Translations under genes and position numbers: made by a program
Assembly (NCBI GenBank): GCA_043803105.1
Contig: JAZDKJ010000006.1
Coordinates: 364,222 to 428,221 of the forward strand
Direction of reading: 5' to 3'
Source of the DNA: Candidatus Woesearchaeota archaeon
Lineage (GTDB): Archaea; Nanobdellota; Nanobdellia; Woesearchaeales; JAZDKJ01
Length of the DNA stretch: 64,000 bases
The notes under the pieces: generated by a model
What the model saw: the letters and a program-made list of their open reading frames with translations, nothing else
What the model was told of the DNA's origin: nothing
The model's database searches: none
Shown: one piece after another, positions 1 to 64,000 of the stretch
Numbering within the stretch: position 1 is the first letter of the stretch
Layout: each line of letters begins with the position of its first letter

Positions 1-738
1 CTCAAGAACTGTCCTTAGGTTTGTTCCTGCAGTGATTATTATGAACTCCGCACCCCTTTTTACTGGAAGCACCTGCCTTATGCCTTTTACTCCCTTGATA
101 TATGCCTCCTTTACCTTCTCTTTTATCTTGTATACCTCGTTCAGGTTCTCGTTCTTTTTCTTGGCTTTGACAATTATTCCGTCTTTTGCAGCCTTGACTG
201 TTCCTTCCTTTAGGCTTTTCTCAAGTACTTTTGTGACCATGCCAAGGTTTAGTCCAAGAATCGACATTTTTTCCTTGCTAAGTTTCACTTCTATTGTTGA
301 TTCTATGACATTGATTAGGAACTCCGATGCTATGTCCTTTAATTTTGTCTCTTTAAGTGAAAGCGCCAGCTCTCTTATGTCCTTGCCCTTGTTGTATGGT
401 GGTTTCAGATAGACTTCCATCATCGGCGTATCAAGCTCTTTTCTTCCGTCGAGAATCTCAATTATTCTTGGCAGGCCCATTGTGACGTTCATCTCTGCAA
501 CTCCAGCAAAGTGGAAGGTGTTGAGTGTCATCTGGGTTCCAGGTTCTCCAATCGACTCAGCCGCAATGATGCCCACGCATTCTCCTGCGTGAATCTTGGA
601 CTGCTCGTACTCCTGGTAAGTGCGCTCCACAATTTTCTTGATCCGTGCCTCGCTTGCGCCTCGCGGCATTTTCTCTTCCAGTTCCTGCAATATCTTTGGT
701 GGAAGTTTTCCGACATATCTTTTTAGTATTGGGTTCAT
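1..738 (-). CDS. rpoA2: DNA-directed RNA polymerase subunit A'' (partial, runs off window start)
   Basis: Minus-strand frame from the ATG at 738 reads [26 protein letters not shown]...[20 protein letters not shown]. The GE(A/C)[12 protein letters not shown] motif is diagnostic of RpoA''. It starts 3 nt after the rpoA' stop. The ORF track omits it because it has no stop inside the window. Confidence 0.85.
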
Positions 739-740
739 TT

Positions 741-3380
741 TCAGGTGTTGTCTATTATGCTCTGGACGTTTAACTTACCTCCCTCTGATTTTGATACGTC
801 CATGCTGTCTTCTCCGTAAAGGAATTGTATGATCTTTCCTGAAGCATCCCGCACAGTGTTGTCATACTCCACCTTCAGGTCCTGCATCGCGTTTGCCAGC
901 CTTCTATAGAGGTATCCTGATTTTGGGGTCCTCAATGCTGTGTCCATGAGTGAATCCCTTCCGGTCATTGAGCCGAAGAAGAATTCTGCTGGGCTTAGCC
1001 CTTTCTTGAATCCATCCCTGATAAATCCGTGCGCGCTTGATCCCAGATCTCCTTTCTTGAAGTGGCTGATAGTCCTTCCCTGGTAGCCCTTGTCAATCCT
1101 CTTTCCCCTCATTGCCTGCTGGCCTACGCATGCTGCCATCTGGGCAAGGTTTAGGGGCGTACCGCGTGCTCCTGATTCTGCCATGATTATCGTGTGAGTT
1201 TTCTTGTCAGCGAATTCTGCCACTATCTCTCCTGTCCTGTTCCTGGTCTTGTTGAGTAGCTCCAATATCTTCAATTCAAGCGTCTCTTTGAGAGTCCTCC
1301 CTGGGAATGTCTCCAGTTTTCCGTCGCGATAGAGCGCAATCAATTGATTTACGTCCTCATCTGCCTTGTTGAGTTCTTGCTCTATCATCTGCCTTGCGTT
1401 CTCTGGCAGGTCAGTATCTGATATTGCAGTTGTGAATCCTCGCTTTGAAAGGACTGCTATTCCAAGCCTGAAGATGTTTTCAAGGATCTTTATTGTCTCA
1501 TAAGGTCCATACTTCTTATGGAATTTCCTGAGCAAGAGTCCTGATCCCTCGCCAAGATTGCTTCTGTCCATCACTCCCTTTGTTAGCTGCCCTTTGCGTA
1601 TCGTAACAACGTTGCTTCCATCCAGGTCTTTGGACTTTGATTTTCCGTCAAAATCGAAGTCATCCGGTAAGAGCACTGAGAACATCTCTTTTCCTGTCAC
1701 CTTTTGCCTGCTTGGTAGCTTCGAGAGGTCTGAGATGCCAATTGAAATCATTAGCTCAACCGCTTGCGTTCTTGGCATTTCCATGAATTTTGTGAGTAGA
1801 TAATTGCCTGAGATTGAGTCCTGGATGCAGCCTATCACAGATAGCCCGTATCTTGGGCTTATGAGCTGGGTCGGGACTGACATAAGTATCTCTGCCTCAG
1901 CCCTTGCTTCCTCTGTCTGAGGTATGTGGAGGTTCATTTCGTCTCCGTCAAAGTCTGCGTTGTATGGATGGCACACTGCTGGATTCAGCCTAAGCGTCTT
2001 TCCAGGCAAGACCCTGACTTGATGGCACATCATGCTCATCCTGTGCAGGCTTGGCTGCCTGTTGAATATTGCGACGTCCCCATCAAGAAGATGCCTTTCA
2101 ACAGAATAACCTGGCTGAAGTTCTTCCAGGCTTGCTTCTTTTGTCTCGTCTGTAATTTTCTTTTTCTTGCCGTCAGGCCTTATGATATAGTTTGCTCCAG
2201 GATATGTTCCGGGGCCCCTCTCTACAAATTTCTTGAGGTAGGCCATATTCCAAGAGTTTACGATTTCAGGCACTGTGAGTTTCATTGCTATTTCCTTTGG
2301 CACCCCGACCTCGCTTAAGTTTAGCATTGGGTCTGGGCTGATCACTGTCCTTGCGCAGAAGTTTGTTCTCTTTCCTGCAAGGTTATGTCGTATCCTTCCT
2401 TCCTTGCTCTTGATTCGCTCAGTGATTGTCTTGAGCGGCTGTCCGCTTCGATGCCTTGCCGGTGGCAATTGTGCTATGTTATTGTCAAAGAATGTGGTGA
2501 CATGGTATTGAAGCAGGTCCCATAGGTCCTCGATAATTATTTCTGGTGCTCCTGCATTTATGTTTTCGAACAGTCTCTGATTGATTCTGACAATGTCTCC
2601 CAATTTGTGTGTGAGATCGTCTTCAGAGCGCTCTCCAGACTCCAGAGTGATTGAGGGTCTCATCGTGACTGGTGGTATTGGCAGGAGTGTTAGCACCATC
2701 CATTCTGGTCTTACAGCCTTGGGATTTATTCCGAAAAGGTCAGCATCATCATCGGGAATCCTCTCCAATCTTGTCCTTACCTCTATCGGATTCAGCCTTC
2801 GCTCGTTTTCCATGAAGGTTGTTGGTTTCTCGAGCAAAACCTTGTGTTGTCGTGCCTTGCAATAAGGGCACTTGTTTGCTGTCTTTAGGCTGTTCACAAT
2901 TTCTTTGATGGCCTTTCTGCGTCCCTCTACGCCAGATTCCTTTTCCACTTTCGCGAGCTGGTCTTGGTAGTATTCAATCTTGTTTTTTGGGATAAGAACT
3001 CTTCCGCAATCCCTGCATGTGCACTTGAGGAGCGTTAGAATCACTCCCACAAACTTCACGTGCATTATCGGCCTTGCAAGTTCTATATAACCGAAGTGTC
3101 CTATGCACTCCTTTAATTTTGATCCGCATGTCTTGCACTTGAGTCCTGGATCAATGACTCCTAGCCTGATATCCATTAGCCCACCGTCAACAGGATAACC
3201 CTCCTTGTCATAAAGCTCAGGCGTGACTATCTTTGCCGAGGCCATCTGCTTTACCATCTTTGGGCTTAGCACTCCAAATACTATGCTGCTTACCTGCTTG
3301 TAAATATATTGCACAGGCTCTTCAGCTAGTTCCACGACCTCTTTTGTTAGTTCAGCTGCTGCTGGTGTTTCGTCTGCCAT
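741..3380 (-). CDS. rpoA1: DNA-directed RNA polymerase subunit A'
   Basis: 879-aa ORF with a zinc-binding N-terminus ([16 protein letters not shown]) and the [10 protein letters not shown] catalytic motif. Confidence 0.95.
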
Positions 3381-3384
3381 TTTC

Positions 3385-5187
3385 TCAATATTTGTTTTTC
3401 AATACAAGTTTAGGGTAGATGCATAGTGACTTGAATTCGTCGAGCATCAATTTGAACGCATAGCTCAATTCGATATTGTTTATCTCCACATTCTCTCCGC
3501 AGACAGGGCAGTACTTCTTGTCCTTGTATGCGTCGTATATTGCAATTATTCCGCAGTTCTCGCAGACTGGTACGACTGTCTTGTCTGAGTCGAACCTTTC
3601 TTTGAGGAGTAATGATGCTCCGTGAGCCACAAAGGTGTCCTTTTCCATTTCTCCAAGCCTTAGGCCTCCCTCTTTTGCTCTTCCCTCTGTTGGCTGTCTT
3701 GTGAGCAGTTGTATTGGTCCCCTTGCTCTCGAGTGTATCTTGTTTGCAACCATGTGCCTTAGCTTGAGATAATACATGTTACCGATGAATATCTTTGCCT
3801 CGAACCTCTCTCCAGTCTCCCCATTGTACATGGTCTCTGTCCCATTCTCCCTGAAGCCAAGCCCGAGCAACTCCTTTCTTATGTCTGACTCTTTTTCTGA
3901 GCTGAATGTTGTTCCGTCTACGTATCTTCCTGCCAGTGCTGCAGTTTTTCCTGCCACTAGCTCAAGCAGGTGCGCTATTGTCATTCTGCTCGGTATTCCG
4001 TGCGGTGAGAATAATAGGTCTGGCACTATTCCTGATGCGCTGAATGGCATGTCAGCATGAGGCACGATTAGTCCGATTACCCCCTTCTGTCCATGTCTTG
4101 ATGTGAACTTGTCGCCTATCTCGGGTATTCTCTGGTCTCTTACCCTTACCTGCATGAGTTTGTTTCCCTCTTCGTTTTCTGTTATCAATACAAAGTCCAC
4201 TATTCCCTGCTCACCGTGCTTTAACGCCACTGAGCTCTCCCTTCTTGTGTTTGACGCTAAGCTATACTCATCCATGCCTGAGAGGAATCTTGGTGGGCTG
4301 GTCTTTCCTATGACAACGTCCTCTTCCTTGACTGGCGCTTCAGGGTATACTATTCCGTCAGGCTCAAGGAGCCTATAATCTCTCTCGCTCTTATAGCCCT
4401 TTACATCTTTGTTTGGTATGCAGACATCGTCCATTAGTCCGCCCGAATACCTGAGCTCTTCCGTTATTGATGGTCGATAATATGTGCTTCTTCCCATGCC
4501 CCTGTCTATCGATCCCTTGTTGATTATAATCGCGTCTTCCATGTTATAGCCCTTGTAGCTCATAACCGCAACAACAAGGTTTTGTCCTGCAGGGTGCTTG
4601 TCGTAGTCAGATATTTCGTGGATTATTGATTGCACGAGTGGCATCTGTGGTGTGTGCAGGAGGCTCACGTCCATGTCCATCCTTATGTCAAAGTTGGCAG
4701 CGTACAACCCTATTGCCTGCTTTTGGTTCTTGCTTCCCATGTTCAGCCTTGCTCCCTGGGTAAAGTTACCGAAGGGCACAAGCGCAACTGTTAGTCCGCA
4801 CATTGCCAAGGGTGTTATCTCCAGGTGGGTGTGTTCTGCTGTTACGTCCTCTGGCGTGAAGGCAACAAGGGTGTTCTCTTCCTCCATTGCATCCAGGTAT
4901 TCTATTACTCCTTGCTCTACAAGTTCCTTCCAGCCTATCTCCCCTTTCTGCAGCTGCTTGATGTGTTTTTCAGTTATGAGCGCTACTCCGTCCTTTACCA
5001 CGATTAGCGGCCTTCTTACCCTGCCCCTAAGGCTTTCTATTCTTACCTCGTCGATTTTGTCATTGTAGTATACGTTTACTGAGTCTGAGAGGACTCCCTT
5101 TCTTCTCTCTGCCTTTACCTGCTTTACAAAGTCCTCAGGATTATCGATTGTTCCCACATATTTGCCATTCAAAAAAACTTCGCTCAT
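3385..5187 (-). CDS. rpoB1: DNA-directed RNA polymerase subunit B' (C-terminal half of split RpoB)
   Basis: 600 aa with GIVPDLLFSPHGIPSRMTIAHLLE and a C-terminal Zn motif CPVCGE. It overlaps the rpoB'' stop. Confidence 0.93.
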   Translation of the reverse strand: MSEVFLNGKYVGTIDNPEDFVKQVKAERRKGVLSDSVNVYYNDKIDEVRIESLRGRVRRPLIVVKDGVALITEKHIKQLQKGEIGWKELVEQGVIEYLDAMEEENTLVAFTPEDVTAEHTHLEITPLAMCGLTVALVPFGNFTQGARLNMGSKNQKQAIGLYAANFDIRMDMDVSLLHTPQMPLVQSIIHEISDYDKHPAGQNLVVAVMSYKGYNMEDAIIINKGSIDRGMGRSTYYRPSITEELRYSGGLMDDVCIPNKDVKGYKSERDYRLLEPDGIVYPEAPVKEEDVVIGKTSPPRFLSGMDEYSLASNTRRESSVALKHGEQGIVDFVLITENEEGNKLMQVRVRDQRIPEIGDKFTSRHGQKGVIGLIVPHADMPFSASGIVPDLLFSPHGIPSRMTIAHLLELVAGKTAALAGRYVDGTTFSSEKESDIRKELLGLGFRENGTETMYNGETGERFEAKIFIGNMYYLKLRHMVANKIHSRARGPIQLLTRQPTEGRAKEGGLRLGEMEKDTFVAHGASLLLKERFDSDKTVVPVCENCGIIAIYDAYKDKKYCPVCGENVEINNIELSYAFKLMLDEFKSLCIYPKLVLKNKY

Positions 5188-6671
5188 TTGATTACCTTCA
5201 GCCCCAAGCCTTTGAGTGCCTTGAGCACCTCTTCCTCGTTTGTGTCTGCCGAGACGCTTGCGAGTAGCGCAAGGTTCTTTCTTAACCCTATATTTGTTCC
5301 TTCAGGTGTCTCGATAGGGCATAGCCTTCCAAGGTGGGTGCTGTGCAGCTCCCTTGCCGCAAAGTTCTCCTGCGAGGCTGAGAGCGGGCTCACCACCCTT
5401 TGCAGGTGCGAGACTGTCTCCAGGAAGTTTAGCCTCTGAATTCTTTGGCTGATTCCCTTCCTGCCGCCTACCCAGGCTCCTGTTGCCATCGAGCTGTATA
5501 TCCTCTGGGTTAATAGCTTGTCCCTGATTATCACTTTGATGCTTGGGAATTTTCCCCTCTTTACTATTCTCTGGAAATTGTATAGTAGGTCTCCGATCAG
5601 CACTTTAAGGTTTACCCTGAATAGGTCTGCCAATAGGTCTCCTGAGCACTTGAGCCTCTTGTTCTTGTAGTGGTCCTTGTCGTCTTCCTCTACCTCTCCG
5701 TTTGACACAAGGATATATTTCTTGAGCATCTTGCAAAGGTTGTATGCTTTGTATATTCTCTCTTCTTTTTTCATTCCGATATGGGGCATCAGGTAGCGGT
5801 CAATTATCTCGGTTGTTCTTTCGATCCTGATTTCCTTTGCTTGTGTTATGCCTATCCTTTTTGCTATGAAGTCTAATGCGTCTTCACTCGTCTTTATATC
5901 TGCGAAGCTGTATAGGTTCACGACCACCTCATCGAATTGCCTCTCCTTGGATACTGACTTCATTATATCTTCATCGTTCAGGAGGCCAAGTGATTTTATG
6001 ACGATTATTAACGGAATTCTCTTAACTCTTGTAAAGGACAAATAGAAGATTCCATCCTTCATCTTTTCCAGTGTATGAGGTATCTTGTAATACCCATGCT
6101 CTGAGAATAGCTTGCCTGTGTATTCCGAAACCCCAATGTTTTGCTTCTCCACCAAAAGTTGGTTTGATGCGAGGTCTTCGACATCGATTAGTACCTTTTC
6201 TGTTCCGTTGATTATGAAATATCCTCCTGGGTCATCAGGGTCTTCACCCTTTTCTATAATCTCGTCCCTTGACATGTTGTGCAGGTGGCAAAACTTGCTC
6301 CTCAGCATGATTGGTATTGAGCCAACCTGGGTTACAAATGATTCTCTCTGCACATCATTGATATGGGCGCTTACCTCGATGAAGCATGGGCTTGCATAAG
6401 TTATCTTTCTTAGTCTTGCTTCAACAGGGTATATTGCCCTCCTTGAGCCGTCTGCTTCTGTTATCTCCGGCTTTGTGAGCCATATCTTGTCAAGCCTTAT
6501 CTTGAACTTGTCGACATTGCTTGGGATTATTGTGGGCTCTATATCTTTGTTTTCTTCTATAATCTTCTGCAGCTCGTGCTCTATAAAATAATTGTAGGAC
6601 TCTATGTCTGACTTTATGAGGGAATAGCTTTCAAAATATTTTTGTATCAGCAATTTTGCAGTGTTAACCAT
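5184..6671 (-). CDS. rpoB2: DNA-directed RNA polymerase subunit B'' (N-terminal half of split RpoB)
   Basis: 495 aa. Position and similarity match the RpoB N-terminal region. Forms an operon with rpoH and rpoB'. Confidence 0.9.
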   Translation of the reverse strand: MVNTAKLLIQKYFESYSLIKSDIESYNYFIEHELQKIIEENKDIEPTIIPSNVDKFKIRLDKIWLTKPEITEADGSRRAIYPVEARLRKITYASPCFIEVSAHINDVQRESFVTQVGSIPIMLRSKFCHLHNMSRDEIIEKGEDPDDPGGYFIINGTEKVLIDVEDLASNQLLVEKQNIGVSEYTGKLFSEHGYYKIPHTLEKMKDGIFYLSFTRVKRIPLIIVIKSLGLLNDEDIMKSVSKERQFDEVVVNLYSFADIKTSEDALDFIAKRIGITQAKEIRIERTTEIIDRYLMPHIGMKKEERIYKAYNLCKMLKKYILVSNGEVEEDDKDHYKNKRLKCSGDLLADLFRVNLKVLIGDLLYNFQRIVKRGKFPSIKVIIRDKLLTQRIYSSMATGAWVGGRKGISQRIQRLNFLETVSHLQRVVSPLSASQENFAARELHSTHLGRLCPIETPEGTNIGLRKNLALLASVSADTNEEEVLKALKGLGLKVIK

Positions 6672-6906
6672 TTATCGCACATCTGTAATAGTATGATTCT
6701 CCTGCAGTGCTGCTCTTTCGCGTTATCTTGACGACATCTCTCGGCTTTAGCTTTAGATCAATTACCGCAGGATCCTTGATAAGTAGTTTTGGTAGTTCGT
6801 TCTCAGTAATGTGGAAATGCTCGAGCAGCTGTTTTTTTTCAGCCTCGCTAAGTTTTTTATGCTTAGGCACAAGAATGTGTTTGCTTATGTTGAATGATGG
6901 CTTCAT
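6664..6906 (-). CDS. rpoH: DNA-directed RNA polymerase subunit H (Rpb5 homolog)
   Basis: MKPSFNISKHILVPKHKKLSEAEKKQLLEHF...VVKITRKSSTAGESYYYR. I trimmed the start to the internal Met because the longer ORF (to 6960) overlaps the tRNA-Lys 3' end. Confidence 0.85.
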   Translation of the reverse strand: MKPSFNISKHILVPKHKKLSEAEKKQLLEHFHITENELPKLLIKDPAVIDLKLKPRDVVKITRKSSTAGESYYYRCAING

Positions 6907-6917
6907 TTTAGATTGAA

Positions 6918-7044
6918 TGGGCCGGACGAGATTTTCTTTGTTTTTTTTTCCAAGTTGCATTCGAACTCGCGACCACCTGATTGCTTTGCAGCTTAAAAGT
7001 CAGGTGCTCTATTGCCCTTATACTCCAGGCTGAGCTACCGGCCC
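6918..7044 (-). tRNA. tRNA-Lys(UUU), apparently with three introns (D-loop, canonical 37/38, T-loop)
   Basis: Minus strand GGGCCGG-TA-GCTC-AGCCTGG[+14 nt]AGAGC-A-CCTGA-CTTTTA[12-nt intron]A-TCAGG-TGGTC-GCGAG-TTCGAAT[28-nt insertion]CTCGT-CCGGCCC-A. The acceptor, D, anticodon and T stems all pair perfectly or with a single GU. Confidence 0.6.
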
Positions 7045-7059
7045 ATCGTGATTGAAAAA

Positions 7060-7225
7060 CGCCCTGGTCGGGACTTCCAACAACAGACATGCCGTATGAC
7101 ATTTTCAGCTGATTTGAACCCGAGTCGAAGCCTTTTTGCGGTAGCAAACAGTAATTCAACCCTCCCTCTGGTTGAAAAGCCACCTCGACAGGGCTTCATG
7201 ATAGGCCAGACTACACTACCAGGGC
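7060..7225 (-). tRNA. tRNA-Asp(GUC), with a canonical intron (~52 nt) and a T-loop intron (~39 nt)
   Basis: GCCCTGG-TA-GTGT-AGTCTGGCCTATCAT-GAAGCC-CTGTCG[intron]A-GGCTTC-GAC-TCGGG-TTCAAAT[39 nt]CCCGA-CCAGGGC-G. The D-arm resembles archaeal tRNA-Asp/Glu. Confidence 0.6.
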
Positions 7226-7432
7226 TTTGACCTAGTTAAGCCTAATTTAAGCTTTCTAGCCACCAAGCAGTCCACATAGGTCTTCTTAAGCGCATAGAAA
7301 GATTGAATTGGCATGGCCCACCTATCTTCACACCTGTTTATAAAGCTTGTGGTTTTTTCCTGACTTATTCAGGTCTGCTTGAACTTTTGCTTGATTACTT
7401 TCAAATGTTCTGCTCGAATTAAAGCGAGAATA

Positions 7433-7559
7433 TCCCCGAGGCCGGAGTCGAACCAGCAACCTTTCGGTAACGGCTGAGTGTTTTTCACATTCTGCACTGA
7501 GTGCAATATCAAAACACTATCCCTACAGCCGAACGCTCTAGCCATTGAGCTACTCGGGG
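7433..7559 (-). tRNA. tRNA-Tyr(GUA), with a 54-nt canonical intron
   Basis: CCCCGAG-TA-GCTC-AATGGCTA-GAGC-G-TTCGG-CTGTAG[54-nt intron]A-CCGAA-AGGTT-GCTGG-TTCGACT-CCGGC-CTCGGGG-A. The T-arm is nearly identical to that of M. jannaschii tRNA-Tyr. Confidence 0.7.
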
Positions 7560-7563
7560 AAGC

Positions 7564-7632
7564 TTTTTTCCTTAGGAAAAAACCTTGGAAAATATGTTTT
7601 TGCCAAGGCAAAAACGCTGCCTTTAAGGCAGC
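7564..7632 (-). terminator. Three stable hairpins with T/A-rich flanks between the leader element and tRNA-Tyr
   Basis: Plus strand: CTTTTTTCC-TTA-GGAAAAAA at 7564-7582, GTTTTTGCC-AA-GGCAAAAAC at 7596-7615, and GCTGCC-TTTAA-GGCAGC at 7616-7632. Confidence 0.4.
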
Positions 7633-7636
7633 TAAA

Positions 7637-7680
7637 GTTGCGAGCTGACTTTTCAGCTCAGCTATTGAGCTACTCAGGGA
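7637..7680 (-). ncRNA. tRNA-Tyr leader element: copy of the tRNA-Tyr 5' end plus a conserved hairpin
   Basis: Minus strand CCCTGAGTAGCTCAATAGCT matches the tRNA-Tyr 5' end at 18 of 20 nt. It is followed by GAGCTGA-AAAG-TCAGCTC-GCAAC. A TATA box (TTTATAAAAAG, plus 7707-7717) lies ~30 nt upstream. Confidence 0.55.
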
Positions 7681-7777
7681 TAATTCAATGAATAACAAAC
7701 AAGGGTCTTTTTATAAACATTTCTTATCTCTGTGTGTGCTTCTTTCTTCGGAACGACTCAGAATTTTGCTATTGCTA

Positions 7778-8137
7778 TTAGTGTACAATTCTCATTTTTC
7801 CAGCCATGACTAAATTGTGCTCAATCTCTAGCTTGTTGAATCTTTTTTCCATCGCTAGGATCTTATCGACTTTTTGCTCTGTTTGCTCTACACCGTTCTT
7901 TATCTTACCTAATTTGTATGCTCCCCCGAGAATCGAAATGCCTCCTCCAAGATATGGTATCATCTCTACCCACACTGGAGAGCGCACAATTCCAAAAACC
8001 TTAAGCAGCGCCCACAGGAGTATTGCCAGTGCTCCTATGACAATCAGGGAATCCCAGAGGTCAAAACTTGCGTTGAAGAGTTTTTTTAGCTTTTGAATTG
8101 TCCTCATGCTGGCAGCAATAATAAAAAGGTCGTTCAT
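7778..8137 (-). CDS. small membrane protein (2 TM, coiled-coil C-terminus), hypothetical
   Basis: 119-aa ORF with a hydrophobic segment (LIVIGALAILLWALLKVFGIV), last gene of the surface-protein operon. Confidence 0.5.
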   Translation of the reverse strand: MNDLFIIAASMRTIQKLKKLFNASFDLWDSLIVIGALAILLWALLKVFGIVRSPVWVEMIPYLGGGISILGGAYKLGKIKNGVEQTEQKVDKILAMEKRFNKLEIEHNLVMAGKMRIVH

Positions 8138-8204
8138 AAACTTTTGTCTTCGATAAATCCAGATTGTATGAATGAGCCGTAAATCTTCCGAAAGTCACAA
8201 CATC

Positions 8205-10154
8205 TTATTTCTGCGGTTCGCTCGATGTCCAGTCCTGCTTGCACATGTTGTCGATTGCAGAGTATGCAAAGCTGCCCAGAGTATAGTCGAGAAGTTTCCA
8301 TGTCAAATCTCCTGCCAGGGCCTTGTTTGCCTGCTGTTGGGCTTCCCTCTCTGCTATTGCTTTTTGCTCGGCAGGGTCATTGTATGCTCCTGCAGTCTTC
8401 GCACTCAACACACTGGCGTATACTATTCCATCCGTACCGAGCACTGTTTTTTCCCCACTTAGTGCTATCCTTTCAGACCTGATTGGCCCACCCTCATCAA
8501 ATGTGTACTCTGTAACCATGGCCCCTGCTTGTGCAATATAGGTGCTTGATATTGCTCGTGTTGGAGGTGGAAAACTTTGTGGTGTACACACAGTGGGAGG
8601 AAATCCCTGCTTGACATATGCACCGTAAGGATACTCACTGTTAGGTTCTTGGTATTGGTAGTCCTGTTGTGCAAAATAGACTTGGGTGAGTGTAGGATCC
8701 TGCGCAGCTTGGCTGGCGCTTATGTCTATGATATTTATATCCGGATATATTGTGCTTTTCCAGCAGTTGCAGTTTGTATTGAAATGGTAAGAACCTTCTG
8801 ATGCTATGCTTGATATCTTCCCGTTATACCCGTTTTGGGTTAGGTCAGTTTGGAGTGTAAGATAGCTCATCCCTGATTTTAGGAGAGGGGTGTTGCCCCC
8901 AGCCACAATATAGTAACTGTATTTACCTTCCTTGTCAGTTGCAGATTGGCTATCAATTTTGCTTATTATTATCTGCCCCTTGTTCCCGTCAAAAACAACC
9001 CCTGCCTTCACATCATCAACCGTAACTGAAGGTTTGACTACCTGTCCGTTCTTCGCTACCCCATCATACATTTTGTCTCCATTCTTGTCAACCAATCTGT
9101 AATTATAGGGCACGGGTCTTCCAGACAACCTGTTCTTTATGTCCTCAAAGTGCAGGTCAGTGCATGTTGGTTCATTAAAGCTCGTTGACATCCAGTTCCA
9201 TGACTCTGTTACCTGTGATATCATTCCAGGAATGTTGGTGAGCTCCATCAATTTCAATACGCATTTTGGTATGGCTGCCTGCTTGATGATTTCTCCCAGC
9301 TGGCTTGCAAGGTATTTTGCCAGGATTGACATAAGTATCTTAGCCACAGTCTTTAGTATAGAACCTTTCCAGTACATGCACAGCGCTTCATCTAGTTGTT
9401 TCTCGCATGCCTCTGTTGATATTCCTGCGGTGCACGCCTGTTCGATGCAGCAATTATACACCTGGTAGATTGTCTTGAGCTTTCTTATGTTAAATAGTAT
9501 TGCAACTGGGCACAGGCAGTAAGTTGCAGTGTAGATGTTCTCATAAGGATTCAGGTGGAAATCTCCGATAGCCAGGTTTCCGTACCCTCCGCCTGTTGTT
9601 GTCTTTCCAACTCCAACCGTGTTGCTCAGGCTTTCAGAGTTCTGTCCTAGCACCGGCACGTTCTTCACTATTCCTCCGCATCCAAACTTTCCTGTGCACC
9701 AGCCGCAGCTTACAAGACAGCACAATCCCTGCACTACCGGCAATTTGTACACGCTAGACCATGCCTTAAACACTTTTTGCATTGCTATGCAAAGTTTGGT
9801 GCCAGTGAGTAGTCCAAGCAGGCAGCAGTCCCCTGCCTCGTCTCCTGAGAACCCTATTAAGCTTGATATTGCCGATAGCACGATGTCTATGGCGCTCATT
9901 ACAGTGCATATCATGAGCATTATTGACGCTACGCTCTCAAGCGTTCCTATTACTCCATTGTCAAGCGAGTCAGCTATGCCTGAGCTTTTCTTGTGCTTCT
10001 CAATGCACTGCTGTCCAGCCTCAAGGTCTGTTGTGCCAGTTTCCTCTGTTGCCTTACCAGTAACTGGATTTACCTCTGCAAATGCGATTGAAGTGCAAAA
10101 TGGGATGCTGATTATGAGAAAGATTAGGATTTTGGCTACTTGCTGTTTTATCAT
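8205..10154 (-). CDS. secreted cysteine-rich large protein (signal peptide plus one TM), hypothetical
   Basis: 649 aa. N-terminus MIKQQVAKILIFLIISIPFCTSIAFAEV is a signal peptide. Many Cys, CC and CxC motifs. Starts 2 nt after the upstream gene's stop. Confidence 0.6.
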   Translation of the reverse strand: MIKQQVAKILIFLIISIPFCTSIAFAEVNPVTGKATEETGTTDLEAGQQCIEKHKKSSGIADSLDNGVIGTLESVASIMLMICTVMSAIDIVLSAISSLIGFSGDEAGDCCLLGLLTGTKLCIAMQKVFKAWSSVYKLPVVQGLCCLVSCGWCTGKFGCGGIVKNVPVLGQNSESLSNTVGVGKTTTGGGYGNLAIGDFHLNPYENIYTATYCLCPVAILFNIRKLKTIYQVYNCCIEQACTAGISTEACEKQLDEALCMYWKGSILKTVAKILMSILAKYLASQLGEIIKQAAIPKCVLKLMELTNIPGMISQVTESWNWMSTSFNEPTCTDLHFEDIKNRLSGRPVPYNYRLVDKNGDKMYDGVAKNGQVVKPSVTVDDVKAGVVFDGNKGQIIISKIDSQSATDKEGKYSYYIVAGGNTPLLKSGMSYLTLQTDLTQNGYNGKISSIASEGSYHFNTNCNCWKSTIYPDINIIDISASQAAQDPTLTQVYFAQQDYQYQEPNSEYPYGAYVKQGFPPTVCTPQSFPPPTRAISSTYIAQAGAMVTEYTFDEGGPIRSERIALSGEKTVLGTDGIVYASVLSAKTAGAYNDPAEQKAIAEREAQQQANKALAGDLTWKLLDYTLGSFAYSAIDNMCKQDWTSSEPQK

Positions 10155-10156
10155 TT

Positions 10157-12328
10157 CTAACTTACCTCTGGCGCAACAAACTGTGAATAATCGTTAACTG
10201 TGTAATCTACCTGTTTTGTCTTGCCGTCGCAGTTATCATCGACAGTGATCTTTCCGCTTAGCCTGCTGCCATCAATGACTGTCTCAGTGATGCTGTTTAC
10301 CTCAAGGTTCTGGTCTGAGAGGAAATCCACCATGCAGTAGAATTTTATTTTGCTGCCCCTTAGGCTGGTTGCTTTCCATCCAAAGTTCCCGTTGCCAATT
10401 ATCCAAGGTCCTTCGTAGTTGGAATGCGTCAAGGGATTGTTGTCAAAGTCCACTGTCACTGTGTTGTCTCCTTCTTTATAGGTTGAGGGCTTTATGACCA
10501 CGTTGCCTTTGGCCAGCATTCCCACCCGATAGTTTCCGCTTCCTATTATCATGCTCTTCATTGTTGGGTATAGGACAGTAGGGTTTGCAGACGCCCCGTT
10601 TATTGATATTGTTATCTCGTCTTTTGGCCTTGGCTGGTAGCGTGTTTCCTGCAACATTTCTTCAGGTGTTTTTCCGCAGCTGCTTCGTAAATATCCATTT
10701 GTCAGATAATAGTTCTCCAGGAATTTTCTTGCAAGCACAAGCTCCACTTCAATGCTGTAATTCTTCAGTTTCTCCAGTTTGTATTCGCTTTTTACAGCAT
10801 CAACAATCGTGCTGTAACCTGCCTTCTGCAACTTAAGCTGGAGCCCTGCGCATTTCGGCAGCTTTAAGGAGGCTCTGCCGCTGGAGGCTGTCTCTCCTGC
10901 ATCGCATTCGTTGATTGTGTTGTTGCATTGGAATCTGACACCAACTCCAGGCAATAATCCTGTTTCATTCGTTGTGACTACACTAGCCTGCGTGCTTACG
11001 TTGTTGCAGTCAAAGACACTTTTCATGGTCTCGCTTCCGAAAAATGCTGTCAGGTTCACTTCGCTATATGGATTCTGTCCAGTGCACTGCCTGTTCTGGT
11101 TTCCGCACAGGAAGAGTTGCATCGGGAAATAAAACGAGAAGCCCTGTTTTTCCTGCACCAAATTACCAATAATCTTGGCAGAATCGCTGTCTGTGATTTT
11201 TATCACCACAGGATGTGTCAAGAAGTACTTGAACCTGTAATCATAAATGCAGAAGCTTGGGAGGAATGGTATGCTTGTCTGCGATTCCTTGTCCGGGCTA
11301 ATCACGTTGCCGCTTGTGGGTTTGATGTCAAATTTGTTATCTGATTGTGCAGGGTAACTGAATTCTACGCTTATTGAGCTAAGATTTTCGAAATAATTCC
11401 TGATAAAGCTGTCATAAACTCCCTGGACTGAAGCGTCGTTTGAAATCACTCTTTCAAACTTTGTTCCGGCCATCTTTAGGTATGGAAAATTTTTTGAAAG
11501 TATGCCTTCAAGATTTTCCTTGACTTCATCTTTCGTCCATGTTACGTATTTGCAATCTGTGCTTGAGTCAGAGAAGCTGAACGGCGGAAGGTCTTTTGCT
11601 CCCTTTTCTGCCCCGGTATAGCTGTACAGAGAAATCAGTGACTTTGCGTGGTCTTCAAGATAAGTGTCTGCAAACTCTCTTGTGACTAATTCCATAGCTA
11701 TCTCATGGATCAGCGCCAGGTTTACATCCACCTGATAATTGTAGTTGTCCACTTCATACTGTTTTTCGTTCTGTGTGATCTGGATTGGCCAGTGAAGATC
11801 AATTGTTGCCTGTTTGCCGAACCTCACTGTGGTGTTTATTGTTCCAGTCTTGATAACATAACTTTTTTTTCTGAAGACCTCAAAGTCCGTGCATCTCGGC
11901 AGGTTTTCTGTGATGTATCTAGCTAGCTCATTTTGCATGTAATCTGTTGAAGGTACAGAAATCGAATCTTCGGTGATCCAGTAAGGGACCTTGTTCTTTC
12001 CTGTGGCGTCAATAACCTGAATCATGCTCCCAGTTTTAACCACAGTCCTATCGCCGCTTATGCCTGTTGTTTGTAGCTCGGTAGGAATGTATATGAACCC
12101 CGCCTGAAGCCCAAGGATTTCTATTCCTGAATTTGCATAATCACTTAGACACTGTTCCACATATGTCTTAACCTGTTGAGCAGGCTCTGCAAGTTGTAAT
12201 GCCCTTACCTGTTCGACCTGGATTGGCTGCTCTGTTGTTCTTGCCCAGCTAAAGTAGAAGATTGCCGCAGCTATCAGCATGATTATTCCGATGATTATGA
12301 ATATGGTTATCTGTCCTCTTTTTTCCAT
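10157..12328 (-). CDS. large class-III signal peptide (archaeal type IV pilin-like) surface protein
   Basis: N-terminus MEKRGQITIFIIIGIIMLIAAAIFYF has a short basic n-region and an R-G|Q site followed by a hydrophobic helix, as in PibD/FlaK substrates. 723 aa. Confidence 0.5.
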   Translation of the reverse strand: MEKRGQITIFIIIGIIMLIAAAIFYFSWARTTEQPIQVEQVRALQLAEPAQQVKTYVEQCLSDYANSGIEILGLQAGFIYIPTELQTTGISGDRTVVKTGSMIQVIDATGKNKVPYWITEDSISVPSTDYMQNELARYITENLPRCTDFEVFRKKSYVIKTGTINTTVRFGKQATIDLHWPIQITQNEKQYEVDNYNYQVDVNLALIHEIAMELVTREFADTYLEDHAKSLISLYSYTGAEKGAKDLPPFSFSDSSTDCKYVTWTKDEVKENLEGILSKNFPYLKMAGTKFERVISNDASVQGVYDSFIRNYFENLSSISVEFSYPAQSDNKFDIKPTSGNVISPDKESQTSIPFLPSFCIYDYRFKYFLTHPVVIKITDSDSAKIIGNLVQEKQGFSFYFPMQLFLCGNQNRQCTGQNPYSEVNLTAFFGSETMKSVFDCNNVSTQASVVTTNETGLLPGVGVRFQCNNTINECDAGETASSGRASLKLPKCAGLQLKLQKAGYSTIVDAVKSEYKLEKLKNYSIEVELVLARKFLENYYLTNGYLRSSCGKTPEEMLQETRYQPRPKDEITISINGASANPTVLYPTMKSMIIGSGNYRVGMLAKGNVVIKPSTYKEGDNTVTVDFDNNPLTHSNYEGPWIIGNGNFGWKATSLRGSKIKFYCMVDFLSDQNLEVNSITETVIDGSRLSGKITVDDNCDGKTKQVDYTVNDYSQFVAPEVS

Positions 12329-13050
12329 ATGAACCTCTCTGTGTAATGAGCATAATAGTTTCGTGCCCAGCTGATTAGTGGCAGTGCTATCATAACCATC
12401 ACTAACAGCTTGAAGAACTGGTCTAATCTAGGGAGCACAAGAAATCGCAATATCACAACCATGAATCCTATCACCGCGTAGGGAACCACAAATTTATGGA
12501 ACCTGCATCCAGTCCAGAAAAGCGCCTTGATGGATTTTTTTATGCTCCGCGTTCTGGCATAAGAGAAAAGTATAATGGTGTTGAAGTGCAATGTAGCCAT
12601 CCCAATGATGACAAACAGGACATTATTATTCAGTTTGATTATTGAAAACAAGGCAATTACGATTGCGACACATAACAGGCCATAGTTGAGCAACGCCATT
12701 TGCCAGAAGTCTTTCAAGGAAAATCTCGTGCCAACCAGCCTGCTCCATATAATCCCTTTGAAGAGGCTAAACTCCGCTATTGCTGCCACAAAGAACAATC
12801 CTATCAAAATGAACAGCGTCGAAAGAAAACCTGCCAGCATATGTAACTGTTCCTGCGCATGGGCTGGGTCAATTGCTGCATTTAGGTTTACCGGCGTGGT
12901 TGCCCTGACTGTCAATGCCCACACAAGAAAGGTGCAGAATAGCGTAGCATAGAAAAGCAGGTCATAGCCATAGGCCACTAGAATCTTCTTGACTTCAAGA
13001 CTTTGCAGAAGAACCTTAAGTTCCTGCTTAAAATACCCTCTTTCAGTCAC
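12307..13050 (-). CDS. polytopic membrane protein, hypothetical
   Basis: 247 aa with about six TM segments. First gene of the operon, overlapping the next ORF by 22 nt. Confidence 0.5.
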   Translation of the reverse strand: MTERGYFKQELKVLLQSLEVKKILVAYGYDLLFYATLFCTFLVWALTVRATTPVNLNAAIDPAHAQEQLHMLAGFLSTLFILIGLFFVAAIAEFSLFKGIIWSRLVGTRFSLKDFWQMALLNYGLLCVAIVIALFSIIKLNNNVLFVIIGMATLHFNTIILFSYARTRSIKKSIKALFWTGCRFHKFVVPYAVIGFMVVILRFLVLPRLDQFFKLLVMVMIALPLISWARNYYAHYTERFIWKKEDR

Positions 13051-13076
13051 AGATCTTTCTCAGACTGCAGCCCTAT

Positions 13077-13784
13077 TTATATCTTTTTATGGATGTCCTT
13101 TACCTTGCCGAAATCCAATATTTCTCCATCAGAGACCACATAGGCCTCAAAGTCCCGGATTTTATTGTATGGTCCTAACAAATCATCGCTTGTGATGTCA
13201 GTTCCGTAGCTGGCTGAGCTGAATGATGGCATCACTATCAAGTCTGCCTTGCCATATTTTCCCTTCAGAAAACACTTGTAAGTCTCTGCCCTGGCCCCTT
13301 CCCTGATGGTTATTGCAGGATGCATATGCCCGATTATTATTGTCTTTGCTTTCTTTGGAATCTTCTGCTCGACATGCCCATGCATGAGAAAGACATCATC
13401 TATCATTATGTTGTCCACTATCCGTACATTCTTTTTCTTTGCTATTGGTTCGAGTATGATGTCATGGTTGCCCTTGATTAGCGTGACTTTTGCTGACTTG
13501 CTTAAAAGATCAAGCACCTTCATTGTCTCTCTCCATTCCTGGCTAGACACCTCTCCAAATTCGTGCTTGACGTCGCCATTTATGATGATATGTTCTGGTT
13601 TTGTTTTTGCCATTATCTTTTCGAGTTGTTTCAATAATTCGCGGAGCTGAAACCTAGGTATGAAGAAGCCCTGCTTGTTCAATGCCTCCTCAAAGCCAAT
13701 GTGCAGGTCAGAAATGACCAGTGTCTTACATTTCTTAAGGTGCAAGGCAAGGTCGATTATCTCGATTCCAGGATGTATTTCCAT
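13077..13784 (-). CDS. metallophosphoesterase (calcineurin-like phosphoesterase family)
   Basis: Motifs DLHIG, GDVKHEF, GNHD and GHMH. Confidence 0.75.
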   Translation of the reverse strand: MEIHPGIEIIDLALHLKKCKTLVISDLHIGFEEALNKQGFFIPRFQLRELLKQLEKIMAKTKPEHIIINGDVKHEFGEVSSQEWRETMKVLDLLSKSAKVTLIKGNHDIILEPIAKKKNVRIVDNIMIDDVFLMHGHVEQKIPKKAKTIIIGHMHPAITIREGARAETYKCFLKGKYGKADLIVMPSFSSASYGTDITSDDLLGPYNKIRDFEAYVVSDGEILDFGKVKDIHKKI

Positions 13785-13789
13785 GAGCT

Positions 13790-14212
13790 GTGCAAAACCA
13801 GGTGGCTATAAAAGCTTTAGTAAAAAATATAAACCCTGATTGCCCGCCTTGTATTATGAGAGAAACACAGGAGATAATAAAGAAATTCAATGATGAGCGG
13901 GCTTGGAGCACCCCACACAGCATCAAGGACCTGATGCTTAACATGAACGAGGAGATCGGCGAGTTCTGGACCTTGATAAAATAGGTTGACATCCCAACTC
14001 AGCAGAGGCTCATAAAAGAGAACAAAGCTGAGGTCGAGAATTTTGTTGGTGACATGATTTATCTCATCCTCAAGATAGCCTATCTTTGCGAAATAGATTC
14101 CAAAAAGGCCATTGATGATGTAATGCAGGAATATGAGATGCGCTTCCCAAAGGAGCAGACTAAGGGCAGGCACGGCAACAAGCTTGCAGGCGGCATCGAC
14201 CTTAAAGAATAA
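13790..14212 (+). pseudogene. MazG-like nucleoside triphosphate pyrophosphohydrolase interrupted by an in-frame TAG
   Basis: The 5' ORF (13790-13984) encodes ...FNDERAWSTPHSIKDLMLNMNEEIGEFW. After TAG at 13982-13984 the same frame continues with ...ENFVGDMIYLILKIAYLCEIDSKKAIDDVMQEYEMRFPKE to TAA at 14210-14212. Both halves match the MazG/NTP-PPase fold. Confidence 0.6.
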
Positions 14213-14216
14213 ATTT

Positions 14217-14346
14217 ATTCCAGCACAAAGCCGCACTTCTTGCAGAACAATTCATCATTTTCAAAGACTACGCTGTCGCTTCCGCACTCAGGGCAGGTCT
14301 TCTCCTTGTCCTCGTTCTTCAAGTCATTAAGTGAGTGCTCATTCAT
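14217..14346 (-). CDS. TFB N-terminal zinc-ribbon-only mini-protein (43 aa)
   Basis: MNEHSLNDLKNEDKEKTCPECGSDSVVFENDELFCKKCGFVLE matches the TFB/TFIIB Zn-ribbon (CPECGS...GE.VC..CG.V). Its ATG overlaps the upstream ORF's stop as ATGA. Below the 60-aa ORF-track cutoff. Confidence 0.5.
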
Positions 14347-14612
14347 TGCTCTTCCTCTTCAAGCATTTTTTTAACCCTTCGTGCCTTTTCTTCGACTTTT
14401 TCCAGGAGCTCAAGGTCGCTGAAATTCTCTTTTGCACAGCTGTCGCAATAATAGTCAGAAGTGTCCTTTATCTGGAACTGGGCATCGGTGCCGCAGATGA
14501 TGCATTTCTTGGGCATGAGATTCTTACAATGTTTGTGCTGCTTAAAAAGGTTTTGGTTTTGCTTTTGCGGTTTTAAGTCGACAGAATCATTCAAGCCCAA
14601 AGGATTCGACAA
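14343..14612 (-). CDS. small zinc-ribbon protein, hypothetical
   Basis: CIICG...YYCDSC four-cysteine ribbon with an acidic C-terminus. Confidence 0.5.
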   Translation of the reverse strand: MSNPLGLNDSVDLKPQKQNQNLFKQHKHCKNLMPKKCIICGTDAQFQIKDTSDYYCDSCAKENFSDLELLEKVEEKARRVKKMLEEEEQ

Positions 14613-14862
14613 ACTCTGTGATCAGTTTGTACTTGTTCAGGTATTCGTATCCCTTTTCGGTTAGCGAGTAGGTTCTTCCGTCCTTTGTGGTGTGCTGTAC
14701 CATGAATCCTTTTCCCATGAGTTCAGTCAGGTACTCGTCCATCATGACATGGGAAAGGTTTGATTTGTAGAGTATGTGTGTGGGCTTTATTCTGCCGTCT
14801 CTCTCCCTTATGGCATTCAGGATGTCATGTATTACCTGAAGCCTGTCCCGCTTCTTGCTCAT
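14587..14862 (-). CDS. winged-helix DNA-binding protein
   Basis: 91 aa with a typical small archaeal wHTH. Confidence 0.55.
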   Translation of the reverse strand: MSKKRDRLQVIHDILNAIRERDGRIKPTHILYKSNLSHVMMDEYLTELMGKGFMVQHTTKDGRTYSLTEKGYEYLNKYKLITEFVESFGLE

Positions 14863-15521
14863 TTTTTTACAATCAAAATAAGATCTATAAGTATCAAGAT
14901 ATATGCTATCATCTCAAGGCCGTGCGCGATGAAGTAAAAAACTGCGTGGTTGACCGAGAAAATAAAGTGTATGCTTCCAAACAGGAGGAATGTAAACGCA
15001 ACAAATACCATCAAGGTTTTTCCTTGCTTGTTTCCAAGAAAATTCATAAGGTAGTGTGATGTCACAAATATCAGAAGTATGCTTGAAATGATGTAGTATG
15101 CATACAGTTTGTTTGCACTGAGCAGAAGCGCAAAAAGGGAGAGCAGGAACACCAAATACCAGAGCTTCGGGCCTCTTGTTTTGAATGACATGTAGACAAG
15201 AGTGACAAGCGCTGTTATGAACAGTAGGATATGCGTGTAAATGCCCACAAAATTGAGAATTGCAACATTGTTCAGCTGTATGAGCCTTGAGATGCCTTCG
15301 TTTAGCTCGGTCATGACTGCGTAATTCATTGCAGATTGCACAAAATACGCAATTGAAAACAGCAAGAACGCTATTCCAAAAAGCCTGGATTGTTTTTGGT
15401 CGGAAAGCTTGTACACCTTAAAGGCAAAGATACTTACTGCCATGGTGATGATAGCAAAAGTGAACTGCAGCGCAACATCGTAACCAAGAAACCAGGCCGG
15501 TATTAGGTAAATATGAGGCAT
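14859..15521 (-). CDS. polytopic membrane protein, hypothetical
   Basis: 220 aa with about seven hydrophobic helices. Confidence 0.5.
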   Translation of the reverse strand: MPHIYLIPAWFLGYDVALQFTFAIITMAVSIFAFKVYKLSDQKQSRLFGIAFLLFSIAYFVQSAMNYAVMTELNEGISRLIQLNNVAILNFVGIYTHILLFITALVTLVYMSFKTRGPKLWYLVFLLSLFALLLSANKLYAYYIISSILLIFVTSHYLMNFLGNKQGKTLMVFVAFTFLLFGSIHFIFSVNHAVFYFIAHGLEMIAYILILIDLILIVKK

Positions 15522-15659
15522 TTATCCTTGATAAACAGTCTGCCTTTTTTAAGGTTTATGGAACATTCTTTCAGAATAATCTTCAGTATAACTCTTTAAC
15601 AACGAATAAATAAAAGCCTTTGCTATTGATTTCTAACAGCTAAATGGAGGTGGGTGTAA

Positions 15660-15895
15660 TGAAAACCCGTCAAGACTATACGCATGAATTGAAGGCCAAG
15701 GAGGCAAGGATATCTGCATATGAGCCTGACTACATCAGGACAATTTATGACTTTGACTTTGAGGAGGTGCAAGCATGAGGGTCGAGGATTATGAGTTCCT
15801 GCTTGTGGGCGACATATACCATTGGCAGCTGGATGGGCAGGGCCGCATTATGATTATGGAGAACGTCAGCCAAAAGCCTGCTACGTCTTATTAAA
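15660..15895 (+). CDS. two overlapping 39-aa small ORFs behind a Shine-Dalgarno-like GGAGGTGGGTG
   Basis: ORF1 is MKTRQDYTHELKAKEARISAYEPDYIRTIYDFDFEEVQA. ORF2 starts at an ATGA overlap (about 15776) and reads MRVEDYEFLLVGDIYHWQLDGQGRIMIMENVSQKPATSY. Confidence 0.25.
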
Positions 15896-15964
15896 ATTTT
15901 ATTTTTATTGTTCAAACAAAGGCTTATCTATTTGATAAGGTCAAATTGTAGTTGAGGTGAAAAT

Positions 15965-16195
15965 ATGCCTATGATGTATGATTATGGTTACGGCCATGGA
16001 TGGGGATCCTTCGGAGCCTTTTGGATGATAGTCTTTTGGGCTGCATTGATTTGGTTTATTGTCTGGCTCGTAAGGAGGAGCGATTGGCACTCGATGCGCG
16101 GCACAGAATCCTTAGAGATTGTAAGGCAAAGATACGCAAAAGGAGATATAACCAAGAAGCAGTTTGATGAGATGAAAAAGGACCTTAATGGTTAA
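15965..16195 (+). CDS. SHOCT-domain small membrane protein
   Basis: One TM plus C-terminal LEIVRQRYAKGDITKKQFDEMKKDL, a SHOCT motif. Confidence 0.6.
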   Translation: MPMMYDYGYGHGWGSFGAFWMIVFWAALIWFIVWLVRRSDWHSMRGTESLEIVRQRYAKGDITKKQFDEMKKDLNG

Positions 16196-19049
16196 TTCTT
16201 TGCTTGACCAGTTCTGATAACTCTTTCGGCCATTTTTCAATCTCAGATTTTTTCTTTCTTAAGAATTCAATAAATCCATCTTTAACTTCCCTTCCTTCTA
16301 TCATTTCTGCCAATTGTTCCTTCTCTGTTATTGAAAGCCCCTCGATGTTCCATGCTTGCATCTTAAGGCTGTCGATTTTGTCTTCTTTTTCTGCCTCAAG
16401 TTTTTCTTCCTGCTCTATCCAAAGCTCTTCATAGCTCTTGATTTTGTTCTCTGGCTGCTTCTTTCCCTGTTTCAAAGATATTTTTGCCAGTACCATCTCG
16501 TGCATTCTTTTCAGGAACTCCATCCTGTCCTCGATTTTCAACAGGTCTGTGTAGCCCTGCACTATGAGGTTGAAGGCGAACGGGCTTGGCACTGTTGTTG
16601 CGTATTGCTGGATCTTTATCTTGCCATCTTCGATTTGCTTTAGCACAATGCTTGCGCTTTTTTCGTCCATCAGGTCTTCAAGCACCTCTCTTCGTGCCTC
16701 TTCGAGTATCGGAAATCTTGGGTTTATCCTCCTTACAGCGCTTATAAGTATTGTGGATGATACTTGCTGTCTCCCCACCCTTTGCGTCCTTCCCTTATAT
16801 TGCCTTAGTATCATTAATGCCCTTGTTGCGCAGTGCCTAAACCTTCTTTTCAGTACCTCGCTCGTTTCTATTGCGTTTCTTAACACCAGGTCCAGCTTTT
16901 CTGATTTCAATAGCTCAAAGGCCTTCATCACATTGACCTTCTGATTGGTCATCAGGTAGAATCCATTGTCGTTGATTCCTACTGAAACATCCCTGTGGCT
17001 AACCCTTGATACTGCAAATCCTACCGCCCTTGATAGTGCGTCGTTTACCCTTCTCCCAAACAGGCTGTGCAGCAGGTAGTATGTTTGCTTGCCGTCGTTG
17101 TAGGTTTCCATGATTATTGACTTGTCTGTTGGTATTTCCAGGTACTCTGCCTGTTCTTTGAAATAATTGTATAATGCTTTCGCTGCTTTGCTGTCCACGT
17201 AAAGGTACTGGTTGATGAAGCCCATAACCTCTTCCTCGTTCTGCCTGGCTGAAAATTTCTCTTTGATTAATCTCCTGAATCTGCCTATTTCTAAAGCAAG
17301 GTCAAAGCTTAATGGCAGCATCTCTGAGAACCATGATGGTATTGTTGGCGGCCTATACACTGATGTTCTCACGTACGCAACCATGCCCTTTGCGTACAGG
17401 AACTCATATTTTTCCCCTCCCAAGACAAATACGTCTCCCTTTTTTAGCCTTTCAAGGAAAGCCTCGTCTATCTGTCCTATTGCCTGCTCACCTATCTTCA
17501 CTGTTATGTACATCTCGTCTGGTATCGTTCCTATGTTTGTCATGTAGATTACCCTGCCGAGCCTTCCTTTTTTCCCTATCATATTGCTTTCAGGGTCATA
17601 CCATATCTTTGCGTAGATGTGCCTGTCTTCGAGCGATGTGAACTTTCCCGCAAGGTATTGGAGTATATCGATGTAGTCCTTTCTTTGCAGGTCTTTGAAC
17701 GGGTAGCTCTGCTTGATTATTTTGAAAAGCTCGTCAACATTCCATTTCTGCTCTAAGGCAAAACCATCTATCTGCTGTGCAAGCACGTCAAGGCAGTTTG
17801 TTGGCAGGTGTATCTTGTCAATCTTTTTCTCTATTGCGCACTTTAGCAATACTGAGCATTCCACCAGGTCGTCCCTGTCAAGCACTATTATCCTTGCCTT
17901 GACCTTGTCGTGCAGTTTGTGTCCTGACCTTCCTGCTCTCTGAAGAAATCTTGCTACTGACTTTGGCGAGCCAAGGCAGATTACAAGGTCTATGTATCCT
18001 ATGTCTATGCCAAGCTCCAGGGAGGTGCTTGACACAATGACCTTGAGCTCTCCATTTCTTAGTCTGGTTTCTATGTCATGCCTGAGTGTTTTCGACAATG
18101 ACCCATGGTGCGCTCCTATGTTTGAGGTGTACTTTTGCGGCCACCTGTCCTTGAGATGGTCGATTACTCTCTCTGTTGCCGACCTTGTGTTTGTAAATAT
18201 GAGTGTTGTCCTATGGCTTTGCACCAGGTTGTCTATGAGCTCATACATTTTCTGGTGCATTACGCTGTGAGGCGTGCTTATCAGGTCTTCAACTGGTGAC
18301 ATTACTTTCAGGTCCATTTCCTTTAGGAATTGCACGTCTGCTATTTTGCAGTCTCTTGGTTTATCATCCTTGAAGCCTACCAGGAACAATGCAATCTCTT
18401 CTAATGGTGCGATTGTTGCGGAGAGGCCTATCCTTGTCATGTGCGGAGATAAGTAGTCAAGCCTTTCCAAAGACAATGATAAATGAACACCCCTCTTGTT
18501 CTCCGCTAACGCATGTATTTCGTCTACTACACACCACTCCACTGCCTTGAGGTGGTCCCTAAACTTAGGTGAGGTCAGCATGATGGCAAGGCTTTCAGGT
18601 GTTGTGATCAATATGTGCGGCGGCTTCCTTAGCATCTTTTGCTTTTCCGCTGTCGTTGTGTCTCCTGTCCTGACCCCTACTCTTATCCCAAGCTTTTTTC
18701 CTGCAGCCTCTTCCATTTCTTTCAAAGGTTCCACAAGGTTGTGCTGGATGTCGTTTCCGAGTGCCTTTAGCGGGCTCACGTAAACGCAGTAGATTTTATC
18801 CTGCAAAATTTCCTTTTGGGAGGAGTCTATTAGCTCGTTCAGAATCGATAGAAATGCTGTAAGTGTCTTTGTCGCTCCTGTCGGAGCGCTGACTAGGATG
18901 TTTGCCCTGGAGTGTATCTCCATCACCCCAAAGAGCTGCGGCAGTGAGAACTTCTCGAATTTCTTGAAGAACCATTCCTTAACGATTGGATTGAGGATTT
19001 GTTTCAGTTCTTCTTCAGTATTGGCTTTAACCTTATGCTCTATCATCAA
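16185..19049 (-). CDS. lhr: Lhr-like ATP-dependent helicase (large helicase-related protein)
   Basis: 954 aa with SF2 motifs (APTGATKT, VDEIH, SAT) and an Lhr-type C-terminal domain. Confidence 0.8.
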   Translation of the reverse strand: MMIEHKVKANTEEELKQILNPIVKEWFFKKFEKFSLPQLFGVMEIHSRANILVSAPTGATKTLTAFLSILNELIDSSQKEILQDKIYCVYVSPLKALGNDIQHNLVEPLKEMEEAAGKKLGIRVGVRTGDTTTAEKQKMLRKPPHILITTPESLAIMLTSPKFRDHLKAVEWCVVDEIHALAENKRGVHLSLSLERLDYLSPHMTRIGLSATIAPLEEIALFLVGFKDDKPRDCKIADVQFLKEMDLKVMSPVEDLISTPHSVMHQKMYELIDNLVQSHRTTLIFTNTRSATERVIDHLKDRWPQKYTSNIGAHHGSLSKTLRHDIETRLRNGELKVIVSSTSLELGIDIGYIDLVICLGSPKSVARFLQRAGRSGHKLHDKVKARIIVLDRDDLVECSVLLKCAIEKKIDKIHLPTNCLDVLAQQIDGFALEQKWNVDELFKIIKQSYPFKDLQRKDYIDILQYLAGKFTSLEDRHIYAKIWYDPESNMIGKKGRLGRVIYMTNIGTIPDEMYITVKIGEQAIGQIDEAFLERLKKGDVFVLGGEKYEFLYAKGMVAYVRTSVYRPPTIPSWFSEMLPLSFDLALEIGRFRRLIKEKFSARQNEEEVMGFINQYLYVDSKAAKALYNYFKEQAEYLEIPTDKSIIMETYNDGKQTYYLLHSLFGRRVNDALSRAVGFAVSRVSHRDVSVGINDNGFYLMTNQKVNVMKAFELLKSEKLDLVLRNAIETSEVLKRRFRHCATRALMILRQYKGRTQRVGRQQVSSTILISAVRRINPRFPILEEARREVLEDLMDEKSASIVLKQIEDGKIKIQQYATTVPSPFAFNLIVQGYTDLLKIEDRMEFLKRMHEMVLAKISLKQGKKQPENKIKSYEELWIEQEEKLEAEKEDKIDSLKMQAWNIEGLSITEKEQLAEMIEGREVKDGFIEFLRKKKSEIEKWPKELSELVKQRINH

Positions 19050-19158
19050 ATACTCAAGAAATTCTGTTGTTTAAAAAGGTTGGTTTCAATTGGTAATCCA
19101 CAAACTGACTCAAAGTTATGAAAACTTATATATACTGATCATTTGATATAACAAAACC

Positions 19159-19410
19159 ATGAAGAAGGCAATAATCATTTCAATAATGCTGTTGGTAATG
19201 CTGGTTGCCGGATGCAAAGAAAAAACATTAGAAACTGGACCTGAAACACCTTGCACAACTGACAATGACTGCTGGTGTAGGTCTTATACCGGCCTAGGTT
19301 TTATAGCAGGGAAGGGTCCAAGCAGATGTTGCACAGAAGAACTACAAGAAAATATGAACCAAAAAATCTGTCCTGCTGTCAACAAATGCAAGCGATGTTT
19401 ATATCAATAA
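19159..19410 (+). CDS. small cysteine-rich lipoprotein or secreted protein
   Basis: MKKAIIISIMLLVMLVAGC lipobox, and 9 Cys in 83 aa. Confidence 0.45.
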   Translation: MKKAIIISIMLLVMLVAGCKEKTLETGPETPCTTDNDCWCRSYTGLGFIAGKGPSRCCTEELQENMNQKICPAVNKCKRCLYQ

Positions 19411-19429
19411 TGCTCCTTGGCATCACTTT

Positions 19430-20392
19430 TCACACCAACTCACTTTGCAGTATATTTAACAGATACCCAGTAAAGATTATTGCCAGAGTTGTTATTCCAA
19501 AAAATATTCCTATCAATTTTAGATTCATAGCCCTTCTAAGCATGATTGCTTCAGGCAGGCTTAAGGCAGCTACCGCCATCATGAAAGCCAATGCAGTCCC
19601 CAAAGGGATTCCTTTTTGGAAGAGCACCACTGCAATCGGGACGATTGCTGCACAGCTGCCATACATTGGAACTCCTATCAACGTGGCTATTGGTACTGAA
19701 AAAATGCCTCCCTTGCTTATCAATCCTTGAATCAATTCAGAAGGCACATAGTTGTGGATTGCCGCTCCGACCCCTACTCCAACCAGCACCCATATCCATA
19801 ATTTCTTGGCAATTGATACGGATTCATTGAACCCGAATTGCACTCTTTTTTTGATAGAATCATAATTAATTTCTTTGATATGTTTAGAGTTTGTAGATAT
19901 AAGATCTTTAACAAGATGTTTGTCCAATTTCATGCCGCCAAGTATTAATCCGGATACAACTCCTATCAGAATGCCGCTTAATACATATGCCATAGTGATT
20001 TTCCATCCAAAGAACCCGAGCATTAGGACTACCAAATATTCGTTTATCAGTGGGGAAGTTATTAAGAAGGAAAAAGTCACTCCTAAAGGGATTCCTGCCT
20101 CAAGAAAACTTATGAAAATGGGAATTGAAGAGCATGAACAGAAAGGTGTTATAGCCCCAAACAATGAAGCCAGTACGTTTCCGATGCCTTTTTTCTTTCC
20201 GCTTAGCCATTGCTTGACTTTATTTTGGGGAATGTATGTTCTGATGAAGCCTATTGCAAGGATCATGAAGAACAGAAGGAAGAGTATTTTGATAGAATCA
20301 TAAACAAAATAATTAATGGATTGGATCAGCCTTGAAGAAGAATCAAGTCCTAAAAGGTTGTACAGGATCCAATCAACAATCACTTGCAGCAT
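19430..20392 (-). CDS. arsP: organoarsenical efflux permease ArsP (COG0701 permease)
   Basis: Conserved TPFCSCS motif ([14 protein letters not shown]), eight TM helices, next to an ArsR. Confidence 0.7.
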
Positions 20393-20493
20393 GAGTCATC
20401 GCAGCAGCATTTTTTCTCTTTGGATTTCTTTTTGAGTTTCTTGTCCATTTTATCAATAATTTTTCCAATAAAATTCTTCTTCTTTTCGGTCAT
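20380..20493 (-). CDS. small Lys-rich peptide with C-terminal CCCDDSCC, translationally coupled to arsP
   Basis: [37 protein letters not shown] (37 aa). Overlaps the arsP start by 13 nt. Not in the ORF track. Confidence 0.4.
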
Positions 20494-20502
20494 GTTTATC
20501 AC

Positions 20503-20838
20503 CTAGCATACAGTTTTCGTGGTTTTATTCTTGCCAATTCCCAGCAATTTGCAGATAGAGTATACCCTCTTGTCCTTAATTGAGTAGAAAATATTCCTGC
20601 CTTTTCTTCTGGATTTCAGGATATTTTCTTTTTCCAGGTCATTCAAGTGTGTTGAGACTGTTGATTGCGCTCTCCCTGTAACCGAAATAAACTCGCATGA
20701 GCACACTTCGCCCTTAAGGAGATGCCTTATTATCTTGAGTTTTGTCTCATCACCCAAGATTCTCAAGAATACAGCACTTTCCTTTAGCATAAATATCGAT
20801 AAATGTAGATATATAAATAATTTTCGGATGGACAGCAC
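20503..20838 (-). CDS. arsR: ArsR/SmtB-family metal-sensing transcriptional regulator
   Basis: LRILGDETKLKIIRHLLKGEVCSCEF...QSTVSTHL, with a CxC metal site in helix α3. The true start may be the internal Met at 20790. Confidence 0.75.
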   Translation of the reverse strand: MLSIRKLFIYLHLSIFMLKESAVFLRILGDETKLKIIRHLLKGEVCSCEFISVTGRAQSTVSTHLNDLEKENILKSRRKGRNIFYSIKDKRVYSICKLLGIGKNKTTKTVC

Positions 20839-20939
20839 TTATGTTCCCTCTCAGGTTCCTTTTATAAACTGAAGTCGCCCCGAATGTAAGAACGGACAGA
20901 ACAATAATCTTTATATATCACTTTAGAGTTACTATTGGA

Positions 20940-21191
20940 ATGCAGCACCAAGTTAACGTGTTTTATGATCCGAAAACAATGGATATAGGTTTGTTGCAGA
21001 AGTTTTACTCAGCGTACGGTCTCGCTTCCCCGTCAGAAGACGCGTTAAGATTTCCTCTGTTTCGCCGCAACGGCGATGGATTGGAAACAGCCCTGGCAAA
21101 ATATGAGTTCTTGACAAAGGCTCAAGCTATGGAATTGATAAGTGCTGTTAGTGATTTCAAGAATATCCAAACAGAGATGTCTGACCTTTAG
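20940..21191 (+). CDS. hypothetical protein
   Basis: 83-aa ORF with no recognisable motif. Confidence 0.3.
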   Translation: MQHQVNVFYDPKTMDIGLLQKFYSAYGLASPSEDALRFPLFRRNGDGLETALAKYEFLTKAQAMELISAVSDFKNIQTEMSDL

Positions 21192-21272
21192 TGCTTCACC
21201 TAATTTTATATTGTAATTCTTCACCAATTTCTCATATAACTGTCTCTTGTATGAGCTTTATAGAATTCCAAC

Positions 21273-21818
21273 TTATTTCTTCCTTACCTTTTCCGGATTC
21301 AACTTCTTGTATCCCATCCATATAAGTATTGCCAGAGTCAAGCCTAAAATTATGACCCTGAGATAGTTTGAGGCATTGCTCCAGTACCTTATGATGCCAT
21401 ATATTATTGATATTACTCCTCCACCCATCAGCCCTGAGGAAACGCTCTCAAGCTTGAGGATAAATCCTCCTAAGGCCACTGCTATTAACCCTAATATTGT
21501 TGCTGCAATGAATACATTTTTTGTATAGCCTTTGTCTGCATCCTCGTATTGTTTTTGACATTTTGAATACATGTCGCAAAAACCCTGTGGGCACTCAATT
21601 ACTCCAGGTTCGCACTTCTGCTTACTTGGATATGGGTTCCAAACCCCTCCTGTTGCATTGCAGGCTGCCTCAGTCATTGTTGGTGGTGTTGCAACATTCT
21701 TGCAATAGTCATTATATTCTGGTCCTGGTTTGACAGCATGAATTGAGAATCCTACGAAAAGCGCAAGCACGATCGCTATCGCGACCCCAAGGATTGTTTG
21801 CTTGACTTTGGATACCAT
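21273..21818 (-). CDS. membrane protein with Cys-rich ectodomain, hypothetical
   Basis: N-terminal TM, 8 Cys in the middle domain, and two C-terminal TM helices. Confidence 0.45.
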   Translation of the reverse strand: MVSKVKQTILGVAIAIVLALFVGFSIHAVKPGPEYNDYCKNVATPPTMTEAACNATGGVWNPYPSKQKCEPGVIECPQGFCDMYSKCQKQYEDADKGYTKNVFIAATILGLIAVALGGFILKLESVSSGLMGGGVISIIYGIIRYWSNASNYLRVIILGLTLAILIWMGYKKLNPEKVRKK

Positions 21819-21907
21819 ACATCTGCCTAAGGTTGCCTATTATTTAAATTTATTGATTTGAGGCAGTTATGTAGGTAATCAAAGAATCTTGTTTCCATGA
21901 ATTGCCC

Positions 21908-22654
21908 CTACCTTTTAGTCCTGTAAAAACATGCGTGGTCAAAATCCCCTGGCACGATCTTTGCTGTATGGTCAGTAGCCACTTGAAGAAAAAACATCTT
22001 CCTGAATGCGTCTGAATGACTGCCTTTTTCATTGTGTCTGCCGATTCTGACAGACCATTCCTGTTTGTTATCTTCATATTTGTGGTACAGCTGGTCAAGT
22101 TTTTCCATATAATGCAAGAATACTTGCTTAATCTCTTGACCGTTTTTGAAAGCCTTGAAGTCTTCTCTTGGGCGTATATCCCTTACCAGGTAGCGTCCTC
22201 CTTCAGTAAGGTTGGGCATGATCATAAAGGTTCCGTGAGTGCTCGGGTACCATTGGGCTTTACCCTCTTTGTTCTTTAAGCACCCAGAAATTGCGGGTAT
22301 ATCAAACCCAAATTCTTGATATAGGAAGGTCATCATATCGTGCTGCTTTGGCGTATAGTTCGGCGACAAGTGCATCACATAATATTTCTTGAACTTGAAA
22401 TGGTTGGCCGCTTTCGCCACCCAGCGATCATCAAGCTTGATAACCAACTGTCCCTCACCGCGATTTAAGTATCGCCTTGAGTCAGTGCGGAGGTAGAACT
22501 CATCGCTTAGAAAGTCTTCAATGAGGTCAGTTGTGTCGCACCCGCATGCCGCGCACCATTCTGCATGAAACTTTCTTCTGGCAGCAACTATTTCTTCAGT
22601 CCTGTTCTGCGCTATTATCTCTTCGAGTTTTCCTATTTGTTCTGTAAAGGGCAT
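21908..22654 (-). CDS. hypothetical protein (248 aa)
   Basis: Long ORF with a CAACGC motif. I do not recognise the family. Confidence 0.4.
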   Translation of the reverse strand: MPFTEQIGKLEEIIAQNRTEEIVAARRKFHAEWCAACGCDTTDLIEDFLSDEFYLRTDSRRYLNRGEGQLVIKLDDRWVAKAANHFKFKKYYVMHLSPNYTPKQHDMMTFLYQEFGFDIPAISGCLKNKEGKAQWYPSTHGTFMIMPNLTEGGRYLVRDIRPREDFKAFKNGQEIKQVFLHYMEKLDQLYHKYEDNKQEWSVRIGRHNEKGSHSDAFRKMFFLQVATDHTAKIVPGDFDHACFYRTKR

Positions 22655-22736
22655 TAGTAGGTGCAGTTGCTTCTGGATTCTTAAGATTAATGGCTGCTAG
22701 CGCCTCACTCCTGATCCATCTGAAAGGATTAAATAC

Positions 22737-23132
22737 TTGGAAAACAATCTGTGCCCTGTGAAACCATTCATTATCATCTTACTGATTATATTCTTGCCCA
22801 TTCTGGCCTGCTCTCAACAGCAAGGCATCATTCAAGGTAAGGTTAGCATCGGCCCTTTGTGCCCTGTTGAGAGAAATCCTCCTGACCCAAATTGTCAGCC
22901 TACTCTTGAGACCTTTCGCAATTGGCCTATTGGGGTTTATTCAGAAAACACAAAGGTAGGTGATATCATGCCTGATTCAAGCGGTACATACACTCTTGAT
23001 TTGAACCCTGGTGTCTACACAGTCAAGCTTGAGCTAAACCAGGGCATAGGTCGCAACCTGCCGATGGAAATTGTTGTGAAATCTGGCGAGACAACATCCC
23101 TTGATGTGAATATCGATACTGGCATCAGATGA
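22737..23132 (+). CDS. secreted protein with a carboxypeptidase-regulatory-like beta-sandwich domain
   Basis: Signal peptide, then GVYTVKLELNQG...VVKSGETTSLDVNI. Confidence 0.4.
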   Translation: MENNLCPVKPFIIILLIIFLPILACSQQQGIIQGKVSIGPLCPVERNPPDPNCQPTLETFRNWPIGVYSENTKVGDIMPDSSGTYTLDLNPGVYTVKLELNQGIGRNLPMEIVVKSGETTSLDVNIDTGIR

Positions 23133-23193
23133 ATTTACACTATTTCTTTTCCATATGGAAAACTATTTAAATGCCCGACCCTGACCAAACCAC

Positions 23194-23511
23194 ATGCCCC
23201 GAGGTCGTCCTGTTTATAGTGAAGTCCGCCAGAACATGGTTGAGATTCTTGCAGCCCTAAAAAAAGGGTGCGGTTATGACATCTATAGAGTGTACCGCAA
23301 TATCTATCCCAAGATTACTCTGCGCCTTGTTTACTACCATTTGAAGAAGGGCGTTGTTCTGGGTGAGTTCAAGGTCCACACTGTTGTATCTGAAAAGGGT
23401 GATTACAGCTGGGGTCCAGAAGCTCAGAAGATTTATTATTCGCTTGGGGAAAAAGCCACTCCTAAAGGAGATCCCAGAGTGACCAAATATATAGACAGAA
23501 AAACAAAGTAA
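23194..23511 (+). CDS. hypothetical protein
   Basis: 105-aa ORF. Confidence 0.3.
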   Translation: MPRGRPVYSEVRQNMVEILAALKKGCGYDIYRVYRNIYPKITLRLVYYHLKKGVVLGEFKVHTVVSEKGDYSWGPEAQKIYYSLGEKATPKGDPRVTKYIDRKTK

Positions 23512-23778
23512 CTATCTTTTCTTTGCGCTTAAAGAGGTTAGCTTATGCACAACCTGTTTCAGGCTCTCTATGTCCTTTCTCACTTCAACCAAGTCAAAGA
23601 ACTTGATGTATTTCAGGTAAGGAAGGAGCATTAAGACAAAGATTAAGCTGACCATGAAGAATGCGAACTTGTCTGTCTTCAGTGGCATAACATCAAATAC
23701 GTGAAGGATCATCAGAACATAAAGCGTGAAAACGAGCAAGATAAACGGCAGCGGGTTCTTGGCTATCTTGTCTTCCAT
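23512..23778 (-). CDS. small membrane protein
   Basis: 88 aa with two TM helices. Confidence 0.4.
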   Translation of the reverse strand: MEDKIAKNPLPFILLVFTLYVLMILHVFDVMPLKTDKFAFFMVSLIFVLMLLPYLKYIKFFDLVEVRKDIESLKQVVHKLTSLSAKKR

Positions 23779-23813
23779 GGTATTGCCCCCTCTTTGGAAC
23801 TTTATAATTGTTT

Positions 23814-24050
23814 CTATTTGTGCATCCCTTCAATCATTTTCTTCTCAAGAAATCTTGACATGTTGATGTTCTTCTCTGTGCAATACGCCTTGAACCTTCT
23901 AAGTACATTCTCGTCAATCGTTATATTGAGCCTCTTCCTCCTGTAAAGTTTTGGAAGTTTTTTGGTTCTCTCATACTCCAGGAGACTCTCAAATACTTCG
24001 GGATATTTGCGTATTATTTCCAGTCCTTTTGCTACTTCCCGTTTTCCCAT
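23814..24050 (-). CDS. ribbon-helix-helix (CopG-like) DNA-binding protein
   Basis: LNITIDENVLRRFKAYCTEKNINMSRFLE, an RHH motif. Confidence 0.5.
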   Translation of the reverse strand: MGKREVAKGLEIIRKYPEVFESLLEYERTKKLPKLYRRKRLNITIDENVLRRFKAYCTEKNINMSRFLEKKMIEGMHK

Positions 24051-24106
24051 TTGACTGTTGGCTTCATACGTACATATACGTATAAATATTTAAGCCTTAT
24101 GATTTA

Positions 24107-24790
24107 TTATTTAATCCGCTTAAAGAACCCAAAGAGCGCAAAAGCCTCTCTTTTGGTTAGGAAGCTCTTATTAAGAATTCGTTTCCATACCTTTCTCTGT
24201 GTTTCCTTTTTTTCTTTTGTAGGGAATTTCATCTTGCCGAGCACCTTGTCCACAAGCTTTAGCAGCAAGTCCTTTTCTTTCTTTGTTGCCAGCACAAATT
24301 TTTCTTCAGTCTGCTTTTCTGATTCCGCCCTTCTTAGTTCATAAAGCAATATTGCCACTGCGTGGCTTATGTTTAGTGTCGGATGCTTAGAGGCAGTTGG
24401 TATGTGCACAATGAAATCACAGTCCTGCACTTCTTTGTTTGTCAGCCCTATTCCTTCTCTCCCGAACAGTAGCGCAATCCTTGTCTTGCGCGGAATTACG
24501 CTTGCGAGTTGTCTCGGTGTTATCGGGCTCCTTGGAAGGTTGTAGTCAGTACCCAATCGTGCAGTTGTTCCAATGATATAGTCATATTCCTTCAGAAGTC
24601 TCTTTTTCCCAATAATTGCGTTAGCCAATATCCTGTTTCCGAACTTTGAGCGCGCAATCGCCTCAGAACTTTTGATGTCGCACTTTGGGTCAATCAGAAC
24701 AAGTCTTCCATATCTAAAATTGTGTAAAACCCTTGCTATCGCTCCAACATTGCCTGCGTTCTCCGGCTGCATAAGCACAATGTCTATCAT
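24107..24790 (-). CDS. SpoU/TrmH-class RNA 2'-O-methyltransferase
   Basis: MIDIVLMQPENAGNVGAIARV and IGTTAR motifs. I trimmed the start to the Met at 24790. Confidence 0.7.
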   Translation of the reverse strand: MIDIVLMQPENAGNVGAIARVLHNFRYGRLVLIDPKCDIKSSEAIARSKFGNRILANAIIGKKRLLKEYDYIIGTTARLGTDYNLPRSPITPRQLASVIPRKTRIALLFGREGIGLTNKEVQDCDFIVHIPTASKHPTLNISHAVAILLYELRRAESEKQTEEKFVLATKKEKDLLLKLVDKVLGKMKFPTKEKKETQRKVWKRILNKSFLTKREAFALFGFFKRIK

Positions 24791-24828
24791 GCTAACAATG
24801 GATTGTATGGCGAATTTAAAGCTTTTTG

Positions 24829-26013
24829 TTATCTTGTGAATCCAAAGAAGACATTGACTAAGATAAGCGTAATGAAAAATGCGCTGATAAGCATCCAATA
24901 GAATCTTGCCTTTTTCTGGTCGAAGTATTTCTCAAGGGTTGTGAGCATCATTCTGCCTCCATCCACCGGTCCTAAAGGCAGCAGGTTGAACAGCCCTATT
25001 CCAACACTTAGAAGGTAAAGCCAATAAAGTAATCCTAGCAACCAGACTATTGCCTCAGGTAGGAACCCCCCTATAGAGTTCTGCACTCCTGGCTTCAGTA
25101 TGCTGTTCTGTCGGACGAATATCCCGAGGTATGGGGCGCTAAGGTTTGATGGGTTTGCTGCCAAGATCATATCATATCCTGTTTTATTGGTTGTGATATG
25201 CAGGTTCTCACCAGGTGTTTTCATCTTGAGTGCCTGCACAAAGCTTTCAATATCTGTGATGGAGTTATTATCAAGTCCTGTAACTATCTCCCCTGGCTTT
25301 ATCCCTGATGTCTCTGCAGGGAATTTGGCTGTTGAGTTGATGAAGCCAGTTACCTGAACCCCGTTGTATTGGTATAATGCCCCAGTTATCGGACCGGCAA
25401 ACGCGAAAAGCAGCAACAGCGCAATTGCCCCTAGTATAATGTTCGAAAATGGGCCTGCTGCAAAGACCGATAGTTGCTGCTTGACTTTTCTTTTTGACAC
25501 CTCTTTTTCATCTGGCTCAACAAAGGCCGCTGGTAGTATAGGAATAATAATTCCGAGAAATGCGATTCCGCTGGATTTTATCTTCATCTTGTATGCCCTG
25601 GCGATTAGCCCATGTGAGAATTCGTGCACTGCTGCGATGATCATGATTGAGATAATCCAGTAAAAGAACGGCACATAAAATGTTCCCGGTACCTTTACAG
25701 GAAGCACGAGCTGTACCCCAGGCAATGCGGTTGGGTTGGTCAGAAGTTTTACCAGGTTTTGCACCAGCGCAAACGCTATAAGTGCCATCCCAAGAAAACC
25801 GATAAAAATGCCTGCTGTTGCAAGCCATTTCAGCAGTTTTGGCAACCTGGATGCCCAGCTGTCCATTGCTTTTAAGCCTACTTTGGAACGGTACATCAGC
25901 ACGTACAGCACTGGGAAGAAGATTTTCTGCAACCTTAGCCTGTCTCTCCTTGCGTACAAGAAAACTCCCAAAAGAACAACAAAGAGAATGGCACTTGTTG
26001 TCTGGAAATCCAT
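24829..26013 (-). CDS. site-2 protease (M50 family zinc metalloprotease) with PDZ domain
   Basis: HEFSHGLIA (an HExxH motif) within a membrane domain, plus a PDZ-like region. Confidence 0.8.
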   Translation of the reverse strand: MDFQTTSAILFVVLLGVFLYARRDRLRLQKIFFPVLYVLMYRSKVGLKAMDSWASRLPKLLKWLATAGIFIGFLGMALIAFALVQNLVKLLTNPTALPGVQLVLPVKVPGTFYVPFFYWIISIMIIAAVHEFSHGLIARAYKMKIKSSGIAFLGIIIPILPAAFVEPDEKEVSKRKVKQQLSVFAAGPFSNIILGAIALLLLFAFAGPITGALYQYNGVQVTGFINSTAKFPAETSGIKPGEIVTGLDNNSITDIESFVQALKMKTPGENLHITTNKTGYDMILAANPSNLSAPYLGIFVRQNSILKPGVQNSIGGFLPEAIVWLLGLLYWLYLLSVGIGLFNLLPLGPVDGGRMMLTTLEKYFDQKKARFYWMLISAFFITLILVNVFFGFTR

Positions 26014-26015
26014 TT

Positions 26016-26177
26016 TTACTTCTTTCTAACAGGCCTAAGTGCTTTGCTCCCGCACTTTCTGCAGCTGATCCTTTTTTGGATCACTGCCATTGAAGGTGCT
26101 TTCACAACAGTCTTGCACTTTCTGCAGACAAAATGATTTTTGAACATTCGCGCTTCTGCTTCTGGGAATTTAACCAT
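26016..26177 (-). CDS. rpl40e: ribosomal protein L40e
   Basis: MVKFPEAEARMFKNHFVCRKC...ISCRKCGSKALRPVRKK (53 aa). Not in the ORF track. Sits 2 nt upstream of the S2P protease. Confidence 0.75.
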   Translation of the reverse strand: MVKFPEAEARMFKNHFVCRKCKTVVKAPSMAVIQKRISCRKCGSKALRPVRKK

Positions 26178-26186
26178 TTCTCACAC

Positions 26187-26588
26187 CTAATCAGGTTTAA
26201 TCTGTTTCATTATCTTGTCATTCAGCACTACCCAATACAAGATAATTTTTCCTTCCTTTAATTCTGCTTTCAATTCATCTGGAATCTTTAGGTCAAAGGT
26301 CTCGTATGTCTGGCTGTCCATCACGTTTGCCATTTCTCCGGTTATTGATAGCACTTGTGCGTCTCTTTTCTCGATTATGGGGACTTCCACAGTGTCGTGT
26401 CCTGGCATGACCACTTCCCTTTTCTTGTCATCGATCATGCCTATGCCCACAATCCTGACCTTTGCGTGTCCGTGCTTTCCAGGTCTTGATATTTGTAGGT
26501 CACTTACAACGCAAGCTGCTCCGTCCATTACTAGGTAGCTTCCTTTCTTGAGGGTACCTGCACTTGCGTTTTTTGTCTCTCCCATCAA
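26187..26588 (-). CDS. eif5a: translation initiation factor 5A (aIF-5A)
   Basis: Hypusine loop SRPGKHGHAK. Confidence 0.9.
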   Translation of the reverse strand: MMGETKNASAGTLKKGSYLVMDGAACVVSDLQISRPGKHGHAKVRIVGIGMIDDKKREVVMPGHDTVEVPIIEKRDAQVLSITGEMANVMDSQTYETFDLKIPDELKAELKEGKIILYWVVLNDKIMKQIKPD

Positions 26589-26672
26589 ATCACCGTGATT
26601 ATCAGAGACTATAGGCTATTTATAAAGGTTATGGTGGCATGCTGCCTTAGACAATTAGTTTTTTAAGGCGCA

Positions 26673-27659
26673 TTGTATTTGCAGCTGGGTATGGATGCGT
26701 CAAACGAATACTATGCTTTTGTTATCACTTCATGCCGTGGCAATCGCCTCAAGGAGTTTTGCCTGACACCTGCGAAGCGCCTTGTCACCTCACGCGTTTG
26801 TGTCAAAGCAAGCTTGGTTGACTACCAACATAAGCTTGCAGCTCGAGCTGTCTATAATTATAGGGTCGGAGATTCTGTTCTTGTACCGAGTGCAAGCATA
26901 GACAGTTTGACTGACGTTGTCAGCGAGTCCTGGGATGAATTCGTTGTGAATCTTGGGCCATGTTTGAAAAAGGGTGACCATGTCCAGGCGCCAGGGCATA
27001 AAACTTCTCGTGGTTACCATCAGAGCAATTCAGACATAAAGTCAGTTTTTCACACCTCGGTTTCGTTTGGTGGCCTTGATTTGTACTGCAGTCTTTTGCT
27101 CAAGAATACAAAGATTACAGAGGTCATCGAGACTAGGCAGCCCTTCGATTGCCGAGTTAAGAAAGTGGCTAAGTCAAAGAACATCGAGCACGGCACAGTT
27201 GTTGTTGCAGAGCCTGTTGACGAGAACCTCAAATACAAGGGCAATGAAGTTTTTGTCGCGAATATGGGAGGTTTTTTCGTGCGTGATGGCAAGGCTTATA
27301 ATGGCTTGGCGGAATCGCTGACTCCTACCTTTTTGCATATGAAATACCCTGCCCTTGAAAGAGTCAACACTTATGTTCTTGTTGATAAAGAAGATGACTC
27401 CGCATTCCATGCGGCAAAAGGGGTCTATATTCTTGAGAATTGTGGGGTCACAGTGCTCAAGGAAAATTTAAACGATGAGGAACTGAGATATTTTTTGCAT
27501 TTTTTGCAGGAGATGTTTACCTTGCACAAAGGAAGGGATCATCCGTTTGTTGTGGTGCGTAACTGTCCAGCATACAAGGAGCCTGAACATCTCTTGGAGC
27601 ATTTTGGTTTTGATGCAGTGCGGCTGAGCCCGACCAAGTATTCTGATGTGTTCTATTAG
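26673..27659 (+). CDS. hypothetical protein (328 aa)
   Basis: Long ORF. I do not recognise the family. Confidence 0.4.
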   Translation: MYLQLGMDASNEYYAFVITSCRGNRLKEFCLTPAKRLVTSRVCVKASLVDYQHKLAARAVYNYRVGDSVLVPSASIDSLTDVVSESWDEFVVNLGPCLKKGDHVQAPGHKTSRGYHQSNSDIKSVFHTSVSFGGLDLYCSLLLKNTKITEVIETRQPFDCRVKKVAKSKNIEHGTVVVAEPVDENLKYKGNEVFVANMGGFFVRDGKAYNGLAESLTPTFLHMKYPALERVNTYVLVDKEDDSAFHAAKGVYILENCGVTVLKENLNDEELRYFLHFLQEMFTLHKGRDHPFVVVRNCPAYKEPEHLLEHFGFDAVRLSPTKYSDVFY

Positions 27660-27717
27660 CCAGTCAATTTGATGACTGGCTGCAGTGTATCGAATCCTGG
27701 GTTAAATTGTTGAATAA

Positions 27718-28371
27718 TCAACCGAAGAAATCTATAATGCTCTTGCGTGTTATCCTTCTTATCTTCCTTTCTATCTCCTCAGCATTTTCAAATTCCTTTT
27801 CCTTTTCCTTGAAAACCCTTGAGTGATAGAGGTTGCTCTTGGTGTTTGCCTTGTATTGCAGCTTCTTATGCAATAGTTCGTGATACATTACATAATCAAT
27901 TGCATCATCCCCGACCTTTCTCAGTATAGGACTTATGCTTATAGTGTTTGTGTGAAAGTTATAGCTACCCAATGTTCTCCTTGAGCCTTTTCCGAACAAG
28001 AGATTTGGTGCCTCCATCAATCCATAGAAATACTTTTTGTTAACCCGAAAGAAAGAATCAACCAATATTGGGTCCATCCGTGTTGCCGGAACCACTGTTC
28101 CAAGGTTTTTGATAAAGTGGTGATACAAGTCGATGTTAGTGCTTTTTGCAGGCTTTTTGAAAACCTTCACGAGCAGGCTCTGTACCAACCCTATCTGGAT
28201 GTCTTCGCTCACAGTCTTCCATTTCGAGCTCAATTGCATACTCAAGCTGCTTCTAGAAAATCTTACCCTTGCATTGTACGCCTTAAGCCGTCCGTATTCA
28301 AGCTTTGTTTCATAACCGGCAAGCTCTTTGTGATAGAGTCCTGAAAATGCTGCTTTGATTAGGTCGCTCAT
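27718..28371 (-). CDS. SprT-like/WLM (DUF45-like) putative zinc metalloprotease
   Basis: YVMYHELLHK, an HExxH motif. Confidence 0.5.
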   Translation of the reverse strand: MSDLIKAAFSGLYHKELAGYETKLEYGRLKAYNARVRFSRSSLSMQLSSKWKTVSEDIQIGLVQSLLVKVFKKPAKSTNIDLYHHFIKNLGTVVPATRMDPILVDSFFRVNKKYFYGLMEAPNLLFGKGSRRTLGSYNFHTNTISISPILRKVGDDAIDYVMYHELLHKKLQYKANTKSNLYHSRVFKEKEKEFENAEEIERKIRRITRKSIIDFFG

Positions 28372-29468
28372 CCCTGCAATTCATACCTTAGGATTGCTGC
28401 CACTTTGCCAAGGTCTCGCAATTGTACCCCTTCTCTTGTCTCTGTGGAGATTATCTTTACTTCGCTTCCCATCTCCTGCGCCTTTTTGTCTAGTTCTGTC
28501 ACAGTGTTCTCGTCAAGCGCGTCTGACACAAGTAGTGTGTTTACCATCCCTATCTCCAGGGCATGGCGTACTTCCTTTAGCCCATAGGCGACCATTCCTT
28601 GCTTTGTTGCTAGTAATTCAAAGAACCTTGCCATTATCTTTTTCTCGTCAGCTATTTCCTCATTTGCTAGCACATCCTGGCTTTTGTCAAGAAGTTCCTG
28701 AAGCCCGAAATCCCCAGTATAGGATAAGTCCTTTATAGCGATTATCTTTTTCTTCACCTCGTTTGTGATAAAATCTCCGTCAACAAACTCATATTTTGTT
28801 GGCCCAGGCCCTCCCACAAGTATTCCCTTTATTTCGCTCTTCCCAAGGAATGCGTCTTTTGCCATCTCCCCAATCTTTTGGTAGAATTCCTTCGCTGAAT
28901 CCTCCCTTATCCTCATGAATCTTGCTGCTGATTGCCCTCCTGCCCTTGTCTTTCCAGGAACGTTTGATTTGGCAGAAGCGATTGGTATTATGCTTTTTCC
29001 TTTGAGCATTGCCACATCTCCATCGCGCCTATCCAAGACTATCATACCGAAAGCGTCCTTGATATCAGTCATGTCCCTCAGCAAGTCAAGCACGAATTCC
29101 TTGTCGCACCTGTAAATCCTTGTTTTAAGCGGCTCTGGGGGCTCAATGCTCCACACCCTGAAATCTTGCCCTCCCTCCCGTTCTGATACGTTTCCGGAAA
29201 AAACCGCCAATCCATCGGGAGGTGTTCTCTTGAAAAGCTTAAGGTGCTGTATCATTTTTTCCAGCGCATCCTGCACATTCTTGCGTGTTGCTGAAGACTT
29301 TATGTTTGACGCAGTGCCCTGCTCCTGAGAAAGATGGTTTATTATCTTGTTCAAGTCATAGTCTGCTGGCACGTAAACGCTCACAAGCTCAGTGTGCCTA
29401 CCCTTGTATTTTTCCAGTTCCTTCACAAACTTCTGAAGGTCATATCTTTGTTTTGCAGTTAATGTCAT
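28368..29468 (-). CDS. prf1: peptide chain release factor aRF1
   Basis: NIKS motif (TASNIKSSATR), YxCxxxF (YRCDKEF), and GGQ (KTRAGGQSAARF). Confidence 0.9.
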   Translation of the reverse strand: MTLTAKQRYDLQKFVKELEKYKGRHTELVSVYVPADYDLNKIINHLSQEQGTASNIKSSATRKNVQDALEKMIQHLKLFKRTPPDGLAVFSGNVSEREGGQDFRVWSIEPPEPLKTRIYRCDKEFVLDLLRDMTDIKDAFGMIVLDRRDGDVAMLKGKSIIPIASAKSNVPGKTRAGGQSAARFMRIREDSAKEFYQKIGEMAKDAFLGKSEIKGILVGGPGPTKYEFVDGDFITNEVKKKIIAIKDLSYTGDFGLQELLDKSQDVLANEEIADEKKIMARFFELLATKQGMVAYGLKEVRHALEIGMVNTLLVSDALDENTVTELDKKAQEMGSEVKIISTETREGVQLRDLGKVAAILRYELQG

Positions 29469-29637
29469 GATTCAAACTAACTTATCAGGGTATTTAAAAA
29501 TTGTGTTGTGTTCATGCCTGCAAAAAGCTGCCTTGCCAGTCAGATTGACAGGCTCAGGCAAAAAGCATTAACTTTATAAATCACTGGTCGGCTCTGTACA
29601 ATAATCAAGGAGCAGTACACTTGACCTTACAATCATT

Positions 29638-29672
29638 GGGGCTGCGGGGGAGCTGCGAAGTCAGCTCGCACC
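29638..29672 (+). ncRNA. tRNA-Pro(UGG) leader element: copy of the tRNA 5' end and flank, plus a conserved hairpin
   Basis: GGGGCTGCGGGGGAGCT matches the tRNA-Pro 5' end at 15 of 17 nt. The repeat extends about 17 nt into the 5' flank, about 29 of 36 identical overall. It is followed by GAGCTG-CGAAGT-CAGCTC-GCACC. Confidence 0.55.
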
Positions 29673-29710
29673 TTCGTGGGACATAAAGTCCCCCTGACAT
29701 CACAATCAAT

Positions 29711-29827
29711 GGGGCTGTGGGGTAGCTTGGTCTAGCCTATCTGGTTTGGGGCAATGCAAAAAACCAGATGACCCCGGTTCGAAAGTTTTATAAAAGGCTG
29801 ATTAACTCGAAAATCCGGGCAGCCCCA
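29711..29827 (+). tRNA. tRNA-Pro(UGG), with a 12-nt canonical intron and a T-loop insertion of about 30 nt
   Basis: GGGGCTG-TG-GGGT-AGCTTGGTCTA-GCCT-A-TCTGG-TTTGGG[GCAATGCAAAAA]A-CCAGA-TGA-CCCGG-T-loop plus insertion-CCGGG-CAGCCCC-A. Confidence 0.6.
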
Positions 29828-29977
29828 CTCATGTTCGTGGTTGGTCTTCCCAATGGGAAGACGCACCCTTTAGGGTGCCGATGCAGTCAACAGGCATTTC
29901 TGTTGATCCGGGCCGCCCCCACTCAGTTTTGTTGGCTAAAAACATGGGAAAACGCTGCACAAAGGGCAATTCGCAAA

Positions 29978-30286
29978 ATGGGAGAAAAACAATTCGGTTC
30001 AATCAAGAGGTTTGGAGCAAGGTACGGTCGTACTGTCAAACATAACCTCGCAAAGATAGAGGAAGGATTAAGGAATTTCCAGAAGTGCCCGTACTGTTTT
30101 GCAGTCAAGGTCAAGAGAGTATCTTCTGGAGTGTGGCATTGCCGCAAGTGCGATGCCAAGTTTACAGGCAAGGCATATATTGTTTCAGGCAAGCTAAAAC
30201 CTATTGTCCTTGCAAAACCTATCGAGGAAGTTGATGAGGAGATGTCTTTAGGGAAAAAGAAGGAAAAGGTTTCTGAGGAAGAATGA
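29978..30286 (+). CDS. rpl37ae: ribosomal protein L37Ae
   Basis: GSIKRFGARYGRTVKHNLAKIEE...CPYC...WHCRKC, a C4 ribbon. The ORF-track N-terminal extension (from 29768) overlaps tRNA-Pro and is rejected. Confidence 0.8.
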   Translation: MGEKQFGSIKRFGARYGRTVKHNLAKIEEGLRNFQKCPYCFAVKVKRVSSGVWHCRKCDAKFTGKAYIVSGKLKPIVLAKPIEEVDEEMSLGKKKEKVSEEE

Positions 30287-30420
30287 CAAAATACAAGTGT
30301 TTTAATTGCAATAAAAGGGTGAGCGAGGAGTATGTAGGCAAAAGGGTTAGATGCCCTTATTGCGGAAGCAAGATGCTGTTTAAGCCTCGCAGCGTGCTGA
30401 CCAAGGTCAAAGCCCGATAA
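30283..30420 (+). CDS. rpoP: RNA polymerase subunit P (Rpb12/RpoP)
   Basis: MTKYKCFNCNKRVSEEYVGKRVRCPYCGSKMLFKPRS (45 aa). ATGA overlap with rpl37ae. Not in the ORF track. Confidence 0.75.
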   Translation: MTKYKCFNCNKRVSEEYVGKRVRCPYCGSKMLFKPRSVLTKVKAR

Positions 30421-30767
30421 TGAAAATTGACAAGGATGTTGAGCAGAAGATTAAGCGCCTTCAGCTCTATGAACAAAACATGCAGGCGCTTGCTTCACAA
30501 AAGCAGCAGTTCCAAAACCAGCTTGTTGAGATTGAATCAGCATTGGCTGAGCTGGAAACCGCAGAAGTCTCGTACAAAATCATAGCAAATATCATGGTGA
30601 AGTCAGAGAAGCCCGCATTGAAGGCTGAGCTGGAGCAGAAAAAGGAGATGCTCGAGCTTCACATCAAGACCCTGGACAAACAAGAGTCCAGCATTCGCGA
30701 CAAGTCAAAGCAGATTCAGCAGGAAGTTCTAGGCACGATCAAAAATGAAGAAGACAAACCCAAGTGA
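30420..30767 (+). CDS. pfdB: prefoldin beta subunit
   Basis: Coiled-coil beta-hairpin-coiled-coil pattern in the conserved L37ae-RpoP-PfdB neighbourhood. Confidence 0.8.
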   Translation: MKIDKDVEQKIKRLQLYEQNMQALASQKQQFQNQLVEIESALAELETAEVSYKIIANIMVKSEKPALKAELEQKKEMLELHIKTLDKQESSIRDKSKQIQQEVLGTIKNEEDKPK

Positions 30768-30999
30768 TCTGGAGCTCATTTTCTTAGCACTCCAAGAGTT
30801 GATTGATGATACAACTGTTCCCAGGAACGTTAAGTCAAAGGTTGAGGCAGTGCAAAAGATTTTGAAGGAAGAATGCGGGCTGTCCACCCGAGTAAACAAG
30901 GCCTTGAACGAGCTGGAGGAGATTGCTAACGACACGAACATGCAGGCTTACACAAGAACCCAGCTCTGGAATGTTGTCAGCCTTCTTGAAAAGCTTTAG
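30745..30999 (+). CDS. small conserved archaeal protein (UPF0147-like)
   Basis: VPRNVKSKVEAVQKILKEE...RVNKALNELEEIANDTNM...TRTQLWNVVSLLE. Confidence 0.4.
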   Translation: MKKTNPSDLELIFLALQELIDDTTVPRNVKSKVEAVQKILKEECGLSTRVNKALNELEEIANDTNMQAYTRTQLWNVVSLLEKL

Positions 31000-31531
31000 A
31001 TAATGTAGCGTTCGGAACATAAATCTTATCTCCAGTTTCTGTTTCTATGAGTGTCTCTGTCATTCCTATGTGCTCAAGCCTTCCGTGCAATCCCTTGAGC
31101 CTTAGCCTTTTGCCTTTGGCTGGATATTTCTTCTTGAGTTTAAACCCTGCTACCAGGTTTGGAAAAAAACTTCTTAGTCCAAGGAATGTTGAGATGATTA
31201 AGATTATCAGGAGTGCTGAGGCGCTCAAGAACAATACCGGCCTTGTCAGGCCTAACTGGTTTAATGCTGCTATGATTGCAATGAAGTAAATGGTTAAGGT
31301 GCACAATGTTCCTATGAGAGCATCTGGCGCCACCTTCAGGTGCATTTTCTTCGACAATGTTTTCAGCTCTGCCTCTTTGAGTATCCTTTGTACAAGCCTT
31401 CCCACCACCTTGCCTACTATGATGCCTATAAGTATTATGAGCACAGCAAGGACCATTCGTGCTAAAATGCCCGAGAATATTCTTGTGACCCATGGAAACT
31501 GGGTTATTGCAAGGAGTTCAGCTTCTGCCAT
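30977..31531 (-). CDS. small-conductance mechanosensitive channel (MscS-like, short form)
   Basis: Three TM helices plus a C-terminal beta domain. Confidence 0.6.
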   Translation of the reverse strand: MAEAELLAITQFPWVTRIFSGILARMVLAVLIILIGIIVGKVVGRLVQRILKEAELKTLSKKMHLKVAPDALIGTLCTLTIYFIAIIAALNQLGLTRPVLFLSASALLIILIISTFLGLRSFFPNLVAGFKLKKKYPAKGKRLRLKGLHGRLEHIGMTETLIETETGDKIYVPNATLSKAFQEG

Positions 31532-31613
31532 GCCTGTTCAAAGCATTTCAAGATTATTTAAAACTTGTGTTGAGACCAAAACATTTTAATTCTTCGCTGT
31601 TAAACTGTGGCTA

Positions 31614-32708
31614 ATGGATGAAATCTCCAGGAATATCCTGCCTCAGAAGATAAAGGAGTTGGAAGACGAGCTCGCCAAGACCAAGTACAACAAGCGAACA
31701 CAGCATGCCATTGGGCTCCTCAAGGCAAAGATTGCCTTATTGAAGGAGAAGCATGAGCAAAAGTCAAAGAAGGGCGGCCCACTCTATGGCTTTGCTGTAA
31801 AGAAGACTGGCGACGCTACCGTAGTTTTTTTCGGCTATCCCTCTGTCGGCAAAAGCACTCTTCTCAATAGGTTGACAAACGCAAAGTCAGCTGTTGCAGG
31901 TTATGCCTTTACCACAGTATCAGTCATTCCAGGATTGATGGATTACAACAACACCAAGATCCAGCTTCTTGACATCCCGGGCATTATTGCTGGCGCTGCC
32001 ACAGGTTCTGGCCGCGGTAGGGAAGTTCTTGCCATTGTCAGGAATGCTGACCTTCTTGTCATTATTGTTGAAGCACTTCACACTGAGCAAATCAATATAC
32101 TAAAGGATGAGTTGTACAGGTCAGGCGTACGGATAAATCAAAAACCTCCTCAAGTGAAGATTACTAATACCATGCAAGGTGGTATAGTGGTGGATTCTAC
32201 AATCAAGCTCTCAAAGCTAGGTCGTGATACAATAAGGGATATATTGAGGGAATTCAGGATAATGAACGGACATGTGCTCATAAGGGAGGACATCTCTACT
32301 GACCAGTTGATTGATGTGCTTACAGCCAATTGCAAATATCTTCCCTGCATCGTTGTGGCAAACAAGAGCGACCTTCTCAGTCAAAAGCAGCACATCAAGG
32401 GTTGCGACCTCATGATTTCTGCAAAGCATGACCCTAGTCTGGAAGAGCTGCGCAAGCTGATTTTTCTAAGACTCGAACTTATTCGCGTTTTCTGCAAAGA
32501 GGCTGGCAAGCCTGCAGATATGCAGGTTCCGCTGATTCTGAAGAAAGGCAGCAATGTTGAGGATGTTTGCCTCAAGCTTCACAGGGATTTTGTGCCCAGG
32601 TTCAAGATTGCCAAGGTCTGGGGGAAGAGCGCTAAGTTCCCTGGCCAGCAGCTTGGTATAAATCATGTTGTGCAAGATATGGACATAGTTGAGCTTCATC
32701 TGCACTAG
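31614..32708 (+). CDS. Drg-family GTPase (Obg-like, TGS domain)
   Basis: GYPSVGKSTLLNRLT, DIPGII, NKSD, and a TGS C-terminus. Confidence 0.85.
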   Translation: MDEISRNILPQKIKELEDELAKTKYNKRTQHAIGLLKAKIALLKEKHEQKSKKGGPLYGFAVKKTGDATVVFFGYPSVGKSTLLNRLTNAKSAVAGYAFTTVSVIPGLMDYNNTKIQLLDIPGIIAGAATGSGRGREVLAIVRNADLLVIIVEALHTEQINILKDELYRSGVRINQKPPQVKITNTMQGGIVVDSTIKLSKLGRDTIRDILREFRIMNGHVLIREDISTDQLIDVLTANCKYLPCIVVANKSDLLSQKQHIKGCDLMISAKHDPSLEELRKLIFLRLELIRVFCKEAGKPADMQVPLILKKGSNVEDVCLKLHRDFVPRFKIAKVWGKSAKFPGQQLGINHVVQDMDIVELHLH

Positions 32709-32738
32709 CTTTAAATACATCCTGCAAACTGCAAAGAC

Positions 32739-34040
32739 TTGATGAAACCAATAACCATAATTGCATTATTGTGCCTTTTCCTTGTTGCCTGCTCCGTCCA
32801 ACAGCCTGTACAATCTCCTACAGCCAAGGACCTTGGAGAAAGGCAAGTTAAGACCACCATTCCTGATAAGCAAACTATTCCCGAAAAGCAGACCATCGTT
32901 GCCCTTCCAAACACAAATTTCTCTCTTAGGCAAATTGAGTCTTTGATTTACTCTCTCTCAGCCGTGGACTATGAGTTCAGCCAAGACCTTACTGATGAGC
33001 CAATCGTTTCAGAACTAAGAAAAAAACAGCAATTCCTCGCAATGTCCGAAAATACAAACAAGTTTTTTGTTGTCCAACAGCTCAAGCAAGGCAAGCTACA
33101 GACACTCTCAGATTTCTATAACTTCGAGAAGAGTCCGGATTGGCAGCTTTGGCGTTATTATATTAATGAGACAAAGTGGCACTGGGCTTACAAGCCACTC
33201 AGCCAGAAAGAACTTGCTAGGTTGCTTCCAGGTTATTCCTATTTGTCTTATACTGCTCCCGACTCTGATTGGATTGATGTGGATATTTTCGAGCAGCCGG
33301 TCATGACAAGCCTTGGCCCGATCCTGGAGTACAGGATGTTCTTGACAAAGTATAACCAGTTTGGTTTTGCCCAGGATGAGTGGCAGCCTGCAGTGATTTT
33401 ATATAAGGTTCCGTGCTCAGAATCAACAGTCTTTTACCTGAGGCCAAAAAGAGGCCTTGACTTTGGTTATGCTGTGCAGCTTAACCAGAAAAAGTCTGAT
33501 TATCTTCACAACTGGGACAGGGAAATCTTAAAAAAACAGCCATTGATGATAAATTATAGTGAATCAATAATGCGTGCCTGCGGCTTAAACAGATCATCCT
33601 TCACCTCCGCAAATCCATCAACTTATGAGGACCATTTTAGTTTGGTAGTGAACAACAAGGTCTATTTCAAGAAGTTGTTCAATTTTTCAATGGATGCTAG
33701 GGTCTCGCTCAGGGAAAAGCCGCCTTATGATGCTTATCACATTGAAGACCTCAATCTGAGTTTTGTCTATTCAGACAAGTTCATGAGGATCACCGATTAT
33801 CATGTGAGCGTGAAGATTTTGATCAATGATTCAGGATGGATTAAGGACTATGCTGAGTACCAGATTGTTGGTGACCCTGTTCCTTTCGGTAGGCAGGTCC
33901 AGAGGAATTTCAGTGTCTTCAAGGACATCACTTTTGGCCCTAACGCAACCATTATACTGATTCCCTATCTTGGCACAGTGGACACTTTTGAGGCATGGCG
34001 CTATTATATTGGTGAGCCTATAGCCAGGAAGATAAGCTGA
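32739..34040 (+). CDS. lipoprotein or secreted protein, hypothetical (433 aa)
   Basis: N-terminus MMKPITIIALLCLFLVACS, a lipobox-like signal. Confidence 0.5.
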   Translation: MMKPITIIALLCLFLVACSVQQPVQSPTAKDLGERQVKTTIPDKQTIPEKQTIVALPNTNFSLRQIESLIYSLSAVDYEFSQDLTDEPIVSELRKKQQFLAMSENTNKFFVVQQLKQGKLQTLSDFYNFEKSPDWQLWRYYINETKWHWAYKPLSQKELARLLPGYSYLSYTAPDSDWIDVDIFEQPVMTSLGPILEYRMFLTKYNQFGFAQDEWQPAVILYKVPCSESTVFYLRPKRGLDFGYAVQLNQKKSDYLHNWDREILKKQPLMINYSESIMRACGLNRSSFTSANPSTYEDHFSLVVNNKVYFKKLFNFSMDARVSLREKPPYDAYHIEDLNLSFVYSDKFMRITDYHVSVKILINDSGWIKDYAEYQIVGDPVPFGRQVQRNFSVFKDITFGPNATIILIPYLGTVDTFEAWRYYIGEPIARKIS

Positions 34041-34079
34041 CGAAAGCATTAAATACGAACCAAGAAACAAGGTTCAAAG

Positions 34080-34316
34080 GTGAGATTTATGGCAAAGAAG
34101 AATGAATCAAGCAATGACGAGCAAATCGGTTTTCACAAGGGTGCCCTTTCCACACTCGCAAAGGAGCGTGAGGAGATGGCAAAGATTCTGTCCATTGTCG
34201 AGCAGCTTATGCAGATGCACGTCAAGGCTCTAAAGGAACTTGGTGTTGACCTTGCTGCCCAGGCAAAGGAGTTTGAGGCAAAGCAGAAATCCAAGAAGAT
34301 TGATGATATGTTATGA
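34080..34316 (+). CDS. small hypothetical protein
   Basis: 78-aa ORF, helical. Confidence 0.3.
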   Translation: MRFMAKKNESSNDEQIGFHKGALSTLAKEREEMAKILSIVEQLMQMHVKALKELGVDLAAQAKEFEAKQKSKKIDDML

Positions 34317-34702
34317 AGGTTTCTTTTTCTGCTTTTGGCCATCCCAACATCACTGCAACCCACAAGACCACTTTAGAGATAACAAGCGATTCTGAAGTCT
34401 CAGCTTCAGGAACGTGCATTATCGGAGTTAGGGCAAAGATTCCTGACCTGAGATGTTTTCTTGACAAGCCCTCGATTATCATATTGCTCAAGGTAGCTGG
34501 ACTGGAGGACAAGATAAGATGTGTGCCGAACCCCTCGTTTCAAAGTGATAAAGAGCTGGTTGTTAGGATGGGAGAATTCAAGTCACCAAGGACATTTGGG
34601 TTAAGGGCTGACAAGGCTTCAAGACACATTGACCGGAGGATTGCGCAATTGCTCAAGGATAGTTCAATGCGCCTTCAAATTGAGGTGACTGATGAGGCGT
34701 AA
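34313..34702 (+). CDS. conserved archaeal protein (possibly DUF371)
   Basis: 129-aa ORF (HPNITATHKTTLEITSD). Family assignment is tentative. Confidence 0.3.
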   Translation: MKVSFSAFGHPNITATHKTTLEITSDSEVSASGTCIIGVRAKIPDLRCFLDKPSIIILLKVAGLEDKIRCVPNPSFQSDKELVVRMGEFKSPRTFGLRADKASRHIDRRIAQLLKDSSMRLQIEVTDEA

Positions 34703-35150
34703 GCAGCTCAGTAAGGCAGAGATAAAGGAGTTCGCAGATAAGCTCTGTGCCCTATACCCTGGTTATCAGCTTTCAAAAAAAGACCAGGTCGAGTTGGTTG
34801 ACGAGAAGATCATTCTTATCAACAGGCAATCCTCTTTCTTCCTGCGTGAAGGCGTTCCTGTTCCAACTCTCAGGCTGCTTTTGAAGAATCAATTTCTTAA
34901 GACCTTAGTGGTTGATATGGGCGCTGTTGGGTTTGTTGCCGAAGGCGCTGATGTGATGCGGCCAGGAATAGTTGGTTTCGACAATGACATAACTGAAGGC
35001 GAGTTTGTTGCAGTCGTTGACTTGCAGAACCGAAAACCGCTTGCTGTTTGCCAGGCTGTTATGTCCTCAGAACAATTGAAGTCGACCGGCTCGGGCAAGT
35101 CGTGCAAGAACCTGCATCATGTAGGGGATGAGATCTGGTCCGTTACTTGA
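34692..35150 (+). CDS. PUA-domain RNA-binding protein (pre-PUA plus PUA, Tma20/MCT-1-like)
   Basis: C-terminal PUA-like region (GADVMRPGIVGFD...GEFVAVVD). Confidence 0.5.
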   Translation: MRRKQLSKAEIKEFADKLCALYPGYQLSKKDQVELVDEKIILINRQSSFFLREGVPVPTLRLLLKNQFLKTLVVDMGAVGFVAEGADVMRPGIVGFDNDITEGEFVAVVDLQNRKPLAVCQAVMSSEQLKSTGSGKSCKNLHHVGDEIWSVT

Positions 35151-35586
35151 TGCGTCTTGTCTTTGGCACATAGTTCAATATCCTTCCCTGTCTTGCGCTT
35201 CCGCAGCCAAGATAATGTTCCTTATGTTTCACGATCACAAATCCGTCCTGGCATTCCTTTTCTAAGTCAAAGCCTTTCAGCCAGCTCATTTCTTCCTGTT
35301 CATTCACTTCAACAATATTTTTTGTTGCGCCTGGGCCTATGATTTGGCTTCCTTCCATTGACAGCCTAAGCCTTTCGTGTGTTATCTCTCCGAAATAAAG
35401 CCCTACAGAATTGATTCGTAGCGCCTTTAGCTCTATCAACCCAAAATCCCGAGTGGTTAGGAAAATCCTTGACTTGTTGTTCATCAGGAATACGTACTCA
35501 AGTTTTGCCTTGAATCCCCATTGGTCTTCAAGGAGCACAGCTATCTTCTTTATTTCATGGGTGTTTAATATACTAAGGTTGTCCAT
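35143..35586 (-). CDS. Nip7-like/pre-PUA RNA-binding protein
   Basis: KIAVLLEDQWGFKAKLEYVFLMNNKSRIFL...GLYFGEI. Confidence 0.45.
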   Translation of the reverse strand: MDNLSILNTHEIKKIAVLLEDQWGFKAKLEYVFLMNNKSRIFLTTRDFGLIELKALRINSVGLYFGEITHERLRLSMEGSQIIGPGATKNIVEVNEQEEMSWLKGFDLEKECQDGFVIVKHKEHYLGCGSARQGRILNYVPKTRRIK

Positions 35587-35590
35587 AATT

Positions 35591-35791
35591 CTATGAGTTT
35601 AGCATTCCATCCATTGTGTCATGTACAACTTCCTTGAAAGTCCTGTACTCGTTAGGGTCTATAGCCTTCTGATAGAGCGCTTCAAGCACAGCACAACCCA
35701 CAGACATCCCATATTTAATGCTACCTGCTTCAGGAAGCGCTGCCAGCACAGCCACTGAGTTCACTATTGCTGCTTCAAGGTTTACATCCAT
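35591..35791 (-). CDS. small hypothetical protein
   Basis: 66-aa ORF. Confidence 0.3.
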   Translation of the reverse strand: MDVNLEAAIVNSVAVLAALPEAGSIKYGMSVGCAVLEALYQKAIDPNEYRTFKEVVHDTMDGMLNS

Positions 35792-35877
35792 ACAAACCTT
35801 TCTCTCAGTGTGATATTTAAATATTTAGTTTCATTCAAACATAAAAGCTTAAATATCCATTTTAACAGTATATCCTT

Positions 35878-36495
35878 ATGAAGAAGCTGGTTGCCTTTGC
35901 CTTTCTCCTTGTCCTTTTGGCCTGCGTTGTGAAAGCTGCAGGAATCTCAGTCACTTATGCCTATATCGAGCTGAACGTGACTAATGAGCCTCCGAGCATT
36001 GTCTCTCTATCTGTTGGAGACCCTGTGGTGTACGAGGACTCGGAAATTGTCTGCAACGCCACGGCTTTAGACAGGGAAAATAATGATATCAATTATCATT
36101 ATTCTTGGTCTATAAACAATCAGCCTGTTGCAGAAACCGGCCGCGTGTTTCATACCGGAGCGTTAAAGCCAGGCGATTCTGTGAGTTGCATTGCTGTTCC
36201 TTTTGACATGTTTGCAAACGGCACTTCTGCTGTTGCCTCAACAACAATCCAAGACATGCCTGTCGCAGTGAGGGCAGTTAAGCAAGGTCTCTCCCTTGTT
36301 GGAGTTGACGCAAAAGCACAAGCAATCTCTGGAGCTACACAAAGAGGCCTGCTCGCCACAACCGGTTTTGTTGCTGGACAGGTTTCTTCAAGCACTGCCG
36401 GCTCTGTTGGTTTGCTCCTTGCCATTGTTGCTTTTCTTGTTTTCCTGAACCTTAACCTTGCCCTAAGGTTGAAAAAGAAGCTTTCTCGGGGTTAG
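35878..36495 (+). CDS. cell-surface protein with signal peptide and C-terminal TM anchor
   Basis: Signal peptide, beta-rich ectodomain, and C-terminal LLLAIVAFLVFLNLNLALRLKKK. Confidence 0.5.
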   Translation: MKKLVAFAFLLVLLACVVKAAGISVTYAYIELNVTNEPPSIVSLSVGDPVVYEDSEIVCNATALDRENNDINYHYSWSINNQPVAETGRVFHTGALKPGDSVSCIAVPFDMFANGTSAVASTTIQDMPVAVRAVKQGLSLVGVDAKAQAISGATQRGLLATTGFVAGQVSSSTAGSVGLLLAIVAFLVFLNLNLALRLKKKLSRG

Positions 36496-36526
36496 CTTTA
36501 TAACAACAAGCGCACTGCCAAGATTC

Positions 36527-36874
36527 ATGGGTATCGATAATATTGCAAACGAGATTATGAAATCACACTTTACAGTTATTGACCTTGGCAAGGAAACTGA
36601 TATCTCAAAACTCTGGGAAACACTTCTTATCATAGCTGCTTCTAAAAAACCTGTTTATATCCTCAAAGAAGCAGGCTTTGAAGGAGCAATTCCAGGCGGC
36701 TTGCTTATCAAGCGCATGATTACCTATGAGGGTCCCGAAGACTCGGCATCACATAAAGAAGCTAGCAGGCAGCTCGAGTCATGGGCAAGGATAGAGACCA
36801 ATGCAGAACCTATCAGGGAATTGTTTGACCATTTCCCTGCATGCCTGTTGCACAAAAAGCTTATATACCATTAG
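36527..36874 (+). CDS. hypothetical protein
   Basis: 115-aa ORF. Confidence 0.35.
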   Translation: MGIDNIANEIMKSHFTVIDLGKETDISKLWETLLIIAASKKPVYILKEAGFEGAIPGGLLIKRMITYEGPEDSASHKEASRQLESWARIETNAEPIRELFDHFPACLLHKKLIYH

Positions 36875-36889
36875 GCTTTTTGTTCTGCC

Positions 36890-37201
36890 ATGGCGATTTC
36901 TTACAAGCAAAGATGCATGCGGTGCAAAAAGAATATGGTCATGGTGACTTCAAGGACTTTTTTCCCAGTCTGTTACGATTGTGAAAAGAATGATTTGCAT
37001 GGTCTGGTCAAGAACCCTAAGATGAAAAAGCTCTTTAATATTCCAGAATCCTTCTATGTAGAGAATACTTTCCTGCGCTCAATAAAGATCAATTACCTGA
37101 AGTTTGGCAGCCTCTCAGAAAAGCAGATTGCAAGCTTCAAGAAGACTGTGGAAGAGTTAAAGAAAAAACCCGTAAGCCTCATACCCCCCAGACAGGGTTA
37201 G
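36890..37201 (+). CDS. zinc-finger protein, hypothetical
   Basis: CMRCKK...CYDC four-Cys finger. Confidence 0.4.
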   Translation: MAISYKQRCMRCKKNMVMVTSRTFFPVCYDCEKNDLHGLVKNPKMKKLFNIPESFYVENTFLRSIKINYLKFGSLSEKQIASFKKTVEELKKKPVSLIPPRQG

Positions 37202-38942
37202 ATTTTCTCATTATTATGGCTATCTCTTTCAAGACCTCAGTCTCTTCACGGCCAAGAAGCTTCCTGTACTCCTTTAGTTTTCGGAAATCATCCTCAGGCA
37301 CCGAGCTGTAAAGTGTGTCTCCTTCTTTTATCTGTCTTCCAACAGTGAGGTGCTCAAGGCTCACCGCAACCTGCTTTCCCCGCTCAGCTTTCTCAAGGTT
37401 TTCCTGCTCTGCTTGTATGCTTTTTATCCTGCTAATCTCCTTGCCTTGCGCGTTCATTACAGGCATTCCTGTTCTTATTGTCCCTGCCTCCACCTCTACT
37501 CCTACTACTGCAGGATTGTTTTGCCTGAAAACATAGCCTTTCATGAGTTTGAATTTTGCCGGCCTGACCACCTTGTCCAGTTCTCCCAGCTCTTGTTTCT
37601 TTGACATCTCCTGTTTCCATGCCTCAAGGTCTTCCAGCAGTTTATAGATTATGTCGTGGACTATCACCTTCACATGGTCCAGGCACAACCCTGATTCGTC
37701 CTTGACATTGAACCCGAGCACCACTGCCATCAGCGGATCTTTTTCATAGTTGCTTTCCGCTTCCATAAGGTCTTTTCTCGTTATCGGCCCAACCCCTGCC
37801 TTTCTTATCTCGACTCCGCCGTCCTTCAGGAGCTTGACCATAGCCTCCATGCTGCCAAGCGTGTCTGCCTTTACTATTATTCCTTCCTTGTTTGTTTCAA
37901 TTAGTGCCTCGCTTATCTCGCGCATTATTTCTCTGCTGGTTTTCTCCAGGTTCTGCTGGCTTGTTGCCCTGATTGGCATTCCTGCTATCGCTGTCTCAAT
38001 GTCCGGTGCAGCAATCTTTACCCCTGTCGCTGCAACTGCTTTTCTGACCTTTGTGTATTTTGCCTTTTTGTCTCGCATCTCTTCAAGTGGCAATGGTTCA
38101 AGAAGAGCCTTAACTTTTGTTATGATGGGTTTCTCTATGCCCCCAATTACTATGATATCATTTACCTTGAGGATCCCATCGTATATGATCACATCGATTG
38201 TTGTACCAAAACCACGTTCCTCCTTCACCTCGAGGATTGTTCCCTTGGCTGGTCCGCTTGCATCAATTTTTAGGTTGGTTTCAAGGTATCTTTGAGCTAG
38301 GCCTGTTAGCATTACGAGGAGTTCTGGTATGCCCTCTCCTGTTTTTGCAGATACTGGGACGATGATTATTTGTTTTGTAAAGTCCTCTACTCTGTCATAT
38401 CTTTCAGAATTAAGGCCGAGCTTGCTTAATTCTCCCAGTATCTGATAGACTCTCTTGTCAAGCTGCTCTTGCACTGAACTGCTCTGCTTGCTTATGTTCT
38501 CCAGCAAATGCTCTGCCTTATGCTGCCAGCCTGCAATTAAGTCTATCTTGTTCGCAGCGACAATAAATGGTGTCTTGCTATGCTTGAGTATCTCTATTGC
38601 CTCGACTGTCTGTGGCTTGAATCCCTCGTTGACATCGATAACCACAATTGCGATGTCAGCTAGGCTGCCTCCTCTCTTTCTTAGGCTTGTGAATGCAGCA
38701 TGCCCTGGAGTGTCAATGAAAAGAAGGCCTGGTATCGTGAATTTTGTGTTGAGCGCTTCCAGCAATGGGCCGCATATCTTCTTTATGACTTCAAGCGGTA
38801 TTATTGAAGCGCCTATTGCCTGTGTTATCCTTCCCGCTTCTGTCTCAACTATGGCAGTGCCCCTGATCTTGTCTAGCAGGCTTGATTTTCCATGGTCCAC
38901 ATGCCCAAGCACTGTGCATATTGGGCTTCTTATCTCTGGCAT
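37179..38942 (-). CDS. infB: translation initiation factor aIF-2 (IF2/eIF5B)
   Basis: VLGHVDHGKSSLLD G1 motif, DTPGH, NKID. 587 aa. Confidence 0.92.
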   Translation of the reverse strand: MPEIRSPICTVLGHVDHGKSSLLDKIRGTAIVETEAGRITQAIGASIIPLEVIKKICGPLLEALNTKFTIPGLLFIDTPGHAAFTSLRKRGGSLADIAIVVIDVNEGFKPQTVEAIEILKHSKTPFIVAANKIDLIAGWQHKAEHLLENISKQSSSVQEQLDKRVYQILGELSKLGLNSERYDRVEDFTKQIIIVPVSAKTGEGIPELLVMLTGLAQRYLETNLKIDASGPAKGTILEVKEERGFGTTIDVIIYDGILKVNDIIVIGGIEKPIITKVKALLEPLPLEEMRDKKAKYTKVRKAVAATGVKIAAPDIETAIAGMPIRATSQQNLEKTSREIMREISEALIETNKEGIIVKADTLGSMEAMVKLLKDGGVEIRKAGVGPITRKDLMEAESNYEKDPLMAVVLGFNVKDESGLCLDHVKVIVHDIIYKLLEDLEAWKQEMSKKQELGELDKVVRPAKFKLMKGYVFRQNNPAVVGVEVEAGTIRTGMPVMNAQGKEISRIKSIQAEQENLEKAERGKQVAVSLEHLTVGRQIKEGDTLYSSVPEDDFRKLKEYRKLLGREETEVLKEIAIIMRKSNPVWGV

Positions 38943-39094
38943 ATTCTCTGCATATTTTGGGCTGTATTTAAAGGTTTTCAGGATACAAGGAAAGTTAGGA
39001 TTTCATGTCCTTTTGTAATTTCTTCAGAAGGCAATCCACACCTTGTAATATATTATCTTCTTGAGGTTTTCAATATCGATAAATTTTGCGCCCG

Positions 39095-39400
39095 GTCAGG
39101 GATTTTCACTTGATGAGATTTGAACTGTCAGAAATTCACTGAATTTCTGAGCATGCTCGGAAACATAGTTTCCGACACCTGGAGACCTGTGATGGTCAAT
39201 TGCTTTTCAGGCAACCGCGATACCCGATTACGCTAGCCCGGCCTCGCACATTTCTAAATTGACCTGAACCTTAATATGTTCAATTGAGAATTTTCCGTAA
39301 GTTCTGCGACAAAACCGAGCAAAATCTTATATACCAGAATGCTTACAAACTTTATGACCTGCGATTTAATTACCTGATTACGCGAGCCCTTTTTATATAG
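39095..39400 (-). repeat. tRNA-derived fragments: two direct copies of GGGCT(C/A)GCGTAATC(A/G)GGTA, the second continuing as a tRNA-Phe(GAA)-like 5' half
   Basis: Minus strand, copy 1 begins at 39388 immediately after ACTATATAAAAA. Copy 2 at about 39247 folds as GCCGGGC-TA-GCGT-AATCGGGTA-TCGC-G-GTTGC-CTGAAAA-GCAAT. No matching 3' acceptor strand was found. Confidence 0.35.
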
Positions 39401-39452
39401 TATTTTCTGTAGATTTGACCAATGGCTCAAGTAGCCTTGGCCAGAAATAAAA

Positions 39453-39654
39453 TGGGGCTGCTGGGATTTCCATGCTTCTAGGACGGTCTTTTGGCATCAG
39501 CCAAAAGCCTTTTCCCAGGTTTTTGCATATTGCAAAAAGCTGTTTGGACCCAGATTAGGAGGTTTTCCGCTGAAAACCTTAGGTCAAATGCCCCGAACCT
39601 CCAGTGATAGTTTCTCGAAGAGTTTCTCTCTTCTCCAAGTTACACTACAGCCCC
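39453..39654 (-). tRNA. tRNA-Pro(CGG), heavily interrupted (D-loop, canonical 37/38, and T-arm/variable insertions; 202 nt)
   Basis: GGGGCTG-TA-GTGT-AACTTGG[about 25 nt]ACTATCAC-T-GGAGG-TTCGGG[28 nt]A-CCTCC-TAAT...CTGGG...[insertion]...CCCAG-CAGCCCC-A. All four stems pair. Exact intron boundaries in the 3' half are uncertain. Confidence 0.5.
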
Positions 39655-39811
39655 ATAGGTTGAACTGGAAAGCCACACTGTTGTATGACCTTCCTATAAC
39701 TGCTAAACAGCAGGGTGTTAAAAAGGTTGCGATGGAACGTAACGATGTGATATATTAGAATTTTATGTGCCTCTTACCCTTCAGCAATGTGCAGATTCTG
39801 CTAATTAAATT

Positions 39812-39825
39812 TATATATAAAGAAC
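39812..39825 (+). promoter_or_regulatory. TATA box for tyrS, about 30 nt upstream of the ATG (leaderless or short-leader mRNA)
   Basis: ATTTATATATAAAG, centred about 35 nt upstream of the ATG at 39856. Confidence 0.45.
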
Positions 39826-39855
39826 TGTTTTATTGTTGCAATCGCTTGCATCACT

Positions 39856-40989
39856 ATGGATAACAGAGCAAAATTTGAACTTATAACGAGAAATTTAGAA
39901 GAAGTACTAACACCTGCAGATTTAATGAAACTCATTGAAAATGATGAGCCTTTAAAGCATTATATTGGTTTTGAAATAAGTGGTAAGGTGCATCTTGGAA
40001 CTGGACTTATGTGTATGTCCAAAATTAAAGACTTCATGGATGCAGGTGCGGATGTTTCTGTGTTTCTTGCTGACTGGCATAGTTGGATTAATGATAAACT
40101 TGGTGGAGACAGAGAAGTTATCAAAAAAATTGCCGTCGGATATTTCAAAGAAGCGATGAAGGCTAGCCTTCTTTGTCTTGGTGGTAATCCTGAAAAAATA
40201 AGATTTGTACTTGGTACAGAACTTTATCACAATAATGACGATTATTGGGCAACCATGATTGATGTAAGTAAAAATACGACTCTAGGCAGGATGACTCGGA
40301 GCATTACAATCCTTGGAAGAAAAGAAGGGGAGGGAGTTGATTTTGCAAAATTGATCTATCCTGCAATGCAGGTTTCAGATATTTTTGTTCAGAAATTGAA
40401 CATACCTCATGCAGGAATTGATCAAAGGAAAGCGCAAGTTATTGCAAGAGAAGTTGCTTTAAAAATGAAAGTAAGTCAAATTACTGATAAAGAGGGTAAT
40501 AAAATTAAACCCGTTGCCCTGCATCATCATCTGTTACTAGGTCTTGGCAAACCCCCGGTATGGCCTGTTCCTCAAGATAAATTACAGGATTTATGGTCAT
40601 CAATGAAGATGAGCAAGTCCAAGCCGGACACTTGTGTTTTTGTTCACGATAGTCCTGATGAAATTAAAAGAAAGATTGCAAAGGCATTCTGCCCTGAAGG
40701 TGAAACTGTGTTCAATCCAGTACTTGATTGGGCTAAATATTTATTGTTCAGAGAGACGACTGATGAACTTATAGTAAAAAGGCCTGAAAAATTCGGTGGA
40801 ACTGTTATATATACAACTTACGAAAAACTTGAAAAAGATTTTGCAGACAAAAAAGTTCATCCAATGGACCTTAAAGATTCAGTTGCTGAAAGTTTAATTA
40901 AACTACTTGAACCTGCAAGAATCCATTTTGAAAAACCTGAAATCAAAAAGACGTTGGATCAGCTTAACAAGCTCATAACCACAAGGTGA
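39856..40989 (+). CDS. tyrS: tyrosyl-tRNA synthetase (archaeal type), in an AT-rich island
   Basis: KMSKS motif (KMSKSKPDT) and HYIGFEISG. The C-terminus, KRPEKFGG...HPMDLKDSVAESLIKLLEP, aligns with M. jannaschii TyrRS. GC is visibly lower than the flanking genes. Confidence 0.85.
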   Translation: MDNRAKFELITRNLEEVLTPADLMKLIENDEPLKHYIGFEISGKVHLGTGLMCMSKIKDFMDAGADVSVFLADWHSWINDKLGGDREVIKKIAVGYFKEAMKASLLCLGGNPEKIRFVLGTELYHNNDDYWATMIDVSKNTTLGRMTRSITILGRKEGEGVDFAKLIYPAMQVSDIFVQKLNIPHAGIDQRKAQVIAREVALKMKVSQITDKEGNKIKPVALHHHLLLGLGKPPVWPVPQDKLQDLWSSMKMSKSKPDTCVFVHDSPDEIKRKIAKAFCPEGETVFNPVLDWAKYLLFRETTDELIVKRPEKFGGTVIYTTYEKLEKDFADKKVHPMDLKDSVAESLIKLLEPARIHFEKPEIKKTLDQLNKLITTR

Positions 40990-41079
40990 TTTTATTCCTT
41001 TTTGTATGTTTATTCTAGATAGTTAATATTAGAATACAAAATTTCAGGATTAGCCTAAAATGTTTTATGCTTCTTTTCG

Positions 41080-41183
41080 AATTCCGGTCGGACGCATTCT
41101 GGTTTCATCCTCAAGCGTAAGTGATAGTTGCTTCAGGCAACCGAGCGAACTGGTTGGCGCTGGCCAAGTTACACTACAGCCCC
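41080..41183 (-). pseudogene. truncated tRNA-like copy sharing the tRNA-Pro(CGG) 5' exon segments
   Basis: GGGGCTGTAGTGTAACTTGG[35 nt]ACTATCAC, then a different anticodon-arm-like hairpin (TACGC-TTGAGGA...GCGTC). No 3' acceptor strand before the tyrS stop. Confidence 0.4.
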
Positions 41184-41290
41184 GTTGATTGTTATTGTTT
41201 CGCGAAGCTCACAAGAAACCTGATAGTTTCTTGGGAGTCCCAAAAAACTTCAAGTTTTTTGTGACGAAAGGCGACTGAAAGGAGTGTAAA

Positions 41291-41330
41291 GGTGCCAGCT
41301 GACTTCTCAGCTGAGTAGCACTACAGCCCC
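41291..41330 (-). ncRNA. third copy of the leader element: tRNA 5'-end copy plus conserved hairpin
   Basis: GGGGCTGTAGTG-CTACT-CAGCTG-AGAAGT-CAGCTG-GCACC. An AT-rich box (AAATTTTTTAAG) sits about 30 nt upstream. It is followed by the AAAAAAC-TTCAA-GTTTTTT and GAAAC-TATCAG-GTTTC hairpins, then the tRNA-like copy at 41183. Confidence 0.5.
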
Positions 41331-41374
41331 AATTACTCAAACCAATTCGGTCGATTGCTTAAAAAATTTGTGCT

Positions 41375-41920
41375 TTGCCAAGCTTTTTAAGGGTTTTAGA
41401 TACTCCGTCCTGCATGGAGAGGGCACCACAGCAAAAACCTAGCCGTGAGTTGTTGATAGAAAAATTCCTCCAGGACAACCAGTTTAATCTCGAAGATGTG
41501 ATATCCAAGGACGAGATTTTCCAAAGCGCGAATGACCTTGCTTCAGCTATATACAAGAAGAGACCATCATACATAACCTTCAAGGATTATAATTTAGGTA
41601 TAACAAGCAGGTTTCCACAGACACCAGAATTTGAGGTCATGATGCTTTACCAGGTCCACGAGACTGCTTTGAAGTTCAAGCAGCAAGGATACAACGAACT
41701 TAGCTGGAACCAGCTTAAATCAGCATACCTAAAAGTCCACTTACAATCAAGGCATGACGCTGCTGGACGCCATGCCAGGTACAACTCACATTTTCCAAAA
41801 GCCCCAAAAGAGTTTGTTAGAGGCAAACATCCTGTGCACAGCATGCTGCTTACCTTGGACAGCATGGCTGTAGATATACTCCTCCATTATGCCACTTTGC
41901 GAATATACAAGAAAAGATAG
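41375..41920 (+). CDS. hypothetical protein
   Basis: 181-aa ORF. The true start may be the internal Met. Confidence 0.35.
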   Translation: MPSFLRVLDTPSCMERAPQQKPSRELLIEKFLQDNQFNLEDVISKDEIFQSANDLASAIYKKRPSYITFKDYNLGITSRFPQTPEFEVMMLYQVHETALKFKQQGYNELSWNQLKSAYLKVHLQSRHDAAGRHARYNSHFPKAPKEFVRGKHPVHSMLLTLDSMAVDILLHYATLRIYKKR

Positions 41921-41926
41921 AAAATA

Positions 41927-42529
41927 TTGGTCTGGCAGAAAATATTAAATAGTTGCGTTTCAGGTTCATTGTTTATGGACAAGCTGGAACAGGCAGGTTT
42001 CTTCCAGGCAGCGCTTATCAATCTATTGCTTGGAAACTTTATACTTGGCGGGCTTCTGGCGTCGATTTTCTTTCTTTTCTTTGAAGCTATTATTGTGCAA
42101 TTTATTTGTATAGCATTAGTTGGCTTATACAGTGGTTGGCTGACAATCTCTGTGATGGCCGGCTTTGAAATGAACTCAAGCCAAAAAGTCCTTGCAGGAG
42201 CGCTTTGCCCTATTCCTGTTGTTTGCCTGTTATTTGTCGAGCAATTCATTTTCAGCAGGCTTGGAGCACAGCTTCAGATGCTTGGAGCCCCTGTGCAGAG
42301 CACTGCTGCATCAATTTCGAATATTTTTGGCCATCCCTCTCTGCAGGTCACCATTATCTTCATTTCTGTCTACTATCTTGCATTCAATTTCTTTGCGATA
42401 CGGGAGATTGACCGAGCAAAACAATTCAGTTCTTTAGGTTGGTACTCATTCGGCTTGATTTTGTTGACATTGATTGTTCTATTAGCAAGGTTCCTGGCTG
42501 CATCAGTCACCGGTGCCAAAGTGTCCTGA
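41927..42529 (+). CDS. polytopic membrane protein, hypothetical
   Basis: 200 aa with five or six TM helices. Confidence 0.45.
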   Translation: MVWQKILNSCVSGSLFMDKLEQAGFFQAALINLLLGNFILGGLLASIFFLFFEAIIVQFICIALVGLYSGWLTISVMAGFEMNSSQKVLAGALCPIPVVCLLFVEQFIFSRLGAQLQMLGAPVQSTAASISNIFGHPSLQVTIIFISVYYLAFNFFAIREIDRAKQFSSLGWYSFGLILLTLIVLLARFLAASVTGAKVS

Positions 42530-42569
42530 TTTGGCAACTTTTATATATTGAAGTTTGTGATAATGTGTT

Positions 42570-43121
42570 GTGCCAAGAAAAAAGAGGGTTGTTCAGCATA
42601 ATGTGCTTGAGTACCTATACATGATGATATTTATTGCCTCTGTTGCGCTGGTGGTATTTATCCTTTTTTCTGGAGGTCTTAGAGCAAAGTCAGAGGAGCT
42701 TCGCAGGCTTAAGGTGATTGATGATTTCAAGACCTCGCTTAACCTTGAGAGGCAGGCTTGCGGTTATAAGTGCGACACAGCCTGGTCTTCTGGCTGCGAA
42801 GAAGATTCTGTTGCCCAGTTCTGTTTAATTTCAGTAGAGCTCGATGTTGAGCACAATGGAAAGTTTGACTACAGTGAAAATATTATCCCGGGAACAGGCG
42901 TTTGCGAAGACAAGGTCTTTTGCTCCCAGCTTGTCAGTTGCGATTGTGTCCAAGGGATGAGAGAATGCATTGATTTCCTGTGCCATTACTGGAAGGAGAG
43001 AGACATGGACGGTTCCAAGGCATTGAACATGAACCTTGTTCCTGGCTCATGCGATTACCTTAACGAGCCTTTGCATTGGTACAATCAATTGAGAACCTCT
43101 GAAGGCTTGGCCTGCAGTTAA
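42570..43121 (+). CDS. membrane-anchored cysteine-rich extracellular protein, hypothetical
   Basis: N-terminal TM and 14 Cys in the ectodomain. Confidence 0.45.
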   Translation: MPRKKRVVQHNVLEYLYMMIFIASVALVVFILFSGGLRAKSEELRRLKVIDDFKTSLNLERQACGYKCDTAWSSGCEEDSVAQFCLISVELDVEHNGKFDYSENIIPGTGVCEDKVFCSQLVSCDCVQGMRECIDFLCHYWKERDMDGSKALNMNLVPGSCDYLNEPLHWYNQLRTSEGLACS

Positions 43122-43456
43122 CGCTTCTGTTCCCTTAAGAGCCGCACAGTGTCCCTTAGTGCTGCAGTAAGTTCGTCTTTTCCACTGGATTTATCGAACA
43201 CAACTGACTCTCTCATCTCTCTGATGATATCATTTCTTGCTGCCCTGATGGCATTTACTGCTTCTCCCTGCTGCCCTGTCTGCTGGAGTATGTTCGTAAC
43301 CTTCTCTTCAAAATCCTTCAGCGCCTTGAAGATGTAGCTGTGCTGGCTATGTATCAGCTGGTGAGTGCTATTTAGGTCAAGCTTGTCTATCTTGTGGTGC
43401 AATGCCTCTATGCTTCTAGAGAGGTTTGCGATTTGTTCCTCAACCGCTAATGGCAT
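43118..43456 (-). CDS. coiled-coil hypothetical protein
   Basis: 112-aa ORF. Confidence 0.35.
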   Translation of the reverse strand: MPLAVEEQIANLSRSIEALHHKIDKLDLNSTHQLIHSQHSYIFKALKDFEEKVTNILQQTGQQGEAVNAIRAARNDIIREMRESVVFDKSSGKDELTAALRDTVRLLREQKR

Positions 43457-43503
43457 GTGCGCTCCTCCTGTTTGCGCTTATATAAACTTTTGTAATCACT
43501 TCT

Positions 43504-44031
43504 CTAAGGTATTCTTCTCAATTGCCTGACAAGGTAATTTTGCGAGTCATCAGGCAGCTTATGTCTTGCCTCTTCCTGCACAATTGGCTTTGCCTCTTCT
43601 TTTTTGGCGAACGGATTCTCTGCCAAGGGCTTGAGGATAAGTTCTACAGTTGACATTTCCTCTTCGCTTAGCTGTTTCGTCTTCCACTCAAGGTTAAGGC
43701 CGTCGTTCTCCATCCTTGGTATTATCTGGATCGTGAAATGTGCGTACATTTGTCCAGCAGCAACTCCATTGTTGACAAGGATATTTGTGCCGTGCATGCC
43801 CAGGCTTTCGAACACTGAGGTTGATATCTTGTTTGCCATAACAAAGAGTTTTTCGAGCTCGTCGTCCGGCACCTGTTCGAGTATTGTATAATGCTTTTTC
43901 GGGAAGAGAAGTACCTGGCCTGGAGTGCTCGGTTTGTCATGGAGCACCGCCTTCATCATGTCATCTTCATAGACAGTGAATTCTGCCCTGCCCAAGGCAA
44001 GGTTGCATATTGTACAATCTTCTTTGTTCAT
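43504..44031 (-). CDS. HIT-superfamily-like protein with a degenerate histidine triad
   Basis: CTICN...LLFPKKHY...GQMYAHFTIQIIPR. The usual HxHxHxx motif is replaced by H-F-T-I-Q. Confidence 0.55.
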   Translation of the reverse strand: MNKEDCTICNLALGRAEFTVYEDDMMKAVLHDKPSTPGQVLLFPKKHYTILEQVPDDELEKLFVMANKISTSVFESLGMHGTNILVNNGVAAGQMYAHFTIQIIPRMENDGLNLEWKTKQLSEEEMSTVELILKPLAENPFAKKEEAKPIVQEEARHKLPDDSQNYLVRQLRRIP

Positions 44032-44657
44032 TTGAATAGTCTGCTTATTGAGTCAAGGTCTGTTTGCCCGGCATCTGTTTTAGCAGGTTTTTCTGCAGGT
44101 TTTTTCTCTTCTACATGGCTCGTTTCTCTTTTTGCAGGCAGTTCCTCAGTTACCATATCCTTCACTCCCAAGATTTCATAGAGCCGCTTCTTTATCCTTT
44201 TCTGCACTTCATGCATGTCGTTTGCAGTCATCTGCTTTGCGGGAAGCTTGAACTCGATTCCATCGTCTGCCATTCTCGGTATGACATGCATCATGAAGTG
44301 CTGCGCCTTCTGGCCTGCCACTAATCCGTTGGCAATAAATACTGTGGTTCCTCCTGCCTTAAGGCCTTTCAAGATTGCGTTTGACAATCCCTTGGCTACT
44401 CTGGAGAGTTTTCCAGTAGTCTTGTCTGGGATCAAGGGCATTATTGCGTAATGCTCGTTTGGTAATAGCAAGATGTGTCCAGGATTTGCAGGATTGATGT
44501 CAAGGACTGCAGTGCAGTCATCGTCTGAGAAAAGCTTTCTTGATTGTACCTTGCTGGAAATTATTTGGCAGAAAATGCATTGCTTTTTTTGGAACTCCTT
44601 GAGCTCTTCTGGAGACATGTTCTTGATTTTTTCCTCATACTCCTGCTGCGGGTCCAT
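44028..44657 (-). CDS. HIT-superfamily-like protein (paralog) with a degenerate triad
   Basis: CIFCQI...LLLPNEHY...GQKAQHFMMHVIPR. I trimmed the start to the Met at 44657. The long low-complexity N-terminal extension of the ORF overlaps the opposite-strand gene. Confidence 0.55.
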   Translation of the reverse strand: MDPQQEYEEKIKNMSPEELKEFQKKQCIFCQIISSKVQSRKLFSDDDCTAVLDINPANPGHILLLPNEHYAIMPLIPDKTTGKLSRVAKGLSNAILKGLKAGGTTVFIANGLVAGQKAQHFMMHVIPRMADDGIEFKLPAKQMTANDMHEVQKRIKKRLYEILGVKDMVTEELPAKRETSHVEEKKPAEKPAKTDAGQTDLDSISRLFK

Positions 44658-44712
44658 TATTCTTTTGTCTTCCGAAGAAACTATAAAAATGTTTCCAGAA
44701 AGAATTAAATAG

Positions 44713-45504
44713 GTGGATTCCGATTTTCGGGTTATGGTTGAAATAAAGCTTGACCTGCGAAAATCGGTTGAAGAGAACGCTGGGCTACATTTTGAGAAAG
44801 CGAAAAAGCTAAAGAAAAAACTTGTTGGTGCAAAGGCAACAGTTGAGCGCGTCAGAAAAGAGCTTGATAGGTTTGAGAAAAAGGAGCTGGCTGCTGTTGA
44901 GCTGCCTAAGGTCGACAGGAGAAAACAATGGTTCGAAAAGTTCCGCTGGTTCTTGAGTTCAGAGGGTTTTCTTGTGGTTGGCGGCCGCGACGCAACTACC
45001 AACGAAATAATAATCAAGAAGCACACGGAGCCTGAAGACCTTGTTTTTCATACTGACATGTCAGGCTCTCCTTTTTTCGTTGTTAAGGCTGATGGAAAAC
45101 AACCTGGTGTCCAGACCTTAAGGGAGGCTGCAGACGCCACTTTTTCTTTTAGTCGCAGCTCAAAGACAGGTATGACCACTTCTCCTGTTTTTTACGTTAC
45201 GCCTGCTCAGGTCTCAAGGACTCCTAATCCTGGTGAGTCATTGCCTAAAGGCGCTTTCATCATTCGTGGCAAGACCAATTACATAGAAAACAAGTTTAAT
45301 GTTGCTGTCGGTATCTATAAGGGAGCTGTTATGGCTGGCCCGCTTGAAGCAGTGCAGAAGCATTGCGAAAAATATCTCCAATTGATTCCTGGGGAAAAAA
45401 AGCCTTCTGACATTGCAAAGATGGTTAGGAAGCTTATTGGTGGAGAGCTTGATGAGATAATTAGGGCTCTCCCCAGTGGCAACTGTGACCTGAAGAAACC
45501 TTAA
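44713..45504 (+). CDS. NFACT-R (DUF814) domain RNA-binding protein (Rqc2/FbpA-family C-terminal module)
   Basis: VGGRDATTNEIIIKKHTEPEDLVFHTDMSGSPFFVVK. Confidence 0.55.
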   Translation: MDSDFRVMVEIKLDLRKSVEENAGLHFEKAKKLKKKLVGAKATVERVRKELDRFEKKELAAVELPKVDRRKQWFEKFRWFLSSEGFLVVGGRDATTNEIIIKKHTEPEDLVFHTDMSGSPFFVVKADGKQPGVQTLREAADATFSFSRSSKTGMTTSPVFYVTPAQVSRTPNPGESLPKGAFIIRGKTNYIENKFNVAVGIYKGAVMAGPLEAVQKHCEKYLQLIPGEKKPSDIAKMVRKLIGGELDEIIRALPSGNCDLKKP

Positions 45505-46063
45505 CACTATCTCCTTTTCTTGCAATATAATGGTAGTTCACATAGAGTTCAACGTTCGTTGCATTCACACCGAGGCCGTTGTGCACCATGATTAATCCAC
45601 TCTTCTCGATTTCTCGCCTTAACGTTCTTGCTTGCCCAAGGTAGGAGGGAATATCAATTGCAAGCTTTAAGAGTCTTCCCCTTTCTCTGAATTCTCTCAT
45701 TGGTCTCATTGGAACGTCTCCGACAAGGTAGCCTCCCGGTTTCAGCACTCGTGCTGTCTCTGTAAAAAGCATGTTCCTGTCATGAACCAGGTCTGCAAGA
45801 TATCCCTGAACCACAACGTCGATGCACTCATCCCTAAAGGGGAGGCGCAGCGCATCTCCTGCAACCGCATCCTTTACAAGCAGTGGTTTTTGCTCTCTGT
45901 AGCAAAGGTCGAGTGCGATAGTCTGTCCTGATGAAGCCAAGTGAAGCGAGCTGTCCAAGGCAAAATATCCAGCTCCAAGGTCAAGCATGCTCTTTGATTC
46001 TAGTTCAGGCACAAATGCCAGAAGCGTCCTGTGGTCATACAAAATCATGCCATGTTGTTCCAT
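45461..46063 (-). CDS. class I SAM-dependent methyltransferase
   Basis: LDLGAGYF motif I and VLKPGGYLV. Confidence 0.7.
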   Translation of the reverse strand: MEQHGMILYDHRTLLAFVPELESKSMLDLGAGYFALDSSLHLASSGQTIALDLCYREQKPLLVKDAVAGDALRLPFRDECIDVVVQGYLADLVHDRNMLFTETARVLKPGGYLVGDVPMRPMREFRERGRLLKLAIDIPSYLGQARTLRREIEKSGLIMVHNGLGVNATNVELYVNYHYIARKGDSVKVSSGHSCHWGEP

Positions 46064-46206
46064 ATATCACTTTTAAAGCTTGCTGCTGACATCTCGTGCC
46101 AGAGCAATATCATATATCAAAATGTTACTATTCCAGAATAGAAATGCTTTAATAAGGGGCGTCTAAGGTTCTTTGCAGGGTGTTTAGAGAAAAGCGAGGT
46201 GTCTAG

Positions 46207-47511
46207 ATGAAAGTCCTTATTGTAGGTTCAGGAGGTCGGGAGCATGCTCTGGCCTGGAAAATAGCCAAAAGTCCGCTGGTTTCTAAGGTATATTGTGCTC
46301 CAGGTAATGACGGAATTTTGCAGACGCCAAAGGCAGATTGTTTCTCAGAAATCAAGGCAACAGATATTGAAGGCCTTGTTTCCCTGGCGAAAAAGAAAGG
46401 TGTTGATTTCACTCTTTTTGGTCCTGAAGATTCTTTGGTCAACGGCGCCTATGACAGGTTCAGGAAAGAAGGCCGTCTTGCTTTAGGCCCTGATAGCTGG
46501 GGAGCTGATATTGAAGGCAGCAAAGCCTGGACAAAGGACTTGATGCAAAACTATGGTATACCTACTGCCTTTGGCCAGTCAACCTCAAGGATTTCACAAG
46601 CTAAGGATATTGCCAAGGAATTTGTGCAGCATTATGGTGGTGTAGTTGTCAAGGCAGATGGGCCTTGTGGCGGAAAGGGAGTTTTTGTATGCAGAACCTT
46701 GCTTGAAGCCATTTTAGCCATAGACCGGATTATGGTCAAGCGAGTCTTTGGCCCTGCTGGAAAGCGAGTTGTCTTGGAAGAACTGCTTGTTGGCGAGGAA
46801 GCATCATTCATGGCATTGGTAAACAGCGTCGAAGATTATATCTTGCCTTTTGCTTCATCGCAAGACCATAAGAGGCGTGATGATGGAGATAAAGGCCCAA
46901 TGACCGGCGGCATGGGTGCTTATTCGCCTGCGCCTGTAGTAACACCTGTAATTCATAAAATGATAATGAAAGACACCTTGTACCAGACTATGCGCGCTAT
47001 GGCTCAGGAAGGCAGGCCTTATGTTGGGGTCATGTATGCTGGCCTAATGATAGTTAAAGGAAAACCAAAGGTGCTGGAATTCAACTGCCGCTTCGGAGAC
47101 CCAGAGATCCAGCCAATACTAATGAGGATGAAACCTGACATTATGCCTTTGCTCATTGGCTGTGCAGAAGGCAACCTCAGAAAACAGACGGTTGAATGGT
47201 ACGACGACGCTGCGGTCTGCGTAGTTATGGCCTCAAAAGGTTATCCTGAATCAGAGCAATTGAGAGGCCAGCAGATTCACGGCCTTGAGGATGTTACACA
47301 CATGGAAAATGTCTATGCCTTCCATGCAGGCACTGCTTACAAGAATGGTGTTTGGACTAATAAGGGTGGCCGTGTCTTAGGTGTAACTGGCAGAGCGCCC
47401 ACCATAAAGGAGGCACAAGACCTTGCCTATGAAGCAGCCAAAATGATTACATTCAATGGTGCTCATTATCGCACTGACATAGGCAATAAAGCAATCCAGA
47501 AAACAGTCTAG
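46207..47511 (+). CDS. purD: phosphoribosylamine--glycine ligase
   Basis: MKVLIVGSGGREHALAWK and an ATP-grasp fold. Confidence 0.9.
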   Translation: MKVLIVGSGGREHALAWKIAKSPLVSKVYCAPGNDGILQTPKADCFSEIKATDIEGLVSLAKKKGVDFTLFGPEDSLVNGAYDRFRKEGRLALGPDSWGADIEGSKAWTKDLMQNYGIPTAFGQSTSRISQAKDIAKEFVQHYGGVVVKADGPCGGKGVFVCRTLLEAILAIDRIMVKRVFGPAGKRVVLEELLVGEEASFMALVNSVEDYILPFASSQDHKRRDDGDKGPMTGGMGAYSPAPVVTPVIHKMIMKDTLYQTMRAMAQEGRPYVGVMYAGLMIVKGKPKVLEFNCRFGDPEIQPILMRMKPDIMPLLIGCAEGNLRKQTVEWYDDAAVCVVMASKGYPESEQLRGQQIHGLEDVTHMENVYAFHAGTAYKNGVWTNKGGRVLGVTGRAPTIKEAQDLAYEAAKMITFNGAHYRTDIGNKAIQKTV

Positions 47512-47550
47512 TATTGCGAATAACAGAAAAGCAAGTTAGAGGTATCTCAA

Positions 47551-48504
47551 GTGTCTGATAAACTGTTGCTGATTGGTATGGGTTCGCCTAGTGATTTGAA
47601 GCATTTTGAAAAGCCTTATGCAAGCCTTGACGGCACCATCCCGGAATATCTCTTAAAAAAGGGTGTGAGACTATATTTGAGCCCTGGCACAGGAAAGCCT
47701 CTTGTTACCTCAATACATCGCACCACTGATACAGCAATGAAATTTGCAGATTCTCTTGATAGCTTGGTTGCTATAGAAGGAAGAAATGACAGGTTTGTTG
47801 CCTTATTGTTTGGCGGGCTTGCTTTTCATCTTGGTGGGGCTTTTGCTGGAAAGAATCCTGCAATACCGACGATTGTAGCTGCGATGGATGAGCATGCCTT
47901 CATGAGCGCCTATGCTATGCCTAAAGGAACTCCGGTTGGATTGGTTGGAGTCAACCAGCTTGACAAGGCTGTGATGATGGCAACTAAGATTCTTGACTAT
48001 AACGATTCTAACCGAGCATGGATCATACACCATCATTTCACCAATCCTCCATCGACTGATAGGGAGCATCTCGTAAAGTCTTCATATGATGCTGCCACTC
48101 AGCTTCTGCAAAAGTGCAATGTTTTGTCTTGGGCAGTTGAATTTATTTTTGTCGCGCAGAAGAAATATAAAGGTGTTTCATTAAGCCTGCCAGCGCTGCC
48201 ACAAACCGCAATAGAAATGGACAAGAGGTTAATTTTGGGTTCTGTTTCGTTTGTCAATCCTGCTGCGTTAAGTCCTTGCACCACAGGTCAGTATCAGACC
48301 CTCATGGATGTTGCTGGTCAGCTCAAGAACTCTTTGCTGGTCCATGACCCTTACAACGCAGCCCTTTTTACAATCCAGGTTATCGCAAACAAGTATCCAG
48401 ACTTACGTCTTGGGCTTGACAGGATAAAGGAAGAATCGAGGCTGCCGACTGCGAAGGGTGGGTATTCTCAGTTTTTGCCAATAAAAAAGGATGATTTCAA
48501 GTGA
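47551..48504 (+). CDS. PurE-like (AIR carboxylase family) protein with a C-terminal extension of about 150 aa
   Basis: LLIGMGSPSDL, SIHRT, FGGLAFHLGG...IPTIV resemble the PurE motifs GSxSD, HRTP, AGGAAHLPG. 317 aa against about 160 for canonical PurE. Confidence 0.45.
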   Translation: MSDKLLLIGMGSPSDLKHFEKPYASLDGTIPEYLLKKGVRLYLSPGTGKPLVTSIHRTTDTAMKFADSLDSLVAIEGRNDRFVALLFGGLAFHLGGAFAGKNPAIPTIVAAMDEHAFMSAYAMPKGTPVGLVGVNQLDKAVMMATKILDYNDSNRAWIIHHHFTNPPSTDREHLVKSSYDAATQLLQKCNVLSWAVEFIFVAQKKYKGVSLSLPALPQTAIEMDKRLILGSVSFVNPAALSPCTTGQYQTLMDVAGQLKNSLLVHDPYNAALFTIQVIANKYPDLRLGLDRIKEESRLPTAKGGYSQFLPIKKDDFK

Positions 48505-48515
48505 GGTGAAATAAC

Positions 48516-49796
48516 GTGGGCAGTACAAAAGATTTGGTTACTACAGGAAAGCTTGGTGAGCAATGGTATGCGCCTCCAACCGCTGTCAAGTTTGGTTATG
48601 GACCAATGCAGGTAAAAGGAACCTTCTCTGTGGCAGACTTAAAGAAGCTTATTCCTGAGTCTATCATAAAAAACAAGGCAGAAGCCCTTGCCATGCAGCA
48701 GGCAGCATTTGCAGAGTATCTGCAATATAATCACCCTGAGATCCCAAATTCCTATTATGGTATATTGGACAAAGATTTCAAACGTACTGACGTTCAGCAC
48801 TTGTTGTCTAAGGGAGAAACATCGAGCATCGTAGTCATGAAGCTTGCCCACACGCCAGATAGCTTTTGCGAAGGTAACCTTGATAAATATCGGGCTGCCC
48901 TGCAATCAGGAGAATTACAGTGCGGCGTTGCAGACGTGGAGTCAATCTTCAGGCTGGGCTTTCCGCTCGGCAGCTCGACTTTCGAGGATATTTTCAAGGC
49001 TGTCAGGTTAGGAGAAAAGTACGAGCATTTAGCCACTTACAATGAGACTGCGGCCGAACTCGACAAAATCAGGGCTATGGTTTCCGAGCAAGGTCTTGAC
49101 ATCTTCGAAGGTTTGGAGGAATTGCTTCAAAAAAAAGGCCTGGGCACCACTATTCCGAATCCAGGATTTGTCCTCAAGCATTTTGTTTATGATACAACCA
49201 CAAAATTCGTGAGTTACGGCGACCTTAAGATATCTGAGGAAGATGCTGAGAAACTTAGCGGCCTAAGCCATGAGAGTTATCAGCTCTGGAAGAATGACAT
49301 GTTCCCGAAGATTGCTGCTGCGCAGATAAAATTTTGCATGGAAAGGAACATATTCAATATTGATGGCAAGAGTGAAATCGTGGCATACCATCGCATGCCA
49401 GTTGTTGCCGACTTCCAATGCACTGTTGACGAAAACAGGGAAATGATAGTTGTGGCGGTTGACGGGGTTGAATGGCTGATTCCCAGCAATAAGGAAATAC
49501 AGCGGGCGATTTTCAGAAAAGAGGGAGTTTATGCAGCAAAGGCTGAGGCTTTAAGGCGGTCAGTAAAAGACAAAGGAGTCTTTGACCATTGGAAGGAGTA
49601 TTTTCCGGCTGTCATCAAGGAGCGAAAGATTGATTTGGTGGGTGTTACAGAATTCTCGTGTGATTTGATGGCAAATGCAATCATGGAAGTTGCCAACCGG
49701 ACTCTCGGCCATAGGGTGTTTGATGCAAAGCCGCTTGACTCGTGGGTTAGAGACTTTGTTCCTTATGCTAGTAAGTTACAAAGGCAAGGTGATTAA
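48516..49796 (+). CDS. hypothetical protein in the purine cluster (possibly a divergent SAICAR synthetase/PurC-like fold)
   Basis: 426 aa with weak resemblance to PurC segments. Confidence 0.3.
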   Translation: MGSTKDLVTTGKLGEQWYAPPTAVKFGYGPMQVKGTFSVADLKKLIPESIIKNKAEALAMQQAAFAEYLQYNHPEIPNSYYGILDKDFKRTDVQHLLSKGETSSIVVMKLAHTPDSFCEGNLDKYRAALQSGELQCGVADVESIFRLGFPLGSSTFEDIFKAVRLGEKYEHLATYNETAAELDKIRAMVSEQGLDIFEGLEELLQKKGLGTTIPNPGFVLKHFVYDTTTKFVSYGDLKISEEDAEKLSGLSHESYQLWKNDMFPKIAAAQIKFCMERNIFNIDGKSEIVAYHRMPVVADFQCTVDENREMIVVAVDGVEWLIPSNKEIQRAIFRKEGVYAAKAEALRRSVKDKGVFDHWKEYFPAVIKERKIDLVGVTEFSCDLMANAIMEVANRTLGHRVFDAKPLDSWVRDFVPYASKLQRQGD

Positions 49797-49798
49797 GA

Positions 49799-51751
49799 AT
49801 GGGGCATGTTTTGTTCGGTCGTTATCCAAGCAAGGAGATGAAGGAAATCATCGGTCCTCAACCCAAGGATTACAGGACGCTTTGCTCTCCTGATATGGAA
49901 AATATTTTCTCCAAGGAGTCAAAACATAATGGTTGGGATGACGTTTGGTATGCCCATATGAAAGCACAAAAAGAAACAGGCCTGCCAATACCGCAGGAGC
50001 ATTTGGATGCCTTCCAAGTTATTCTACACAAGATTAATTATCAACGCATGGATGAGATTGAACGAATCCTGAAGCATGATGTTGATTCTGGCAGGAAGCA
50101 TCGTGCTGAAGAATTGGAGAAGGTGTTGGAAGGCTCTTCCGCATGGCTGCATGCTGGTGCAACTAGCTGCACGGTCACAGATAATCAGGAGCTTACTGCA
50201 ATGTATAACGGCTTGCAGCTCTTGGCAGACAAAGGATACAATCTCCTTAACAAGCTTGAGCGTTTTGATTCTGGTCTGATTGTTAACCAGCACAAGTCAG
50301 ATCTAGAATATGCCTTGAATATATTAGACAGCAGGATCAACAACTTCAAGATAAGAGGTGCAAAAGGCACCACAGGCACCCAGGCAAGCTATCTCGAGCT
50401 GTTTGATGGCAATGCAGAAAAGGTCAGCGCTTTCGAACAAGCCTTCATCCAAAGACTTGGGTTTGGTAGGGCATTCACGATAACCGGTCAGACCTATCCA
50501 CGGATTGCGGATTACCAGCTCGTATCAACCTTGGGCGTGCTTGCGACTGCGCTTTCAAACATTGCAGAGTACTCAGTCAGCTTTTCCGAAGAATTAGCTC
50601 ATCCTTTGTCTGATGTGAAGAGCTTTGCAAAAAGCGCTGCGCACATGGCATCCAAGCAGTGGTTGGAGCGAACACTAGATGACTCTGCCCAGAGACGGAT
50701 TATCATCGAAGATTCCTTCAAGGCAGTTGAGTATGTTCTGGATAGGCTGAACTCTGCAGAAATTAACCCGATAGAGATAAGGGACCCTGACTTTCAGCTA
50801 AGCCAGCCATTGTCAGAAACGCTTGAAGGCACTACAGGCAAGGCTCTTGAGCTGTTGCGTGACAAGACTGTGAATACAATTTTCAGAATTCACACATTTG
50901 CAGAGAAGTTCAAGGACCAGCCTTGCATGGCATACACTCATTATCAGGTTGCCCAGCCTACAACTGTAGGCAAGCGGCTTGACCTTTGGGCCTATAATTA
51001 TGTTTTGGCACTTCAGGACATTGAAGACTTTTTGGAGTCTGACAAGAACCTTGAAGTAAGCCAGAATATTGTTGAATATCGCATCGCCACACTGTTAACA
51101 CAGATTGCGGTTGCTGCCCATAAGCAAGCCGCAGATGTCAGGTTGTGCCAGCATGACGGGATAATGACTGAGCCTTTTGCAATTGGCCAAAAAGGTTCAA
51201 GTGCTATGCCTCATAAGCGCAATCCTATGAAGAATGAGCGCATCTGTTCTCTATCTACAGAGTTGATTCAGTATGCTGATTCCAATAATGCCAACCCTTA
51301 TAGCTTTTTGCTAGCTGACTCAGTCTTGAATCTTGCAATGGCTGTTTTTGTTGAGGATACTCCTAAACAAAAGGGCTTTACTGTTAACCCAGAGGTTATT
51401 GCAAAGAATTTCAGGGAATTTCTGCCATATATCTGCCTAGAGCAACTGGTTAACAAAGTGCTCAAGACAGGAAAATACAAGCGCGAGGAGCTGTATGACA
51501 TCGCTTACAATTGCTCAATACAGGCCCGAACCAATGTCGAGGTACACGGCAAGGCAAACAACACGCTTGAATTAGTGTGCGAATACCCTCAATTTGGGCT
51601 CACTCCAGAAATGATTCCTGCGATGCTTGATCCTATGCTCTATATCGGTCTAGCGTCAAAACAGGTAGAATTGTTTGGAAGGGTGCATGTGGACCCCTTG
51701 AAAGAGAAGTACAAATCTGTTCAGGCGTTAGAGTCTGACGTGAAAGTTTAA
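49799..51751 (+). CDS. purB: adenylosuccinate lyase, unusually long (650 aa)
   Basis: Fumarate-lyase signature GSSAMPHKRNP. The N-terminus resembles PurB. Extra length implies insertions. Confidence 0.8.
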   Translation: MGHVLFGRYPSKEMKEIIGPQPKDYRTLCSPDMENIFSKESKHNGWDDVWYAHMKAQKETGLPIPQEHLDAFQVILHKINYQRMDEIERILKHDVDSGRKHRAEELEKVLEGSSAWLHAGATSCTVTDNQELTAMYNGLQLLADKGYNLLNKLERFDSGLIVNQHKSDLEYALNILDSRINNFKIRGAKGTTGTQASYLELFDGNAEKVSAFEQAFIQRLGFGRAFTITGQTYPRIADYQLVSTLGVLATALSNIAEYSVSFSEELAHPLSDVKSFAKSAAHMASKQWLERTLDDSAQRRIIIEDSFKAVEYVLDRLNSAEINPIEIRDPDFQLSQPLSETLEGTTGKALELLRDKTVNTIFRIHTFAEKFKDQPCMAYTHYQVAQPTTVGKRLDLWAYNYVLALQDIEDFLESDKNLEVSQNIVEYRIATLLTQIAVAAHKQAADVRLCQHDGIMTEPFAIGQKGSSAMPHKRNPMKNERICSLSTELIQYADSNNANPYSFLLADSVLNLAMAVFVEDTPKQKGFTVNPEVIAKNFREFLPYICLEQLVNKVLKTGKYKREELYDIAYNCSIQARTNVEVHGKANNTLELVCEYPQFGLTPEMIPAMLDPMLYIGLASKQVELFGRVHVDPLKEKYKSVQALESDVKV

Positions 51752-53220
51752 TGCGACCACTAAAAAACGAGCCTTCAAGGAGCTTGAAGGAGTACAGGCT
51801 TCTTACAGGCAGGACTACTGCTAAGACTGTTATGTCTTCTGTCAATCTCAGGACAAGACTCTGCACGAGTCCTAATGGCAAGGACTTTCTCTATCTGAAC
51901 ATTCCATTGATGAGCGCAGCAATGCAGGCTGTTTCAGGAACAAGGTTATCTGTTGCGCTTGCACAGTTTGGAGGCATTTCTGTTTTGCCGTGCTCTATTC
52001 CGGTTCAGGAGCAGGTTGCAATAATCAAGGAAGTGAAGCGCTTCAAGGCAGGCTTCCAGGAGGATGTGACAACCTTTTCCAAGGATGACCTGATTGCCGA
52101 TGCTGTTAAGGTAATGAGTACAAAAGGCTATCACACTTTTCCCATAACAGAAAATGGGAGATCGCACGGGAGGCTCCTTGGCATATTATCAGACAGGAAT
52201 TTTGACCCCAAAGAGCACGTAAAGAATAAGATCGAGAAACACATGGTGAAGAATGTTGTGACAGCAAGGGAGGGCATTTCATTGCCTGATGCAAACAAGG
52301 TGATGATAAAATACGGCAGGAGCATACTACCTATTGTTGACTCAAGGAAAAACCTACGATACGTTGTCTTCAAGAAAGACCTGGAAAAGCACAGGAACTT
52401 TCCTGATGAGCTCGTCGACCATAACAAGCGCTATATGATCGCTGCAGCAGTCTCGACCTTGCCTAGTGACCACTCAAGGATTGATGCCCTGATTAAGGCA
52501 GGAGTTGATGCCTTGATCATTGATTCCTCCGATGGTTTTTCTGATTTCCAAATTGAGACCTTGAGCTATATCCGTAATAAAACAAGGAAGATTCCGGTGA
52601 TTGGGGGAAATATAATCACTAAAGAAGGCTTTTTTCACTTGGCTGAAGCTGGTTTTGATGCAGTTAAGGTCGGAATGGGAATTGGTTCTGGCTGCACGAC
52701 ACAAGAGCAGAAAGGTGTTGGTCGAGGCCAGGCTTCTGCCTTGATTGATGTCTGCGCTGCTCGCGACGAGTTTTATTCAAACACCAACAGATATCTTCCA
52801 ATAATTTCTGATGGCAGCATTTCAAATCCTGGCCAGATTGTAATTGCCTTGGCTCTAGGCGCAGATTCTGTCATGATGGGTCGGTTCTTTGCCCAATTCT
52901 CCGAGTCTGAAGGCGGTGTGAGGAATCATCCTCAATACGGTCCATTGAAAGAATTCTGGATGGAAGCCTCTGCCAGGGCGAGGAGTTATGGCCGCTATGA
53001 AACCAAGCCAGAATTCTTTTTTGAGGAAGGTGTCGAAGGCTATGTTCCGCACATTGGATCAATCTATGATAATCTCGGCCAGACTTTGATCAAGATAAAG
53101 TCTGCCTTGTCCAATGCTGGCTGCAAGAATATAGATGAATTGCACAAGACTGCAGTGCTTGAATTGCAATCAATAGCATCATTGCAGGATGCTGCAGTGC
53201 ATGATATTATAACTAAGTGA
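51751..53220 (+). CDS. guaB: IMP dehydrogenase (CBS-domain containing)
   Basis: LNIPLMSAAMQAVSG, a CBS pair, and the catalytic loop GMGIGSGCTTQE. Confidence 0.8.
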   Translation: MRPLKNEPSRSLKEYRLLTGRTTAKTVMSSVNLRTRLCTSPNGKDFLYLNIPLMSAAMQAVSGTRLSVALAQFGGISVLPCSIPVQEQVAIIKEVKRFKAGFQEDVTTFSKDDLIADAVKVMSTKGYHTFPITENGRSHGRLLGILSDRNFDPKEHVKNKIEKHMVKNVVTAREGISLPDANKVMIKYGRSILPIVDSRKNLRYVVFKKDLEKHRNFPDELVDHNKRYMIAAAVSTLPSDHSRIDALIKAGVDALIIDSSDGFSDFQIETLSYIRNKTRKIPVIGGNIITKEGFFHLAEAGFDAVKVGMGIGSGCTTQEQKGVGRGQASALIDVCAARDEFYSNTNRYLPIISDGSISNPGQIVIALALGADSVMMGRFFAQFSESEGGVRNHPQYGPLKEFWMEASARARSYGRYETKPEFFFEEGVEGYVPHIGSIYDNLGQTLIKIKSALSNAGCKNIDELHKTAVLELQSIASLQDAAVHDIITK

Positions 53221-53230
53221 GGTGTCATAA

Positions 53231-54643
53231 ATGGGTTTTTCAGAATTGGTGTCAGGTAAGCAGACAATTGCTATTGTTTGCAATCAATGGGGTGATTCAG
53301 GCAAGGGAAAGTTTGTCCACTTGTTTAGCGAGTGGGCTGACATTATCGCACGTGGTACTGGAGGTCCGAATGCAGGTCATACTGTTGTAATAAACGACAA
53401 GACATACATCTTCCACACGATCCCTTCTGGAATTTTGTATGACTGCGCTGGAAAGACTAATGTGATGGGACCTGGAATGGTTATTGATTTGAAAGGCCTT
53501 GGTGAAGAGTTGGACACGCTTGACAAAGAGCGTGCCTCATATAATCACTTGGTTATCAGCAATGCAGCAAATGTGATTTTGCCCCAGCACAAGATTCGAG
53601 ATGGTGCTGCTTTCGCATCCATGGCCAAAGGGTCTGTTGGTTCAACCGGCCGAGGCATCGGCCCTTGCTATGCTGATGCGACTGCCAGAACAGGAATTAC
53701 CTTAGCAGATCTGTTTGACAAAGATATATTGGCAAAGAAATTGAGGGAAAACCTCAAGAACTATCCTGATTTGGTTGACAAGCTAGACGTGGACGAGATT
53801 ATTGAAGAGCAGCTCAAACATTTTGAAAGAATAAGACCTTTTGTCCGCGAAACGCATTATCTTATGAACGAGTCCCTTGCTGCAGGAAAGAAGATCCTCC
53901 TGGAAGGTGCACAGGGATTATTGCTGAGCATAATGTTTGGTACCACACGATATCAGACCAGCTCTGATTGCTCTATTATCGGAACAGCTCAAGGTGTAGG
54001 CCTGAATCCAGCAGTCGTTGACTTAACTCTTGGGATAGTCAAGGCACCTTATATGACTCGTGTTGGCAACGGCCCATTCCCTACTGAGTTTGGAGGAGTA
54101 CTGGCTGAAGAGTATTGTGCAGATGTGAGCCACAACAAGAAGGTTGAACTGGCAAATTACAATCTTGAAGCGCTTCTACGCTCTCCACGCGAGTTCGACC
54201 AGGGGTTATATGCGAGAATTAAAGGAAATGAGTATGGGGCCACCACTGGCCGTCCAAGGAGAACCGGATGGATTGACTTGGTTGCCCTTCGCTATGCTGC
54301 CATGATTAACAAGAGCGCAAAGGCGAAAAGGGCTGATGTTATCATAACAAAGCCCGATGTGATGGATGAGTTTGACAAGATAAAATTATGTGTTGGCTAC
54401 ACCCTTGGGGGTGTGATCACCACCAGGTTCCCGCACCGTTCTGAACTGCTTGAACAATGTGCACCTATTTACGTAACCATGGACGGGTGGAAGACCCCAA
54501 TAAGCGACTTCAGGGATTACAATGAAATAAAGAGGAAAGCGCCAAACCTTGCCAACATTCTGTTCTTCATTGAAGAATATGCTGGTGTTAATATCAGGAG
54601 CGTATCTGTTGGCGCTGATAATGACCAAACAATCTTTAGGTGA
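53231..54643 (+). CDS. purA: adenylosuccinate synthetase
   Basis: QWGDSGKGK and GGPNAGHTV motifs. Confidence 0.9.
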   Translation: MGFSELVSGKQTIAIVCNQWGDSGKGKFVHLFSEWADIIARGTGGPNAGHTVVINDKTYIFHTIPSGILYDCAGKTNVMGPGMVIDLKGLGEELDTLDKERASYNHLVISNAANVILPQHKIRDGAAFASMAKGSVGSTGRGIGPCYADATARTGITLADLFDKDILAKKLRENLKNYPDLVDKLDVDEIIEEQLKHFERIRPFVRETHYLMNESLAAGKKILLEGAQGLLLSIMFGTTRYQTSSDCSIIGTAQGVGLNPAVVDLTLGIVKAPYMTRVGNGPFPTEFGGVLAEEYCADVSHNKKVELANYNLEALLRSPREFDQGLYARIKGNEYGATTGRPRRTGWIDLVALRYAAMINKSAKAKRADVIITKPDVMDEFDKIKLCVGYTLGGVITTRFPHRSELLEQCAPIYVTMDGWKTPISDFRDYNEIKRKAPNLANILFFIEEYAGVNIRSVSVGADNDQTIFR

Positions 54644-54652
54644 GGTGTAAAA

Positions 54653-55426
54653 ATGCAAAAAACTTTAATGGATGTTTTAAAAGATTTTCCCTATCTAGGG
54701 AGGTTTGTTCTTATAGGCGTTGACCTCACAGATACATTTAATTTTATAGCCTGTGGCATCCAGGGTCGAAGCCCGCCAAGTAGAGAAAGGTATTATGAAG
54801 AAAGCACTGACAGGAAGACTCTCTCTGTAAAACCTCTTGCGTATGACAAGATGGTCCGTGAATTCCAGGGAGGCAACCTTAGCGCCAATCCAGAACTTCT
54901 GTTATACAATGTGATAAAAGCTCACCTGACCGGCGTTGCAGTCAGCAACGGAAAACAGACTGATTCGATTGCTGACCTTATACAACCTGGCCAAAAGCCA
55001 AAATCCATTCTTGAAAGAGGCTTATCCAATTGGAGTTATGAATCTGATCCTCCAAATAACACTCCAAGAGTTAACGGGGTGGTGAATGATAATCAGGCAT
55101 GCTTGGCAATTCTGAAAAAGGACAAGGATGGATCACGATTGCCACTATATTTTAACGTCCCGATGACAAGAGGCAGAGGCATGTTACTCCCAACTTATAC
55201 AGGGGTTAATATGAATCCTCTTCCTTCGTTTCAAGGCGAGCCTCTGGAATTGGAGCTCACTGCCACAACCCCAACTGAGATGGTGCTTATGCTTTATGGT
55301 GCCTTAGTGCCACAGTCAGGAGATGATTTACGCGTTGCTGTCGGAGCAATGTTCCAGAACAGGATGGACTTTTCCACAATGCTCTACAGCAAGAGCCGTT
55401 ACGAAAAACCAGTCGAGGTGAAATAA
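54653..55426 (+). CDS. purO: IMP cyclohydrolase, archaeal PurO type
   Basis: YLGRFVLIGVD...AVSNGKQTDSIAD aligns with the PurO family pattern (YLGRI...AVVSNGSHTD.IAD). Confidence 0.65.
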   Translation: MQKTLMDVLKDFPYLGRFVLIGVDLTDTFNFIACGIQGRSPPSRERYYEESTDRKTLSVKPLAYDKMVREFQGGNLSANPELLLYNVIKAHLTGVAVSNGKQTDSIADLIQPGQKPKSILERGLSNWSYESDPPNNTPRVNGVVNDNQACLAILKKDKDGSRLPLYFNVPMTRGRGMLLPTYTGVNMNPLPSFQGEPLELELTATTPTEMVLMLYGALVPQSGDDLRVAVGAMFQNRMDFSTMLYSKSRYEKPVEVK

Positions 55427-55427
55427 G

Positions 55428-56891
55428 ATGGCAGCAATGCGAGAAGAGAAGCAGAAGTATTTCAACAGGATGCAGGATAATTTCCCGCAAGCACTCCTGG
55501 TTGGCTTCGCTGATTTGGATGCATCCAAAATACTGGCTGTCAACGTCTCACACCTCAACCAACATGGAGAAACCATAGAGACGACTCTCCAGCCATTAGC
55601 CTACCGCAAAGTGACTTGGACTCTTCCTAATGCAAAAGGTGAGTTGGAAGAGATGGGTTTGCGTTACGGAGACAATCCTGACCAAAAATCTGCTATGTTC
55701 AAATTAGTGGGAGGAAATCTTGCTCTTGCAGCCTGTAAGTTTGTTGGAGCAAATAACGGGCTTGTAAGTGCAATAACTGAGGCTGACATGATCCAAGCAG
55801 GTAAGCATCCAGGTAAAACAAACCTTACTGATGTGGATTCCGCGCTGAATATACTTAGGTATTTGGGTGAAAAACCGGCATGCGCTATAATGAAGCACAA
55901 CAATCCCTCCGGCTTAGCCTATGGAGGTTCTTCTGAAGTGACAGGTGCTGCCTTCGGGTCTGACGTCTCCGAAGCATACAGGAAGGCAAATGATGCTGAC
56001 AGGATAGCTGCTTTTGGTGGGGCTGCTGTTTTCAATAAGCCCATAGATACAGTCACAGCAGAAATGATTAATCGCAATTACCTGGAGGTGGTCTGTGCCC
56101 CGGACTTTGAAAGAGGTGCTGTTGAAATCCTTAAGGGTAGGAAGAACTTGAGAATAATTCGCTTGGACAATATCAATCGCCTAGAGAATTATTCAACCAC
56201 CCAGATTATTGATTTTAAGGCATTGATGGATGGTGGGTTCATAGTCCAGGAGTCCCAGGTGAATAAGGTTCGTTCATTGGCAGACCTGAAAAGAGCCAGT
56301 CACAAAGGTTATCAGACAGAACGGTGGCCCCCAGACCCCAACGAAGTTAGGGACATGATTTTTGGTGTGGCAGTAGAGTGTGGGGTTACATCAAACTCTG
56401 TCCTTTACGTTAAGGACGAAACAACAGTATCTGTTGGGACAGGTCAGCAGGACAGGCTTGATGTTACAGTCTATGCCATAGCTAAAGCGTATAGAAAGCG
56501 CCGTGACAGGGAATGTTTCAAAGAGTTTGGTATTCCCTATCCAGCGCTTGAAACAATGATATTTCACAAAGAGCAAGGCATAGACAGGGATTATGGAAGC
56601 ACTGCGGTCAATAACGCTAACCTGAACGGAGTTGGTATGCTAAGAGAGTGGAAAAAAGAGATAGATGCAAGAGTCAACAGTATACATGGTGGATTGATTG
56701 GCGCGACAAAGGTTTCAGACGCTTTCTTCCCTGAGCCTGACGCCATCGATTACTCGCTTATGGAATTCATTTCCGCAGTTGTGCATCCCGAAGGTTCGGA
56801 TAAGGATTGGGCTACCATTGATGCCTGCAATAAGGCTAAGCCGAGGCCAGTTATTGTGGCGCATACAACTCAGAGATTGTTCAAGCACTGA
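55428..56891 (+). CDS. purH: AICAR transformylase (PurH AICARFT domain only)
   Basis: GLRYGDNPDQ and MKHNNPSGLAYGG motifs, and no MGS-like IMPCH domain. Confidence 0.8.
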   Translation: MAAMREEKQKYFNRMQDNFPQALLVGFADLDASKILAVNVSHLNQHGETIETTLQPLAYRKVTWTLPNAKGELEEMGLRYGDNPDQKSAMFKLVGGNLALAACKFVGANNGLVSAITEADMIQAGKHPGKTNLTDVDSALNILRYLGEKPACAIMKHNNPSGLAYGGSSEVTGAAFGSDVSEAYRKANDADRIAAFGGAAVFNKPIDTVTAEMINRNYLEVVCAPDFERGAVEILKGRKNLRIIRLDNINRLENYSTTQIIDFKALMDGGFIVQESQVNKVRSLADLKRASHKGYQTERWPPDPNEVRDMIFGVAVECGVTSNSVLYVKDETTVSVGTGQQDRLDVTVYAIAKAYRKRRDRECFKEFGIPYPALETMIFHKEQGIDRDYGSTAVNNANLNGVGMLREWKKEIDARVNSIHGGLIGATKVSDAFFPEPDAIDYSLMEFISAVVHPEGSDKDWATIDACNKAKPRPVIVAHTTQRLFKH

Positions 56892-56893
56892 GA

Positions 56894-57850
56894 ATGTTAA
56901 ACAACAAAACCCTCGAGTCAGCCCTGTCAATACTTGGCTCTCTTGGTCCAGGACCTGCCTGCCTTATCTATAATGATGGCATGCTCTCGAGTGCTGCATG
57001 CAGCATTTCTGCTGCTGACGCTTTCGAGAAGGCTCGTGATAGTTGCTGGACAGGAACCATTGCAGGCTCTGCATTCTTCAACAGGCCTCTGTGCTTGGAC
57101 ACAGCTAAAATGATTGAAGAGACTGATCTTCTTCAGGTGTACGCTCCTTCATTTGATGATAAGGCAGTGAAGGTTTTAGAGAAGAAGACGATGGTTCCAA
57201 TAAACCTCAATAAAGCGCCAAACACAATTCAACTAATTTGCTTGAATAAGCGGAATAGTCAGTTGCGCACTTCTTTTTCTGCTCAGCAAAATGATTTGTA
57301 CTTGGCCATTGCGTGCATGCAAGATACGCCATCCCGTGCCCTGGTATTAGCCAAGGAAAGCAAGACTGCCGCGATTGTTGCGTCTGAAACACTGGAGGAT
57401 TGTGCTTTGCTTGCGTTGAGGGACGCAGGGAGAAACTATAAGAACATGATTTGTTACAATGATTACCATCTCTCCTATGACTTTCTTGAAAGCAGCATCT
57501 CCTGCGTCGCCCTCAGAGTGATTACAGAGCCAGAGGCAATTGCCAAAATTGAGGATATACAAGCAAGGAGTAAGATCATTGGTGGTGCTGTTAAGGTAGA
57601 AAAGCTTAGTGTAATGGACACCATAAACAAGCTTGCCAATCAAGACAGGTCGGGTCTTAATTACGCTGTTGCAGTCACCAAATGCGAATTTGACATGGCC
57701 ACCCTTAGCTTTCTTGCTGACAAAGGCATAATTGCTGTGGCACAGCCAAGCCATAATCCTGAGATTGAAAAAGGATGCCGTAAATTAGACCTTACTTTGT
57801 TGCTCTATCACATTAATGAAAAGCCAAAATGCTGCGAGGTGCGAATATGA
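56894..57850 (+). CDS. divergent AICARFT-like paralog (PurH-like domain protein)
   Basis: AGSAFFNRPLCLDTAKMIEETDLLQVYAPSFDDKAVKVLEKK resembles the PurH C-terminal region (SAFGGIIAFN...VEVIIAPSF...LKILAKK). It lacks the catalytic signatures. Confidence 0.4.
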   Translation: MLNNKTLESALSILGSLGPGPACLIYNDGMLSSAACSISAADAFEKARDSCWTGTIAGSAFFNRPLCLDTAKMIEETDLLQVYAPSFDDKAVKVLEKKTMVPINLNKAPNTIQLICLNKRNSQLRTSFSAQQNDLYLAIACMQDTPSRALVLAKESKTAAIVASETLEDCALLALRDAGRNYKNMICYNDYHLSYDFLESSISCVALRVITEPEAIAKIEDIQARSKIIGGAVKVEKLSVMDTINKLANQDRSGLNYAVAVTKCEFDMATLSFLADKGIIAVAQPSHNPEIEKGCRKLDLTLLLYHINEKPKCCEVRI

Positions 57851-58884
57851 ATGATAAAAAAGAATTTATGACTTACAAAGGTTCAGGTGTGGATGTTGAA
57901 AAAGGTGAGGCTGTTGCAAAAAATCTGGAGGAAGAATTGGGCTCGACTCTTAACGACCATGTGGTTCCAGGAAAGTCTGGATTCAAGAGGTTTTGGAGGG
58001 ACGAAAATCATACTTATGTTGCAGGTGCTGACGGTGTTGGAACAAAGCTCAAGGTTGGATTCTTGCTAAAAAAGATTGACACTGTAGGCATAGACCTGGT
58101 TGCAATGTGCATTAACGATATTGTCAGGGTGGGTGCAGAGCCAATGTTCTTTCTTGATTATCTTGCTACCGGTAAATTGGATGAAGGTGACCATCTTAAG
58201 ATTGTCAGTGGAATCGTAGAAGGCTGCAGGCGTGCAGGGGTTCCTTTGCTGGGAGGCGAGACTGCTGAACTGCCAGGGTTCTACTCGCCTAAAGAATTTG
58301 ATCTTGCAGGTTTTGCAGTTGGCAGAGCGAAACACCAAGATCTGATTGACGGCACCAATATAAAGGTTGGGGCTGCGCTTTTAGGCATTGAGTCATCAGG
58401 CCTGCACAGCAATGGCTACTCTTTGGCGAGAAAGGTGCTTATGGAAAAGCTAGGCCTTGGAATGTTTGATTATGTGGCCAAGCTTAGGTGCACAGTTGGA
58501 CAAGAGCTGATAAGGTCAACCATCATCTACTCCAAGCCAGTTCTTGATCTACTGAGTCACTTTCCTGGCCAGGTTCAGGGAATGGCTCATGTTAGTGGAG
58601 GAGGTATGCCAAACAAGGTTCCAAAATGTTTTCCTGAAGGCTGCGGCGCAGTCATAAATGAGGGCAGCTGGCCTGTGCATCAGATTTTCTCGTACATTGC
58701 AGAGAACGGCCCAGTTGCACCTGAGGAAATGAGAAGGACCTTCAACATGGGTATTGGTATGGTTATGGTAATAAACGACAAGGGTGTGGTGCCAGAGATA
58801 TCTTCGCTTTTGTTGGAAAGCCACAAACTCAAGAGTTATGACATAGGCAACATTGTTGCTGGCAGAGGATTGCAGTATATCTAG
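57829..58884 (+). CDS. purM: phosphoribosylformylglycinamidine cyclo-ligase (AIR synthetase)
   Basis: GVDVEKGE, GADGVGTKL and LLGGETAELPG motifs. Confidence 0.9.
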   Translation: MLRGANMNDKKEFMTYKGSGVDVEKGEAVAKNLEEELGSTLNDHVVPGKSGFKRFWRDENHTYVAGADGVGTKLKVGFLLKKIDTVGIDLVAMCINDIVRVGAEPMFFLDYLATGKLDEGDHLKIVSGIVEGCRRAGVPLLGGETAELPGFYSPKEFDLAGFAVGRAKHQDLIDGTNIKVGAALLGIESSGLHSNGYSLARKVLMEKLGLGMFDYVAKLRCTVGQELIRSTIIYSKPVLDLLSHFPGQVQGMAHVSGGGMPNKVPKCFPEGCGAVINEGSWPVHQIFSYIAENGPVAPEEMRRTFNMGIGMVMVINDKGVVPEISSLLLESHKLKSYDIGNIVAGRGLQYI

Positions 58885-58905
58885 CACCAAACCTTTTTAA
58901 AGCAA

Positions 58906-59913
58906 GTGCCTTATCGGGCTTTTATGTTCTTAGACAGATTGGGCAAGGTTGAGCACTCCAAGTTCTATGTAGAGCTTGCTATAAGGCACGCTAATGCGCG
59001 ATGCAAGCTCTTGAAGCAGAAACTGCCTGTCAAGGAACGCCTGCTAAGGGAGAAAAAGGTTGGCTCTTACAGGCTGCAGATGATTGACAAGTATTTGGGA
59101 GCAGAGCTTAACAGGCTCATAGCCTGCTTTCCAGACTTTGAGTCTATTCCTGTCTTCTACCTTGAGCTTGTCAAGCTCACAACAGATTATGAGGCGACAA
59201 CGTCAGCATTAAAAAAGCTTGATTGGCTGAGAAGAAGCACGCGCTCATTGGCTAAGGCATATATTGACAGGATTTCAAAACGTAATGACATTAAATTTAT
59301 TCTCTCCAGCGAGAAAGCATTTTATGGCAGGCTTTTCGGCTTAGCAAGGAAGGTCGACCCTAGCTTAGAAGTCCTTGAGACGGTTAGGAAGGTCATGAGA
59401 GAATACCCTGTTGTAAAGACCTCGTTGTTCACTGTTGCTATTGCAGGCTTTCCAAATGTCGGCAAGACCACTCTGCTTTTCAAGCTGACAGGTTCACAGC
59501 CAGAGATAAAGAACTATGCCTTCACAACAAAAGGCATCAACACTGCTTACATGTCTTTTGAGTCAAGGAAGGTTCAGCTTCTTGACACCCCCGGCACTTT
59601 GGACAGGATTGAGAAGATGAACAATCTTGAAAAACAGTCTTTCCTTGCAATACAGCATCTTGCAAACTGCATAGTCTATGTTTTTGATGTTACAGAATCT
59701 TATCCTCTTGATGACCAGATAAAGCTTTACCTCAGGTTAAAGGAGCTTGACAAGCCGATGATTGTGTATGCCTCAAAGACTGACATTTCCAAGGATAACC
59801 TTGCACTGCTTTCAGATTATGAGCCGATCACTGACTTACAGATTCTTCAGGAAAAGTTGAAATCCTTGGCAGAAAAATCCGATATTCTGCCACCGCCATC
59901 TTCAGATTCTTAG
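58906..59913 (+). CDS. NOG1-family GTPase
   Basis: VAIAGFPNVGKTTLL, DTPG, and a Nog1-type N-terminal helical domain. Confidence 0.8.
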   Translation: MPYRAFMFLDRLGKVEHSKFYVELAIRHANARCKLLKQKLPVKERLLREKKVGSYRLQMIDKYLGAELNRLIACFPDFESIPVFYLELVKLTTDYEATTSALKKLDWLRRSTRSLAKAYIDRISKRNDIKFILSSEKAFYGRLFGLARKVDPSLEVLETVRKVMREYPVVKTSLFTVAIAGFPNVGKTTLLFKLTGSQPEIKNYAFTTKGINTAYMSFESRKVQLLDTPGTLDRIEKMNNLEKQSFLAIQHLANCIVYVFDVTESYPLDDQIKLYLRLKELDKPMIVYASKTDISKDNLALLSDYEPITDLQILQEKLKSLAEKSDILPPPSSDS

Positions 59914-61026
59914 CCTCTCATCATCAATGTATATGGTTGGATTTCTGAAGACCTGGTCAAGGTGCGTGCTAGAATACACGCTTCCTCCGAACCATTCGTT
60001 GCTTCCTATGGCTATATGAGCAGTGCCTAATGTTTTCTCATTAATTAGGTTTGGCCCCATTATCTTTGCGTTTGGGTTTATGCCTATGCCAAGCTCCCCT
60101 ATCCTTCTTGTTCCTGCAGGATTTTTCTTTTCTGCAGCACAAAGTGTTTTTTCAAGAAGCTCTGCCTCTTCCCCGCCTTTGATGCTTGTTATCTCTCCCC
60201 TGCTCACGTCCAGCACTATCGGTTCTCTGACAAGGATTGTCTGGTCTTTGATCTTTGCGGAGCCGTCGATTACAACTCGCCCGTCAACTCCCTTTCCGTT
60301 TGGTGCTATGTAAACCTCTCCTGCAGGGATGTTCCCTCCCGATCTCGGCTCATCATAGTTTGCAGTATTGGCTACAGCATATTTCCTGCTTATGTCTATC
60401 GTCACGTCAGTTCCTGCAGGGCTTGTTACCCTTACTGTGTTCCCGTTGTCAAGCTTCTGCTTGATCAATGAGGCCCTCCTCTGCATTTCGCCGTAGTCAA
60501 CATCTATCGCTGCCACCAGGGCGCCAAACTGTTTTGTTGTCAGTTCCTGCAAGCTCACTGTTGTTGCGAATTTATGTGCCTGAGACTTAGCATATCTCCT
60601 GAAGCTTTTGCCCAGCACTTTGGCGCTGCTCAACTTGCCGCTAATCGCTATGGCAAGTGCATTGCACTCATTGAACTCTGACAATGCCTTTACAAGAGGA
60701 TCATCCTCTGTTGAGTGGATCTTTTTGGGCTCCTGTACAACAAGGCTGTACTTTAGCCCTAGTCTTTTTGCTGCCAGGAGATAGCATCCGGTCATGATGG
60801 CAGATGCTCGCCTGTCTTCATAGCCATAGTCTCCGATTATCAGGAGGTACTCCTTCCTTAGCCCAAGTGATTTTGTAAGAAGGGATTCAAATACAGGATA
60901 GTGCCGTTCTGCAACATGAAATAGGCTGTTTTCCTTTAGCCACTGCACAAATTCTTGGGGTGTCATCTCTCTGCCTTTGTTCTGTGAGGGGGTTTTTATA
61001 CTTTTTCCCAAAATTACAGTACACAA
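59902..61026 (-). CDS. M29-family aminopeptidase (AmpS/PepS-like)
   Basis: 374-aa ORF with thermophilic-aminopeptidase-type conserved blocks (GAEVYIAP-like GEVYIAPNG and IGSNEWFGG). Confidence 0.65.
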   Translation of the reverse strand: MCTVILGKSIKTPSQNKGREMTPQEFVQWLKENSLFHVAERHYPVFESLLTKSLGLRKEYLLIIGDYGYEDRRASAIMTGCYLLAAKRLGLKYSLVVQEPKKIHSTEDDPLVKALSEFNECNALAIAISGKLSSAKVLGKSFRRYAKSQAHKFATTVSLQELTTKQFGALVAAIDVDYGEMQRRASLIKQKLDNGNTVRVTSPAGTDVTIDISRKYAVANTANYDEPRSGGNIPAGEVYIAPNGKGVDGRVVIDGSAKIKDQTILVREPIVLDVSRGEITSIKGGEEAELLEKTLCAAEKKNPAGTRRIGELGIGINPNAKIMGPNLINEKTLGTAHIAIGSNEWFGGSVYSSTHLDQVFRNPTIYIDDERLRI

Positions 61027-61075
61027 CGTGCCCCGATTACAAAGGTTTTTAAAGACTCACAAATTTTTTTAACCT

Positions 61076-61366
61076 ATGACCAAGCGCATAGGCAAGGGCC
61101 GAAAAGGCACCAGGCACATCTACAGGAAAAAGCCTGCTTTGCGTGGAAAGGTTCCTATAAGAAAGTTCATGCAGAAATTTGCTGTAGGAGACAAAGTGAT
61201 GCTAAAGCTCGATCCTTTCTACCAGAAAGGTGTTTATTTCCCAAGGGTTCATTGTAAGGTCGGTGTAGTCAAAGGCAGCACAGGCAGGTGCTATCGAGTG
61301 GAGATTTCTGACAGGAAAAAACAAAAGATTTTTATTGTCAATCCAGTTCATCTGAAGAAGGTGTAA
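61076..61366 (+). CDS. rpl21e: ribosomal protein L21e
   Basis: MTKRIGKGRKGTRHIYRKK...FAVGDKVMLKLDP. Confidence 0.9.
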   Translation: MTKRIGKGRKGTRHIYRKKPALRGKVPIRKFMQKFAVGDKVMLKLDPFYQKGVYFPRVHCKVGVVKGSTGRCYRVEISDRKKQKIFIVNPVHLKKV

Positions 61367-61368
61367 TT

Positions 61369-61719
61369 TTGGCAAGACTTGAAGTTTTCAGCGAAACTCC
61401 CATATCGTATTCTGTGCTAGCTTCTGAACTTAAGAGGATAAAGAAGCGCGACAAGGAATTGAGTTTTCGCGCCCTGAAGACTGAGGAATACCTTCAGCAA
61501 ATCATTGTTCTTGAAGAGGATAAGGCCAAGGAGTTATTGGAAAAGCTTAACAAGCTAAATGTCCCAAGGCTTAAGGAAAACCACATGATAAAGCTCATTG
61601 ACCTCCTGCCGACCTCACCCGAAGAGGTTAAGCTTATTCTCCAGGGATATACCATCACAGTCAATCAAGATAATCTGAAGAAGATTTCAAAGACATTTGA
61701 AGAGTTTATGGCCAAGTGA
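61369..61719 (+). CDS. rpoF: RNA polymerase subunit F (Rpb4 homolog)
   Basis: Conserved rpl21e-rpoF-DUF655 neighbourhood, and an Rpb4-like helical protein of 116 aa. Confidence 0.65.
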   Translation: MARLEVFSETPISYSVLASELKRIKKRDKELSFRALKTEEYLQQIIVLEEDKAKELLEKLNKLNVPRLKENHMIKLIDLLPTSPEEVKLILQGYTITVNQDNLKKISKTFEEFMAK

Positions 61720-61808
61720 ATACTGCCATAAGGGGTTTTCTTGCTAGCTTTTAGCATAAGGTTTATATAGTCAGCCGGTTGTGATTCCTTGCAATTAGGG
61801 GGATTGTA

Positions 61809-62372
61809 ATGGAAAAGCAGACGATTAGAGAAGAGACAGCTGTAGTGTTAGACTCCCTGCCGAACGGCTATCCCTTTGACACGCGCCCCAGCCACATCAA
61901 GACCCCTATAGTCCAGGCGCTTGGCAAGACTCATTTTTCCCTGCTCGAGCTTGTGCCCAAGAAGGGTGTTTCTATCAAGCCTAATGAGGATATTTACATC
62001 GGTGAGGGCAAGAGGGATAAGATACATCATATCCTCGGAAAGCTTCCATTTTCCAAGCTAACAAGTACCGCAAAGTCTGAGCTCGAGTTTGTTGTTGCAG
62101 ACATAGTCGCGAAGGATGAGCAGCATTTCGTTGACTTCTTTAATACTGCTCAGCCCCTAACAATGAGGATGCACCAGCTTGAGCTTCTGCCAGGTGTGGG
62201 GAAGAAGCACATGTGGGAGATCCTGGCAAAGCGGGACGAGTTGAAGTTCGCAAGCTTTGACGACATCAAGTATAGGGTAAAGCTGATGCCTGACCCAAAG
62301 AAGACAATCGTCAAAAGGATTATCATAGAAATTGAAGGCTCGGAAAAGCATCATATTTTCATAGACTCATAA
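61809..62372 (+). CDS. DUF655-family protein with HhH motif
   Basis: LELLPGVGKKHMWEIL, a helix-hairpin-helix. Conserved downstream of rpoF in archaea. Confidence 0.65.
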   Translation: MEKQTIREETAVVLDSLPNGYPFDTRPSHIKTPIVQALGKTHFSLLELVPKKGVSIKPNEDIYIGEGKRDKIHHILGKLPFSKLTSTAKSELEFVVADIVAKDEQHFVDFFNTAQPLTMRMHQLELLPGVGKKHMWEILAKRDELKFASFDDIKYRVKLMPDPKKTIVKRIIIEIEGSEKHHIFIDS

Positions 62373-62387
62373 AAAAAGAGGTGCAGT

Positions 62388-62777
62388 ATGGCAAATGAGA
62401 GTGTTGACGACTTGGAAGTTCCGCTCTTCCCACGTCCATCTGATAATATACCAAAACCTGGATTCTTTACAAAGCTTTTCAACAGACGCAAGACTGCAGA
62501 GCCTCAGCCAGAGCTGGCTGTGCCATCAGTAGTACCTCCTCAAGAGGAATCTAAAGCGCTTGAGGTAGTGCTCCCGCAGATTAAGATGCTTGAGATCAAC
62601 AGTCAGGCGTTGAAAAAAGAGGCAAAAAAGAAAGCTAAAAAGCAGGAGATAAAACCTCCGCTTGATGCAAAACAAGCTGCACTCCAGACCAAGATTAAGT
62701 CTTTTGATGAGGAGCTTTCCAGTATAAACACTGATATTGCAAAGCTTAACGATGAGCTGACAAAGACTAAGGTTTAA
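62388..62777 (+). CDS. coiled-coil hypothetical protein
   Basis: 129-aa ORF with a K/E-rich C-terminus. Confidence 0.35.
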   Translation: MANESVDDLEVPLFPRPSDNIPKPGFFTKLFNRRKTAEPQPELAVPSVVPPQEESKALEVVLPQIKMLEINSQALKKEAKKKAKKQEIKPPLDAKQAALQTKIKSFDEELSSINTDIAKLNDELTKTKV

Positions 62778-62841
62778 GGAAATAATATTGCATTATTGTA
62801 CCTTCACGATAAATTTCTTCTGCAATATCTGCATAAATCAA

Positions 62842-63465
62842 TTATGAGAACAGTAGCCCTTTAAGGGCTCTGACAGTGCTTGCCTCAAAATCAGCCTTCA
62901 CATTGTCAAACCTGTCCCACTTTGCAAGGACTGACTTAATCCTAAGCGTTTTGCAGGCAGTCACATCTTCTCTGCTATTGCCAATATAGCAGGTTGGCTT
63001 GCCGTATCTCGCAGTAAAACGCCTTAACAGGACTAGTTTTGAAGGTTTCTCGTGGAGTGGCTGCAGAAATACTATATCAAATAAGGCTCCAGATGCTTTC
63101 AACAAAGGTTTGACAACATCTTCTGGGGAAGTGGTCACTAAGGCTGTTCTGTATTTTTTCCTTAAGGTTTTCAGGAGTTGGGTCATATCCTTGACCAAAA
63201 TGTCATGTTCTTGTGCTTTGCCCAGGAGAATCAGCTGGTAAAGGTTCCTTGCAAGCTTGACAAGGACTACCTTGTCTTGAATTCCAGTATATCTCTTTGT
63301 TATTGTAATTACTGATCCCATAAAATCTTTTTTCCCTGCAAGCCTAACTACCTTAGGGTCTTTGAGGAGTATTGACATTATCCTGTACCAATCCTTGTGC
63401 GCCTCTTCGCTAATCGCCGACTTTATCGTTGTGCCGTCAAAGTCAAATGCTATTATTGGTTTCAT
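62842..63465 (-). CDS. HAD-superfamily hydrolase
   Basis: N-terminal IIAFDFDGTT, HAD motif I (DxDGT). Confidence 0.7.
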   Translation of the reverse strand: MKPIIAFDFDGTTIKSAISEEAHKDWYRIMSILLKDPKVVRLAGKKDFMGSVITITKRYTGIQDKVVLVKLARNLYQLILLGKAQEHDILVKDMTQLLKTLRKKYRTALVTTSPEDVVKPLLKASGALFDIVFLQPLHEKPSKLVLLRRFTARYGKPTCYIGNSREDVTACKTLRIKSVLAKWDRFDNVKADFEASTVRALKGLLFS

Positions 63466-63842
63466 TGCTTCTTTGCTTTTTTCTTTTTTGGCTGTTCCTC
63501 TTGTGCCGGTTGCTCGATGCTTGTCTCATCTGCTTTTTGGTCTTTTTTTTCATGTTCTTTTTCAAGCTCTTCCACATAGTTCACCTGCAGCTGTGTAATC
63601 GCACCTGACAGCAGGCTTTCTTCTGCCCTTGAAAGGTTTCCCCTGGTCTTTTTCTGCAGCATTACAAGAACATCTATTGTCTGTTTTGCAGCAGCAAGAT
63701 TTTTTTCCTGTTTTCCCGTTATTGGATTGGCGATCTTTCCAAGAAGCATCCATGTGCTTCCTTGAAGCCCCATTACCAGCTGCATGAATTCTGATTCAAA
63801 ATTTTCATCCATCTTATCACCCCGGGATGATGGTCTTTGCAT
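63462..63842 (-). CDS. DUF1844-like small protein
   Basis: FMQLVMGLQGSTWMLLGKIANPITGKQEKNLAAAKQTIDVLVMLQKKTRGNLS pattern. Confidence 0.4.
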   Translation of the reverse strand: MQRPSSRGDKMDENFESEFMQLVMGLQGSTWMLLGKIANPITGKQEKNLAAAKQTIDVLVMLQKKTRGNLSRAEESLLSGAITQLQVNYVEELEKEHEKKDQKADETSIEQPAQEEQPKKKKAKKQ

Positions 63843-63935
63843 TCATATTTAAGATTTGTTGCAAAAGTCAAGTTTTATAAACCATTCAAGAAACCTTGAC
63901 CTCGCTGAGTCATACTGGCTCGGGAGGTAACACCT

Positions 63936-64000
63936 ATGGCTGAATTCAAGCTTGTTTTGTCAACAAAGGATGGCAAGAGCCACCAACGTGATGTTAAAGA
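63936..64000 (+). CDS. rps6e: ribosomal protein S6e (N-terminal fragment, continues past window end)
   Basis: MAEFKLVLSTKDGKSHQRDVK matches the S6e start (MA.FK.V.SDPKTG..YQ). Preceded by GGGAGGT. Confidence 0.6.
   Translation, partial: MAEFKLVLSTKDGKSHQRDVK

What the first reader, a model, noticed from the sequence alone, without database searches (positions are those of the whole stretch)
14217..14612. Stand-alone TFB zinc-ribbon mini-protein start-stop overlapped (ATGA) with a second Zn-ribbon protein
The 43-aa ORF is essentially the TFB N-terminal Zn-ribbon (CPECGS...FCKKCGFVLE) with no B-reader, linker or cyclin core. It is coupled to an 89-aa CxxC...CxxC protein with an acidic tail. 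A free TFB ribbon could dock on the RNAP clamp/dock domain and compete with full TFB, as an anti-initiation factor or regulator. It could also be a remnant of a decayed tfb.
Basis: partly seen in the sequence, partly recalled or inferred. Interest (0 to 1): 0.5.

Follow-up and report, generated by a model that had tools for sequence, protein, structure and literature searches.

The report
Free-standing TFB-type zinc-ribbon mini-protein family
The 43-residue ORF is a real, conserved gene from a large and uncharacterised family of DPANN-archaeal mini-proteins that consist of little more than the RNA-polymerase-docking zinc ribbon of transcription factor B; it is not a decayed tfb gene, and what it does has not been tested.

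Summary
A 43-aa ORF (14215-14346) passes Pfam's TFIIB zinc-ribbon threshold. Its ATG overlaps (ATGA) the stop of an upstream Cys4 gene. That partner is 57 aa (ATG at 14516), not 89 aa.

The mini-protein belongs to a tightly defined family:
- at least 418 clusters at 90% identity
- median length 46 aa
- spacing C-x2-C-x13-C-x2-C in 112 of 112 members
- the chain ends 5-7 residues after the last Cys
- a family-specific N-terminal motif, KS[LM]xx[LIV]xxE[DE]

Named members come from Woesearchaeota, Nanoarchaeota and Pacearchaeota. The closest solved structure by sequence is the Pyrococcus TFB ribbon (E 6e-9).

It is under purifying selection (dN/dS 0.06-0.25). It is not a pseudogene remnant: no TFB core survives in the window. 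It is not a split TFB either: one relative carries a mini-ribbon and a complete TFB with its own ribbon on the same contig.

The pairing with the 57-aa partner is found only in close relatives. Elsewhere the gene context changes from clade to clade.

The function is inferred, not shown. The most likely role is docking at the TFB-ribbon site on RNA polymerase and modulating initiation. A non-polymerase partner is almost as likely.

Interest is moderate. This is a new variant of truncated TFB paralogues.

The parts
14215..14346 (-). Gene for the 43-aa mini-protein (stop codon included); the NCBI name is 'TFIIB-type zinc ribbon-containing protein', Candidatus Woesearchaeota
   Evidence: ORF list. 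PF08271 scores 31.4 bits against a cut-off of 29. An identical NCBI protein, P0001, lies on a 542,637-bp contig. dN/dS against orthologues is 0.06-0.25.
14218..14298 (-). Zinc-ribbon domain, residues 17-43: C18-x2-C21-x13-C35-x2-C38, then GFVLE and the stop codon
   Evidence: The family profile matches PDB 1PFT (P. furiosus TFB ribbon) at E 6e-9. hhalign against TFB N-termini gives probability 97.8%, E 7.9e-13, with a 2-residue deletion in the hairpin. AF2 pLDDT is 86-89 over this stretch. The x13 spacing is found in 112 of 112 family members.
14308..14334 (-). Family-specific N-terminal motif (residues 5-13, SLNDLKNED; family consensus KS[LM]xx[LIV]xxE[DE]); predicted to be disordered
   Evidence: Alignment A1: E12 is nearly invariant. 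The motif is found in 99 of 112 members. pLDDT is 51-67. The motif is absent from the TFB N-termini examined.
14343..14346 (-). ATGA overlap: the partner's TGA stop and the mini-protein's ATG start
   Evidence: Read directly from the sequence. Relatives L004 and L005 also have overlapping genes, by 23-41 nt as listed or called.
14343..14516 (-). Partner gene, 57 aa (MPKKCIICG...EEEEQ): a Cys4 finger plus a long C-terminal helix and an acidic tail
   Evidence: 17 homologues, all starting M-x-KKC. NCBI V1837_04060 is 57 aa. AF2 pLDDT is 87.6. There are only weak B-box/ZZ-like fold matches and no Pfam or NCBIfam family above threshold.
14541..14548 (-). TATA-like box TTTTTAAG, preceded by an A-rich stretch, 24 nt upstream of the partner's ATG; probable promoter of a leaderless partner + mini-protein transcript
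   Evidence: The same box lies 23-24 nt from the ATG in L004, L005 and L001. That it acts as a promoter is inferred.
14587..14862 (-). Upstream winged-helix gene (91 aa, HTH_45 / Sso10a family); neighbour only, not part of the conserved core
   Evidence: PF14947 at E 2e-18. NF053610 scores 61.8 bits against a cut-off of 60. Present in L004 but absent in L005-L007.

Best explanation
SHOWN: 14215-14346(-) is a functional gene. It encodes a member of a large DPANN-archaeal family of 43-50-aa proteins. Each consists of a short conserved acidic N-terminal motif followed by a TFB/TFIIB-type zinc ribbon, and the chain then stops. The protein is a free-standing paralogue of the TFB ribbon. It is neither a piece of the cell's TFB nor a remnant of one. 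In this clade it is co-transcribed and translationally coupled with a 57-aa Cys4-finger/helix protein.

INFERRED: the only known job of the TFB/TFIIB ribbon is to bind the RNA polymerase dock domain over the RNA exit pore and so recruit the polymerase. The mini-protein keeps every conserved ribbon position, but it lacks the B-reader, the B-linker and the TBP/DNA-binding cyclin core. The most likely mechanism is therefore that it occupies the ribbon site on RNA polymerase without being able to tether the enzyme to a promoter. That would compete with TFB and damp initiation, or otherwise modulate it. The conserved disordered N-terminal motif may make a second contact.

My confidence that it is a real conserved TFB-type ribbon gene is about 0.9. 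My confidence in the polymerase-docking mechanism is about 0.35-0.4, which is the figure given for this explanation.
For: - Domain identity: PF08271 is above threshold for the window protein and matches 36 of 37 aligned members. The next specific families are also TFIIB-like ribbons (A2L, Rrn7).
- Closest structure: the best PDB sequence match is the P. furiosus TFB ribbon 1PFT at 38.6 bits, against 24 bits or less for TFS, Rpb12 and ribosomal ribbons.
- Profile comparison: the family profile against TFB N-termini gives 97.8% probability, E 7.9e-13.
- Family size and uniformity: 85 hits among 1.84e9 representatives, about half of them end-to-end 42-64-aa proteins and none a full-length TFB. 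At least 418 clusters at 90% identity. Spacing is x13 in 112 of 112, and the tail is 5-7 residues in 112 of 112.
- Purifying selection.
- Coexistence with a complete TFB in L019.
- The protein is acidic like TFB ribbons (family mean net charge -2.8), so it is unlikely to bind nucleic acid.
- Known role of the ribbon: it binds the dock domain, is essential for polymerase recruitment, and blocks the RNA exit pore (PMC7289017; PMC3025549; PMC6212726).
- Precedent for a paralogue of a basal factor turned into a polymerase inhibitor: TFS4 (PMC7289017).
Against: - No experiment or co-folding result shows binding to RNA polymerase.
- The hairpin is 2 residues shorter than in every TFB examined (x13 against x15), which could change or abolish dock binding.
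- Gene neighbourhoods show no consistent link to transcription genes. The contexts include pyrF, a roughly 230-aa HEAIH-motif protein, membrane proteins and a metallophosphoesterase. Only 1 of about 29 genome loci has a tfb gene nearby.
- Zinc ribbons are versatile interaction modules.
- The closest characterised truncated TFB, TFB3, activates rather than competes, and its isolated 49-aa ribbon fragment was not sufficient for function (PMC6101594).
- The family-specific N-terminal motif suggests a partner of its own.
Confidence: 0.38

Rival explanations
1. It is a generic zinc-ribbon adaptor whose resemblance to the TFB ribbon reflects shared ancestry only. On this reading it binds a partner other than RNA polymerase. 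Candidates include the ribosome, a partner recognised by the N-terminal KSLxxLxxED motif, or in this clade the 57-aa Cys4/helix protein. It would have no role in transcription initiation.
For: Neighbourhoods vary and are not related to transcription. The N-terminal motif is family-specific and absent from TFBs. The hairpin is shortened. Other archaeal Cys4 mini-proteins occur in ribosome structures, for example the HVO_2753-like chain 9e71_Bc. JGI pipelines have given members ribosomal-protein names.
Against: The ribosomal-protein and RpoP models score far below their thresholds: PRK00432 scores 21.8 against 54, and PF03604 scores 18.5 against 24. The protein is acidic, unlike ribosomal proteins. 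The TFB ribbon is the best match by a wide margin.
Confidence: 0.35
2. It is a positive co-factor like TFB3. It would join the TBP-TFB-DNA-polymerase complex in trans and stimulate transcription of a gene subset, possibly together with the helix-bearing 57-aa partner, which would stand in for the TFB3 coiled coil.
For: TFB3 is a truncated TFB paralogue that keeps the 4-Cys ribbon and acts in trans as an activator (PMC6101594; PMC7289017). In this clade the mini-protein is coupled to a protein with a long predicted helix.
Against: TFB3 needs its coiled coil, and the 49-aa ribbon fragment alone was not functional. The partner is missing from most loci that carry the mini-protein. TFB3 co-occurs with TFB1 proteins that have degenerate 2-Cys ribbons, whereas the TFB next to a mini-ribbon in L019 has all four Cys.
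Confidence: 0.12
3. It is a split gene. On this reading the cell's TFB lacks a ribbon and the mini-protein supplies it in trans, in the manner of the split genes known from Nanoarchaeum.
For: From general knowledge, DPANN genomes do contain split genes. The tfb gene of this particular genome lies outside the window and could not be inspected.
Against: L019 encodes a mini-ribbon and, 0.9 kb away, a 325-aa TFB with its own C-x2-C-x15-C-x2-C ribbon and B-reader. A ribbon with no covalent link to the B-reader and core could not recruit the polymerase to the promoter. The mini-protein family has its own fixed spacing and its own N-terminal motif.
Confidence: 0.03
4. It is the remnant of a decayed tfb pseudogene, or a chance ORF.
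For: None beyond the ORF's small size.
Against: No TFB core remains in any frame. The DNA downstream is occupied by a convergent MazG-like gene that ends 2 bp away. dN/dS is far below 1. There are hundreds of homologues of the same length.
Confidence: 0.01

Closest known systems
N-terminal zinc ribbon (B-ribbon) of archaeal TFB / eukaryotic TFIIB (Pfam PF08271; PDB 1PFT)
   Same: Same domain type: four Cys, and the conserved positions CP-x-CGS, GE before the third Cys, and CG-[LFY]-V-x-[ED] after the fourth. It is the best sequence match among solved structures, and the profile-profile probability is 97.8%.
   Different: It stands alone: there is no B-reader, B-linker or cyclin folds. The hairpin is 2 residues shorter (x13 against x15). 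It carries an extra conserved N-terminal acidic motif.
TFB3 of Sulfolobales (truncated TFB paralogue, DNA-damage-inducible activator)
   Same: A TFB paralogue that keeps a canonical 4-Cys ribbon, lacks the DNA/TBP-binding core, and coexists with a full TFB (PMC6101594).
   Different: TFB3 is much longer and needs a C-terminal coiled coil, which the mini-protein lacks. TFB3 is crenarchaeal and tied to the Ced/Ups DNA-damage response, whereas the mini-protein family is found in DPANN. The isolated TFB3 ribbon is inactive.
TFS4 of Saccharolobus (a transcript-cleavage-factor paralogue turned RNA polymerase inhibitor)
   Same: A conceptual precedent only: a paralogue of a basal polymerase-binding factor that has lost the productive part and inhibits the enzyme globally (PMC7289017).
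   Different: It has a different fold arrangement and a different binding site (the secondary channel). It is not homologous beyond the generic ribbon: the family profile matches RpoM-2 only at E 1.9e-4.
Archaeal C(P)XCG zinc-finger mini-proteins (for example the Haloferax HVO_2753-type proteins and the Methanosarcina CxxC small proteins)
   Same: A very small Cys4 protein with CPxCG-type knuckles. The class is known to be abundant and mostly uncharacterised (PMC12704099; the chain name of 9e71_Bc).
   Different: No significant similarity to those families: NCBIfam HVO_0649 and HVO_0416 score 14-17 bits against cut-offs of 70-80. The present family is specifically TFB-ribbon-like and restricted to DPANN.

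Membership tests
TFB/TFIIB general transcription factor (full-length) | N-terminal Cys4 zinc ribbon | tested here: met
   PF08271 scores 31.4 against 29. 1PFT matches at E 6e-9. hhalign gives 97.8%.
TFB/TFIIB general transcription factor (full-length) | B-reader and B-linker following the ribbon (for example the GPEWR motif) | tested here: not met
   The protein stops 5 residues after the last Cys. NF001658 matches only model positions 5-43 of 312, scoring 23 bits against 384. The TFBs used for comparison do have GPEWR/GKEWR.
TFB/TFIIB general transcription factor (full-length) | Two C-terminal cyclin folds that bind TBP and the BRE | tested here: not met
   Not present in the ORF and not present in any frame of the window.
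Pfam PF08271 Zn_Ribbon_TF (domain-level membership) | Score at or above the gathering threshold | tested here: met
   31.4 bits against 29 for the window protein; 36 of 37 aligned family members match at E<=1e-3.
TFB3-type truncated TFB paralogues | Canonical 4-Cys ribbon | tested here: met
   C18, C21, C35 and C38 are invariant in the family.
TFB3-type truncated TFB paralogues | Conserved C-terminal coiled-coil motif, essential for activation | tested here: not met
   There is no sequence after the ribbon: the tail is 5-7 residues in 112 of 112 members. The requirement is described in PMC6101594.
TFB3-type truncated TFB paralogues | Induced by DNA damage, and binds promoter complexes containing TFB1 and TBP | not testable with these tools
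   This needs expression data and biochemistry.
DPANN mini-B-ribbon family (defined here by alignment A1) | Length about 43-50 aa; C-x2-C-x13-C-x2-C; chain ends 5-7 residues after the last Cys | tested here: met
   The window protein is 43 aa, has x13 spacing and a 5-residue tail. The family shows x13 in 112 of 112 members.
DPANN mini-B-ribbon family (defined here by alignment A1) | N-terminal motif KS[LM]xx[LIV]xxE[DE], 5-6 residues before the first Cys | tested here: met
   The window has HSLNDLKNED, with H in place of K/R. E12 is nearly invariant. The motif is present in 99 of 112 members.
RNA polymerase subunit P (Rpo12/Rpb12) or ribosomal zinc-ribbon proteins (S27ae, S27e, L37ae, L37e) | Score at or above the curated family threshold | tested here: not met
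   PF03604 scores 18.5 against 24, and PF01667 scores 16.6 against 24.5. PRK00432 scores 21.8 against 54, PRK00415 scores 15.4 against 70, and PRK03976 scores 14.9 against 87.
Zinc ribbon (for the 57-aa partner) | Two zinc knuckles on beta-hairpins forming a three-stranded ribbon, or a match to a ribbon family model | tested here: inconclusive

The most novel reading that the evidence does not exclude
Woesearchaeota, Nanoarchaeota and related DPANN lineages carry a lineage-wide free B-ribbon. It would dock on the RNA polymerase dock/RNA-exit site and act as a dedicated global anti-TFB factor, a protein decoy of a basal initiation factor, perhaps to throttle transcription in these tiny host-dependent cells. 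This mode of regulating archaeal initiation has not been described.
Probability: 0.25. Interest if true: 0.7.

Novelty: new variant of a known kind. Interest (0 to 1): 0.45.

Why it matters
Archaeal and eukaryotic initiation depends on the B-ribbon docking onto RNA polymerase. A conserved natural protein that is only that ribbon would be a ready-made probe and a possible regulator of this step. If it competes with TFB, it would add a decoy class of global regulator next to TFS4 and viral RIP, and it would point to how genome-reduced DPANN archaea control transcription with few specific regulators. The question is cheap to test: the 43-aa peptide can be synthesised and added to existing reconstituted archaeal transcription systems. 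On the practical side, public pipelines name family members inconsistently (S27AE, S27E, L37AE, RpoP, transposase, hypothetical), so a proper family definition would correct those annotations.

Tried and rejected
- An exact-sequence lookup of the mini-protein in the contig index found nothing. A word-indexed homologue search with the single protein returned only itself. The exhaustive HMMER search was needed to find the family.
It was repeated with 8 close members.
- The viral-contig scan returned one unrelated 109-aa phage protein with a generic ribbon, so the family is not viral.
- Rfam found nothing in 13000-16200. The bacterial-type promoter and terminator scan gave no more than shuffled sequence does and does not apply to archaea.
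- A search for a conserved functional neighbour across 29 loci found only clade-level synteny.
- Literature searches for a described stand-alone TFB ribbon or 'TFIIB-type zinc ribbon' found no such paper. Hahn & Roberts 2000, on ribbon surface residues, was not held, so conservation of dock-contact residues could not be checked residue by residue.
- Global TAG recoding as the explanation for the interrupted MazG-like gene was rejected: TAG ends 10 of 49 long ORFs.
- The C-terminal part of the 281-aa L032 fusion protein was tested as a divergent TFB core. It gave no match.

Full report
**1. What is in the sequence**

The finding lies on the minus strand. ORF 14215..14346(-) encodes MNEHSLNDLKNEDKEKTCPECGSDSVVFENDELFCKKCGFVLE, 43 aa. 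Its ATG overlaps the TGA of the upstream ORF in the tetranucleotide ATGA; the + strand reads tcat at 14343-14346.

The upstream ORF can be read as 89 aa from a TTG codon, but the evidence favours a 57-aa protein (14343..14516). The NCBI protein is 57 aa and all 17 homologues begin M-x-KKC. A TATA-like TTTTTAAG box with an A-rich stretch before it sits 24 nt upstream of ATG 14516. The same box lies 23-24 nt from the ATG in L004, L005 and L001. I infer from this a leaderless bicistronic transcript carrying the partner and the mini-protein.

Further upstream on the same strand are a 91-aa winged-helix protein (HTH_45 / Sso10a family) and a 220-aa membrane protein. These two genes also overlap by ATGA.

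Downstream, a convergent MazG-like gene on the + strand ends 2 bp from the mini-protein's stop.

**2. Is it a TFB-type ribbon?**

Yes. The evidence comes from several independent comparisons.

- The protein scores 31.4 bits against PF08271, 'TFIIB zinc-binding', whose gathering score is 29.
- 36 of 37 aligned relatives match PF08271. The next specific families are also TFIIB-like ribbons, A2L and Rrn7.
- A profile of the family finds the P. furiosus TFB ribbon (1PFT) as best solved structure, at E 6e-9 and 38.6 bits. TFS-like, Brf2, Rpb12 and ribosomal ribbons score 24 bits or less.
- Profile-profile comparison with three full-length archaeal TFBs aligns the family to the TFB N-terminus with 97.8% probability, E 7.9e-13. 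The only indel is a 2-residue deletion in the hairpin.
- AF2 gives a confident beta-hairpin ribbon (pLDDT 86-89) and a low-confidence N-terminus.
- Curated models for RpoP and for the ribosomal zinc-ribbon proteins score far below their thresholds.

**3. Is it a decayed or split tfb?**

No.

- phmmer and tblastn with full-length TFBs match nothing in the 64-kb window except the ribbon itself.
- Orthologues in relatives are under purifying selection: pN is 0.16-0.19 against pS 0.52-0.85, giving dN/dS of 0.06-0.25.
- In locus L019 a mini-ribbon (294-446) lies 0.9 kb from a complete 325-aa TFB. That TFB has its own C-x2-C-x15-C-x2-C ribbon and a GKEWR B-reader. The mini-protein is therefore an extra paralogue, not the cell's only ribbon.
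- The tfb gene of the source genome itself lies outside the window and was not seen.

**4. The family**

An exhaustive HMMER search of 1.84 billion representatives gave 85 hits at E<=1e-3. About half are 42-64-aa proteins matched end to end, the rest are multi-ribbon repeat proteins, and none is a full-length TFB. A profile search of the 5.8-billion-protein set gave at least 418 clusters.

Among 112 members examined:

- the Cys-pair spacing is x13 in all 112
- the chain ends 5 residues (96 members), 6 residues (15) or 7 residues (1) after the last Cys
- the median length is 46 aa
- 99 carry an N-terminal motif KS[LM]xx[LIV]xxE[DE], which TFBs lack

Longer database entries are over-extended start calls. 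The proteins are acidic, with a mean net charge of -2.8.

Named sources are Woesearchaeota, Nanoarchaeota/Nanoarchaeia and Pacearchaeota. Records labelled 'uncultured Methanosarcinales', 'Aminicenantes' or 'Brocadiales' share synteny with Woesearchaeota loci or are single cases. They look like labelling or binning artefacts.

Pipeline names for the family are inconsistent: TFIIB-type zinc ribbon-containing protein, S27AE, S27E, L37AE, RpoP, transposase and hypothetical. The viral collection holds no member.

**5. Context**

The order partner -> mini-protein -> metallophosphoesterase is kept in the close relatives L004-L007, where the partner is 69-73% identical. The two small genes overlap there as well.

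More distant members of the partner family (L001-L003) have no mini-protein nearby. About 29 genome loci that carry the mini-protein have no partner. Elsewhere the mini-protein follows pyrF in about 7 loci, precedes a roughly 230-aa protein with an HEAIHTPDEYETR motif in 6 loci, or sits among unrelated genes.

Genomic context gives no consistent clue to function.

**6. Mechanism (inferred)**

The literature read here states three things about the TFB/TFIIB ribbon. It binds the RNA polymerase dock domain. It is essential for polymerase recruitment. It sits over the RNA exit pore until the transcript reaches about 12-13 nt (PMC7289017; PMC3025549; PMC6212726).

That makes it a decoy or modulator. 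TFS4 is a precedent for a paralogue of a basal factor that has become an inhibitor.

Four points count against this:

- The hairpin is shorter than in TFBs.
- The family has its own N-terminal motif.
- There is no genomic link to transcription genes.
- The nearest characterised truncated paralogue, TFB3, is an activator that needs a coiled coil, and its isolated ribbon is inactive (PMC6101594).

I put polymerase docking at about 0.38, an unrelated adaptor role at about 0.35, and a TFB3-like co-activator at about 0.12. The split-gene idea is at about 0.03 and the pseudogene or chance-ORF idea at about 0.01.

**7. Comparison with what is known, and novelty**

At the domain level the protein is a member of PF08271. 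It is not a TFB3, because it has no coiled coil.

I found no paper in the searchable library that describes a ribbon-only TFB paralogue family. NCBI's pipeline already gives the protein a domain-level name, so the gene itself is not unseen.

I rate it a new variant of a known kind, namely truncated TFB paralogues and archaeal Cys4 mini-proteins. Interest is moderate (0.45): the family is large, sharply defined and easy to test, but its function remains speculative.

Noticed in passing
window 13790-14212 (+), in-frame TAG at 13982-13984: A MazG-like ORF (PF03819, weak, E 0.0018) is interrupted by an in-frame TAG. It converges on the mini-protein gene and ends 2 bp from its stop. Relatives L004 and L005 have no such gene there; in them the mini-protein is followed directly by the metallophosphoesterase. 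TAG is an ordinary stop in this window (10 of 49 long ORFs), so this is probably a pseudogene or a sequencing error rather than recoding.
   Followed up: partly
L032 3995-4840 (+): A 281-aa Woesearchaeota protein has a mini-type ribbon (x13 spacing) at its N-terminus, fused to a roughly 250-aa domain. That domain has no Pfam match and no similarity to the TFB core. It is a possible fusion clue to the ribbon's partner.
   Followed up: partly
L017 4108-4815; L020 4164-4868; L024 510-1178; L028 504-1232; L030 4086-4877; L037 4119-4799: A conserved protein of about 230 aa lies immediately downstream of the mini-protein in six loci. Its C-terminus is strongly conserved (GGVLGFTYLGENFMARRDDL...VDVHEAIHTPDEYETRVLT), with an HExxH-like motif, and it has no Pfam family. 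It may be an uncharacterised metallopeptidase-like family.
   Followed up: partly
L019 294-2333: Here the mini-protein is followed 24 nt later by a PF0610-like protein (winged helix plus rubredoxin-like ribbon). A complete tfb gene lies 0.9 kb away on the opposite strand. This is the only locus with a transcription-related neighbourhood.
   Followed up: partly
L004 943-1107 (+): A third small CxxC...CxxC ORF (54 aa) overlaps the 3' end of the mini-protein gene in this relative. It has only sub-threshold zinc-ribbon hits and its reality is unverified.
   Followed up: no
window 14859-14862 (-): The 220-aa membrane-protein gene and the Sso10a/HTH_45 winged-helix gene also overlap by ATGA. This pair is present in L004 but absent in L005-L007, where the Lhr-type helicase gene directly precedes the partner. 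The pair therefore looks like an insertion or deletion between the helicase gene and the partner gene.
   Followed up: partly
L009, L010, L012, L013, L019, L020, L023-L025, L031 (record titles); L027; P0137: Eleven GTDB representative records that carry the mini-protein are titled 'uncultured Methanosarcinales archaeon' (binchicken TPA MAGs), yet several share local synteny with Woesearchaeota-labelled loci. One locus is titled Aminicenantes bacterium and one protein Brocadiales bacterium. These are probably labelling or binning errors.
   Followed up: no
window 57829-58884 and 58906-59913 (+): Two adjacent ORFs of about 340 aa lie in the same reading frame, separated by a TAG stop. They could be tandem paralogues or one interrupted gene; this was not examined.
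   Followed up: no

Follow-up and report, generated by a model that had tools for sequence, protein, structure and literature searches.

A probable single-gene acquisition of an AT-rich tyrosyl-tRNA synthetase gene at a proline tRNA locus of a woesearchaeal genome

The locus described here lies in a 64-kb window (the whole stretch of DNA analysed, part of a 542-kb contig) of a metagenome-assembled genome of a DPANN archaeon (Woesearchaeota/Nanoarchaeota), whose tRNA genes are full of bulge-helix-bulge (BHB) introns. Its left flank is formed by the gene of aIF5B/IF-2 (37179-38942, minus strand; 817 bits with NCBIfam PRK04004), a native gene that serves as host marker and shows 72-73% identity to the copies of the two closest relatives, L054 and L055. 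It is followed by a tRNA-Phe(GAA)-like gene (39088-39242) and a tRNA-Pro(CGG) gene (39453-39654), both on the minus strand, by an intact tyrS on the plus strand (39856-40989) and, on the minus strand again, by a decayed proline tRNA gene (41045-41183) and a copy of a repeat element, here called X (X2, 41184-41330). Four of the five tRNA genes or remnants in the window were overlooked by default tRNA finders, because they contain two or three introns or are decayed.

The uninterrupted tyrS ORF of 377 aa matched the NCBIfam model NF006330/PRK08560 with 421.5 bits (cut-off, 220), residues 1-365 covering positions 1-335 of the 342 in the model, and kept the class I motifs, both the HIGH-type (...GKVHLGTG...) and the KMSKS (...MKMSKSKP...). 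The curated equivalog model and the signature motifs agree, and the predicted product is an archaeal/eukaryal-type TyrRS (class Ic). Relative to the 62 ORFs of the window, which were taken as the composition baseline, tyrS was the strongest outlier, with a GC of 0.363 versus 0.441±0.024 and a GC3 of 0.270 versus 0.480±0.053, the lowest of all (z about -4). The lower GC noticed in the original prediction was thus far outside the variance of the window, and also outside the behaviour of tyrS in 68 related genomes. At these 68 loci, tyrS usually matches its flanks and follows the genome GC across 0.30 to 0.64, the gene GC minus the flank GC being +0.010±0.026 (minimum, -0.068), compared with -0.079 here. 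Since GC1 and GC2 of tyrS were normal, the shift is synonymous and mutational in type, with no protein constraint involved.

These observations bear on the idea that tyrS is native and vertically inherited, having moved within the genome or being constrained at GC3, and that the relatives lost or moved their own copies. Such an origin would agree with a TyrRS type typical of the phylum, with a weak neighbour-joining (NJ) grouping with sequences from higher-GC contigs and with the failure to find a mobility gene nearby. However, an internal move would leave GC3 unchanged instead of shifting it by four standard deviations, and neither the synonymous nature of the shift nor the way in which gene GC follows the flanks elsewhere favours a native tyrS, whose non-coding flanks are AT-rich here as well. 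Vertical inheritance is accordingly regarded as distinctly unlikely.

A 150-nt GC profile delimited a sharply bounded low-GC block at about 39740 to 41075, with values of 0.28-0.42 inside and 0.42-0.49 outside. The putative inserted cassette within it (~1.27 kb, 39762-41025) comprises tyrS, which is the only gene of the island, an A/T-rich upstream region with a TATA-like AAATTTATATATAAAG at 39807-39822, and a T-rich 3′ region. In the alignment with L054, its left limit falls just past a conserved leader of tRNA-Pro(CGG). The block is bracketed by two plus-strand copies of the 10-nt direct repeat ATATTAGAAT (39752-39761 and 41026-41035), possibly a target duplication or a crossover site; the chance of a repeat of at least 10 nt in such flanks was of borderline significance, being 0.047 by shuffling and 21/640 empirically. 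This AT-rich sequence was the only repeat bracketing the island, and tRNA-derived att repeats were not found there. No integrase, transposase, recombinase or other mobile-element gene occurred nearby, and the neighbouring ORFs were without NCBIfam/Pfam family matches, in line with the earlier remark that no integrase is left around tyrS.

The region from 26 to 45 kb of the window (~20 kb) had the same gene order in L054 and L055, the proteins being 36-81% identical, and tyrS was absent from this otherwise collinear locus in both, as anticipated for an acquired island. At the same spot, L054 carried two AT-rich ORFs of 157 aa and 411 aa (GC3 of 0.37 and 0.46, versus 0.56-0.68 in their neighbours), and L055 a 219-aa ORF and a P-type ATPase, its contig stopping at the leader boundary. 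Each of the closest relatives thus harbored a different cargo next to the same tRNA-Pro(CGG), and from these gene orders the adjoining site can be read as a cargo-swapping hotspot. In two other genomes, an AT-shifted tyrS was found adjoining tRNA-Arg (L076) or 193 nt from tRNA-Pro(UGG) (L060).

Since tyrS is a compositional outlier and is absent from the collinear L054 and L055, which carry different cargo, the best reading is a single-gene horizontal acquisition of ~1.3 kb into the tRNA-Pro hotspot, to which we assign a probability of about 0.6, the surrounding tRNA-like sequences being native. It might be objected that an assembly chimera had joined a low-GC piece of a co-occurring DPANN genome at shared tRNA-like k-mers, given that the source is a metagenome-assembled genome, that tRNA exons are conserved across organisms and that the L055 contig breaks precisely at the leader boundary. 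This would require two exact joins around one complete gene with its promoter and terminator, both outside the conserved tRNA exons and with both flanks syntenic with the relatives, which makes a chimera highly improbable.

The tRNA-Pro(CGG) gene consists of four exons (39654-39635, 39610-39592, 39563-39543 and 39466-39453) separated by introns of 24 nt in the D-loop (20/21), 28 nt at 37/38 and 76 nt in the T-loop (59/60). The hand-spliced 74-mer was called tRNA-Pro(cgg) by ARAGORN, by which the unspliced sequence was undetected. All three junctions fit the BHB geometry, defined as a helix, a 3-nt bulge, a 4-bp helix, a 3-nt bulge and a helix, with 3-4 of the four central pairs and outer helices of 3-5 bp. 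Orthologues in L054 and L055 have near-identical exons (one T-loop difference in L054) and different introns. Upstream, a leader/promoter region of about 80 nt (CATCGCAACCTTTTTAACACCCTGCTG..., 39655-39735, minus strand) contains blocks invariant in the alignment with both relatives; it is native and lies on the host side of the island boundary. The gene therefore appears to be a functional-looking multi-intron BHB tRNA gene with predicted splicing, and the suggestion that an intact multi-intron tRNA-Pro(CGG) starts at 39654 held.

The sequence GGGGCTGTAGTG, with which this gene begins and which is followed by AACTATCA in each copy, was found on the minus strand at 39654, 41183 and 41330, that is, three matches versus 0.14 expected, a number reached in 0/100 shuffles. 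The original prediction had recognised the first two copies and missed the third, which heads X2. The copy at 41183 starts the decayed Pro gene, which is truncated as predicted: its anticodon arm differs, and the 3′ strand of the acceptor is missing. Its 5′ exon and D-arm are identical to those of tRNA-Pro(CGG), and its two introns (36 nt in the D-loop and 12 nt at 37/38) keep the BHB geometry. The anticodon loop reads UUGAGGU, in which GAG differs from GGG at one position; the T-stem is degenerate, the 3′ T-arm is reduced to AAUCC, and the 3′ end is missing exactly at the start of the AT-rich DNA. In the alignment with the two intact Pro tRNAs it is of the Pro type; it was probably once a tRNA-Pro(GGG), which the insertion may have truncated.

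Alternatively, the tRNA could be split and joined by trans-splicing, as in Nanoarchaeum equitans, this remnant being its 5′ piece and the 3′ piece being encoded elsewhere in the genome. The host is a DPANN archaeon, the two introns retain their BHB geometry, a TATA-like box is present in an upstream element, and incomplete tRNA sets have been reported for such genomes (PMC5829648; bioRxiv 10.64898/2026.05.13.725050), all of which is compatible with a split gene. However, the 5′ strand of its T-stem is degenerate relative to both intact Pro tRNAs, the break falls inside the 3′ T-stem, which is no known split position, no GC-rich complementary leader follows, and neither a matching 3′ exon nor a 3′ partner with a complementary leader was found within the 64-kb window. 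Moreover, a GAG anticodon on a Pro-type body suits neither the ProRS nor the LeuRS identity rules. Trans-splicing is thus a very unlikely explanation, and the gene is better regarded as decayed.

Taken in full, and following the model for tRNA-Thr of Caldiarchaeum, the original prediction would mean that a mobile element carrying tyrS had integrated site-specifically in a tRNA-Pro gene, that the GGGGCTGTAGTGTAACTTGG...CTATCAC copies are duplicates of the target of the attL/attR type, and that the integrase was lost later. The layout does recall that of Caldiarchaeum (PMC3293823), as foreign-looking DNA separates a full tRNA from a fragment that shares its 5′ end and lies 1.5 kb upstream; furthermore, the break of the pseudogene in the 3′ T-arm coincides exactly with the start of the AT-rich DNA, and the 10-nt direct repeat brackets the block. 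However, past nt 27 the copies diverge completely (anticodon stem, variable loop, T-arm and introns), so that they are different genes and not halves of one target. The proposal is weakened by the orthology with L054, which has the tRNA-Pro(CGG), the ~80-nt leader and, in the equivalent place upstream, an 18-nt Pro 5′ fragment, all without tyrS. Equivalent 5′-end copies are also present at two loci remote from tyrS, those of tRNA-Pro(UGG) and tRNA-Tyr, and no recombinase was found near tyrS in the NCBIfam/Pfam search.

Site-specific integration is therefore considered unlikely. The identical 20-nt 5′ ends were not created by the integration of tyrS; they go back to the genes being paralogous Pro isoacceptors and to the duplication of the adjoining tRNA end by X elements. 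Hence, from the proposed recombination at a tRNA locus, the acquisition of tyrS stands on composition and synteny, and the repeats lose their role as integration marks, as one copy belongs to a gene and leader present in the tyrS-less L054 and the third to an X element found elsewhere. Likewise, most of the tRNA fragments taken as insertion scaffolding are accounted for by native tRNA genes rich in introns, by one decayed tRNA gene and by a repeat element that occurs across the lineage.

Two copies of GGGCTNGCGTAATCNGGTA, 89% identical, were located as described earlier at 39221-39239 and 39371-39389. The former lies in the tRNA-Phe(GAA)-like gene, which reached 22.3 bits with the Rfam tRNA model (gathering score, 29); the latter is a partial, 19-nt copy of its 5′ end that lies upstream on the minus strand and abuts a TATA-like box. 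The gene is canonical over its 5′ two-thirds and deviates in the T-arm and in the acceptor, which has two mismatches and G73. ARAGORN called tRNA-Phe(gaa) only after deletion of 78 nt, with a poor T-arm. Judging from these features, it would be either a heavily disrupted gene or a pseudogene.

The X2 element, directly upstream of the decayed Pro gene, comprises a 12-nt copy of the Pro 5′ end (41330-41319), the core AGCTGAGAAGTCAGCTGGCACC (about 41312-41290), a hairpin and a T6 run. Two further tRNA loci of the window, far from tyrS and unseen by the original prediction, also carry upstream 5′-end copies. The first (29638-29921, plus strand) has the same anatomy and is unlinked to tyrS: X1 (29638-29710) precedes a two-intron tRNA-Pro(UGG) (29711-29827), whose 3′ end is copied downstream at 29905-29921. 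At the other (7433-7680, minus strand), X3 (about 7680-7560) repeats the first 25 nt of the tRNA, apart from 2 mismatches, continues with the X core and precedes tRNA-Tyr(GUA) (7559-7433), which has a 54-nt intron. The core is an invariant 24-nt sequence, AGCUGAAAAGUCAGCUGGCACCUU, that forms a 6-bp hairpin and is followed by a variable hairpin. There are about 45 occurrences of X in Woesearchaeota MAGs. In relatives, the core was found within tRNA introns, located in the T-loop in L054 and in the D-arm in L047; outside tRNAs, X occurs in either orientation with 12-63-nt duplications of neighbouring sequence, and also within a MITE-like repeat.

An IS200/IS605-TnpB guide-RNA end or another transposase-borne element is not supported as the identity of X, as no TnpB, transposase or recombinase ORF was found next to its multicopy copies; the ORFs beside these encode MCM, endonuclease V, PAC2 or familyless proteins. 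The Rfam 15 covariance models gave no match at E <= 1-10 for the X copies of the window and six loci. We tentatively propose, while holding it doubtful, that X is an undescribed small mobile module of Woesearchaeota that colonises tRNA genes as a BHB intron or through edge duplications. Within tRNA genes, it would act like a BHB intron, with the core lying immediately next to the 5′ splice site; at their edges, duplications of the tRNA end, 12-63 nt long and in either orientation, would be left behind; and in one genome it would have multiplied into a MITE-like repeat. In that case, the tRNA fragments at this locus would be traces of an ongoing process by which the introns and fragments of archaeal tRNAs arise, and the tRNA-Pro site of tyrS would be one breakpoint kept open by it.

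Regarding the source of tyrS, its product was roughly equidistant from hundreds of TyrRS of DPANN and Asgard archaea, with identities of 60-73%. The NJ tree was star-like and named no donor; the sister changed between bootstraps, the best one (24%) being sequences from higher-GC contigs. The nearest proteins (72%) are encoded on contigs of about 30% GC, and no closer donor occurred among the sequences sampled. On these contigs, a HIT protein beside tyrS shows 28-35% identity to the window HIT proteins, which are perhaps not its orthologues; the L054 HIT proteins are 57-65% identical to those of the window, again perhaps without orthology. A possible incongruence of the TyrRS with L054 and L055 is suggested only by the absence of their TyrRS among the best 120 and best 80 matches. 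It was also observed that the long TyrRS protein branch fits poorly with little amelioration.

Under horizontal acquisition, the cassette would come from a lower-GC archaeon with the same DPANN/Asgard TyrRS type, would have landed in this genome between two tandem proline tRNA genes, at a recombination-prone, cargo-swapping site, and may have displaced the native tyrS. Transcription of tyrS would start at an A/T-rich promoter of its own and run opposite to that of the tRNAs. The tRNA-Pro(CGG) with its leader, the decayed Pro gene, the X copy upstream of this pseudogene and the damaged Phe-like gene, with its own upstream 5′ copy, would all be native.

The TyrRS gene is a single-copy, essential gene of translation. 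A recent swap of it in a reduced DPANN genome would represent a clean natural xenologous displacement, with a defined insertion site and empty-site syntenic relatives. The locus also illustrates why DPANN tRNA sets appear incomplete, as intron-rich or decayed genes are overlooked by default finders. To our knowledge, most work on the origin and spread of archaeal tRNA introns and tRNA gene fragments has concerned Thermoproteales and Caldiarchaeum, and X may offer a searchable handle on these questions.

Multiple-intron, split and permuted tRNA genes and intron transposition are known from Thermoproteales, Nanoarchaeum and ARMAN (reviewed in PMC4090602 and PMC4033280; for the DPANN trend, see PMC5829648). 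The genes described here resemble them in having introns at 20/21 and 59/60 besides 37/38, in their BHB geometry and in related intron sequences at different positions of different tRNAs (the X core of L054 and L047); they differ in their lineage, Woesearchaeota, and in a shared intron module with a 24-nt invariant core that is also found outside tRNAs. As in tRNA-associated genomic islands, different cargo occupies the same tRNA-adjacent site in collinear genomes, AT-shifted in two of three, but here the cargo is a very small single gene, with no integrase and no att repeat of a tRNA 3′ end.

At the tRNA-Thr(GGU) locus of Caldiarchaeum subterraneum, Sugahara et al. (2012, PMC3293823) described a mobile element of 1.8 kb together with the 5′ fragment of a tRNA and a tRNA that contains an intron. 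Similarly, a multi-intron tRNA is here preceded, 1.5 kb upstream, by a 5′ fragment that begins in the same way, and the DNA that separates them is foreign in composition. However, this DNA carries tyrS and no recombinase, and evidence of multiple copies was not found; fragment and full gene represent different isoacceptors, and their arrangement is older than tyrS, since it is present in L054. Finally, lateral gene transfer of this type of TyrRS has been reported, involving DPANN and other groups (2017, PMC5370408). In contrast to that system, the transfer proposed here would have occurred within or near the phylum, as suggested by composition and synteny instead of a resolved tree. Both share the TyrRS type, the single-gene unit, a host-foreign composition and a star-like family with about 70% identity even between Asgard and DPANN.

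The tyrS gene (39856-40989, + strand) encodes a complete archaeal-type tyrosyl-tRNA synthetase (TyrRS) of 377 aa, which scored 421 bits against the NCBIfam model PRK08560 (cut-off 220) and retained both the HLG and KMSKS motifs intact; its upstream neighbour is aIF5B/IF-2 (37179-38942, - strand). The best-supported account of this locus, with a probability of roughly 0.6, is the horizontal acquisition of tyrS as a single gene of ~1.3 kb into a pre-existing, unstable tRNA-Pro locus, an event that probably displaced the native copy. The original prediction that the gene is AT-rich relative to its neighbours was confirmed, since it presented a GC of 0.363 and a GC3 of 0.270, the lowest GC3 among the 62 ORFs of the window (means of 0.441±0.024 for GC and 0.480±0.053 for GC3). 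GC1 and GC2 were ordinary, and the shift affected synonymous sites and the non-coding flanks of the gene, as expected of DNA evolved under a lower-GC mutational regime; a 150-nt GC profile delimited the low-GC block at ~39740-41075. The gene was also compared with 80 related tyrS loci from metagenomes, contrasting the GC of the gene with that of its flanks in the 68 that had enough flank. In this control set, tyrS GC tracked genome GC over a range from 0.30 to 0.64, and the gene-minus-flank difference averaged +0.010±0.026 and was never below -0.068. The value of -0.079 found in the window was outside all 68 controls, and therefore the anomaly, which exceeds the variance of both the window ORFs and the control loci, is particular to this genome. 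Another low-GC stretch of the window (19000-21000; 0.37-0.38) holds an ORF at 19430-20392 (- strand; GC 0.391, GC3 0.402), and this region is the next-lowest after tyrS.

The comparison with relatives revealed that tyrS is missing from the equivalent site. The identity of aIF5B to its close relatives was 73, 72, 70, 69 and 68%, followed by a plateau of 60-65%, and the two closest loci, L055 (Logan SRR12594517) and L054 (an 856-kb JGI contig), were collinear with positions 26-45 kb of the window, sharing the order eRF1, tRNA-Pro(UGG), L37ae, prefoldin, UPF0147, MscS, DRG ... aIF5B, two HIT genes and NFACT, with protein identities to the window of 36-81%. Neither of them carries tyrS here. The tRNA-Pro(CGG) orthologue of L054 has exons nearly identical to those of the window, a single T-loop base being different, and a conserved leader of ~80 nt, and an 18-nt Pro 5′ fragment lies ~820 nt upstream of it, where the window holds a Pro-type tRNA fragment (#2) and one copy (X2) of a repeat termed the X element. 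The tRNA-Pro gene and its upstream Pro fragment are thus older than tyrS. The cargo flanking tRNA-Pro(CGG) in L054 (L054:7714-9937) comprises a 157-aa ORF and a 411-aa ORF with Sigma70_r4 and RNA-polymerase alpha-CTD domains, both AT-shifted (GC3 0.37 and 0.46, respectively, versus 0.56-0.68 in neighbours). The union of Sigma70_r4 and alpha-CTD in one protein is an odd pairing for an archaeon. In L055, whose contig stops exactly at the leader boundary, the cargo consists of a 219-aa ORF and a P-type ATPase. Since different cargo occupies the same site in the window, L054 and L055, this site is a hotspot of cargo swapping.

All the sequence features on which the original prediction was built are present in the window. 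Three copies of GGGGCTGTAGTG lie on the minus strand, at 39654, 41183 and 41330, where 0.14 matches would be expected, the last being additional to the two of the original prediction; AACTATCA comes after every copy, and the two copies of GGGCTNGCGTAATCNGGTA are placed at 39221-39239 and 39371-39389. The reading of this tRNA-fragment scaffolding as a trace of tyrS integration was not borne out, because 5′-end copies are also found at tRNA loci unrelated to tyrS and the Pro gene and fragment are older than tyrS. The fragments are native, consisting of Pro isoacceptor genes in tandem, of which one has decayed, together with X-element and other 5′-end duplications typical of the clade.

Default tRNA finders were nearly blind in this region because the tRNA genes carry several introns: ARAGORN detected no tRNA in the 64-kb window and Rfam only one, and the sole gain of a permissive Rfam scan was a weak Phe-like match. 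Intron-rich tRNA genes that are hard to detect are expected in DPANN from earlier work (PMC5829648). A blind scan of the flanks for the bulge-helix-bulge (BHB) geometry of archaeal tRNA intron junctions was too noisy, true introns scoring no better than many false pairs, and it served only for checking hand-made intron models. In this way, a tRNA-Pro(CGG) gene was modelled at 39654-39453 (- strand) with three predicted introns of 24 nt (D-loop, 20/21), 28 nt (37/38) and 76 nt (T-loop, 59/60), the BHB geometry fitting at all three junctions; the spliced 74-mer was recognized by ARAGORN as tRNA-Pro(cgg), while the unspliced DNA went undetected. A recurring intron/leader motif, in which two A/U-rich hairpins surround AAC(C/G)UGGGAAAA(A/G)G, was observed in the T-loop intron of this gene (39520-39490, - strand) and in L055 (L055:160-330 and L055:13330-13290, - strand), where it occupies the 37/38 and 59/60 introns of tRNA-Pro(CGG) and the leader of tRNA-Pro(UGG).

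Fragment #2, which starts at 41183 (- strand), was delineated by sequence, alignment with intact Pro tRNAs and BHB geometry. Its 5′ exon and D-arm are the same as in tRNA-Pro(CGG), with a 36-nt intron at the identical D-loop position. The anticodon stem differs, and the anticodon loop UUGAGGU presents the anticodon GAG; a single change separates it from GGG, as used by the third Pro isoacceptor. Next come a 37/38 intron of 12 nt and a T-stem that is degenerate, the start of the T-loop intron resembles its tRNA-Pro(UGG) counterpart, and just AAUCC of the 3′ T-arm is kept before AT-rich DNA, the acceptor 3′ strand being missing. No matching 3′ piece was found within the 64-kb window, and #2 is read as a decayed, 3′-truncated Pro gene. 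The Phe-like match (39242-39088, - strand; weak in Rfam, also evaluated with ARAGORN) is a good tRNA-Phe(GAA) over its 5′ two-thirds, with a poor T-arm, two acceptor mismatches and the discriminator G73; enumerating two deletions yielded no ARAGORN model, and its 5′ end recurs as a 19-nt copy 150 nt upstream. An exact 12-nt match, TTCAGGCAACCG (+ strand; 41132-41143 and 39206-39217), joins the D-loop intron of #2 to the anticodon arm of the Phe-like gene, which hints at a possible exchange between introns and tRNA bodies.

The copy of GGGGCTGTAGTG at 41330 is followed by AGCTGAGAAGTCAGCTGGCACC, and the same core, altered by a compensatory change in its stem, lies upstream of the two-intron tRNA-Pro(UGG) (29711-29827) and also occurs upstream of tRNA-Tyr(GUA) (7433-7559). 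These copies of the X element, X1 at 29638-29710 (+ strand), X2 at 41184-41330 (- strand) and X3 at ~7560-7680 (- strand), share the 24-nt, almost invariant core AGCTGAAAAGTCAGCTGGCACCTT, which forms a 6-bp hairpin with an AAAG/GAAG loop and is succeeded by a variable hairpin. Each core in the window is preceded by a near-copy of the 5′ end of its own tRNA plus a few flanking bases, and the occurrence of X at tRNA-Pro(UGG) and tRNA-Tyr therefore indicates that 5′-end copies upstream of tRNA genes are general in this genome and unrelated to tyrS. The tRNA-Tyr(GUA) gene (- strand), the single tRNA detected by Rfam, combines a canonical 54-nt intron with the C1-G72 pair of archaea; its product is the cognate tRNA of the acquired enzyme, and the gene, with its upstream X element, is located 32 kb from tyrS. 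A copy of the 3′ end of tRNA-Pro(UGG) (ATCCGGGC.GCCCC.A) was also observed ~80-110 nt past that gene in the window (29905-29921, + strand) and in L055 (L055:12870-12855, - strand), and it is absent in L054; beside the 5′-end copies, these downstream copies indicate that duplication of tRNA ends affects both sides of the genes in the clade. The possibility that X and the partial copy represent the real 5′ exon, with the second copy placed within an intron, was rejected as a simple model, because the end of that intron should then be complementary to the end of the exon but is a copy in the same sense; the non-canonical bases of the upstream copies (U8C in X1, G18A in X3) also count against it. 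Nor could a nested outer tRNA-Pro(GGG) be assembled from X1 and the downstream 3′ copy around tRNA-Pro(UGG), since no D-arm, anticodon arm or T-arm was buildable.

A pattern scan of GTDB genomes recovered the X core in 48 loci, ~38 of which belonged to Woesearchaeota/Nanoarchaeota MAGs or to a few contigs labelled Methanosarcinales, and a relaxed search retrieved 45 archaeal copies; outside the window, the element is recorded at loci L005-L052 and L054:8504. The sequence upstream of the core, which in most copies abuts it within ±2 nt, recurs 27-164 nt downstream; the repeated blocks, of 12-63 nt, mostly correspond to a tRNA gene end on either strand, sometimes with sequence outside the tRNA. 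The core lies within the T-loop intron of tRNA-Pro(CGG) in L054, where ARAGORN finds a tRNA-Pro once the segment is excised, and in a D-arm segment in L047, where excision is required to recover tRNA-Glu. In the MAG JACQXV01, it is embedded in a multicopy, MITE-like repeat of ~210 bp with inverted termini of ~30 nt, often at contig ends, and no transposase or TnpB was found beside these copies. The idea that X is a guide RNA of TnpB/IscB type or the end of an IS was discarded, as no such ORF is nearby, and so was that of a known ribozyme or ncRNA, Rfam giving no match; no description of the element was found in Rfam or in the literature searched.

Regarding the origin of the gene, hundreds of DPANN sequences shared 60-73% identity with the TyrRS of the window, and identity did not rise gradually towards a set of closer relatives. 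The nearest TyrRS (72%) came from contigs of ~30% GC, on which the HIT-family protein beside tyrS, a putative orthologue of the window HIT proteins, was only 28-35% identical to them, versus 57-65% for L054. In a neighbour-joining tree of 80 TyrRS, the window sequence sat on a long branch whose sister was unstable (24% bootstrap support at best), and the TyrRS of the L054 organism was not among the best 120 protein matches or the best 80 loci. A search with the Asgard-type L122 showed that Asgard archaea (Loki-, Hel-, Hod- and Sigynarchaeota labels; P0068, P0077, P0243-P0252) also share this TyrRS type of 377 aa at ~70% identity, an unusually flat value for phyla so distant from DPANN, which fits widespread gene transfer. 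Both this identity and the absence of the L054 TyrRS from the best matches are consistent with the repeated lateral transfer reported for this TyrRS (PMC5370408). Incongruence between the TyrRS and host phylogenies is therefore only suggested. The low-GC relatives have, upstream of tyrS, an intergenic region of ~450 nt (L004:5552-6001, and L001:2577-3026) with a local rise in GC and many hairpins. No Rfam model matched it at the gathering threshold, and it may represent either an unannotated structured RNA or a tRNA that has been disrupted. Elsewhere in the window, a sub-threshold Rfam match at 11905-11968 (+ strand) to the SNORD29 C/D-box sRNA model (31.4 bits versus a gathering score of 48, E=0.03) may correspond to an archaeal C/D sRNA.

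At the boundaries of the proposed insertion, the host-like leader stops near 39736 and gives way to the AT-rich block, whose right end adjoins the point from which the 3′ T-stem and acceptor of #2 are missing. The sequence ATATTAGAAT is present as a 10-nt direct repeat at 39752-39761 and 41026-41035; such a repeat has a chance probability of 0.03-0.05, and it is therefore a lead rather than proof. Two other Nanoarchaeota contigs carry an AT-shifted tyrS directly beside a tRNA gene: the neighbour is tRNA-Arg(CCU) in L076:2600-4400 (GC -0.068 versus flanks), and in L060:2735-4131 (-0.041) a divergent tRNA-Pro(UGG) is 193 nt away, within the L37ae, prefoldin and UPF0147 neighbourhood. A general enrichment of tyrS next to tRNAs is not claimed, given that an adjacent tRNA was found in 8 of 82 loci, which is about what a randomly chosen gene is estimated to show with typical numbers of genes and tRNAs.

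Altogether, the original prediction of an acquired or replaced tyrS at a tRNA locus stands as far as the foreign composition of the gene and its absence from L054 and L055 are concerned, but the tRNA fragments proved to be native, and no recombinase or other mobility gene was detected among the ORFs neighbouring tyrS. The recombinase and the true target duplication that define the model proposed for Caldiarchaeum were not found at the tyrS locus of the window; in its layout, however, the Caldiarchaeum tRNA-Thr locus (PMC3293823) is the closest described parallel.
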